Source: a virus
Direction: 5' to 3' (one strand)
Virus record (IMG/VR): IMGVR_UViG_3300011921_000003
Length of the DNA: 34,957 nt
The first letter of the stretch is position 1. Each line of letters opens with the position of its first letter. The notes below the pieces were generated by a model. The model was not told the origin of the DNA, ran no database searches, and saw only the letters and a list, made by a program, of their open reading frames with translations. The position numbers and the translations under genes are program-made. This document shows positions 1 to 34,957 of the stretch, piece after piece.

Positions 1-78
1 CCCGAAGGGTCAATATATAGATTTAAACGGCTTAATTATCTGCAACGATAACGATTCAATTCTGCCACCGTCTTTCCG
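1..78. repeat. 78-bp terminal direct repeat, copy 1 (identical to 34880..34957). Most likely the overlap of a circular assembly.
   Basis: Direct comparison: 'cccgaagggtcaatatatagatttaaacggcttaattatctgcaacgataacgattcaattctgccaccgtctttccg' occurs at both window ends. Confidence 0.95.
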
Positions 79-159
79 GTGTGTCAAGGTCTAAAGCTAA
101 CCTGATGAAACATGACCCTTATCATTGCTACGTTTCTGCTTGCTAAAGGCTTAATCAGT

Positions 160-375
160 CTAATGCAATTCAGGCCAGATTTGTTGCCAGTTGCAAACCA
201 TTTTGCGATTCCATTTACCATCTGATTTCTTTTCAAGCTCGGCGGCAATCCACACCAGTTGGTAGCCAGGCAGCCCATTATGTTTCCATTGGCTCACGGC
301 AGCTGGCGAGACTCGGCACATCTTTGCTACGGCAAACGTGCCACCTAAACAATTGATGATTTCTGTTGTATTCAT
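160..375 (-). CDS. Cro/YdaS-like helix-turn-helix transcriptional regulator (71 aa)
   Basis: The HTH-like segment 'GGTFAVAKMCRVSPAAVSQWK' is typical of small Cro/YdaS-type phage regulators. The gene is transcribed divergently from the early rightward operon. The overlapping 84..278 ORF is treated as a shadow ORF. Confidence 0.7.
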   Translation of the reverse strand: MNTTEIINCLGGTFAVAKMCRVSPAAVSQWKHNGLPGYQLVWIAAELEKKSDGKWNRKMVCNWQQIWPELH

Positions 376-402
376 GTAAGCTATCTTAACATGACTGTTT
401 CT

Positions 403-428
403 ATTTGCCGAATCTATTTGACGAATCT
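403..428. repeat. Tandem 13-bp direct repeat in the divergent promoter region, a candidate operator pair
   Basis: 'atttgccgaatct' (403..415) is followed directly by 'atttgacgaatct' (416..428), with 12/13 identity. The second copy contains the -35 hexamer of the rightward promoter. Confidence 0.6.
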
Positions 429-446
429 GTTTAGTTGGCTTAATAT
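418..446 (+). promoter_or_regulatory. Sigma70-type early rightward promoter (TTGACG, 17 nt, TAATAT)
   Basis: -35 'ttgacg' at 418..423, 17-nt spacer 'aatctgtttagttggct', -10 'taatat' at 441..446. It lies about 45 nt upstream of the erf start. The spacer and -10 are conserved at 3006..3028 and, on the minus strand, at 34416..34438. Confidence 0.65.
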
Positions 447-490
447 CTATCTTACTGGCATACCCGCCAGGACAACATACAGGTGCATAA

Positions 491-1099
491 ATGAACGTTT
501 ATCAAGCAATTTCCGCAGTTCAAAAAGACCTTTCTACACAAGGCATTTCAAAAGACCGTAAAAATATGCAAGGTTCGGGATACGCTTTTAGAGGTATCGA
601 CGATGTGTATAACGCTCTTGCACCATTCTTAGCAAAGCATGGTTTGTGCATACTCCCTAGAGTTTTAAACAGAGAGTCAGTTGAGCGTCAAAGCAAAGCT
701 GGCGGCGCATTGTTTTACATAACCGTTGAGGTCGAGTTTGACTTAGTCGCAGCTGACGGTAGCAAACACACAATTAAAACGTTTGGCGAGGCTATGGATA
801 GCGGTGACAAAGCCACTAACAAAGCAATGTCAGCGGCCTACAAATATGCGTGTATGCAATCTTTTTGTATTCCAACTGAAGGCGATAACGATGCCGACGC
901 TCAAACGCACCAAGTAGCGCCAAAGATTGAAAAACTTAAAGGCATTGAATTGGATCACACCAAAGCGTTAATGGCCTCGGCGGTTAGTTACGAAAACCTG
1001 AAAGACATTTTTAAAGAGGCTTGGGTGTCTTGTTTGAAAGAACAACAAACTCCGCTGAAAGCCGCATACGACGAATTTAAAGCAAACTGGGAGATTTAA
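491..1099 (+). CDS. erf: ERF-family single-strand annealing (recombination) protein
   Basis: 202 aa. The N-terminal block 'GYAFRGIDDVYNALAPFLAKHGL' is characteristic of the ERF superfamily. It is followed directly by ssb. The start context 'aggtgcataaATG' supplies an RBS. Confidence 0.8.
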   Translation: MNVYQAISAVQKDLSTQGISKDRKNMQGSGYAFRGIDDVYNALAPFLAKHGLCILPRVLNRESVERQSKAGGALFYITVEVEFDLVAADGSKHTIKTFGEAMDSGDKATNKAMSAAYKYACMQSFCIPTEGDNDADAQTHQVAPKIEKLKGIELDHTKALMASAVSYENLKDIFKEAWVSCLKEQQTPLKAAYDEFKANWEI

Positions 1100-1100
1100 G

Positions 1101-1541
1101 ATGGCAACAGATTTGAACCGCTGCGAGTTTATTGGGCGCTTGGGCAAAGACCCTGAAGTACGGTACACCGCTGACAGTAACGCAATCTGTAATTTTTCTA
1201 TTGCTGTCGGCTACAAGACCGCAACCAAAGAAACGACAGAATGGGTCAGGATCACGGCGTTTGGCAAGTTGGCAGGAATATGTGCTGACTACTTAAAGAA
1301 AGGCTCACAGGTCTTTGTAGCGGGTCGTATGACTACCCGTAAGTGGCAGAACAAAGATGGCGTGGATCAATACACAACTGAGGTGGTTGCTGACCAGATG
1401 CAAATGCTTGGTGGTCGGACTGCTGAAGATGCGCCACCAGTTGCTGCGCCTGTTAAACCAAAGTCTGACGCTTATCGCCAAATCAAAGAGGGGATTGTTG
1501 TGCCTCTTGATGAAATGATCGACGATGTACCTTTTAATTAG
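1101..1541 (+). CDS. ssb: Single-stranded DNA-binding protein
   Basis: 146 aa. The OB-fold N-terminus 'NRCEFIGRLGKDPEVRYT' and the acidic C-terminal tail 'DEMIDDVPFN' (the canonical SSB D-D-x-P-F tip) are both present. Confidence 0.9.
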   Translation: MATDLNRCEFIGRLGKDPEVRYTADSNAICNFSIAVGYKTATKETTEWVRITAFGKLAGICADYLKKGSQVFVAGRMTTRKWQNKDGVDQYTTEVVADQMQMLGGRTAEDAPPVAAPVKPKSDAYRQIKEGIVVPLDEMIDDVPFN

Positions 1542-1583
1542 AACGGGTCTATAATGGTTGTATTCCACGCAAAGGAGTGCAAC

Positions 1584-2015
1584 ATGATTCGTTCTAAAAC
1601 GTGTTTTAAATGCAAGACCGTCAAGCTGTTAAATGAGTTTTACAAACACAGTGCAATGGCTGACGGTCATTTAAACAAATGCAAAGAGTGCAACAAAAAA
1701 GATGCACTTGAGCATAGGTTAAAAAACATTGAAAAGGTCAGAGAATATGACAAACGCAGAGCAAAATTGCCAGATAGGGTCAAGTTGGCATTGCGGGTTA
1801 ATCAAGAATGGCGGGTTGCAGATAGACGTAGAGCCCAATGCCATAACGCAGTTGCTAGGGCTATTAGAAACAATGAACTTAGCCCAATGCCCTGTGTTCG
1901 ATGTGGTGAACTTAAAAGCCTTGCACACCACGAAGATTACAACAAACCTTTGGACGTTATGTGGTTATGCCAACCTTGTCATAAACAACGCCATAAAGAA
2001 ATGGCTTTGACATGA
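1584..2015 (+). CDS. HNH-family endonuclease / zinc-finger protein
   Basis: It has an N-terminal CxxC...CxxC and the C-terminal 'CVRCGELKSLAHHEDYNKPLDVMWLCQPCHKQRH' HNH-type motif. I prefer the ATG at 1584 (AAGGAG 7 nt upstream) over the track start at 1554. Confidence 0.65.
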   Translation: MIRSKTCFKCKTVKLLNEFYKHSAMADGHLNKCKECNKKDALEHRLKNIEKVREYDKRRAKLPDRVKLALRVNQEWRVADRRRAQCHNAVARAIRNNELSPMPCVRCGELKSLAHHEDYNKPLDVMWLCQPCHKQRHKEMALT

Positions 2016-2155
2016 CGCAATCTGAAGAAGCAATACTTATTTCTTGGCGATTGCAGCAATGGTACGAAAACATGGTCTTAGACGCTAGGGCCATGCAAGA
2101 CCTACAAGACGCAATCGAAATGCTTAAACAATTAGCTAAACAGGTGCAAAAATGA
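2012..2155 (+). CDS. Hypothetical small protein (47 aa, below the ORF-track cutoff)
   Basis: The ATG at 2012 overlaps the stop of the HNH gene, and the stop at 2153..2155 overlaps the ATG of the next gene (ATGA). It fills an otherwise empty 137-bp gap. Translation: MTQSEEAILISWRLQQWYENMVLDARAMQDLQDAIEMLKQLAKQVQK. Confidence 0.5.
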   Translation: MTQSEEAILISWRLQQWYENMVLDARAMQDLQDAIEMLKQLAKQVQK

Positions 2156-2886
2156 TTATTAAATCAGCAGACTCAGAATCAGGCCATTGGTACGCAGCTG
2201 ACGGTTCACCAGCCTATCAAATTAAAGGCGCAAACGGCAAAGAACGTAATACAACGGTACGAGATGCTCGTGCTCTTAAGTTAGTACCGTCAGTTACTAC
2301 TGTTTTAGGCATCATTGCCAAGCCTGGGCTTAACACTTGGTTGCAACAACAGGTCTTACTGGCTGCGTTAACGTTGCCACGCATTGCTGGCGAAACAGAG
2401 GAAAACTGGCTAGAACGAGTAATATCAGATTCCAAGTCAACAGGCCGTGACGCTATGGACAGAGGCACTCAAATGCATGGGGTGCTCGAGCGTTTTTACC
2501 GTGGCGATAAAGACGATTACCCTGTTTATGTTGACCAGGTTGATGCGGCAATCAGAATCCACTTTGGGCATGACCAGACTTGGGAGGCAGAACGCTCGTT
2601 TGCATACGAGGGATTTGGCGGCAAAGTCGATTTGATTGCTGAGAACATCGTGATTGACTTTAAGAGCAAGGATAAGCTCGATAAGGTTGTGCCGTACCAC
2701 GAACAACTGATGCAACTGGCGGCTTACCGTGTCGGCCTTGGCAAACCAACAGCCAGATGCGCCAACGTGTTCTTTACTGCCGAAGGTGATGTAAAACTGA
2801 TCGAACATTCAGAGGAAGATTTAGCCTCTGCATGGGATTGTTTTCAGTATTTACTAGCGTTCTACAAGCGTAAAAACAACTTATAA
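2152..2886 (+). CDS. PD-(D/E)XK (RecB/Cas4-like) exonuclease
   Basis: 244 aa. 'GKVDLIAENIVIDFKSK' fits a D...(D/E)xK nuclease core, and 'QLMQLAAY' fits the downstream QxxxY motif of RecB-family nucleases. It sits in the recombination module with erf and ssb. Confidence 0.7.
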   Translation: MIIKSADSESGHWYAADGSPAYQIKGANGKERNTTVRDARALKLVPSVTTVLGIIAKPGLNTWLQQQVLLAALTLPRIAGETEENWLERVISDSKSTGRDAMDRGTQMHGVLERFYRGDKDDYPVYVDQVDAAIRIHFGHDQTWEAERSFAYEGFGGKVDLIAENIVIDFKSKDKLDKVVPYHEQLMQLAAYRVGLGKPTARCANVFFTAEGDVKLIEHSEEDLASAWDCFQYLLAFYKRKNNL

Positions 2887-2923
2887 TAAATTGTCGGTGT
2901 TGTTCACTCCTTGTTCCATCGAC

Positions 2924-2949
2924 CGCCCCGTAATTGGGGCGTTTTGTTG
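2924..2949 (+). terminator. Rho-independent terminator after the exonuclease gene
   Basis: GC stem 'cgcccc' (2924..2929) pairs with 'ggggcg' (2936..2941) around the loop 'gtaatt', followed by 'ttttgttg'. Confidence 0.7.
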
Positions 2950-2999
2950 TAAAAATCCAAATAAATTAAAAATAATTGCAAAAACTAGGGTTAACACCT

Positions 3000-3028
3000 A
3001 TTATTTTACTGTTTAGATAGCTTAATAT
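3000..3028 (+). promoter_or_regulatory. Second rightward early promoter carrying the conserved CTGTTTAG...GCTTAATAT box
   Basis: -10 'taatat' at 3023..3028 follows the spacer 'ttactgtttagatagct', which matches the 418..446 promoter at 14 of 17 spacer positions. The -35 ('attatt') is poor, but there is a very AT-rich upstream region (2950..2990). It sits just after a terminator. Confidence 0.5.
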
Positions 3029-3073
3029 CTGTAAATGGCAACAACGCCACAAACCACGAAAAAAGGTACATAA

Positions 3074-3304
3074 ATGAATAACGAAATGTTCGGTTGCAAC
3101 CCAGACAAATTTATCGAAAGCGTTAAAGATTCGATTACATACAAATTTAGCGGTGCATACATGGTTGCAATGGGCCTTATGTCAGATGCTCAAGAATTGA
3201 TTGCCGCTGATGCAAAAGAGCAAGCCCGTCAAACTTTAAATTTAGCAAAATACATTATTGGCGAAATTAGCGATGGTAATTTGATTGGTACTGTGCAGCG
3301 TTAA
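3074..3304 (+). CDS. Hypothetical early protein (76 aa)
   Basis: ORF with the RBS context 'aaaaggtacataaATG', which is duplicated at 3328..3352. Confidence 0.6.
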   Translation: MNNEMFGCNPDKFIESVKDSITYKFSGAYMVAMGLMSDAQELIAADAKEQARQTLNLAKYIIGEISDGNLIGTVQR

Positions 3305-3348
3305 TCCAATGGGGCGTAAGCCCTATCACCACGACAAAAGGTACATAA

Positions 3349-3498
3349 ATGAGCAAACTAATCCAAGCATTTAAAGCAGACCCATCCGACAAGAACCGTG
3401 CAAAGTTAGCGGCGTACTTGCAAAAGCACATGATGGCAATTTGCATGGCAAGCCCTGACGAGCAGCAATTCCTGAAAGCTAACGGGTTTAAGGGGTAA
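3349..3498 (+). CDS. Hypothetical small protein (49 aa, below the ORF-track cutoff)
   Basis: It is preceded by the same 25-bp translation-initiation block as the 3074 gene. It ends at a TAA 3 nt before the next gene's ATG, and its last codons supply that gene's 'aagggg' SD. Translation: MSKLIQAFKADPSDKNRAKLAAYLQKHMMAICMASPDEQQFLKANGFKG. Confidence 0.55.
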   Translation: MSKLIQAFKADPSDKNRAKLAAYLQKHMMAICMASPDEQQFLKANGFKG

Positions 3499-3501
3499 GC
3501 C

Positions 3502-3765
3502 ATGAAAAACTCATATATCCAGTTGTCAGACGAAGGCAAGCGCCAACTGATGCGTGAACTAAGCCTTGAACTTACCGACAAAAAGATTGCAGAGCTTATG
3601 GATCAATTTGCCGATGGCGTTAAAACAGACAGCAACGGCGAACCGTACATCAAGATTGATGCTGATGACGTACTGTGTTGCGCTGTGCCGTTGTACACAC
3701 ACTTCATTGACATTAACCACATTGAAACCGTGACAGCAAACGAGGAGGATGGCAGCGATGAATAA
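3502..3765 (+). CDS. Hypothetical early protein (87 aa, acidic)
   Basis: ORF with an 'aagggg' SD 6 nt upstream, in the same orientation as the operon. Confidence 0.6.
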   Translation: MKNSYIQLSDEGKRQLMRELSLELTDKKIAELMDQFADGVKTDSNGEPYIKIDADDVLCCAVPLYTHFIDINHIETVTANEEDGSDE

Positions 3766-3946
3766 GCGTAACTGGCCTTACGGAACGGACATGAGCGAAC
3801 CAAACTGGACGGGTCGAACGGCTCGTCAGATGCGTGATTACAAACGACCTGATGACCGTATCCCACCAGTTGCGTGGGTAATGGGTTTGTTGGGCTTGGC
3901 GTTAGTGTTTGGTTTCTTTCCACTTTTAAGTCTAGTGATGCTATGA
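3758..3946 (+). CDS. Small membrane protein (about 62 aa, C-terminal TM helix)
   Basis: The C-terminus 'VAWVMGLLGLALVFGFFPLLSLVML' is a predicted TM helix. I prefer the ATG at 3758 (GGAGG 9 nt upstream) to the track start at 3749. Confidence 0.5.
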   Translation: MNKRNWPYGTDMSEPNWTGRTARQMRDYKRPDDRIPPVAWVMGLLGLALVFGFFPLLSLVML

Positions 3947-4260
3947 ACAAAATGATGATTGATCCAAAGTATTTTAAAGAATATTTAAAAGCGTTTGCCG
4001 AAACTAGTTTGCAAATTTACGAACAAGCACCAGGTAAGGTTTCAATTAGCAGAATCAAGTGGGATAAAAAGTATCGGGTGAGCGTGACGGTAAACACTGA
4101 GTTTGAGGCCAAAGAGGTGCGCCAGTTGATCGAGGCAGCACCGTATTTATATGCGGCGTTAGTCGATTTTCCGCAGCGTCTGGGGACAACGGACGATGAG
4201 TGTTACGCATGGCAATGTCAAGCGCAAGACGCTATGGATAAAGCAAGGGGCGTGAAATGA
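3943..4260 (+). CDS. Hypothetical early protein (105 aa)
   Basis: The internal ATG at 3943 forms an ATGA overlap with the upstream stop, and the extension back to 3874 overlaps the previous gene. The protein ends '...KARGVK', whose codons carry the shared GCAAGGGG junction. Confidence 0.55.
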   Translation: MNKMMIDPKYFKEYLKAFAETSLQIYEQAPGKVSISRIKWDKKYRVSVTVNTEFEAKEVRQLIEAAPYLYAALVDFPQRLGTTDDECYAWQCQAQDAMDKARGVK

Positions 4261-4523
4261 ACAAACGATTAAAAGAATTTGCTGAACAAGCTGGATTTGA
4301 ATGGGAAATAAACACGGCGTGGGTCTTACCTGATGGTTGGTGGAAAGCTGAAAGCGCAGATCTTGAACGCTTTGCCGAACTTGTGCGCCAAGATGAACGT
4401 GAGGCGTGTGCAAAGTTGTGTGATGATTTACAACTAACAGACCTTGCCATTCGGGATTGGGCTGACGGAACTTACGACTGCGCCAAAGCGATTAGAGCAA
4501 AGGGAAATCATGAACAAAATTGA
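4257..4523 (+). CDS. Hypothetical early protein, paralog of 5217..5594 (88 aa)
   Basis: It shares 'MN(K/E)RLKE(F/L)AEQAG', 'LERFA(E/N)LVR', 'EREACAKLC' and 'CA(K/A)AIRA(K/R)G' with the 5217 gene. Confidence 0.65.
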   Translation: MNKRLKEFAEQAGFEWEINTAWVLPDGWWKAESADLERFAELVRQDEREACAKLCDDLQLTDLAIRDWADGTYDCAKAIRAKGNHEQN

Positions 4524-4737
4524 AATAATTATTGAGGCGCTTAAATACGCTAAAGATTGCGGCAATTTGCGTGAAATTGAATTAATTGACAACGCTTTGT
4601 TGTCGGCTCGAAAATTAAACGCATTAGAACCAGTTGGAGTGTTTGAATATGATGAAGAAAACAAAGTCTGGGAAGAATTAACGCCAAACTGTGAAGGGGT
4701 AAAACTTTACGCATTGGACGGGGCTAAACATGACTGA
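4510..4737 (+). CDS. Hypothetical early protein (75 aa)
   Basis: The ATG at 4510 is preceded by 'aaaggga'. The longer 4444 start would overlap the previous gene by 80 nt. 'EALKYAK...LEPVG' weakly resembles 'DALKYHT...QEPVA' in 6006..6416. Confidence 0.5.
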   Translation: MNKIEIIIEALKYAKDCGNLREIELIDNALLSARKLNALEPVGVFEYDEENKVWEELTPNCEGVKLYALDGAKHD

Positions 4738-4990
4738 CCAACGATTAGTAAAGCAACTCGACTTGTATGAACGTGCTTACCTTGTTCTGACCATTTGGTC
4801 AGAGGACTATTGCAGCGTTGATCCAGATCATCAAAAAGTTATTGATGATCTGCAACAAGAAATTAAACGGATTACTAAGGAGTTGGAACGCAAGCCTGCA
4901 TACTGGATGCATTGCGATGGTCTGAAAACACGGATTGTGTTTACGCCTGAACCTGGTGCTGTTGCCATGTACCGTCAGGAAGAAAAATGA
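4730..4990 (+). CDS. Hypothetical early protein (86 aa)
   Basis: ORF overlapping its neighbours by 8 and 4 nt, the operon-coupled pattern. Confidence 0.55.
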   Translation: MTDQRLVKQLDLYERAYLVLTIWSEDYCSVDPDHQKVIDDLQQEIKRITKELERKPAYWMHCDGLKTRIVFTPEPGAVAMYRQEEK

Positions 4991-5220
4991 CAATTAAAAT
5001 AACTTACAACCATGAGTGCGATGGTTGCAAAAAGATCATCATGACTGAAAACTACAACTGGGCAAGTTTTCCAAGTTATACAACGCCGCAACCTCAAAGA
5101 GGCAATGCGTTTGTTTTGTTTGGTGTCAATGCCGACCTGTGTAGTGATTGCGCCCAACCGCTGCAAAAGGCTAAAGAACGCATGATGGAAAAAATTATTC
5201 AGGCAAGGGGTGTCGCATGA
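4987..5220 (+). CDS. Small zinc-ribbon protein (77 aa)
   Basis: It has two CxxC pairs, 'CDGC' and 'CSDC'. It ends 'QARGVA', which carries the GCAAGGGG junction motif. Confidence 0.55.
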   Translation: MTIKITYNHECDGCKKIIMTENYNWASFPSYTTPQPQRGNAFVLFGVNADLCSDCAQPLQKAKERMMEKIIQARGVA

Positions 5221-5594
5221 ACGAACGATTAAAAGAGTTGGCTGAACAGGCGGGGTTGGAAGAACTTGGCGATAGTGATTGGTGCTCATTAAATCTCCCT
5301 GACGTACGAGCGGAACACCTTGAACGTTTTGCCAACCTTGTGCGCGAAGATGATCGTGCGGCTCGTGGTGCGGTTTTAAGAAAGCAAGACGAACAAATTA
5401 AAGAAATGCAACTTATAAATGCCAATCTTCGTGAGAAATTTAATAAAGTGGTGCTTGAAGAACGTGAGGCTTGTGCGAAGTTGTGTGAATCGATGGGCGT
5501 ATACCCTGAATTAAATATTTGGAACGGTGGCCCTGATTGGTACAAACGCCAAAAAGAATGCGCCGCAGCAATCAGAGCAAGGGGTGAGAAATGA
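5217..5594 (+). CDS. Hypothetical early protein, paralog of 4257..4523 with an inserted coiled-coil segment of about 37 aa (125 aa)
   Basis: It has the same N-terminal, middle and C-terminal blocks as 4257..4523. The extra segment 'DRAARGAVLRKQDEQIKEMQLINANLREKFNKVVLEE' sits between them. Confidence 0.65.
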   Translation: MNERLKELAEQAGLEELGDSDWCSLNLPDVRAEHLERFANLVREDDRAARGAVLRKQDEQIKEMQLINANLREKFNKVVLEEREACAKLCESMGVYPELNIWNGGPDWYKRQKECAAAIRARGEK

Positions 5595-5812
5595 ACCATG
5601 AGGTCGCAATAAACATGAATGGCGTAGTCGTTGACGTGATCAGCCATCCTGAAAGAATCACGTTTGAGAAAGGTGAACAGTTTGAGGGAGAGATGGCAAA
5701 CAGGCAGAAAGTAATTTCAGGCGATGGGTTCAGCACCATGACCACGGCAGAAAATCGTCGCCAGTGGATGCACCGCAAACTCGACGCATGGATCGATGGA
5801 GTGGAGGAATGA
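5591..5812 (+). CDS. Hypothetical early protein (73 aa)
   Basis: ORF with an ATGA overlap to the previous gene and the GCAAGGGG SD block upstream. Confidence 0.55.
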   Translation: MNHEVAINMNGVVVDVISHPERITFEKGEQFEGEMANRQKVISGDGFSTMTTAENRRQWMHRKLDAWIDGVEE

Positions 5813-6009
5813 ACGAACACCTTTCAGTGCTAGGCGCAGCAATAGCTATTGGCGGCGGTTGGACAATAGTTCTGTTGGTTGTATATCTCCTTACTTTACT
5901 AAGCAACCGTGTTATGCACCTGTTGCTTGATTGTTACGGCGGTTTAAAAGTTTTTTTGCAGTTTAGAAAATGGTATCTAGAAAACAAACGTAAGGGGGTG
6001 ACAAAATGA
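5809..6009 (+). CDS. Small membrane protein (66 aa)
   Basis: The ATG at 5809 forms an ATGA overlap and has GGAGGA upstream. The TM helix is 'VLGAAIAIGGGWTIVLLVVYLLTLL'. Confidence 0.55.
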   Translation: MNEHLSVLGAAIAIGGGWTIVLLVVYLLTLLSNRVMHLLLDCYGGLKVFLQFRKWYLENKRKGVTK

Positions 6010-6416
6010 GCCGTGAAATTATGCAGCAAGCGTTAGATGCGTTGAAATATCATACAAAACACACATACCCATTTCATCAAACAAATGTGGCAATTGAATT
6101 GTTGAAGAAGGAGTTAGCCAAGCCTGAGCAAGATGTTACCTTCATTGATGAGGGTAACAAGCAAGAGCCTGTTGCGTGGCGCAATGCTGCCATTCGTTTA
6201 GGTGAAGATTTGTATTCTGTTGGGCCAAATGGTTACTACGACATGACAGCAAAACAATGGCTTGATTGGGCGTTAAGTGTCGTAAACACCGCACCATCAC
6301 GCAAAGAATGGGTCGGGCTAACGGAAGGTGAATTAATTGACATTAAAGATTGCAATCGTGGGTTTTGGACTAATGCCGCAAAAATTGAACAACTTTTAAA
6401 AGAAAAAAACACATGA
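6006..6416 (+). CDS. Hypothetical early protein (136 aa)
   Basis: ORF with an 'aaggggg' SD and an ATGA overlap. Confidence 0.6.
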   Translation: MSREIMQQALDALKYHTKHTYPFHQTNVAIELLKKELAKPEQDVTFIDEGNKQEPVAWRNAAIRLGEDLYSVGPNGYYDMTAKQWLDWALSVVNTAPSRKEWVGLTEGELIDIKDCNRGFWTNAAKIEQLLKEKNT

Positions 6417-6709
6417 ACCAAGTTGCGAGAAACACCGATCCAGCCACCAGTTGGGCTGCTGCCGACTCTGCAACGGCTTTAGCGGCTCAACACGCCACGA
6501 TAATCATCCAAGCCTTATGTAAGTATGGCCCGCAAGGGAAAGATGGTATAGCCACGATTACAGGACTCGATGGCAACCAGGTTGCGAGGCGGCTTAGTGA
6601 ACTAGAACGCAATCATGAAATCCTGCTGACGGGGCGCAACGTGCAAAGCAAATCAGGTCGAGCCGAACGGGAATGGAAAGTTATGCCAAAGCAAATGGAT
6701 TTGATATGA
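6413..6709 (+). CDS. Winged-helix (MarR/ArsR-like) DNA-binding protein (98 aa)
   Basis: 'IIIQALCKYGPQGKDGIATITGLDGNQVARRLSELERNHEIL' has the helix-turn-helix-wing pattern of small wHTH proteins. Confidence 0.45.
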   Translation: MNQVARNTDPATSWAAADSATALAAQHATIIIQALCKYGPQGKDGIATITGLDGNQVARRLSELERNHEILLTGRNVQSKSGRAEREWKVMPKQMDLI

Positions 6710-7338
6710 GCTACATCATTGGAAATTTACCGCCAATTAAGTGCTTTGTGCGGCGTGAATTTTTATACAATTTTGAGAAAGGCCACGGTGAGCTTGAGCC
6801 TTGCATCTGGGTAAGCATTAAGGCAATCCGTGGGCAAGTATTTCGCATTGAAAGCCTGTTGCCACGGTACGGCGCTTTGTACGATAAGTTGCCTATCCAG
6901 GCTTATGTTTGGAATACTAAACATGGGGATCTGGATTACGACATATTGCAGCTATGGGATTGTATGGGCTACAGGTTTACGGTCCACGAAAAGATTGGCT
7001 TGCGTAACCTTGGGGTCAAATTTCTAGGTAAAGACAAAGAATGGCACTTTGGCAAATACCTGTTTACGGTAGACTTTTGTGCCGATGGTATGGATGTAGA
7101 CACAGGATTTACTGAAGTTGCAGAGGAACATAAATCATTTAACTTTATCCGGTTAGATAATGGGCAATTTGCAGCACAGCCTAACAACCGATGCCTTTGG
7201 TACGACCAGTCGCTAATACCGGCTAAGACTGACTTTCCAGACTTTCAAGCATCACGTCACATTTGGACAGTAGACGGGTCACGCAAATGGTCAGCTGGCG
7301 ACGATTGGTTTTACGACATTGGGGAACGGCATGAGTGA
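6706..7338 (+). CDS. Hypothetical protein (210 aa), the largest early protein without a recognisable motif
   Basis: The ATG at 6706 forms an ATGA overlap with the upstream stop. I recognised no family. Confidence 0.6.
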   Translation: MSYIIGNLPPIKCFVRREFLYNFEKGHGELEPCIWVSIKAIRGQVFRIESLLPRYGALYDKLPIQAYVWNTKHGDLDYDILQLWDCMGYRFTVHEKIGLRNLGVKFLGKDKEWHFGKYLFTVDFCADGMDVDTGFTEVAEEHKSFNFIRLDNGQFAAQPNNRCLWYDQSLIPAKTDFPDFQASRHIWTVDGSRKWSAGDDWFYDIGERHE

Positions 7339-7660
7339 ATACAGCCCACATCCCGCTATTGAGTACATTTGGGACAATGCGCCGGCATATGCCAAAGCAA
7401 AGGGCGAACTGGCGCAACTGGAAGCGTTCAAGTCAAGCCTAAAAGCCATTTTGATGAAAGAATCAGGCGAAACTAGCATTGGAGGCCAAGAGCGAGAGGC
7501 TTATGCCAACCCAAAATACCAAACCCATTGTGACGCAATCGGGGCAGCAACCGAGCAGGCCGAGCTACTTAAATGGCGTATGACAAGCGCACAGATGCGA
7601 TTTGATGCATGGCGCACCGAGCAAGCCAGTAACCGACAAATTGAGAAAATAACAAAATGA
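7331..7660 (+). CDS. Hypothetical protein (109 aa, helical)
   Basis: The ATG at 7331 overlaps the previous stop ('ATGAGTGA'). The ORF is in the operon orientation. Confidence 0.55.
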   Translation: MSEYSPHPAIEYIWDNAPAYAKAKGELAQLEAFKSSLKAILMKESGETSIGGQEREAYANPKYQTHCDAIGAATEQAELLKWRMTSAQMRFDAWRTEQASNRQIEKITK

Positions 7661-7839
7661 AAGATTATTCTGAAAGCCTTATTAAACTTAAAAAATTGAT
7701 GCACCAATATCAAAACGCAATTTTAAAGGGCCAATACAACGCATCTGCTGATATTGCCGTGGATATGCAAATTGTTGTTGTTGATCTGCAAGAATGGTCG
7801 GAGGCTCAAGTTGAACAAAGTACAACGCAAACACTTTGA
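7657..7839 (+). CDS. Hypothetical small protein (60 aa)
   Basis: ATGA overlap with the previous gene. Confidence 0.45.
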   Translation: MKDYSESLIKLKKLMHQYQNAILKGQYNASADIAVDMQIVVVDLQEWSEAQVEQSTTQTL

Positions 7840-8077
7840 AAAACTTGCAGAGCTTGGATGCTCGTTGTGCCGACACTTGGGATATGGGGAAACACCAGCC
7901 CATATTCATCACATTAGACGATTAGGAATGAAACGTGAAAATGCGCCGGTTATACCGTTATGCCCAAATCACCATACCGGCAATGATGGGGTACATGGAC
8001 TGGGCAAAAAGGCGTTTGCTCAAAAGTATGGGGTTACAGAAGAAGATTTATTAGCCCAGACTGAGGCGCTATTGTGA
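7811..8077 (+). CDS. Ref-like (RecA-dependent, HNH-superfamily) nuclease
   Basis: 'LGCSLCRHLGYGETPAHIHHIR...PLCPNHHTGNDGVHGLGKKAFAQKYG' matches my memory of Ref-family recombination-enhancement nucleases. The probable start is the TTG at 7811 (GGAGG 6 nt upstream). The track ORF runs from 7754. Confidence 0.6.
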   Translation: MNKVQRKHFEKLAELGCSLCRHLGYGETPAHIHHIRRLGMKRENAPVIPLCPNHHTGNDGVHGLGKKAFAQKYGVTEEDLLAQTEALL

Positions 8078-8424
8078 TTGCCACACTACAGTTGCCGTTA
8101 CCGCCATCAATGAATACATATTGGCGCAATTTCAGAGGCAGGACAATACTTAGTCAAGGCGGCAGAGATTACAAACTGGCGGTGCAAGAATACGTTACTG
8201 TCAACAAAGTGCCTAATTTTGGTTCAAGCAGGCTTATGGCGATCATTACAATATTCCCAAGGGATAGGCGCAGCATTGACCTAGACAACAGGCTAAAAGG
8301 CTTATTTGACGCTTTGCAGGATGCCGGCGTGTTTGAGGATGACGGACAGTTTGACAAAATAGAGATTGCAAGGGGGTCGATTAAATCAGGTGGCGGTTGT
8401 ACAATTGTGATAGCTATCTTGTGA
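8074..8424 (+). CDS. rusA: RusA-family Holliday junction resolvase
   Basis: 116 aa. 'LPLPPSMNTYWR...' and 'DLDNRLKGLFDALQDAGVFEDD' are the catalytic Asp-rich signature blocks of RusA. It has a GTG start in a GTGA overlap. Confidence 0.85.
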   Translation: MIATLQLPLPPSMNTYWRNFRGRTILSQGGRDYKLAVQEYVTVNKVPNFGSSRLMAIITIFPRDRRSIDLDNRLKGLFDALQDAGVFEDDGQFDKIEIARGSIKSGGGCTIVIAIL

Positions 8425-8431
8425 GGTCACT

Positions 8432-8788
8432 ATGGACTATCCTGCCGTTTTTGTCGCAACTTTGTTCCATAGCGGGACAAACGCACACTTTCAACATCTA
8501 ATGACCGATAGCTACGCAAAGCACGTTGCGCTGGCTGAGTATTACGATGGCATTGTTGATTTGACAGACAAATGGGCCGAGGCTTATCAAGGGTCTTATG
8601 AAATCATTAAATCCTATCCAAAGGATTTTCATTTAGCTACTGACCCCGTAAAATACATGACGAGCGTCAAAGCATTTGTTAAAGACATTCGCACCGAGTT
8701 GCCACAAGATTCAGAACTATCTAACATTGTTGATGAAATTGCAGGATTGATTGACAGTACGCTGTACAAGCTCAAATCATTTAAATAA
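8432..8788 (+). CDS. Hypothetical helical protein (118 aa), possibly a ferritin/Dps-like four-helix bundle
   Basis: The His-rich helical N-terminus 'LFHSGTNAHFQHLMTDSYAKHVALAEYY' gives only a weak resemblance. Confidence 0.55.
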   Translation: MDYPAVFVATLFHSGTNAHFQHLMTDSYAKHVALAEYYDGIVDLTDKWAEAYQGSYEIIKSYPKDFHLATDPVKYMTSVKAFVKDIRTELPQDSELSNIVDEIAGLIDSTLYKLKSFK

Positions 8789-8818
8789 ACCCCAAAAGCT
8801 CGGCAAAGCTGATGGGGT
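8789..8818 (+). other. Stem-loop between the early and late gene blocks (possible weak terminator or processing site)
   Basis: 'accccA' (8789..8794) pairs with 'Tggggt' (8813..8818), with an inner 'agct...agct' pairing. There is no clear T-tract afterwards. Confidence 0.3.
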
Positions 8819-8847
8819 TCTAACCAAACAACTATTAGGGAGTTGAT

Positions 8848-9342
8848 ATGGCTGACAATATTTTATTGCAAGAGCAAGTTAAAAAATTGTTTTTGTACAA
8901 AGATGGTGATTTTTTTTGGCAAGTAAAACCAACAAAACGGTTTGAAATTGGCAAAAAAGCAGGTACTTTATCAAAACGAGGTTGTTGGCATATAGGTTTT
9001 AACGGGAAATTGTATAAAGCGCATAGGCTGATATTTCTTTATCATCATGGTTACATACCAACAGAAATAGACCACATTGACAACAACCCACTAAACAATC
9101 GAATTGAAAACCTAAGACCGGCATCTCGCTCTGAAAACCTAAGAAATACTAGGAAAAGAGCTGATAATAAATCAGGTTACAAAGGGGTTTGTTGGGATAA
9201 AAGATCAAAAAAATGGCGTACTGTATGTTCAGTTAATAAAAAACAATACAGCGCAGGTTCTTTTAAAGATTTAGATATTGCAATAAAATTCGTTCAAGCA
9301 TTGCGACAATCGCTTCATTTGCAATTTACAAAACATGAATAG
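8848..9342 (+). CDS. HNH homing-type endonuclease with a C-terminal AP2-like DNA-binding domain
   Basis: 'HRLIFLYHHGYIPTEIDHIDNNPLNNRIENLRPASRSEN' is an HNH_3-type motif. 'SGYKGVCWDKRSKKWRTVCSVNKKQYSAGSF' is an AP2-type motif. Confidence 0.8.
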   Translation: MADNILLQEQVKKLFLYKDGDFFWQVKPTKRFEIGKKAGTLSKRGCWHIGFNGKLYKAHRLIFLYHHGYIPTEIDHIDNNPLNNRIENLRPASRSENLRNTRKRADNKSGYKGVCWDKRSKKWRTVCSVNKKQYSAGSFKDLDIAIKFVQALRQSLHLQFTKHE

Positions 9343-9349
9343 GTGAACC

Positions 9350-9502
9350 ATGAAAGCCGGTTTGTACGCCAATATTTTAATGAAACAAGAAAGGATCAAA
9401 GCAGGCAGCGGCGAAAAGATGAGAAAGCCAGGTGATCCAGGCGCACCCACGGCTAAAGACTTTAAAGAATCAGCCAAGACTGCCAAGGACAATAAGAAAT
9501 GA
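9350..9502 (+). CDS. Small basic conserved phage protein (50 aa, below the ORF-track cutoff)
   Basis: The ATG at 9350 has an 'aggtga' SD. Translation: MKAGLYANILMKQERIKAGSGEKMRKPGDPGAPTAKDFKESAKTAKDNKK. Its stop overlaps the next ATG (ATGA). The sequence type recurs in many phages as far as I recall. Confidence 0.5.
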   Translation: MKAGLYANILMKQERIKAGSGEKMRKPGDPGAPTAKDFKESAKTAKDNKK

Positions 9503-9783
9503 CAGCGGCTTGGCAACGCAAAGAAGGGCAAAACCCTGCTGGCGGTCTTAATGCCAAGGGTCGAGCGAGTGCCAAAGCAGAGGGCATGAACCTCAAGCCA
9601 CCCGTTAAGTCAGGCGATAACCCAAGACGAGCCAGTTTTCTTGCACGAATGGGCAATATGCCAGGGCCAATGGAAAAAGACGGGAAACCCACTAGGTTAG
9701 CCTTAGCCTTAAAAGCATGGGGTGCATCAAGCAAAGAAGATGCAAGGTCAAAAGCTAAGAATATCAGCGAACGCAATAAGTAA
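9499..9783 (+). CDS. Small basic conserved phage protein (94 aa)
   Basis: 'WQRKEGQNPAGGLNAKGRASAKAEGMNLKPPV...PRRASFLARMG' resembles an uncharacterised phage/bacterial family, from memory only. Confidence 0.55.
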   Translation: MTAAWQRKEGQNPAGGLNAKGRASAKAEGMNLKPPVKSGDNPRRASFLARMGNMPGPMEKDGKPTRLALALKAWGASSKEDARSKAKNISERNK

Positions 9784-9827
9784 GCTAAACTCAACCAATC
9801 TTAAATCTAAGACCATTGAGAAAAGAT

Positions 9828-10139
9828 ATGGCAACTGAAAAACAATCTAAGATTATCAAAGGCGGCAAAAGGGAAGGCGCTGGTAGACCTGTTGGTATTC
9901 CTAACAAAAGCACAACCAAAGCTAGAGAGGCTATAGCAGCCTTTGTAGACGGTAATGCTGACAAACTACAAGAATGGCTTGACCAAATTGCAACAGATGA
10001 ACGGTATGGCCCAAAGACAGCCTTTGATTGTTTTATGGCTGTTGCTGAATACCACGTTCCTAAACTTGCACGAACCGAACATACTGGCGCTAATGATGGC
10101 CCAATTGAACTGGTGGTCAAGTGGCAAGACGGGAAGTAG
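9828..10139 (+). CDS. terS: Terminase small subunit (putative)
   Basis: The N-terminal 'GGKREGAGRPVGIPNKSTTKAREAI' is a DNA-binding motif. The gene is immediately upstream of terL and overlaps it. The track start is the TTG at 9816, and I prefer the ATG at 9828. Confidence 0.55.
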   Translation: MATEKQSKIIKGGKREGAGRPVGIPNKSTTKAREAIAAFVDGNADKLQEWLDQIATDERYGPKTAFDCFMAVAEYHVPKLARTEHTGANDGPIELVVKWQDGK

Positions 10140-11458
10140 TCCTGCCATATAGTCCACGGGGTGCGTTCAAGCCATTCCACAACAGAACCGAACGTTGGGC
10201 TTGCCTTGTTGCACACCGACGAGCCGGCAAGACAGTCGCAGCCATTAACGACATTGTTCGGGCTGCGCTCATGTGCAAAAGCACAAACCCACTATTTGCT
10301 TACATTGCGCCGTACCGCAGCCAGGCTAAGTCTGTGGCTTGGGATTACCTTAAACACTTTGCAGCACCAGTTCTCGCATCAAGCAACGAGGCCGAACTGA
10401 CCATCGAGCTTATAACTGGCGGCAAGATACGCTTGTTTGGGGCTGACAACGCAGATGCTATGCGTGGGCTTGGCTTTGATGGCGTATTCATGGATGAGTA
10501 CGGTGACTTCAGGCCATCAGTTTGGGGTAACGTCATTCGACCTACATTGTCAGACAAGCAGGGTTGGGCTGTGTTCGCTGGCACACCAAAAGGAAAAAAC
10601 CAATTTTGGCAGATATTTGAGCAAGCTAAACGAACGCCTGACGAGTGGTTTCATCTTGTTTTAAAGGCTAGTGAGTCTGGTCTGCTACCTGACACAGAGC
10701 TACGGGCAGCTGCCGCACAGATCAGCGATGACCAGTTCTTACAAGAGTATGAGTGTTCATTTGAGGCAGCTATCCTTGGCGCTTTTTATGGCGAGGACAT
10801 ACGCAAGATCACAGATGCCGGTCAAGTTAGGCGTGTTGATTACGATCCGCACCTACCGACTTACACTAGTTGGGATTTGGGCTATCGAGATGACACGGCT
10901 ATTTGGTGGTATCAAGTCGTGCGTAACGAAATCCATATCATTGATTATTTTGCAATAAGTGGTGCAAACATTGCAGAAATAGCTAAAATAGTCGTAGAAA
11001 AGCCGTATAAATACGCAAAACATTACCTACCCCATGATGCAAGGGCAAAAACTCTAGCAGCAGCGGGTAAGTCAGTTATTGAGCAATTGAGTGAGTATTT
11101 AGGTATTAACAACATGGCGATTGTGCCTGATTTGTCGGTGCAAGATGGGATTCAGGCGGTCAGACAGATGCTGCCAATGTGTTGGTTTGATAGCGAACGA
11201 ACGCATGATGGGCTAGAGGCTTTACGGCAATATCAACGTGAATACGACGAGGACAAGAAGGCATTTAGGCAAACACCCAGGCATGATTGGACAAGCCACC
11301 CAGCAGATGCGTTCCGAATGTTGGCAATTGCGTGGAGGCTAGAGCCAAAGGTTAAGCAGCCAGATGTTGTTAAACCATTGATTGTCGGGCCTGAGAACAC
11401 AGTTACTTTAAATGATATGTGGGCAACCCACACCACTAACCGGAGTAGAAGATTATGA
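10121..11458 (+). CDS. terL: Terminase large subunit
   Basis: 445 aa. It has a Walker A-like 'AHRRAGKT' and a Walker B-like 'DGVFMDEYGDF', followed by a C-terminal nuclease-type region with conserved acidic residues ('SWDLGYRDDTA', 'HYLPHDA'). It has a GTG start overlapping terS. Confidence 0.85.
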   Translation: MARREVVLPYSPRGAFKPFHNRTERWACLVAHRRAGKTVAAINDIVRAALMCKSTNPLFAYIAPYRSQAKSVAWDYLKHFAAPVLASSNEAELTIELITGGKIRLFGADNADAMRGLGFDGVFMDEYGDFRPSVWGNVIRPTLSDKQGWAVFAGTPKGKNQFWQIFEQAKRTPDEWFHLVLKASESGLLPDTELRAAAAQISDDQFLQEYECSFEAAILGAFYGEDIRKITDAGQVRRVDYDPHLPTYTSWDLGYRDDTAIWWYQVVRNEIHIIDYFAISGANIAEIAKIVVEKPYKYAKHYLPHDARAKTLAAAGKSVIEQLSEYLGINNMAIVPDLSVQDGIQAVRQMLPMCWFDSERTHDGLEALRQYQREYDEDKKAFRQTPRHDWTSHPADAFRMLAIAWRLEPKVKQPDVVKPLIVGPENTVTLNDMWATHTTNRSRRL

Positions 11459-11766
11459 GCGGTATTCAACATCCATACGAGTATCAATACGAACACGTTG
11501 CGGTAAGTCAGACAGCACAAGTGTTAGGTGGCACAGGCGCAGTTGGTGATTACTTACACAGATTGATTTGCACTGTGTCTACTGCTCTTACAGGTAACGT
11601 AATTTTGTTAGATGGTGCATTTTCACACACGATTTTGCCAGTGTCAGCTGGAACAGGCGCAAACGTTTACAACATTGAAGTAAACGCTATTTCTCGTAGC
11701 GGGCCGTGGAAAATCACAACTGGCGCAGGCGTAGAAGTAATAGCTGTTGGCATTTTCAGCGCATGA
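11455..11766 (+). CDS. Small beta-rich protein (103 aa), distant paralog of 18651..19013
   Basis: It shares 'TAQV(L/I)xGxGAVG' near the N-terminus and 'W(K/V)(I/T)(T/I)TGA' near the C-terminus with the 18651 protein. It has ATGA overlaps on both sides. Confidence 0.6.
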   Translation: MSGIQHPYEYQYEHVAVSQTAQVLGGTGAVGDYLHRLICTVSTALTGNVILLDGAFSHTILPVSAGTGANVYNIEVNAISRSGPWKITTGAGVEVIAVGIFSA

Positions 11767-12353
11767 TCGTAGCGAGCGTATTGCGGTCAGGCGGTGATTT
11801 TAAGCCTGAACACGTTTATGCGTTGCAAAAGATGTGCGCTAAGTATTTGCCACCGCATGAGTTTGTGTGTCTGTCGGACGTTGAGTTGGAGTGCAAAACC
11901 ATTCCTTTGATGCATGACTGGGTTGGTTGGTGGGCAAAGATGGAATTGTTCAGGCTACCAAGTGCGCTGTATTTTGATCTCGACACAATGCTGACTGGTG
12001 ACTGTACGGCAATGATTGAAGCGGCAAAGCAGCACGATTTTGTAATTATGCGTGACGTTTATCGGGGTAAATACAACCCGAAAGCCATGCAAAGTAGCAT
12101 GATGTACTGGTCTAAGCCTGTTGATTTGTACGACAAGTTTGCAGCATTACAAATGTACGCAGCGGGTGGTGACCAGTCTTACATTGAACACTTTATGCGG
12201 GACAAAGTTACGTACTGGCAAGACATTGCAGACGGTATCGTGAGTTTTAAGGCTGATGTGCTACCAAACGGGTTAGAAGATGCCAAGGTAGTGATCTTTC
12301 ATGGTCATCCGAGGCCGTGGGAACAGACCAGAATCAAGTATTTAGAGGATTAA
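11763..12353 (+). CDS. GT-A-fold glycosyltransferase-like protein (196 aa)
   Basis: It has the N-terminal strand 'MIVASVLRSGGDF', a DXD motif after a hydrophobic strand ('SALYFDLDTML') and a 'GGDQSYI' block. This pattern is seen in phage nucleotide-sugar transferases. The start is the ATG at 11763 (ATGA overlap), not 11706. Confidence 0.45.
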   Translation: MIVASVLRSGGDFKPEHVYALQKMCAKYLPPHEFVCLSDVELECKTIPLMHDWVGWWAKMELFRLPSALYFDLDTMLTGDCTAMIEAAKQHDFVIMRDVYRGKYNPKAMQSSMMYWSKPVDLYDKFAALQMYAAGGDQSYIEHFMRDKVTYWQDIADGIVSFKADVLPNGLEDAKVVIFHGHPRPWEQTRIKYLED

Positions 12354-12354
12354 G

Positions 12355-14700
12355 ATGGAAGCACTCACCGGCGTTCAAAAGTGGCTAAACGTAATCAGCC
12401 AATACGACAACGAGTTTAAGAAGTGGGAGGCTCGTACTCAAAAGATAGTTAAACGCTATCGTGATGACAACCGCAATCAGAACACCAACGAAACCGCTAA
12501 ATTTAACATTTTGTGGTCTAACGTACAGACGCTGATCCCTGCGGTATATGCCAGGTTGCCAAAGGCTGATGTATCTAGACGATTTGGGGATAACGACCCA
12601 GTTGCCCGTGTTGCGAGTCAATTGATCGAACGTGCCTTGGACTTTGAGATTGAGCATTACACCGATTTCAGATCGACCATGAAACACGCAGTTGAGGACA
12701 GGTTCTTGGGTGGTCGAGGCGTGGCATGGGTGCGTTACGAGCCGCACGTTCGGGCGCAAGACATTCCTGAAGATGGGTTGCAAGTGACCGAAGATGTTGA
12801 CGAGGTTGACAGTACAGGTCAGCAAGTCAAAACCGCTATGACGCTTGATGGCGCTATGGGCGAAGAAGTCGAGCCACAAGAAGAAATTGAGTACGAATGT
12901 GCGCCAACTGACTATGTGCATTGGAAGGACTTTGGTCATTCGGTTGCCCGTACATGGGAAGAAGTCACTAGCGTCTGGCGCTGGGTGTACATGACAAAAG
13001 ACAGCCTGATTGAACGATTTGGCGAGGAAATGGCTAAATCTATCCCGTTGGATGCAGGGCCGGAAACCAATAAACAGTATTCAACTCAATCCAAAGACTT
13101 CACACGGGCTAAGATTTGCGAGATTTGGGACAAAGAAAGCGGCAAGGTGTACTGGATCAGCAAGAGTTGCCCAAACATTCTTGACGAGCGTGACGATCCG
13201 CTTGAGCTTGAGAACTTCTTCCCGTGTGCCAAACCTTTATACGCCACAATGACGAGCGACACGCTTGTGCCTGTGCCAGACTTTGTGTTGTATCAAGACC
13301 AAGCAACAGATTTAGACATTTTGACTGACCGTATTGACGGTTTGGTTAAGGCATTGCGTGTGCGTGGGGTTTATGACGCATCACAACCCACATTGCAGCG
13401 TCTTTTGACTGAGGGCGATAACAACACATTGATTCCAGTCGATAAGTGGATGGCGTTTTCTGAAAAGGGCGGTTTAAAAGGGTCGATTGACTTGTTGCCA
13501 ATTGATGTGTTGGCGGCAACGCTCATGCAATGCTATCGAGCAATGAATGAAATCAAAAACCAAATCTATGAAATTACAGGTATTAGCGACATTGTTCGGG
13601 GGCAAGGACAGGCATCTGAAACCGCTACGGCACAACAGATTAAGGGTCAGTATGCAGGACTGCGCTTGCGCTCGATGCAAGAAGATGTTGCCTTGTTTGC
13701 GAGTGAGCTATTCCAGTTAAAAGCCCAAGTCATTTGCACTAAGTTTCAACCCACAACGATTCTTATGTACGCTGCCGCACAAGGTATGCAGCCGGCAGAT
13801 CAGGCGCTGATCCCACAAGCCTTGCAGCTAATCCAAGACAAGCCATTACGCTCGTTCCGCATCCAAGTGGATTCAGATAGCTTGGTGCAGATTGACGAAA
13901 ACCAAAACAAACGTGAGCGAGTTGAGTTCTTGCAAGCGATGGGTGGGTTCTTGACGCAAGCGTTGCCAATGGGTCAACAAGCGCCAGAGTTAGTGCCTAT
14001 GCTGATCGAATTGGTCAAATTTGGCGTTGTCGCATATAAGAAGGCCGCACCGATTGAGGGTACGATTGACCAGGCTATGCAACAGTTGCAAGAAAAACAG
14101 CAGCAAATGGCGCAGCAGCCACCACCGCCAAACCCTGAAGTTATGAAGATGCAGGCAGAGCAGCAATTTGAGCAAATGAAGATGCAAGCTCAAGCCCAAA
14201 ACGAGCAAATGAAGATGCAGGCCACGGCGCAGGCTGAACAACTGAGGGCGCAAGCCGATATTCAGGTTGCCCAAGCCAAAGCGCAGGCTGATGTGCAGAT
14301 GCATCAAATGAAACTGCAAGCAGATGCTCAACTTGAGGCGCAAAAACAACAGTATATGCAGGCAATGGAACAAGCCAAGTTGCAAGCTGCCGAACAGTTA
14401 GAGAAATGGAAAACTGAGCTAGAGTCTGCAACCAAGATTATGGTGGCTAGGATTGGGGCGAACCCAGGCTTAGACTTGCCATTGCTTGAGGCTCAAGAGG
14501 CAGCAAGCACCAAGATTGCCGCAGAACTGGGTGACAATGTGACGCAAGCCATGAACCGCATGGTTCAGATGCACGACAACATGAGCAATATGCACAATAT
14601 GGCAATGGATAAAATCAACGGCGTGATGACTGTAATTGCAGCGCCTAAGAAGATTATCCGTGGCGCAGACGGGAGAGCCTCTGGGGTTGAACTTGCATGA
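12355..14700 (+). CDS. Portal protein with a long C-terminal helical (hendecad-repeat) extension
   Basis: 781 aa, positioned just after the terminase genes. The N-terminal 'KFNILWSNVQTLIPAVYARLPKADVSRR' is typical of podovirus (P22/epsilon15-like) portals as I recall. Confidence 0.8.
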   Translation: MEALTGVQKWLNVISQYDNEFKKWEARTQKIVKRYRDDNRNQNTNETAKFNILWSNVQTLIPAVYARLPKADVSRRFGDNDPVARVASQLIERALDFEIEHYTDFRSTMKHAVEDRFLGGRGVAWVRYEPHVRAQDIPEDGLQVTEDVDEVDSTGQQVKTAMTLDGAMGEEVEPQEEIEYECAPTDYVHWKDFGHSVARTWEEVTSVWRWVYMTKDSLIERFGEEMAKSIPLDAGPETNKQYSTQSKDFTRAKICEIWDKESGKVYWISKSCPNILDERDDPLELENFFPCAKPLYATMTSDTLVPVPDFVLYQDQATDLDILTDRIDGLVKALRVRGVYDASQPTLQRLLTEGDNNTLIPVDKWMAFSEKGGLKGSIDLLPIDVLAATLMQCYRAMNEIKNQIYEITGISDIVRGQGQASETATAQQIKGQYAGLRLRSMQEDVALFASELFQLKAQVICTKFQPTTILMYAAAQGMQPADQALIPQALQLIQDKPLRSFRIQVDSDSLVQIDENQNKRERVEFLQAMGGFLTQALPMGQQAPELVPMLIELVKFGVVAYKKAAPIEGTIDQAMQQLQEKQQQMAQQPPPPNPEVMKMQAEQQFEQMKMQAQAQNEQMKMQATAQAEQLRAQADIQVAQAKAQADVQMHQMKLQADAQLEAQKQQYMQAMEQAKLQAAEQLEKWKTELESATKIMVARIGANPGLDLPLLEAQEAASTKIAAELGDNVTQAMNRMVQMHDNMSNMHNMAMDKINGVMTVIAAPKKIIRGADGRASGVELA
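14143..14439 (+). repeat. Nine consecutive 33-bp (11-aa) repeats inside the portal gene
   Basis: MKMQAEQQFEQ / MKMQAQAQNEQ / MKMQATAQAEQ / LRAQADIQVAQ / AKAQADVQMHQ / MKLQADAQLEA / QKQQYMQAMEQ / AKLQAAEQLEK / WKTELESATKI. The first three units are also clearly repeated at the DNA level ('atgaagatgca...gagcaa'). Confidence 0.85.
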
Positions 14701-15056
14701 ACGGTTACTGGGACACCGGAACATGGGACGATGCGACATGGGATTATGTGCCTGTCATCGTCGAGATGGATATGCACGATGGCGGTAAACGCAAGAAAGA
14801 GGAAGAAGAACACCGCAGGGCAGAAGCAGCAAAGGCAAAAGCAAGGCGAGATGAGGTTTTAGCGTTATTTGAGCAAATAGTAGAGGGTAAACCAAGGATT
14901 GCAGAGGAAATTGCAGAACCGTTTGTTATTGAGGCCACAGCCCAAGCGCCGGCGGTAATCAATTACGATGCAATGTTGGCTGATTTAGATCGTGTAAACC
15001 GGATTTACAACGAACACATAGAAATGGATGATGAGGACGTTATAGCTCTGTTATGA
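14697..15056 (+). CDS. Hypothetical head-module protein (119 aa)
   Basis: ATGA overlap with the portal gene. It has a W/D-rich N-terminus, a charged helix and an acidic C-terminus. Confidence 0.6.
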   Translation: MNGYWDTGTWDDATWDYVPVIVEMDMHDGGKRKKEEEEHRRAEAAKAKARRDEVLALFEQIVEGKPRIAEEIAEPFVIEATAQAPAVINYDAMLADLDRVNRIYNEHIEMDDEDVIALL

Positions 15057-15373
15057 AAAAAACTTACATATACGTTAATGGCGAATTAGTCGAAAAAGGC
15101 TCAAAAGAGCATTACGAGAGCCTTGGCCCAATGGTAATGCCAGACATTCAACCCTACAAATCCATGATCGATGGGTCGATGATTACGAGCCGGTCTGTCC
15201 ATCGTGACCATTTACGACAACATGGTTGCATTGAAGTTGGCAATGAGAAGATGGAAACCAAGTTGCCACCACCAAAAGACACACGCAGGGAAGTTATGCG
15301 GCAGCAGTTGGCAAACATGACGCATAAACAGGCAAATCAAGTTCTTTCACAACTACGCCGTAAATTTACCTAA
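15053..15373 (+). CDS. Hypothetical head-module protein (106 aa)
   Basis: ATGA overlap with the previous gene. It lies between the portal and scaffold genes. Confidence 0.6.
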   Translation: MKKTYIYVNGELVEKGSKEHYESLGPMVMPDIQPYKSMIDGSMITSRSVHRDHLRQHGCIEVGNEKMETKLPPPKDTRREVMRQQLANMTHKQANQVLSQLRRKFT

Positions 15374-15379
15374 AGGGGT

Positions 15380-16300
15380 ATGCAATTGGAAAATACTGAA
15401 CAGCCAGATCGTCGAGAATTACTGTCACAGCAGTTCGATGAGGTTCAGAATGAAGCACCAGTCGAGGCAGTAAGGACGCAGGAACAACCTAATCTTGAGC
15501 CACCGGCAGAGCCACCAGTTTGGGAAAGACCGCCAGCATCGTGGAAGAAGGATTATCACGAAGCCTGGACAACTGCTGATCCAAAGCTAAAAGAATATGC
15601 TTGGAAACGTGAAGAAGAAATGAAAGCAGGGGTTCAGCCTTTGCTGTCAAAAGCCCAATTTGCCGATCAAATGCAGCAGGCCATTGAGCCTTATATGCAG
15701 AACATTCGTGGGCTTGGCATTGAAGCACCGCAAGCGGTTAAAGCCTTGATGGAGGCCGACAACGTATTGCGTCACGGCTCACCACAACAAAAACAAGCAT
15801 ATTTTGCCCAATTAGCCCAACAATATGGGATCAATATGGGCGAGGTGCAGATTCAACCAACTGATCCTAATTTTTACGCCATTCAAAACGAGCTTGCACA
15901 AGTTCGTGGCGAGGTGTTAAATTGGAAGCAACAGCAGGAAGCGGCACAGAATCAAGCGCTTTTGAATGAAATTAGTGAATTTCAGACAAAAGCAGAGTAT
16001 TTTGAAGAAGCACGTCCAACAATGATCCAACTGCTTAACAGCGGTGTGGCGAAGGACTTGGATGATGCGTATCAAAAAGCAATACGCCTAGATAACGACC
16101 TGTTTACAAAACATCAGCAAGCCTCACAGGGTCAAGCAGATGCAGCGAAACGGGAAGCATCGAACAGAGCGGCGAAAGCAGCTAGGGCGGCAGCGGTCAG
16201 CGTTAAAAGTTCCACACCAGGGGCGGCAACGGCAACCAAAGCGCAAGATAGGCGTTCATTATTGATGGAACAGTTTGACAATCTTAATGAGCGTTTTTGA
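15380..16300 (+). CDS. Scaffolding protein (putative)
   Basis: 306 aa, rich in Q/E/A and predicted helical. It lies immediately upstream of the major capsid gene. Confidence 0.5.
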   Translation: MQLENTEQPDRRELLSQQFDEVQNEAPVEAVRTQEQPNLEPPAEPPVWERPPASWKKDYHEAWTTADPKLKEYAWKREEEMKAGVQPLLSKAQFADQMQQAIEPYMQNIRGLGIEAPQAVKALMEADNVLRHGSPQQKQAYFAQLAQQYGINMGEVQIQPTDPNFYAIQNELAQVRGEVLNWKQQQEAAQNQALLNEISEFQTKAEYFEEARPTMIQLLNSGVAKDLDDAYQKAIRLDNDLFTKHQQASQGQADAAKREASNRAAKAARAAAVSVKSSTPGAATATKAQDRRSLLMEQFDNLNERF

Positions 16301-16320
16301 TAACCTAATCGGAGATTACT

Positions 16321-17322
16321 ATGGCATTTGCCAATAGCTCGATCAGCGACATCATTGCGACTAACATTCAAAGCCGCACGGGTGAACTTGCTGACAACGT
16401 AACAAATAACAACGCTTTACTGCGCCGTTTGAAAGAACGTGGCAACGTAAAGACGTTTTCTGGCGGTAACGTGATTTTGCAAGAGATCATGTATAACGAC
16501 AGCGCAACAGACAACACTAACTCGTATTCGGGTTACGAAGTCTTGAACGTTAGTCAAAACAGCCCAATTTCTGCTGCTCAATTCTCGATCACTCAGTATG
16601 CTGCTGCAATTTCAATCAGCGGCTTGGAAATGATCCAAAACAGCGGAAAAGAAGCAATCATCGACTTGCTAGATGGTCGTATGTCTGTTGCTGAGGCACA
16701 ATTGGCTAACCGTATTTCGCAAGATATTTATCTTGACGGTACTGGTAACTCAGGCAAGAACATCACAGGCCTCGGCGCTGCTGTTCCTGACGCACCCACA
16801 ACCGGCACTTACGGTGGCATCAATCGTGCAACTTTCACGTTTTGGCAATCTGTTGCCTACTCAGGCGTGACTAACGGCGGCTCTGCTGTTTCGGCATCGA
16901 ACATCCAGTCTTACATGGACGCTCTTGCTGTTCAGTTGATTCGTGGAACAGACAAACCTGATCTGATCGTTTGCGACAACAACTATTACAAGTTGTATTT
17001 GCAATCGTTGCAATCAATCCAACGCATCACAGACGGCGGCAATTCGTCAGCTGGCGCAGGCTTTGCATCGTTGAAATACTACGGCGCTGGCATGGCATCA
17101 GATGTGATCTTAGACGGTGGTATCGGTAACGATGCAACTGCCAATCATATGTGGTTCTTGAACACGAAATACATTATGTTCCGTCCACACGCTGACCGTA
17201 ATTTCGTGCCAATCGGCGGCGAGCGTCAAGCAGTTAACCAAGACGCAATCGTTAAGCTCATCGGATTTGCCGGCAACCTCACTTCTTCAGGCCCGCAATT
17301 CTGCGGCGTTCTGATCGCTTAA
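16321..17322 (+). CDS. Major capsid protein
   Basis: 333 aa with a strong 'ggag' SD. Its position is right for a capsid gene. The N-terminus 'ADNVTNNNALLRRLKERGNVKTFSGG' and 'TGTYGGINRATFTFWQ' resemble BPP-1/epsilon15-type podovirus capsid proteins, from memory. Confidence 0.75.
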   Translation: MAFANSSISDIIATNIQSRTGELADNVTNNNALLRRLKERGNVKTFSGGNVILQEIMYNDSATDNTNSYSGYEVLNVSQNSPISAAQFSITQYAAAISISGLEMIQNSGKEAIIDLLDGRMSVAEAQLANRISQDIYLDGTGNSGKNITGLGAAVPDAPTTGTYGGINRATFTFWQSVAYSGVTNGGSAVSASNIQSYMDALAVQLIRGTDKPDLIVCDNNYYKLYLQSLQSIQRITDGGNSSAGAGFASLKYYGAGMASDVILDGGIGNDATANHMWFLNTKYIMFRPHADRNFVPIGGERQAVNQDAIVKLIGFAGNLTSSGPQFCGVLIA

Positions 17323-17333
17323 AGGAAACCATC

Positions 17334-17867
17334 ATGGCATATACATTCGACGAACCACGTTTGGGACTTCAGCAAATTGCTCAAGTCAACGACACAGTAG
17401 TGACAGCTGGCGGTACAACTATCGTTGCGCCACCGGCAGTTTTAGGCAGTATTGTTCGTGCATTTGATCCAGTTTACGGCGAGGGTGAGTTCATCCTGCT
17501 GTTAGGCGTGGCATCAACTGTTGTTGGTTCTGTTGTGCGCTACAACGCTACAACTTACCAAACAACTTTGGTTGTCAACACCGCCGTTCAAGACGTGCCT
17601 GTTGCAGTCGCTATGGCGGCTTGCACAGCGGGTCAATACGGTTGGTATCAAATTGCTGGTAATGCAGTCATCAAGAAAACTGCTGTGACCGTTGCACCTA
17701 ACGTCACTCTGTTCTTGTCGGCTACAGCCGGTCGTGTAAAAGTCTTGGCATCTGCCGGCTTGCAAGTTGTTGCTGCTCGTTCAGCCAACCTGACAACCGT
17801 CACTTCTACGACTTCAACCATTACCGTGACAATCAACCGTCCACATCTCCAGTCACAGATCACCTAA
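17334..17867 (+). CDS. Capsid decoration/cement protein (putative, DUF2190-like) with a Ser/Thr-rich C-terminal tail
   Basis: 177 aa, rich in V/A/T/G beta-type sequence, directly after the capsid gene. The C-terminus reads 'ANLTTVTSTTSTITVTINRP'. Confidence 0.4.
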   Translation: MAYTFDEPRLGLQQIAQVNDTVVTAGGTTIVAPPAVLGSIVRAFDPVYGEGEFILLLGVASTVVGSVVRYNATTYQTTLVVNTAVQDVPVAVAMAACTAGQYGWYQIAGNAVIKKTAVTVAPNVTLFLSATAGRVKVLASAGLQVVAARSANLTTVTSTTSTITVTINRPHLQSQIT

Positions 17868-18635
17868 ATGATTGAAGCTGTACTTGATGTTGTAGGGAAC
17901 ACAGAGCCTGACGTTTTGTTGGGCAATGTGCAGCGATCCGTAAAAAGGTCGCTGCCTTGGTTTGATTTTGACGAGTCACCCCAGGGCAGCGTCTGTCTTG
18001 TTGGTGGTGGGCCAAGTCTGGTTGACACGATTGACCAGTTAAAAGCCCGTCATCAAAACGGCGCAAAAGTATGGGCAATGAACGGCTCTTACGATCATTT
18101 GCAAAGCCAAGGCATTATCCCTGACGTAATGGTAATGCTTGACGCTAGACCAGAGAACGTGAGATTTGTTCAGAATCCACAGCAATTGACTACGTTTTAC
18201 ATTACTAGCCAATGCGACGATGCAGTATTTGATGCGTTGGAAGGTTACAAAGTGGTGCTAGTTCACGCCAATACGCCTGGCGTTTATGAGTTGCTTGAGC
18301 ATGAAAAGGCTCGACCAGTTCACCTGATGGGCGGGTTTACAACTGTTGGCATCTTGTCGTTGATATTGGCTAAGTTGCAAGGGTTTCAGCGTATCTTTAT
18401 GTTTGGCATGGATTCAAGCTACCGAAATGGCGAACACCATGCTTACAAACAAGAAAGTAATGACGCAGAACGTGTAATTGACGCTATGATTAACGATGTG
18501 ACGTACAAGTGTGCGCCGTGGATGGCACAACAAGTTACAGATTTTCAGAATGTCGTAGCAGGCTTTGGTGATGTTACGATTGAAGTATGTGGCGATGGAC
18601 TTTTGCACGAAATGGCAAAAGCGATGAGTAACTAA
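17868..18635 (+). CDS. MptE/Maf-like Rossmann-fold protein (DUF115 family)
   Basis: 255 aa. 'VCLVGGGPSLVDTIDQL' and 'GGFTTVGILSLILAKLQGFQRIFMFGMDSSY' fit the two conserved blocks of the DUF115 family (6-hydroxymethylpterin diphosphokinase MptE-like / motility accessory factor). Confidence 0.55.
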   Translation: MIEAVLDVVGNTEPDVLLGNVQRSVKRSLPWFDFDESPQGSVCLVGGGPSLVDTIDQLKARHQNGAKVWAMNGSYDHLQSQGIIPDVMVMLDARPENVRFVQNPQQLTTFYITSQCDDAVFDALEGYKVVLVHANTPGVYELLEHEKARPVHLMGGFTTVGILSLILAKLQGFQRIFMFGMDSSYRNGEHHAYKQESNDAERVIDAMINDVTYKCAPWMAQQVTDFQNVVAGFGDVTIEVCGDGLLHEMAKAMSN

Positions 18636-18650
18636 ACTTTAAGGATTATC

Positions 18651-19013
18651 ATGGCATTTCCATCTAGAATTATGGGCGCAGGCAATTCATCGTTAACTGC
18701 ACAAGTAATCTGTGGCGAAGGCGCTGTCGGCCTAGTCGCTACTGGCACAACCGCAGCAGATGCTTTGCAGCTAAACGTGTCAAACAACACGATCACAACT
18801 TCAGCAGCATCGACTGGCGTTAAGTTGCCACCTTGCGAAACTGGCGCTGAAATGATTATTCGTAATGATTCGGGTCAGACAATTACCGTCTATCCTTACA
18901 ATACAAGCACTACAATGAACGCAGCTGCCGCAAGTGTTTCGCTTGCAACGGCTAAAACAATGTTGGTAAAAGCAACTTCCGCAACTACATGGGTAACAAT
19001 CACAGGGGCTTAA
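18651..19013 (+). CDS. Small Ala/Ser/Thr-rich beta protein (120 aa), distant paralog of 11455..11766
   Basis: It shares the 'TAQVICGEGAVG' motif and the C-terminal 'WVTITGA' with the 11455 protein. By my count about 50 of its 120 residues are A, S or T. Confidence 0.6.
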   Translation: MAFPSRIMGAGNSSLTAQVICGEGAVGLVATGTTAADALQLNVSNNTITTSAASTGVKLPPCETGAEMIIRNDSGQTITVYPYNTSTTMNAAAASVSLATAKTMLVKATSATTWVTITGA

Positions 19014-19014
19014 A

Positions 19015-19551
19015 TTGGCTTTAGACAGCGATATTCACAGCGCAGACAACCATTTGCACGTTGAATTTTACGTTTACGACAAAGAACCGTATAAAGAAAA
19101 GCCGTTTGTTAGAATTACAGTACCAGGCGATAAAACAAACATTGTTGACCAACCCGTTCGGGAAGATCACAAAAGACGTTTTCCACGCCAATGGTTGCAC
19201 TTTCAGATGCAAAACAATAACGCAGAAGTTATTGGTGTGCCTCTGAGCCAATGGGTAAAAGACGATCCTGAAAACTTTAACGATATGCAGATGGCAGAAT
19301 TGCAAATCTTTAAGTTTCAGACCGTTGAGCAAGTTGCTACCGCTACCGACAACCAATTGCAGCGTGTTGGCATGGGTGCGGCAGGCTTGCGAGAGTTGGC
19401 AAGGCGTTATTTGCAAGTTAAAAACCAATCTTCAAGCCAGACTGAGATTGAAAACACTAAGCAGGAACTTGCTCTAGTAAAAGAGCAAATGGCGGCTTTG
19501 ATGGCTCAGTTGCAGGAAAAGAAGGTTGGGAGGCCAAAAAAAGAGGAATAA
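19015..19551 (+). CDS. Hypothetical virion-module protein (178 aa)
   Basis: TTG start with 'agggg' 6 nt upstream, and there is no in-frame ATG for about 60 codons. The C-terminus is a helical, charged tail. Confidence 0.55.
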   Translation: MALDSDIHSADNHLHVEFYVYDKEPYKEKPFVRITVPGDKTNIVDQPVREDHKRRFPRQWLHFQMQNNNAEVIGVPLSQWVKDDPENFNDMQMAELQIFKFQTVEQVATATDNQLQRVGMGAAGLRELARRYLQVKNQSSSQTEIENTKQELALVKEQMAALMAQLQEKKVGRPKKEE

Positions 19552-20460
19552 ATGTCATCAACGATGCTACAGCTAGTCACCCAAGTTACCAATGAATTGG
19601 GTGTATCAACGCCAACTACTGTGGCATCGAATACGAACCAAGATGTAATTCAAATCTTGGCGTTGATGAACGCTGCCGGTTATGAGTTCTTGCGAAAGCA
19701 TGACTGGCGAGAATTAACCAAACAGCACACGTTTACTACCGTTTTTAACGTAACGACTGGTGATGTGGTTGAAAACACATACACAATTACCGGCATCCCA
19801 TCGACTGCTGGGCTTGATACAACGTATCAGGTTGTGGGTAATGGTATCTCAAATGCGGCTTACATTGAATCAGTTGACTCAGCTACGCAAGTAACGATCA
19901 ACTTACCCGCTACAGGGACGTATTTGGGCACGTCAATCACTTTTGAAAAGGTCAAGTACGATCTACCCACAGATTACGAATCAACCGTTCCTAGAACCCA
20001 TTGGGACAAATCAAAACATTGGGAAATGCTTGGGCCTGAAAGTCCACAGCAATGGGAATGGTTGTTATCGGGGTTTATCGCTACTGGCCCACGGATTCGC
20101 TGGCGTTTGTTGGGTAAATACTTTCAGATTTGGCCTGGCGTTTCGACTAACGAGTTGTTGGGCTACGAGTATCGGTCAAAAGGTTGGGCATTATCTGACA
20201 CGGGAACAGTAAAAAATTCATTTACTGCCGACACAGATACCTGTATTTACCCAGATCGACTGATGGTATTGGCTACAAAGCTCAAGTATTTCGAGGCTAA
20301 AGGCTTTGATACTACAGCGATGTATCGCAACTATATCGAGGAGTTTGAGATTGTTCGGGCGCAGGATACGTCAGCGGCTAACTTGTCGTTTGCACCACGC
20401 CCAGGCACAGTCTTGATTGGCTACGACAACATTCCTGACACCGGCTACGGGACAAACTAA
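19552..20460 (+). CDS. Virion structural protein (302 aa, putative adaptor or tail component)
   Basis: The call rests on position in the structural block and a TAAATG junction with the previous gene. I recognised no specific motif. Confidence 0.55.
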   Translation: MSSTMLQLVTQVTNELGVSTPTTVASNTNQDVIQILALMNAAGYEFLRKHDWRELTKQHTFTTVFNVTTGDVVENTYTITGIPSTAGLDTTYQVVGNGISNAAYIESVDSATQVTINLPATGTYLGTSITFEKVKYDLPTDYESTVPRTHWDKSKHWEMLGPESPQQWEWLLSGFIATGPRIRWRLLGKYFQIWPGVSTNELLGYEYRSKGWALSDTGTVKNSFTADTDTCIYPDRLMVLATKLKYFEAKGFDTTAMYRNYIEEFEIVRAQDTSAANLSFAPRPGTVLIGYDNIPDTGYGTN

Positions 20461-21989
20461 TGGCAAGCCGACTTGTTCAAGGTACGGCGGCACGGGTTCA
20501 GTCATTACCAGCGCCTATCGGTGGTTGGAACGTGCGAGATTCCATTGCAAACATGGATACGCTCGATGCCGTTCAATTAACCAATTTGTTCCCCACAGTC
20601 AATAATGTAGTTTTGCGTGGTGGATATACAAAATATTCCACCGGCATCACGGGTCAAGTTCAGACTTTGATGGGCTATTCAAGCGGTGCAACTGACGAAT
20701 TGTTTGCAATTGCAGGAACGTCGATTTACGACTGTACTGCTGGCGGTGCGGTTGGCGCAGCGGTCAAAACGGGCTTGAGTAACGCAAAGTGGGAATACAC
20801 AAACGTTACAACGCCTGCCGGCGGTTATCTGTATTTAGTCAATGGCGTAGATGCGCCATTACTGTATAACGGGTCAACTTGGACAAATCCAACCATTACT
20901 GGCGTAACGGCAAGCAGTTTAAGCAACATTGCCATTTTTAAAAACCAAGTTTGGTTTACGCAAAATGCAAGTTTAAAAGCATGGTATTTGCCGACTTTGA
21001 GCATTTCAGGCGCAGCTGCTGCAATTGACATGAGTTCGGTTGCCCAACTTGGTGGATTCTTGGTTGCCGTGGGAACGTGGACAATTGATGCAGGCTACGG
21101 CGTAGACGATAACTTAGTGTTTATAACGTCCAATGGCGAGGTTATTGTTTGGGCGGGTACTGATCCCTCGGACGCTACGAAATGGGCGCTAGTGGGCGTT
21201 TGGAGGGTTGGCAAACCCGTTGGTAAGCGATGCTTACTAAAGTACGGCGGCGATATGCTGATGCTGACTTATAACGGACTGTATCCACTTGCCGCAAGCC
21301 TGCAATCATCTAGACTTGATCCCCGTGTTGCGCTGTCGGATAAGATTCAAGGTGCATTTACTGCTGCAACGCAAACGTATGGCAGTAATTTTGGGTGGGA
21401 CATTATGTTCGACCCACAGCACAACGCTTTGACGGTCAATGTGCCAGTCGCTGAAGGCCAACAACAGCAGTATGTGATGAATAACATCACAAAAGCCTGG
21501 TGCAACTTCACAGGCCAGTACGCTAATTGTTGGGCTATCTTTGACAACGAGCCGTATTGGGGTGGCAATGGCTTTGTTGCCCATGCGTGGGATGACAATT
21601 ACGCTGATGATACAAGCGACATAAACGGCTATGCGTTGCAAGCGTTTAATTATTTTGATGCCCGTGGGTACAAAAAGTATTTCACTAGAGCTAGACCGTC
21701 GATCTTTACTAACGGCACACCGTCAATATTCATTGGTTTAAACATGGATTTTGATTTAGCAGACACGACTGCGGCGCTAAGTTTTAGCCCACAAGTATCT
21801 GCTAAATGGGACGTTGCGTTGTGGGATGTTGGCTACTGGGCTACGGACACGGTCATCACAAACAATTGGCAAGGCGTAACTGGCATTGGTTATTGCGCTG
21901 CAACACAGTTTAAATCTGCCTCTCAAGGAACAACAATTCTATGGGCATCAACGGACATTGTTTACCAACAAGGTTGGGGTGGCATATAA
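20460..21989 (+). CDS. Virion structural protein (509 aa, putative tail tubular/nozzle component)
   Basis: TAATG overlap with the previous gene. It is a large beta-rich protein in the tail block of a genome with no tape-measure or tube genes. Confidence 0.55.
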   Translation: MASRLVQGTAARVQSLPAPIGGWNVRDSIANMDTLDAVQLTNLFPTVNNVVLRGGYTKYSTGITGQVQTLMGYSSGATDELFAIAGTSIYDCTAGGAVGAAVKTGLSNAKWEYTNVTTPAGGYLYLVNGVDAPLLYNGSTWTNPTITGVTASSLSNIAIFKNQVWFTQNASLKAWYLPTLSISGAAAAIDMSSVAQLGGFLVAVGTWTIDAGYGVDDNLVFITSNGEVIVWAGTDPSDATKWALVGVWRVGKPVGKRCLLKYGGDMLMLTYNGLYPLAASLQSSRLDPRVALSDKIQGAFTAATQTYGSNFGWDIMFDPQHNALTVNVPVAEGQQQQYVMNNITKAWCNFTGQYANCWAIFDNEPYWGGNGFVAHAWDDNYADDTSDINGYALQAFNYFDARGYKKYFTRARPSIFTNGTPSIFIGLNMDFDLADTTAALSFSPQVSAKWDVALWDVGYWATDTVITNNWQGVTGIGYCAATQFKSASQGTTILWASTDIVYQQGWGGI

Positions 21990-22387
21990 CCCAAGGCGTT
22001 GATGTAGGTCATTGGGTAGCAGAGCGAGTGCAGGGTAAGTATTTTGCAGACGGGTCGCAAGCAATTGGGTTAGAGCGTGACGGTCAAATTATTGCAGGCG
22101 TAATTTACGAGAATTGGAACAAAGCCTCGATTGTGTGCCACATAGCAATTGAAGGACGCATTACAAAAGGGTATTTAAAAGCAATATTTAGCTACCCTTT
22201 TGAGTTTTGTAAGGTAAAAAAGATTATTGTGCCGGTGAGCAGTACCCATGCAAAAAGCCTAAAATTAGTTACAAAGATGGGTTTTGTTGAAGAAGCAAGG
22301 GTAAAAGATGCAGCACCGGATGGCGATATTATATTTTTGACATTGGCACGGGAAAAGTGTCGGTTTCTAGGGGTTCAAAATGGGTAA
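21941..22387 (+). CDS. GNAT-family N-acetyltransferase (start uncertain)
   Basis: 'GQIIAGVIYENWNKASIVCHIAIEG...IIVPVSSTHAKSLKLVTKMGFVEEARVKDA' follows the GNAT core pattern. The ATG at 21941 overlaps the upstream gene by 49 nt, and the TTG at about 21974 is an alternative start. Confidence 0.6.
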   Translation: MGINGHCLPTRLGWHITQGVDVGHWVAERVQGKYFADGSQAIGLERDGQIIAGVIYENWNKASIVCHIAIEGRITKGYLKAIFSYPFEFCKVKKIIVPVSSTHAKSLKLVTKMGFVEEARVKDAAPDGDIIFLTLAREKCRFLGVQNG

Positions 22388-23642
22388 GTCGAGCGCAGCA
22401 CCACCAGCACCAGATTATATTGGCGCAGCCAAGCAGCAAGGTAAAGACAACCTTGAATCTGCTAGGCAGTCGAACATTATGGCTAATCCCAATATGTTTA
22501 CGCCATTTGGGAATCAAACTGTTTCTTACTCAAGCCCAACATTTGACCAGGCCTCGTATGATGCAGCGTTGGCTAAATACAACGCAGGCAACGTAGATCG
22601 TAATAGATATTACAGACCAGACGAACAAACTGGGCAAACATATTTTGACCAAGCAAGTTTTGATGCCGACAATGCAAAGCGAGGCGCTGCCCCAACCCGT
22701 GAAGGGTTTATGACTGGCGGCGGTCAACCAACTGTTACCCAAACTCTCACCCCACAAGCGCAGCAGACTTTAGAGTCGCAACAGCGGGTACAGACTGCAC
22801 TTGCAAATCTTGGTGAGGTTGGCATTGCAAATGCTTACGACACGCTGTCAAAGCCGTTCACACCAACATCAACTGATATTAAAAAAGATTTTGGTGGTTA
22901 TGGCGCTGTGCCATTGTCTGAAAACTTTACGTCTAAATCTGAAGTTCCGTTGCAATACAACATTGATGCAACCAACTTTTCTGAAATGCCATTAAATGCT
23001 GGGGTTAAAGCTCAAGATTTAATTTTGCAACGTCTTAACCCGACAATTGAAGCCGGCGATACGTCATTTAAACAAGCGTTAGCAAACCAAGGTTTAGCGC
23101 CAGGTACAGCTGCTTATGATGCGGCGTATCGTAACCGTGCAAATCAAATTAATGATTTGTACAACCAAGCGGCATTGTCAGGGATTAATCTAGACATGAC
23201 TGCTCGTAACCAACAATTGCAAGAAGAATTGGCAAAAGGAAATTTTGCTAATGCGGCACAATTGTCTGGTGCAGGGTTATACAACACGGCAATGGCTGAC
23301 AACTATGGTCGAGGCATGACCACCCAAGGCACTCAGTTTAGCCAAGGACTTAATAAGGCTCAATTTCAAAACACGGCACAACAACAACAACTGGCGCAAG
23401 ATTTGGCATTACGGGCGCAACCTATCAATGAGGTTATTGGACTTATGGGCGGCTCACAGATTCAGTTGCCACAGTTTCAGGGTTATCAGGGTACGTCAGT
23501 TGCACCAGCGCCAACATTTGCGGGTACACAAGCGCAAGGTCAGGCTGATATGTCACGGTACGGTATTCAGCAAGCAGGCGCTAATGCGGGTATTCAAGGC
23601 ATCACTAGTTTGGCATCAACTGCGGCAATGGCTTATTTCTAA
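22380..23642 (+). CDS. Internal virion/ejection-type protein (420 aa, Q/A/N-rich)
   Basis: The call rests on composition and position among the large proteins at the tail end of the structural block. Confidence 0.5.
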   Translation: MGKSSAAPPAPDYIGAAKQQGKDNLESARQSNIMANPNMFTPFGNQTVSYSSPTFDQASYDAALAKYNAGNVDRNRYYRPDEQTGQTYFDQASFDADNAKRGAAPTREGFMTGGGQPTVTQTLTPQAQQTLESQQRVQTALANLGEVGIANAYDTLSKPFTPTSTDIKKDFGGYGAVPLSENFTSKSEVPLQYNIDATNFSEMPLNAGVKAQDLILQRLNPTIEAGDTSFKQALANQGLAPGTAAYDAAYRNRANQINDLYNQAALSGINLDMTARNQQLQEELAKGNFANAAQLSGAGLYNTAMADNYGRGMTTQGTQFSQGLNKAQFQNTAQQQQLAQDLALRAQPINEVIGLMGGSQIQLPQFQGYQGTSVAPAPTFAGTQAQGQADMSRYGIQQAGANAGIQGITSLASTAAMAYF

Positions 23643-24334
23643 TGCTTGGATTAGCGTTCTCAGGCGGGAAAGATTCTTTAGCGTGTTGGTACTTGTACCG
23701 TGAAAAGAATCCCATCGTCTTTTGGGCAAATACTGGCAAGTCTTATCCTGAAACGATGGAAATCATTGAACAGGTAAAAGCAGAAGCAATTGAGTTTATT
23801 GAAGTTAAGTCAGATCAAGAACAGCAAATTAAGTTTTACGGCTATCCAAGCGATGTTGTGCCGGTTGACCATAGTCTTGAAGGTATGGTGTTTGCAGGCG
23901 ATAAGCCAGTACGAGTACAGAGTTATTTAAACTGTTGTTGGGCAAACGTAGGGCAACCTCTAACAGAGGCAATTGCAAAACGTGGAATTACGCATTTGAT
24001 TCGTGGGCAAAGGCTAGATGAAAGCCACAAATCCACGGCTCGGCACGGGTCGGTAGTGAATGGTGTGACGTACATTCAGCCGATAGAAACATGGACTAAA
24101 GAGCAAGTTTTGGCGTTTTTACGGACTCAGTGCCAGTTACCAGAACATTATGCAATCGATCACTCAAGCCTTGATTGTTACGATTGCACAGCGTATTTGG
24201 CGCACTCAACGGATCGAGTGGCATGGATGAAAGAAAAACACCCAAATTTGCATGAAAAATATAAAATAAACATGGCGGCACTAAAGTCTGCCTTGTTGCC
24301 TACTTTAGAGTTATTAAGGAATTGCGATGCTTAA
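23642..24334 (+). CDS. PP-loop ATP-pyrophosphatase, PAPS-reductase-like protein
   Basis: 230 aa. The N-terminal 'LAFSGGKDSLA' is the SGGxDS PP-loop motif. There is a C-terminal Cys pair, 'LDCYDCTAY'. TAATG overlap with the upstream gene. Confidence 0.6.
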   Translation: MLGLAFSGGKDSLACWYLYREKNPIVFWANTGKSYPETMEIIEQVKAEAIEFIEVKSDQEQQIKFYGYPSDVVPVDHSLEGMVFAGDKPVRVQSYLNCCWANVGQPLTEAIAKRGITHLIRGQRLDESHKSTARHGSVVNGVTYIQPIETWTKEQVLAFLRTQCQLPEHYAIDHSSLDCYDCTAYLAHSTDRVAWMKEKHPNLHEKYKINMAALKSALLPTLELLRNCDA

Positions 24335-24635
24335 TCAATATGTAAACCTTACCCCGCAACAGAAAATGGCGCAGATGCTGCAACAGCAAGTTCAACAGAC
24401 TCCATTGCAAGGGCAACAAGAAATGCCGCAATCAATGGGTCAAGCAGCGTCACAAAACCCGTTTGGCGGCGTTCAAGATGCAATGAAAATGTATCAACAG
24501 GCCAGTCAGCAAGGCGATATGCAAGATTATAAAGACTACATTGCTCGGCTTAAACTTGGTCAAGCACAAACTGGCGGTATGTTTGATTCGGCTAATGCTC
24601 AAGCGCCAAAATATACTGGTGACATGGGGACTTAA
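24327..24635 (+). CDS. Gln/Met-rich small virion-module protein (102 aa)
   Basis: Low-complexity sequence 'QQKMAQMLQQQVQQTPLQGQQEMPQ', with an 8-nt overlap with the previous gene. Confidence 0.55.
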   Translation: MLNQYVNLTPQQKMAQMLQQQVQQTPLQGQQEMPQSMGQAASQNPFGGVQDAMKMYQQASQQGDMQDYKDYIARLKLGQAQTGGMFDSANAQAPKYTGDMGT

Positions 24636-24637
24636 TC

Positions 24638-26242
24638 ATGGATTTGGATTACAACACTAGATTAGCGGCGATTCAGCGCAACGAAAAGTTAGCGCAGATT
24701 ATGCAACAGCAGGCTTTTCAACCTGTTGATATTCAAAGCTATCAGGGTATTCAAGCGCCTATTTCACCTTTGTCGGGACTTGCTAAAGTGTTGCAAGCCT
24801 ACATGGGCGCAAAAGGCACGGGCGATGAAGAACGCATCAAGCTAAACCAAGAAGCCAAGGTTCAAGCACAACAAATGTTGTCAGGATTGCAAGACAGACC
24901 AGCATCACCTGGTCGTGCTGCGGTCATGGGTATGCCTGAAATTCAAGCACAGCCTGCAACATCATTTACCCCAATGGGCGCTGACTTTGAGGACAATCCA
25001 AACTTACCAGTTGCACCGTCGGGCAACGTGGAAACGCCTGCTGTGCCGTTTCAGCCTGCCGTAGCACCACAAGCAGCGATCCCACCGCAAGCAGCTGTGT
25101 CGCTTGACCCAGAACAAAAACGTCAACGATTAGTTGAAATAATGATGGGTCAAAACCCATATGCATCACCAGTTGCTAAGTTAATGTATGAGAGCTTAGA
25201 GAAACAAAACACAGGGCCATTAGCTGAGTACAAACTTTATGCTGAACAAGCTAAAGCCGCAGGTCAAACACCTCTCAGTATTGATGCTTACAAAACAAGA
25301 CAAATACAAGCAGGTCGAGCAATTAGTAATAACGTAGTCAATATGCCAGCGGGTGCGCCAATTCCAGTTATGCGTAATGGCAAACAAGTGTTTATTCAAA
25401 TGGGCAAAGATGGAAAATATGTTGAGGTTGAGGGTATTTCCCCAGTACAGGCACAAACACCTCTTGCACAAGAATTAGCTGACGCAGGGATTACGCCTGA
25501 TAATCCTAAATTCCAAGAATTGGCAACAGCGTTCATTAACAAGAAATTAACGCAAGTTATTTCACCTAGTGCGACTGTTATTGCACCAACGGGAGAAACT
25601 ACACAAGCAGCACCACCGCCTGCGGCAGGCACAACTCAAGTAATAATTGACGGAAAATTAACAGCCGTTCCAATTGAACAAGCTGCTGAACTAAACGCTA
25701 AATTTAAAACAGCGGAAACACTTGGTACTGAAGGCGCAAAAGCAACGCTTGATCTTGTAACTATTCCAGATCCTAAAAACCCAGCTAATAAAATATTAGT
25801 TCAAAGGTCGCAGGTAGCAAGTCAGGCAGCGTCTGGCACACCAGCGGTTGTTGAGGTAGATAAAAAAGTAGCGCAAGGTGAATCTGCACTCGATTTGGCT
25901 AGACGAGCGCAATCAATATTGCCTCAAGCAACTTCTGGCGCTATTAGCAATTTGTTTACAATGGCAACAGATGCCGCTGGCATACCTACAAACAAGTCTG
26001 CTGCTGATGCACAATTGCAAGTTATTAGCGCAGGCTTGACTGCTAACGTACCAAGGATGGAAGGGCCACAGAGCAACACAGATTTGCTTGAATACAAACG
26101 GGCGGCGGCTAACGTAGCAGACAAAAATATTCCTTATCAAACTCGCATGAAAGCACTTGAAACGGTTATTTCGCTTAACGAAAAATACGCTAAAACTCCG
26201 ACTGCACCGCCAGGCTCTGTTCGTAGGATTACTCCAAAATGA
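24638..26242 (+). CDS. Internal virion/ejection protein (534 aa)
   Basis: Large A/Q/P-rich protein that precedes the largest ORF, as expected for podovirus core proteins. Confidence 0.5.
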   Translation: MDLDYNTRLAAIQRNEKLAQIMQQQAFQPVDIQSYQGIQAPISPLSGLAKVLQAYMGAKGTGDEERIKLNQEAKVQAQQMLSGLQDRPASPGRAAVMGMPEIQAQPATSFTPMGADFEDNPNLPVAPSGNVETPAVPFQPAVAPQAAIPPQAAVSLDPEQKRQRLVEIMMGQNPYASPVAKLMYESLEKQNTGPLAEYKLYAEQAKAAGQTPLSIDAYKTRQIQAGRAISNNVVNMPAGAPIPVMRNGKQVFIQMGKDGKYVEVEGISPVQAQTPLAQELADAGITPDNPKFQELATAFINKKLTQVISPSATVIAPTGETTQAAPPPAAGTTQVIIDGKLTAVPIEQAAELNAKFKTAETLGTEGAKATLDLVTIPDPKNPANKILVQRSQVASQAASGTPAVVEVDKKVAQGESALDLARRAQSILPQATSGAISNLFTMATDAAGIPTNKSAADAQLQVISAGLTANVPRMEGPQSNTDLLEYKRAAANVADKNIPYQTRMKALETVISLNEKYAKTPTAPPGSVRRITPK

Positions 26243-28506
26243 CAACAGCCACTTTTGAAGTAAAGATTGGCAAAGAGGTCTATGAGGTTGACGCTAAAGA
26301 CGAAAACGAGGCGTGGAAACTTGCTAATGAATTTCATGCGTCTACTCCACCCCCACCACCGCCTGAGAAATCAACAGGCGAAAGCATTATGTCGGCGGTT
26401 AAAGACTTCCCTCGACAGGTTGGGCTGACAGGCCGGTATGCAATTGAAGGCGCAGCGAACACGTTAGGGTTGCCGTTAGAGCCTATGCGGATGGGCGTTA
26501 GTGCAATTTCACAACTTGCCGGTGGCCCACCAGCAGCATCAATGTCAACGTATGGCACAAAGTTAGCCGATTTGCTTGGATTGCCAAAACCTAAAGAAAC
26601 GTCTGTTATGGACACTCGGACAGGTTTAGCTAACGTGTTGCCAAGCGAACAAGTTGTGGGTGACGTTGCAACATCAATTGCGTCAACGATTCCAATGGTA
26701 TCGGGTGCGGGGGCGCTTGCTAAAAGCACCACCGGCATCACAAGCAACGTTGCTAATCAGTTGGCATCTAACCCCATGCTGCAATACGGCTCGGCAGCTG
26801 GCGCAGGGTACGGCAGCGGTTTAACAAGAGAGGCTGGCGGCGATCCTTTACAACAATTCTTTGCAGGACTTGGCGGCGGTATGCTTGCGCCTGCTGCATA
26901 CGGTGGGGCAAAATCTTTGCTTACGTCTGCCGGTCAAAAGGTAGCGCCTACACTCACAGGCAAGTTAAACCCTGACGCAGCAATTCCTAACCCTGCTGAA
27001 GTCGATCAGATTATTACTTTAAAGCTCGGTCAATCAGGCATTGATTTCAGCAGATTGCCAGACCAAGTACGCAAGTCGTTGACCGCAGATGTAGCAAATG
27101 CGTTGCGAACTGGCGGTGACTTGGGCGGCGATGCAATGCGTCGATTGCTTGATTTCCGCATGGTTGAGGGTACAACACCCACCAAGGGCATGATTACCCT
27201 TGATCCACGGCAGATCACGTTAGAGCAAAATTTAGCTAAAACAGGCATGAACTCTGCCGATCCTAATCTGCAAACATTGGGCAACGTGCAAGCGGCAAAC
27301 AATCGTGCTTTGATTGAGGCGCTAAATACAAGAGGTGCGGGTAACGTACAAGCGCCGTATTTGATGGAGGCAGGCGAGGCAAGTGCGACAAAAATTGCCG
27401 CAGAAGATGCCGCAAAGAAAGCAGCTACGTCTAAGTTATATGACGAGGCAAGTGCTTTGCCAGGCGGTACAACACCATTAAATCGTGCAGATTTGCTTAA
27501 CAACATTGATACATTGTTGGCAAAATCAAATGCTAACGCATTTTTGCCACCTGAAATTCGGTCAATGCTGAACGAGTTAAGCGCCGGTCAAACAACAATT
27601 AACGGTAAAACGTTTCCTGTGCCGTTTGATACCAATGCACTTGATACATTGATGACCATGATTGCGACAGCGCAACGTGGTGCAAGTGGGAACACAAAAA
27701 ACGCTTTAAGTTTAGTGCGTCAGGCTATTGATGAAACTGACATTGCGCCAGTTAAAACAGAGTTTGGCGGCAATCAATTGGTAACTGAGGCCGGCGGCAA
27801 ATTCTTGCAAACGCAAGACGCTCAAGCCGGTGAATTGTTGGCGGCATTAAACAAAGCAAGAGCATCACACCGTGAACGCATGAATTGGCAAGAATCTACT
27901 AAGCCAATTGAGCAAACCGTTGATGGTATGCAACCAGACCAATTTGTACGCAAGTTTGTACTTAATGGCGATGTTGCAGATGCAGCATCAGTTGCTAAAT
28001 CAGGCGATCCAGCAGCCACGAAGTCGGCTATTTTGACGCATTTGAAAGATCGAGCATTAGGCGGCAGATCAGATGAGGTTGGTACATTTGGTGCTGCAAC
28101 GTACAACAAAACGCTTAAAGAAATTGGCGATAAAAAACTAGCCTTGTTCTTTTCACCTGAAGAAATTGACGAGTTAAAACGTTTAGGCCGTGTTGCTGAG
28201 TACACAACCGTGCAACCAAAAGGCTCGGCGGTCAACAATAGCAATTCAGGTGCTTTAATGCTTGGTGCGGGTATTGATATTTTGGCTAATTCTGTTGGGA
28301 TTGTATCGCCTGGCGTTGCAACTCTTGCTATTCCTTTTGCCAAAAAACAATTGCAAGGTACTTTAAATGCAGCGGAACAAAAGCGAGCTTTAGACATGGG
28401 CAAAGCATTATCAACTAAAGTGCCAGGCTTTTCTCTCGGTGAACGAGTAGTGCCGGCATCCATTTATGCGGGGCTTTTGACTAATCCCCAAGTTGGTCAA
28501 CAATAA
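26239..28506 (+). CDS. Large internal virion/ejection protein (755 aa)
   Basis: It is the second-largest ORF after the portal, with an ATGA overlap and a G/A-rich, probably membrane-interacting segment ('GAGYGSGL...GLGGGMLAPAAYGG'). I saw no lytic transglycosylase motif. Confidence 0.5.
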   Translation: MTTATFEVKIGKEVYEVDAKDENEAWKLANEFHASTPPPPPPEKSTGESIMSAVKDFPRQVGLTGRYAIEGAANTLGLPLEPMRMGVSAISQLAGGPPAASMSTYGTKLADLLGLPKPKETSVMDTRTGLANVLPSEQVVGDVATSIASTIPMVSGAGALAKSTTGITSNVANQLASNPMLQYGSAAGAGYGSGLTREAGGDPLQQFFAGLGGGMLAPAAYGGAKSLLTSAGQKVAPTLTGKLNPDAAIPNPAEVDQIITLKLGQSGIDFSRLPDQVRKSLTADVANALRTGGDLGGDAMRRLLDFRMVEGTTPTKGMITLDPRQITLEQNLAKTGMNSADPNLQTLGNVQAANNRALIEALNTRGAGNVQAPYLMEAGEASATKIAAEDAAKKAATSKLYDEASALPGGTTPLNRADLLNNIDTLLAKSNANAFLPPEIRSMLNELSAGQTTINGKTFPVPFDTNALDTLMTMIATAQRGASGNTKNALSLVRQAIDETDIAPVKTEFGGNQLVTEAGGKFLQTQDAQAGELLAALNKARASHRERMNWQESTKPIEQTVDGMQPDQFVRKFVLNGDVADAASVAKSGDPAATKSAILTHLKDRALGGRSDEVGTFGAATYNKTLKEIGDKKLALFFSPEEIDELKRLGRVAEYTTVQPKGSAVNNSNSGALMLGAGIDILANSVGIVSPGVATLAIPFAKKQLQGTLNAAEQKRALDMGKALSTKVPGFSLGERVVPASIYAGLLTNPQVGQQ

Positions 28507-28516
28507 GAGGTAATCA

Positions 28517-29083
28517 ATGAGCTATAACGGCAGCGGTACATTTGTAATCAACTCAACTGGTCAGCCAGTTGTTACAAACACAGTCATTTCGTCTACGGCG
28601 TTTAATGCGCTGACTGCTGATCTTGCAACTGGTTTAACAACTGCATTGACCAAAGACGGTCAAACGACACCAACAGCCAATATCCCAATGGGAACATTTA
28701 AATTAACAGGGTTGGGGGCGGGTTCTTCTGCGACTGATTCTGCAAATTTATCGCAAGTGCAAAGCTCGGTTGGATCATTTTTAACCGCAGCCGGTACAGA
28801 TACCATTACAGCGTCGGTTAGCCCATCATTGACTGCTTATGGTGTTGGTCAAACGTTTAAGTTTATTGCTGCTGCGACAAATACAGGCGCAGTCACAATA
28901 AACATTAGTGCGCTTGGTGCAAAATCTATTGTAAAAAACGGTTCAACTGCATTGTCTGCGGGTGAATTAGTTAGCGGTTCAATGTATCAAATTGTTTATG
29001 ATGGCACTAATTTTCAACTTATCGGGGCTGGCGGCGTTACAGCTGGCAAAGCAATTGCTTTTTCAATCATTTTTGGACTATAA
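28517..29083 (+). CDS. Tail fibre / tail-fibre adaptor protein (188 aa)
   Basis: The N-terminus 'FNALTADLATGLTTALTKDGQTTPTANIPMGTFKLTGLGAGSSATDSANLSQVQ' is the widely conserved phage tail-fibre N-terminal motif. Confidence 0.55.
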   Translation: MSYNGSGTFVINSTGQPVVTNTVISSTAFNALTADLATGLTTALTKDGQTTPTANIPMGTFKLTGLGAGSSATDSANLSQVQSSVGSFLTAAGTDTITASVSPSLTAYGVGQTFKFIAAATNTGAVTINISALGAKSIVKNGSTALSAGELVSGSMYQIVYDGTNFQLIGAGGVTAGKAIAFSIIFGL

Positions 29084-29086
29084 ATC

Positions 29087-29461
29087 ATGGCCGCACCTAA
29101 TATTGTTAACGTTAGCGCAATTTATGGCAAAGTCGTAACTGCCGATCTAACCTCAACCTCTGCAATTTCAGTTTTAAGCAATGCTGCATCAAGTGGCAAA
29201 GTGTTTAAAGTTGATTCTCTTGTGGTGGCTAATATTGATACTGCTAACGCAGTCAATATCACGGTTAATCACTACTCAGCTGCGGCGCTTGGTGGAACTG
29301 CAACCCCAATTGCGTCAACAATTTCGATCCCACCCAATTCAAGCTTAATCGTGATTGATAAAACAACCATGATTTATCTTGAAGAAAATATGTCAATTGG
29401 CGCAACTGCCGGCACATCAAGCAAATTAAAAGTCGTTTGCTCTTATGAGGACATTTCGTAA
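29087..29461 (+). CDS. Small beta-rich fibre-cluster protein (124 aa)
   Basis: ORF between two fibre-type genes, with a TAATG overlap downstream. Confidence 0.55.
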   Translation: MAAPNIVNVSAIYGKVVTADLTSTSAISVLSNAASSGKVFKVDSLVVANIDTANAVNITVNHYSAAALGGTATPIASTISIPPNSSLIVIDKTTMIYLEENMSIGATAGTSSKLKVVCSYEDIS

Positions 29462-30366
29462 TGGCTTTAGGCAACCAAGGACAAATAGGCCCATTTCGTG
29501 CGCCCACAAGTGGGATGTTGCGTATATCTACGCTACAACAAGCTAAAAGCCAACCTAACATTGCCCAGGTCTTAATCGTTGCGGGTGGTGGTGGTTCGGG
29601 TGGATTTGGCGGGGCAGGCGGTGCTGGTGGGGTTGTTCAAGGATCGGTTTCGCTAGTAGCCGGCACAAGCTACACCGTGACCGTTGGCGCTGGTGGTGCG
29701 GGTGCTGCCAATCGTAATGCTGCTGCAAGCAACGGATCAAACTCGTCTTTTGCTTATGTAATAGCTACTGGTGGTGGTTACGGCGGTTCAGACAATTCAA
29801 ACGGTGCAGTACAAGTGTATCAAAGCGGTCAAAATGGCGGTTCAGGTGGTGGTGCATCTTACGTTGGGACAGCCACAGCAGGAACGGGTAACACGCCTAG
29901 CTTAACTCCAGCACAAGGTTTTAATGGCAGACTTGGTAGCACAGGTACAAACACTTTTGGCGGTTCAGGTGGTGGTGCTAGTGCAACTGGTGGTGCAAAT
30001 ACTCAACCATTAGCCGCAGGAAATGGCGGGGACGGGATTAGTTCAACAATTACAGGTTCTGCGGTCAGTTATGGTGGAGGCGGTGGTGCGCCATGCGGAA
30101 GCGTTGTTGCCACAAATGGTACGGGTGGTGCGGGTGGTGGTGGAAATGGCGGCAAAGGTGCGGCTGGAACTGCGGGAACGGCAAATACAGGTGGTGGTGC
30201 AGGTGGATGTTGGTCTGACGCAGGTGTTGCGGGTGGATCAGGCGTTGTAATCTTTTCTATTCCAACAGCGTTTTACACAGGCACAGTCACAGGTTCACCA
30301 ACAGTTACAACATATGGCGGGTTGACCGTAGTTAAATTTACGTCATCTGGGAGTTACACAGCATGA
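29461..30366 (+). CDS. Glycine-rich domain protein (fibre/receptor-binding candidate, 301 aa)
   Basis: 'VAGGGGSGGFGGAGGAGGVVQGSV...YTVTVGAGGAG' and the C-terminus 'GGSGVVIFSIP...VVKFTSSGSYTA' are typical of phage glycine-rich-domain fibre proteins. Confidence 0.6.
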   Translation: MALGNQGQIGPFRAPTSGMLRISTLQQAKSQPNIAQVLIVAGGGGSGGFGGAGGAGGVVQGSVSLVAGTSYTVTVGAGGAGAANRNAAASNGSNSSFAYVIATGGGYGGSDNSNGAVQVYQSGQNGGSGGGASYVGTATAGTGNTPSLTPAQGFNGRLGSTGTNTFGGSGGGASATGGANTQPLAAGNGGDGISSTITGSAVSYGGGGGAPCGSVVATNGTGGAGGGGNGGKGAAGTAGTANTGGGAGGCWSDAGVAGGSGVVIFSIPTAFYTGTVTGSPTVTTYGGLTVVKFTSSGSYTA

Positions 30367-30761
30367 GTTATTTTGCAAGAGTACCAACGCTTACTGATGG
30401 CAAAGGTATTGTGGATGATGTTATTGCTGCGGGGCAAGATGTGATTGATTCTGGGTTGTTTGGTGATCCCAGTATTTGGTGGCAAACCTCGTATAACACT
30501 TTCGGTAATGTTCATTACGGGGCAGACGGTCAACCAGATGGCGGCGTACCACTTCGTGCAAACTATGCAGGCCTCGGTTACACGCTAGATACAACTGTTG
30601 TTCAAGATGGCGTAATTGGCGTGTTTTATGCGCCACAACCATATCCATCATGGATTTTGAATACACAAACGTATCTTTGGGAAGCGCCTGTTGCAATGCC
30701 AAATGACGGGAAACGGTATGATTGGGATGAGGCAAATCAATCGTGGGTAGAAATTGATTAA
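30363..30761 (+). CDS. Hypothetical fibre-cluster protein (132 aa)
   Basis: ATGA overlap with the previous gene. The motifs 'WWQTSYNT', 'ANYAGLGYTLD', 'PQPYPSW' and 'YDWDEANQSW' recur in small phage proteins as I recall. Confidence 0.55.
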   Translation: MSYFARVPTLTDGKGIVDDVIAAGQDVIDSGLFGDPSIWWQTSYNTFGNVHYGADGQPDGGVPLRANYAGLGYTLDTTVVQDGVIGVFYAPQPYPSWILNTQTYLWEAPVAMPNDGKRYDWDEANQSWVEID

Positions 30762-30859
30762 CTTTATTGCAGGGGTGTTTCTTTTGCCATTGATATTGTT
30801 TTGCAGTCTTTGGCTTATCCCTTGGGCAATCTACGCACTTTTAAAAGGCTTTGATATTG

Positions 30860-31471
30860 ATGCTTAAATCTTTCGCAATATGGTTTTTTAAATCGGTTGG
30901 CCTGATTGGATTGACTATCTTAGCGTTTCCGCTTGCGCCATTTTTAGCGTTGTTTATTGTCCACGCAGAGGAATCTGAAACAACTGGGTTTCCCTCGTTG
31001 TACCCTGGTAAGTTGCGTGAGTTCCTTATTCCTAGTTTGCGTATTTGGCAATCACCAGACGCACCACTTGATGAGTGGTGGTACGGTGACTATCCAAGCC
31101 CGTTAAAGTTGAAATACGATCAAGCGTATTACGACAACCATTACTGGCTACGCTACGCTAGTCGAGTGTTTTGGTTGTGGCGCAATGCGGCGTATGGCTT
31201 TGGTGCAAAGTGGGGCTATGCAGCCAAAGGCACGTTTGCTTTGTATACCAAAGACAATGATGCTCAATGGAAATCAGGCAAGAATGTTTGCAGTTTTTGG
31301 AAAGTATGTAATGGTGATGGTGACATAGGCTGGTTGCTACGGGCGCAAGTTTACTTTTACAAAGACCGATGCGTAGAAATTATCTTTGGATACAAGTTGT
31401 TAGGTGAAACCGTTAATGGTAAAAAGCTAGTTGCTATTCAATGTTCACCATTTAAAAAATATCCGGAGTAA
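30860..31471 (+). CDS. Membrane-anchored hypothetical protein (203 aa)
   Basis: The N-terminus is hydrophobic ('FAIWFFKSVGLIGLTILAFPLAPFLALFIV') and the rest is W/Y-rich. I prefer the ATG at 30860 to the TTG at 30851. Confidence 0.55.
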   Translation: MLKSFAIWFFKSVGLIGLTILAFPLAPFLALFIVHAEESETTGFPSLYPGKLREFLIPSLRIWQSPDAPLDEWWYGDYPSPLKLKYDQAYYDNHYWLRYASRVFWLWRNAAYGFGAKWGYAAKGTFALYTKDNDAQWKSGKNVCSFWKVCNGDGDIGWLLRAQVYFYKDRCVEIIFGYKLLGETVNGKKLVAIQCSPFKKYPE

Positions 31472-31474
31472 TTC

Positions 31475-31729
31475 ATGGATTGGCAGAATTTTATCAACGT
31501 GGGCGCTGGCTGTTTGTTAGCAGTTGGTGGATGGTTTTGCCGTCAATTGTGGGATTCGGTTAAAGAGTTGAAGGCAGACATTGCTGGGCTTAAACTTCAT
31601 GTAAGCGATGTATACGTTAAGAAATCAGAAATGGACACGCTCAAATCAGAAATGGACAAGCGTTTTGATCGAGTTGAAATGTTGCTTGATCGACTGTTTG
31701 ATAAGCTAGAGTCCAAGGTAGACAAGTAA
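31475..31729 (+). CDS. Membrane-anchored coiled-coil protein (84 aa), a lysis-cassette component (holin or antiholin candidate)
   Basis: One N-terminal TM helix ('INVGAGCLLAVGGWFCRQLW') is followed by a charged coiled coil. It is the first gene of the lysis cluster. Confidence 0.4.
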   Translation: MDWQNFINVGAGCLLAVGGWFCRQLWDSVKELKADIAGLKLHVSDVYVKKSEMDTLKSEMDKRFDRVEMLLDRLFDKLESKVDK

Positions 31730-31920
31730 TGGATCGTTGGAGAAATCGACGCAGAATGGCGTGGTTATCTATGCTTGCTGCATTGGTCTTTCCCCTGCTT
31801 ATCCTTGTGTCTGAGTCCCCTACCCTTGGCACTATCGCTATGCCCTTTTACATCTTTGTCAGCGCCGTTGTAGGCTCGTATATGGGCTTTGCAACGATGG
31901 ATGATAACTGGCGCAAATAA
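31729..31920 (+). CDS. Holin candidate (63 aa, two TM helices)
   Basis: TAATG overlap. The two TM helices are 'MAWLSMLAALVFPLLILV' and 'IAMPFYIFVSAVVGSYMGF'. It has a basic N-terminus and a charged C-terminus. Confidence 0.5.
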   Translation: MDRWRNRRRMAWLSMLAALVFPLLILVSESPTLGTIAMPFYIFVSAVVGSYMGFATMDDNWRK

Positions 31921-32330
31921 TGTTCCCATTATTCCCAAGTGCTTTGTGGATGAAAATTGGTGCAATTCTTGCGCTATGTGCGCTAATGTACTTTTTGGGG
32001 TGGAACAATGAACACAAGAAATTCGTTGCTTTTCAGGCTGAGATTGCTGCATTGGGCAAAGCACAGGAAACCATTAACGCTGCAAAGGTGAAAGAGCATG
32101 AAACTATATCGGCTTCAATCTCAAATCAATATGAAGCTCGTCTGTCTGCTGTTCATAATTATTACGCTGACAGGGTGCAGCCAAATCCCAGTAGCGGTAA
32201 CTTGCCCACCGTTCCCAAGCCCACCAATTGCCCTAATGCAGCCTCCACCAACACAGAATTTATTAGACAATGCGCTGAAACGACCTTGATGTTGACCGAA
32301 TTACAAAACTGGGTGCGAAGTATCAAATGA
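31920..32330 (+). CDS. i-spanin (Rz-like)
   Basis: 136 aa. An N-terminal TM helix ('MKIGAILALCALMYFLGW') is followed by a helical periplasmic domain. A lipoprotein ORF is fully embedded in the +1 frame. Confidence 0.7.
   Translation: MFPLFPSALWMKIGAILALCALMYFLGWNNEHKKFVAFQAEIAALGKAQETINAAKVKEHETISASISNQYEARLSAVHNYYADRVQPNPSSGNLPTVPKPTNCPNAASTNTEFIRQCAETTLMLTELQNWVRSIK
32131..32289 (+). CDS. o-spanin (Rz1-like lipoprotein) embedded in the i-spanin gene
   Basis: 52 aa. 'MKLVCLLFIIITLTGC' is a signal peptide with an L-T-G-C lipobox. The mature part is Pro-rich ('CPPFPSPPIALMQPPPTQ') and has one extra Cys. Confidence 0.75.
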   Translation: MKLVCLLFIIITLTGCSQIPVAVTCPPFPSPPIALMQPPPTQNLLDNALKRP

Positions 32331-32539
32331 CTGTTGCTGACCGTATAACCATAATTTGTTGCGTTTCCCTCGCTGTTGTATTGCTGTCAACGGTGGTTGT
32401 GGTCTTGATTGGATTGTTCGATCCGTTAGTTGATAACGCTGAAATTTTTAAACTGATTAACCCAGCCTTTAATATGATTGTTGGGGCATTTGTTGGTACG
32501 ATAGCCGGTATAAAAATAGGGAAAGACGATGCAAAGTAA
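32327..32539 (+). CDS. Second holin-like membrane protein (70 aa, two TM helices)
   Basis: ATGA overlap. The two TM helices are 'ITIICCVSLAVVLLSTVVVVLIGL' and 'FNMIVGAFVGTIAGI'. It is immediately upstream of the endolysin gene. Confidence 0.5.
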   Translation: MTVADRITIICCVSLAVVLLSTVVVVLIGLFDPLVDNAEIFKLINPAFNMIVGAFVGTIAGIKIGKDDAK

Positions 32540-33041
32540 TTGGGACAATTCTTTTAAATTGATGCTGAAGTCGGAAGGCGGGTTTGTAAACCATCCAAGT
32601 GATCCAGGCGGCATGACTAACTTAGGCGTAACCAAGGCAACTTGGGAGAACTGGGTAGGCCGTGAGTCAGACGAGGCTGAGATGCGTGGGCTGACACCTG
32701 AAAAGGTTGAGCCTTTGTACAAAAAAAAGTATTTCGACGCTGTGCGTGGTGACGAGTTGCCAATGGGTCTTGATTATTTAATGTTTGATTTTGCCGTAAA
32801 CGCCGGCGCAGGCAGAGCAATCAAAACGTTGCAAACCGCTGTGGGTGTAACGCCAGACGGTGGGTTTGGCCCGATGACAATGGCAGCTGTGCAGGCTGTT
32901 GACCCTGTTGATCTAATTGAGCGATTTAGCCAAGCCAAAGAGGACTTCTATCGGTCTTTGAACACCTTTGCAACGTTTGGCAAAGGGTGGCTAAATCGGG
33001 TCGCTGACGTTAAGGTAAAGGCTTCTGCGATGTTGGTTTAA
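32529..33041 (+). CDS. Endolysin, GH108-type muramidase with a C-terminal peptidoglycan-binding domain
   Basis: 170 aa. 'KSEGGFVNHPSDPGGMTNLGVT' is the GH108 signature (EGG...DPGG.T..G). 'LQTAVGVTPDGGFGPMTMAAV' is a PG_binding-type repeat. Confidence 0.85.
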   Translation: MQSNWDNSFKLMLKSEGGFVNHPSDPGGMTNLGVTKATWENWVGRESDEAEMRGLTPEKVEPLYKKKYFDAVRGDELPMGLDYLMFDFAVNAGAGRAIKTLQTAVGVTPDGGFGPMTMAAVQAVDPVDLIERFSQAKEDFYRSLNTFATFGKGWLNRVADVKVKASAMLV

Positions 33042-33219
33042 AGTGCCTATCGCAGTAAACACAAAGCCCGTCACGCAACGTTGTACAAACTTGACCGCAA
33101 CCATCACAAACAAACTCTTTGGGAAAGTTTGTCGGGCGTGACCAACGCACCCAAAGAGCTGTAGCAACCAATGCAGCGGCAGCGCAATAAAATATAAAAA
33201 TCCAATCCCATATCGTCAT
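33010..33219 (-). CDS. Small membrane/zinc-finger protein (69 aa), last gene of the leftward operon
   Basis: The TM helix is 'IWDWIFIFYCAAAALVATALWV' and the Cys cluster is 'CDGCGQVC...CVYC'. The ATG at 33219 is in a TAATG overlap. The 3' end overlaps the endolysin 3' end by 32 nt. Confidence 0.55.
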   Translation of the reverse strand: MTIWDWIFIFYCAAAALVATALWVRWSRPTNFPKEFVCDGCGQVCTTLRDGLCVYCDRHFKPTSQKPLP

Positions 33220-33497
33220 TACCAACCCCCCACACCCATGAGTACCACTTGCTCTTTTGCGGCTCTCTGAGAGGCTATACGCATGGCTGGTGACAATCTG
33301 TAAGCAGGTCTGTCAAACCTGTCGATCTTTTTCTCAACGTGCGTTAAGTATTTTTCTAAAAGCGCACGTTCGCCAGTTGGTGCAATGTTTCCAAGTTCTG
33401 ACGCACACATTGCAAGCATTGCGCCACGGGAGTCTGGCAACAAACCTTTATGTCGTAGTTTGTCAGCTGCGGCTAGATATAAGTTAGTTAATTTCAT
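33219..33497 (-). CDS. Hypothetical protein (92 aa)
   Basis: A member of the tightly coupled leftward operon, with 4-nt and 1-nt overlaps. Confidence 0.55.
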   Translation of the reverse strand: MKLTNLYLAAADKLRHKGLLPDSRGAMLAMCASELGNIAPTGERALLEKYLTHVEKKIDRFDRPAYRLSPAMRIASQRAAKEQVVLMGVGGW

Positions 33498-33697
33498 TTC
33501 AATCCTTTGGCTATATCGGCTAGTTCACGGCGCATTGCAACAAGTTCTTCAGACTGTAAAAGTACCGTTTCACCTAAAGTGATAATGTCTTTTTGCAAAT
33601 TTCTGATGTACTCAGCTGCCTCAGTTTGCTCTTGATGCGTCATAAAAAACCCATTTTCAAGGTTTCTCAGGATTTGTTTCGGGCTAAGTGGGTTCAT
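33494..33697 (-). CDS. Hypothetical protein (67 aa, helical)
   Basis: ATGA overlaps on both sides. Confidence 0.55.
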   Translation of the reverse strand: MNPLSPKQILRNLENGFFMTHQEQTEAAEYIRNLQKDIITLGETVLLQSEELVAMRRELADIAKGLK

Positions 33698-33915
33698 TCG
33701 ATCACCTGAAAGTTTTTGCTAATTCTTGTACGCCTATTTTGCGCTTGTTCGAGAGTATCAACTTTGACATACTGGTTAATTGTGTATTGAGCATCTGAAT
33801 CTAAATCAAACCAATTCCCATCACCATCTGCAAATTCATTTTTTGCAGGGAAAAATAAGACTTTTCTTTCTCGCATAACGGCGTATTTGCCATCTTCAAA
33901 TTGAACAATATTCAT
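33694..33915 (-). CDS. Hypothetical protein (73 aa)
   Basis: ATGA overlaps on both sides. Confidence 0.55.
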   Translation of the reverse strand: MNIVQFEDGKYAVMRERKVLFFPAKNEFADGDGNWFDLDSDAQYTINQYVKVDTLEQAQNRRTRISKNFQVIE

Positions 33916-34124
33916 TTGGGTGTCCTGTCTAATGCGTAGAGGGCTGTATACAGATGCGGATGCGTTGTGTCGTTGAGTAATACACCTTTATCCCCAATGT
34001 ATCCAACGGGTTTGAGTTTGGCTAGATTGTCAGCAGCCTGGCGAAAGGCACATGGGTTGTACTCAGCGTTGCATCGACCCCCGCAAGCCTCTTTAAACAA
34101 ATGGATATAGTCTGCCTTGTTCAT
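33912..34124 (-). CDS. Hypothetical Cys-containing protein (70 aa)
   Basis: ATGA overlaps on both sides. It contains 'EACGGRCNAEYNPCAF'. Confidence 0.55.
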   Translation of the reverse strand: MNKADYIHLFKEACGGRCNAEYNPCAFRQAADNLAKLKPVGYIGDKGVLLNDTTHPHLYTALYALDRTPK

Positions 34125-34396
34125 AATCTCAATCCAAAAGGGTTGTGGGCATGGGTGATAACAAGGTGCTCGTAATCGTCTGTGGACTCGGTAGCTGTCG
34201 GGGCTTGGCGCACCGTGACGAACATTGCTGGGCTAACCCTACGTCTACCATCCCCACGCTTTTCCATCTTGCCTAAACGCTGTAGGTTGTTTAGGTGCGT
34301 ATAAATTGACTGCTTCTCAAGACCAAGATACTCAGCAATATCAACGGTTGTTTTAGGCTCAATGCAATACTTTAGAATCTTTTGTTGTGTTGACAT
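34121..34396 (-). CDS. Winged-helix (ArsR/MarR-like) DNA-binding protein, first gene of the leftward operon
   Basis: 91 aa. 'ILKYCIEPKTTVDIAEYLGLEKQSIYTHLNNLQRLGKMEKRGDG' has the wHTH pattern. A GGAGA SD lies 4 nt upstream. Confidence 0.55.
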   Translation of the reverse strand: MSTQQKILKYCIEPKTTVDIAEYLGLEKQSIYTHLNNLQRLGKMEKRGDGRRRVSPAMFVTVRQAPTATESTDDYEHLVITHAHNPFGLRL

Positions 34397-34415
34397 ATGT
34401 TCTCCATAAAAGGAT

Positions 34416-34444
34416 ACATTAAGCTAACTAAACAGATTAATCAA
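34416..34444 (-). promoter_or_regulatory. Sigma70-type leftward promoter (TTGATT, 17 nt, TAATGT) with the same spacer as the rightward promoter
   Basis: The minus strand reads 'ttgatt aatctgtttagttagct taatgt'. The spacer is identical to 424..440 at 16 of 17 positions. It lies about 20 nt upstream of the 34396 start. Confidence 0.65.
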
Positions 34445-34822
34445 GAAGTATTAACTAGGTGATAACCCTTACTCTGTTTATTTTAAATATAGTTCCCCTA
34501 CCCTTATACCCACCCACCGTAGTAGTTGACGGTATGTGGAGATAAATCCTTTACGACAGACCTGTGCGTTGTAACGCTTATGGCAGGCATCTCACCCCAC
34601 CCGTAGATTCCCTAAATTACTAGCAGTCCTTGCAAGTAATAAAGATCAATACCTACAGTAAATGGTTTTACTAGATTTCTCTAGTCTGTCTATATCCTGT
34701 TCGATTTCTCTACTGGGGCGTGCGGGTCACACGGGATAAAGCTATATAACAAATGTATAACTGACCTGTTCTGGGTACGAGTGGTCACTCTATTAGCTAA
34801 TGCGCCCTGACAGTCATCCAAC

Positions 34823-34912
34823 AAAAAAGCCGCTTAAATCTATATATTGGTTGCAGAACATCTTTTTTAAGGATGTCACCCCGAAGGGTCAATATATAGA
34901 TTTAAACGGCTT
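34823..34912 (-). terminator. Large structured terminator-like element on the minus strand: a 23-bp stem enclosing two small hairpins, followed by a U-tract
   Basis: The arms at 34827..34849 and 34890..34912 are reverse complements with one mismatch. That mismatch is a G-U pair only in the minus-strand RNA. The inner hairpin at 34878..34889 is ACCC-UUCG-GGGU on the minus strand, and a second inner hairpin lies at 3457+34800..34877 region (34857..34877). The minus-strand 3' side continues 'cggcuuuuuug'. The element is about 125 nt downstream of the cro-like stop, across the circular junction. Confidence 0.55.
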
Positions 34913-34957
34913 AATTATCTGCAACGATAACGATTCAATTCTGCCACCGTCTTTCCG
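34880..34957. repeat. 78-bp terminal direct repeat, copy 2 (identical to 1..78)
   Basis: Exact identity with the window start. Confidence 0.95.

Follow-up and report, generated by a model that had tools for sequence, protein, structure and literature searches.

Maf enzymes attach sialic-acid-like sugars to bacterial flagella. These flagellin nonulosonic-acid O-glycosyltransferases are roughly 440-820 aa long, contain an N-terminal domain and a C-terminal helical/TPR domain in addition to the catalytic one, and are encoded in flagellar or nonulosonic-acid loci; Maf-1 and Maf-2 require the TPR domain or GlfM, the latter being a small cis-encoded partner of Maf-2. According to a preprint (bioRxiv 10.1101/2020.06.03.131540), Maf enzymes are able to transfer Neu5Ac and Kdo to Ser/Thr too. 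The same Pfam family bears the name of the archaeal MptE, a 6-hydroxymethyl-7,8-dihydropterin pyrophosphokinase (HPPK, structure 8SD5) with a pterin/folate pathway context. Among phages, virion glycosylation has been described for mycobacteriophages, siphoviruses of Gram-positive actinobacterial hosts, in which phage-encoded transferases of another enzyme family are located near the capsid genes and glycans, demonstrated by mass spectrometry, are carried on the C-termini of abundant virion proteins, namely capsid and tail-tube proteins (Freeman et al. 2023, PMC10527164, as presented in PMC12619734). The literature on DUF115, MptE-like proteins, Maf or nonulosonic acids in combination with phage or capsid gave no description of a Maf-like system in a phage, in agreement with the initial sequence-only reading of this DNA, which knew of no virion glycosylation in a Gram-negative podovirus or by a Maf-like enzyme.

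The window, as the whole stretch of DNA analysed here is called, is the virus record IMGVR_UViG_3300011921_000003, a complete circular assembly of 34,957 nt belonging to a freshwater phage. On sequence grounds, its head-gene module is of the Mx8/SU10-adaptor podophage type. The gene order is identical to that of the Mx8 p48/p49 capsid pair with the SU10-type head-tail module (terminase, portal, scaffold, major capsid protein (MCP), second major virion protein, p50-like protein, adaptor), the two phages sharing 51% identity in the MCP and 47% in the decoration protein. Mx8 also has a long decoration protein but carries no DUF115 gene in its entire genome. The window MCP shares 50-53% identity with those of Mx8, BUCT555 and ppBjS10J-1 and shows weak profile matches to the cyanophage capsid proteins 6J3Q and 7F38. 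The features referred to below are as follows.

11455..11766, + strand: conserved 103-aa post-terminase protein, which follows TerL in many relatives that have no glycosyltransferase
11763..12353, + strand: GT-A-like glycosyltransferase (phrog_1962 'glycosyltransferase', 5e-33)
16321..17322, + strand: MCP, 333 aa, structural backbone (phrog_9953, 6e-103)
17334..17654, + strand: decoration/second major virion protein, N-terminal domain, residues 1-107 (phrog_29386)
17655..17867, + strand, including the stop codon: C-terminal ~70-aa domain of the decoration protein, residues 108-177, proposed acceptor
17868..18635, + strand: minimal single-domain DUF115/MAF_flag10 (Maf-like) enzyme, 255 aa (PF01973)
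18651..19013, + strand: 120-aa Ala/Ser/Thr-rich protein, variable-copy backbone gene of the phage group (319 homologs)

Megablast with positions 16000-20500 against deposited phages found nothing, and tblastn with the window enzyme and the divergent family members P0094 and P0114 against 50,697 phage records gave no match. A scan of GTDB genomes yielded a single match, a 17-kb contig in the bin of a Lysobacterales MAG from Lake Baikal, which is a weak hint about the host. No promoter or terminator exceeding the shuffled expectation was detected within positions 15000-20500. The MCP gene is interrupted in five relatives; these five and the window matched no Rfam family.

The gene at 17868..18635 had been read as a DUF115-family enzyme from the motifs CLVGGGPSL and GGFTTVG...FMFGMDSSY. 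Both motifs are present in the 255-aa translation, and the family assignment holds with PF01973 (MptE-like) matched at E=6e-21 and 75.4 bits, well above the gathering cutoff of 34.6 bits, enzyme residues 39-187 being aligned to positions 25-170 of the 171-position profile. The suggested likeness to Maf was borne out by sequence and fold searches alike, both of which rank Maf first. The Maf structure 5MU5 was matched with E=0.004 by the single enzyme sequence and with E=6e-10 by the enzyme profile, and it was also the best Foldseek match (7e-8, TM-score on query, TMq, 0.66) of the AF2 model (pLDDT 90.5), followed by M. jannaschii HPPK (1.5e-6, TMq 0.57) and then by GT29 sialyltransferases. PseD is the sole NCBIfam family matched by most members (27/35), the window enzyme scoring 27.5 bits on this model against its cutoff of 670. 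Judged by the profile search, Foldseek and the PseD matches, the catalytic domain is nearer to Maf than to other DUF115 members. At E<=1e-30 the enzyme profile retrieves 1365 clusters (50% identity), and at E<=0.001 it retrieves 8940. Maf activity requires a conserved Asp of the MAF_flag10 domain. Across 67 unique enzyme sequences S50, D92, G180 and D182 are invariant, and D182, located in FGMDSSY...HH, is aligned with the Asp of FGVDLGS...HH in 5MU5, the GxD...HH block being common to both proteins. H191 of the HHAY motif was rejected as a universal catalytic His, as it is replaced by K or R in the most divergent, ~28%-identity subgroup.

Of the 666 residues in the 5MU5 chain, the enzyme aligns solely to ~269-449. 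It has neither the Maf N-terminal domain nor the C-terminal helical/TPR one, nor was a protein resembling GlfM identified as its partner. Whereas Maf genes are found in flagellar or nonulosonic-acid loci, the enzyme gene is part of a phage capsid operon with no such genes nearby. From its sequence and modelled fold, the 255-aa protein is proposed to be a CMP-ulosonic-acid-dependent O-glycosyltransferase.

It counts against this assignment that the fold matches the pterin pyrophosphokinase as well, and a different, rather unlikely reading is that the enzyme is not a glycosyltransferase but performs an MptE-like pyrophosphate or nucleotide-derived transfer to a small molecule or to a decoration-protein hydroxyl. 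The Rossmann-type fold is similar, both the GxGPS loop and the LD aspartate recur in 8SD5, the family representative P0366 has its DUF115 module fused to a CTP-dependent riboflavin-kinase-like domain, and the commonest partner in the 10 enzyme fusion proteins scanned is a methyltransferase, not a sugar enzyme. In the profile search, however, the E-value for Maf is six orders of magnitude better than that for HPPK (8e-4), the HPPK alignment stopping at position 182, ahead of the His-rich GxD...HH block which the Maf alignment spans, and it is PseD that most family members match. The pterin/folate context of MptE is absent, the neighbours of the enzyme being capsid genes and, in relatives, typical sugar-tailoring enzymes. 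In those relatives the slot following the capsid genes contains Methyltransf_23/24/25 fusions, an FkbM methyltransferase, a Formyl_trans_N protein together with a DegT aminotransferase, a weak GT8-like match and a phrog_1962 homolog.

A second sugar-transferase-like gene had been noticed at 11763..12353, and its product does match phrog_1962 and contains the DxD-like motif YFDLDT. The gene is an occasional insert between TerL and portal, seen in few relatives only. One locus, L013, contains a 27%-identical homolog (E=4e-14) within the post-capsid slot, two genes upstream of the DUF115 gene. The 11763..12353 product could possibly act second in building the glycan proposed for the DUF115 enzyme; the link is weak.

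The decoration protein upstream of the enzyme (177 aa, 1878 homologs) belongs to the virion structural protein family phrog_29386 (4e-25), and its Mx8 homolog p49 carries the annotation 'major virion structural protein'. Its N-terminal domain is common to the ~98-aa short forms of relatives without the enzyme, residues 9-103 of long forms being aligned to residues 6-100 of short ones by hhalign (probability 94.5%, E=8e-8), and this part, present in all relatives, is presumably capsid-binding. The C-terminal string quoted in the sequence-only reading is present but is not the end of the protein, as eight further residues follow it and the true end is '...SANLTTVTSTTSTITVTINRPHLQSQIT'. Ser and Thr make up 27% of the window C-domain. 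Family-wide their share is 0.22 in the C-domain vs 0.20 in the N-domain and thus not elevated, which counts against glycosylation. Among 55 unique long forms, Ser/Thr is retained at T131 in 100%, at S129, S158 and S161 in 87% and at T155 in 85%; modified residues, if any, would lie in this domain. The AF2 model of the decoration protein, built from a 24-sequence alignment, was unusable (pLDDT 47.9, and 24-36 in the C-domain), and a PDB sequence search with the decoration profile returned no match. The TAA stop codon of the decoration gene directly abuts the ATG of the enzyme gene.

The distribution of both genes was studied in 58 relatives' loci collected by MCP similarity alone, the MCP serving as a neutral probe. 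The decoration C-domain and the enzyme occur together in 34 of these loci and are both missing from 22, while the C-domain alone is found in two and the enzyme alone in none (Fisher 5e-14, uncorrected for phylogeny). Loci with and without the enzyme are interleaved over the MCP identity range of 74-98%. The divergence of the enzyme correlates with that of the decoration protein (Spearman 0.74 for the N-domain and 0.71 for the C-domain) more closely than with that of the MCP (0.38), the p50-like protein (0.31) or the adaptor (0.29), whereas MCP divergence follows that of the p50-like protein (0.82) and the adaptor (0.89). On capsids that are 81-98% identical, enzyme identity ranges from 28 to 95%. 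By co-occurrence and co-divergence, the enzyme is hence tied to the decoration protein more strongly than could be known from the window alone. Counting against a functional link, adjacent genes are inherited together through linkage alone.

In 12/12 contexts reached via homologs of the enzyme or of the 120-aa protein, the enzyme gene has the same position as in the window, preceded by the genes for the MCP and the decoration protein and followed by those for the p50-like protein and the adaptor. This order persists even where identity has fallen to 28-40% for the enzyme and ~50% for the MCP. A long decoration protein is found without the enzyme in Mx8, L094 and L098, and L013 combines the enzyme with a short decoration protein, exceptions that count against a strict pairing of the enzyme with the long form. 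Close relatives with near-identical capsids had been expected to keep the gene; for the MCP this formally fails in L027 and L029-31, which have no enzyme at 93-94% MCP identity. These loci have no decoration C-domain either, and the joint absence of enzyme and C-domain points to the decoration protein rather than the MCP as the target, without refuting the glycosylation idea.

The co-inheritance of the enzyme and the decoration protein is suggestive, though no proof, of a sugar coat on the heads of these phages. In the reading we favor, the decoration and DUF115 genes would constitute one exchangeable cassette in the late capsid operon, with the decoration N-domain binding the capsid and the Ser/Thr/Ala-rich C-domain, restricted to long forms, receiving the sugar while exposed on the capsid. 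The bare Maf-type catalytic domain, translated directly after the decoration gene (TAA-ATG), would O-glycosylate Ser/Thr residues of the C-domain in the cytoplasm, giving rise to a glycan-coated head. Neither nonulosonic-acid synthesis or activation genes nor flagellar genes were found with Pfam/PHROGs among the scanned ORFs of the complete 34.9-kb genome, which included all ORFs of at least 200 aa. Since the genome is complete and no synthesis or activation gene was seen among these ORFs, the donor must be host-derived, which counts against this reading. It would be a CMP-activated ulosonic acid made by the host, with pseudaminic, legionaminic and neuraminic acid and Kdo as candidates. In relatives, the sugar may be further tailored by the fused or adjacent methyltransferases, the formyltransferase and aminotransferase, and extra glycosyltransferases. 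We consider it evenly balanced whether such a swappable enzyme-substrate cassette O-glycosylates the decoration protein with host-supplied CMP-ulosonic acid. The wider proposal that a large group of as yet uncultivated freshwater podophages coat their capsids with sialic-acid-like or Kdo sugars by means of a minimal Maf-type enzyme and acceptor cassette is put forward more tentatively, with the balance tipping slightly against it.

The proposed acceptor resembles the flagellin acceptor of Maf in that it, too, would be a high-copy, polymerising surface protein, and modification of Ser/Thr in the cytoplasm, known for flagellin, is what is proposed here. The window also has the layout of the mycobacteriophage type, with a transferase gene beside the capsid genes and a candidate acceptor region. 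The two differ in that glycosylation of the window phage is predicted only, with a separate decoration protein as the putative acceptor in place of a capsid or tail-tube subunit.

A glycosyltransferase located in a late operon by chance might also act off the virion, on host LPS or capsule, flagellin or another surface glycan, in which case it would be a moron that brings about superinfection exclusion or serotype conversion. The phrog_1962 type of phage glycosyltransferase is assigned to the category 'moron, auxiliary metabolic gene and host takeover', DUF115-type transferases can cap glycans rather than proteins, as indicated for Tannerella (PMC5420450), and the window enzyme does not have the N- or C-terminal domain for acceptor binding. 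We nevertheless regard such a role as improbable, given that the gene keeps a fixed slot between the decoration and head-tail genes in every context seen, translationally abuts the decoration gene, is accompanied by the long decoration form in each of the 58 loci that contain it and shares its divergence with the decoration protein. In addition, no integrase or other lysogeny gene was found among the ~30 scanned window proteins, including all those of at least 200 aa.

The sequence-only reading had placed the 120-aa protein together with the enzyme and the decoration protein in a three-gene module. The part of this module joining the enzyme with the decoration protein stands, while the 120-aa protein falls outside the enzyme unit by both divergence and presence/absence. 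Its composition was estimated correctly (about 40% Ala/Ser/Thr expected, 43% Ala+Ser+Thr measured). As the main acceptor or a GlfM-like specificity adaptor it would fit the requirement of Maf-2 for a small cis-encoded GlfM, its gene comes immediately after that of the enzyme in many lineages, 27% of its residues are Ser or Thr, and its co-occurrence with the enzyme in the 58 loci is modest (27 both, 9 the 120-aa protein only, 7 the enzyme only, 15 neither; p=0.002). Its divergence, however, tracks the backbone (0.79-0.81 vs MCP, p50-like protein and adaptor) and not the enzyme (0.30), each of the two occurs without the other, the predicted fold of GlfM is a four-helix bundle, and in L025 and L075 (MCP 97%, enzyme 92%) the enzyme is kept while a 67-aa ORF replaces the 120-aa gene. 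The protein was therefore rejected as the enzyme partner, a role we hold to be quite improbable, and it may be another surface protein.

We know of no DUF115 or sialyltransferase-like enzyme that acts on DNA. The gene lies in the capsid operon and not in the replication module, and the enzyme is linked to one structural protein. Hypermodification of phage DNA instead of protein, by the enzyme together with the methyl-, formyl- and amino-transferases that partner it, is most improbable, even though DNA is the substrate of numerous phage glycosyltransferases (reviewed in PMC12619734) and a PAPS-reductase-like gene is present in the window.

If glycosylation of the decoration protein is confirmed, virion glycosylation would no longer be confined to a few actinobacteriophages but would also be a trait of an abundant group of environmental phages, and this would be the first such system among phages of Gram-negative hosts as well as the first Maf-type protein glycosylation outside flagella, providing the Maf family with a second natural acceptor class. 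A naturally minimal protein sialyltransferase of ~255 aa with a small defined acceptor domain would be attractive for glyco-engineering, and the diversity of the cassettes would be the phage counterpart of O-antigen serotype variation in bacteria. The question is then raised why capsids that are nearly identical carry a bare short decoration protein in some phages and, in others, a long form with a fast-evolving modification enzyme, possible reasons being immune or defence evasion, stickiness and stability.

The 103-aa protein encoded next to the second transferase had been taken for a paralog of the 120-aa protein, which was not upheld: BLASTP aligns only 14 residues (E=0.004 in a single comparison), and profile-profile comparison of the two families with hhalign gives a probability of 0.1%. 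Nor does the apparent symmetry of a paralog beside each transferase survive, as the 103-aa gene follows TerL with or without a glycosyltransferase.

The window of about 34.9 kb has an exact 78-bp terminal overlap (1-78 = 34880-34957) and is thus a complete, circularly assembled phage genome. Its late operon lies on the plus strand and contains the following genes.

Late operon of the window, in gene order
10121-11458, plus strand, TerL (large terminase)
directly after TerL, plus strand, 103-aa ORF
11763-12353, plus strand, glycosyltransferase (phrog_1962)
after the glycosyltransferase, plus strand, portal
between portal and scaffold, plus strand, two small ORFs
before the MCP, plus strand, scaffold
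16321-17322, plus strand, major capsid protein (MCP)
17334-17867, plus strand, decoration protein, 177 aa (phrog_29386, "virion structural protein"; Mx8 p49 homolog)
17868-18635, plus strand, DUF115 enzyme, 255 aa (PF01973)
18651-19013, plus strand, 120-aa protein (43% Ala+Ser+Thr)
after the 120-aa protein, plus strand, p50-like protein
after the p50-like protein, plus strand, tail/adaptor protein, 302 aa
after the tail/adaptor protein, plus strand, 509-aa protein
21941-22387, after the 509-aa protein, plus strand, GNAT acetyltransferase

In Myxococcus phage Mx8, p49 carries the annotation "major virion structural protein". The TAA stop of the decoration gene abuts the ATG of the enzyme gene and a signal scan revealed no terminator above chance between the capsid-region genes, suggesting that the enzyme would be made late, alongside the capsid proteins.

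The DUF115 motifs quoted in the sequence-only reading are present in the translation of 17868-18635, and the protein matches Pfam PF01973 (MptE-like, formerly DUF115) with E=6e-21, well over the gathering score. Its best sequence match is 5MU5, the Magnetospirillum Maf flagellin glycosyltransferase (E=0.004 when searched as one sequence, 6e-10 as a profile of 35 sequences), followed by the archaeal pterin pyrophosphokinase MptE/HPPK (8e-4); the alignment with 5MU5 includes 'FGMDSSYRNGEHHAYKQ' opposite 'FGVDLGSRNPKRHHSKQ'. The alignment-based AF2 model is confident (pLDDT 90.5, pTM 0.89), and Foldseek against the PDB again places 5MU5 first (7e-8, TMq 0.66), ahead of HPPK (1.5e-6, TMq 0.57) and then GT29 sialyltransferases. 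The NCBIfam model of PseD (flagellin modification) is matched by 27 of 35 family members, each far under the full-length cutoff. Residues S50, D92, G180 and D182 are invariant among 67 unique sequences; H191 is variable and is replaced by K/R in the subgroup that diverges most. DUF115 and MAF_flag10 are one domain, a conserved Asp of which is needed by Maf-1, Maf-2 and the M. magneticum Maf (bioRxiv 10.1101/2023.12.03.569772). Based on these sequence, profile and fold matches, the enzyme is a bare catalytic domain of the Maf type, and it is likely to be a glycosyltransferase of this type acting on some acceptor. Mafs bind flagellin through an N-terminal domain and a C-terminal TPR/helical domain or through a GlfM partner, all of which are absent here. 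The likeness to the Maf family is thus confined to the catalytic domain, while architecture and genomic context differ, and the phage enzyme does not qualify as a true member of that family.

These 255 residues form a module complete in itself. Its profile retrieves 1365 clusters (50% identity) at E<=1e-30, and most of the matches listed are fusions of 440-900 aa holding the entire module; five of ten scanned fusion proteins have a recognised extra domain, in all five cases a class I methyltransferase. One fusion, P0366 (769 aa), combines Methyltransf_23, a CTP-dependent riboflavin-kinase-like domain (PF01982) and DUF115, and one member of the family alignment weakly matches models of the Kdo transferase WaaZ (E=0.003); both offer leads on nucleotide or donor chemistry.

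No homolog of the enzyme was detected among the deposited phage genomes searched, and the nearest cultured relatives by MCP (Mx8, Stenotrophomonas phage BUCT555 and Bradyrhizobium phage ppBjS10J-1, ~50% identity) all lack the gene. In all 12 contexts reached via homologs of the enzyme or of the 120-aa protein, a DUF115 gene follows those for the MCP and decoration protein and precedes those for the p50-like and adaptor proteins. This slot often holds further enzymes: two tandem DUF115 genes, one with a methyltransferase fusion (relatives' loci L007 and L104), a formyltransferase and DegT aminotransferase ahead of a 447-aa DUF115 protein (L010-12), an FkbM methyltransferase downstream of the DUF115 gene and a homolog of the phrog_1962 transferase upstream of it (L013), Methyltransf_24 or Methyltransf_23 fusions (L019-23), and a methyltransferase with a weak GT8-like ORF (L087). 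These are typical sugar-tailoring activities. Transfer of a non-glycosyl group, of the pyrophosphokinase or nucleotide type, would agree with the HPPK fold match and the kinase-like fusion in P0366, but the Maf match is better and the neighbours are sugar enzymes, making it improbable.

In L010 (6293-8208), as in L011 and L012, a 196-aa DegT ORF overlaps the 447-aa DUF115 ORF, the first ~220 residues of which have no Pfam match; the two may represent a DegT-DUF115 fusion that has been split or frameshifted. The capsid module of L013 (4621-8004) is interspersed, from the short decoration gene to the DUF115 gene, with GIY-YIG, HNH_3/AP2 and LAGLIDADG-like ORFs.

Eighty IMG/VR loci were picked by MCP alone (74-98% identity) and the interval from the MCP to the p50-like/adaptor genes was scored with HMMs, being complete in 58. 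The protein following the MCP is either long (~157-184 aa, the window type) or short (~98 aa), and the latter matches roughly the first 105 residues of the former (hhalign probability 94.5%, E=8e-8). The C-terminal domain of the long form (C-domain, residues 108-177 in the window; N-domain, 1-107) occurs together with the DUF115 gene in 34 of the 58 loci and alone in two (L094, L098), the enzyme is never found alone, and 22 loci have neither (Fisher 5e-14, with loci treated as independent of phylogeny). When loci are ordered by MCP identity, the two classes are intermixed: L027 and L029-31 (MCP 93-94% identical) have the short form and no enzyme, and L028 (94%) has the long form with it. The loci scored as lacking the enzyme carry no DUF115 gene at another position either. 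Beyond the 58 loci, the long form stands without the enzyme in Mx8, and the enzyme accompanies a short form in L013.

Among 35 non-redundant loci having all the genes, pairwise identities of the enzyme correlate with those of the decoration N-domain (Spearman 0.74) and C-domain (0.71), and weakly with those of the MCP (0.38), p50-like (0.31) and adaptor (0.29) proteins; these three backbone proteins correlate among themselves at 0.82-0.89. The decoration protein and the enzyme also diverge fastest (mean identity 0.43-0.47, compared with 0.85 for the MCP), and the pair thus behaves like a single unit, exchanged or evolving apart from the conserved backbone, even though the p50-like gene is equally close on the other side. 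This comparative-genomic signal is strong and has a large uncultivated family behind it. It is left unexplained, together with the fixed slot and the limitation to long decoration proteins, if the transferase is directed at host surface glycans, an unlikely target despite its agreement with the absent acceptor-binding domains.

The enzyme would instead O-glycosylate the C-domain of the decoration protein. Across 55 divergent long forms, a hydroxyl residue (Ser or Thr) is kept at T131 in 100%, at S129, S158 and S161 in 87% and at T155 in 85%, and these are, judging by conservation, candidate acceptor residues. The donor would be a CMP-activated ulosonic acid from the host, with no gene for nonulosonic-acid synthesis or activation found among the window ORFs scanned (all those of at least 200 aa included). 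CMP-Kdo is supplied by any Gram-negative host, and such a host fits the GH108 endolysin encoded in the window. Neu5Ac and Kdo donors are reportedly also accepted by Maf enzymes (bioRxiv 10.1101/2020.06.03.131540). We give about an even chance to this full reading, i.e. putative host-donor O-glycosylation of a putative acceptor, the decoration C-domain.

The 120-aa protein, proposed earlier as the third component of a capsid O-glycosylation module, is indeed rich in Ala, Ser and Thr, but only the enzyme/decoration part of that module is retained. Its divergence follows the backbone (0.79-0.81) and not the enzyme (0.30), it occurs without the enzyme in 9/58 loci and the enzyme without it in 7/58, which makes a role as acceptor or GlfM-like adaptor very unlikely. 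L025 and L075 (MCP 97%, enzyme 92%) have a 67-aa ORF where it would sit; its copy number varies and 275-aa long forms exist. The 103-aa protein near the second transferase, previously regarded as its paralog, shows no detectable paralogy to it (14 residues aligned by BLASTP; hhalign of the families, probability 0.1%). DNA hypermodification is highly improbable given the gene location and the tie to a structural protein.

In its mode of action, the predicted system would parallel Maf-dependent flagellin glycosylation. Mycobacteriophage virion glycosylation (Freeman 2023, as cited in PMC12619734) has a similar outcome, whereas here glycosylation is predicted from genes. We found no literature tying DUF115, MptE-like or Maf proteins to phage capsids, and UniProt and BFVD hold just automatic "MptE-like" names on proteins of uncultured phages.

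The sole GTDB genome match, L018 (SHZL01000022.1), is a 17-kb contig binned to a Lake Baikal Lysobacterales/Xanthomonadales MAG and arranged as in the window (MCP, decoration, DUF115, 120-aa); it is probably phage and gives a weak host hint. In five relatives the MCP gene is broken by an insertion of ~232-243 bp at one of two sites, after codon 309 or after codon 53; at the second site the rest of the gene continues in a different frame.

Insertions in MCP genes of relatives
6946-7188, L084, L086, L090 and L095
6160-6391, L087

These may be small introns, with no Rfam family reaching the gathering score in the five interrupted genes. L019 and L020 (both 40141 bp, from two samples) have the MCP as three ORFs and as a single 333-aa ORF, respectively, the former being either an assembly/population variant or an insertion.

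A PAPS-reductase-domain gene (23642-24334; PF01507, 7.9e-15; phrog_424) lies within the tail/structural module of the window. The GNAT acyltransferase gene (phrog_4470, 1e-32) overlaps the 509-aa gene at its end and is conserved in position in BUCT555 and ppBjS10J-1, which makes it a second potential protein-modifying enzyme of the structural operon.
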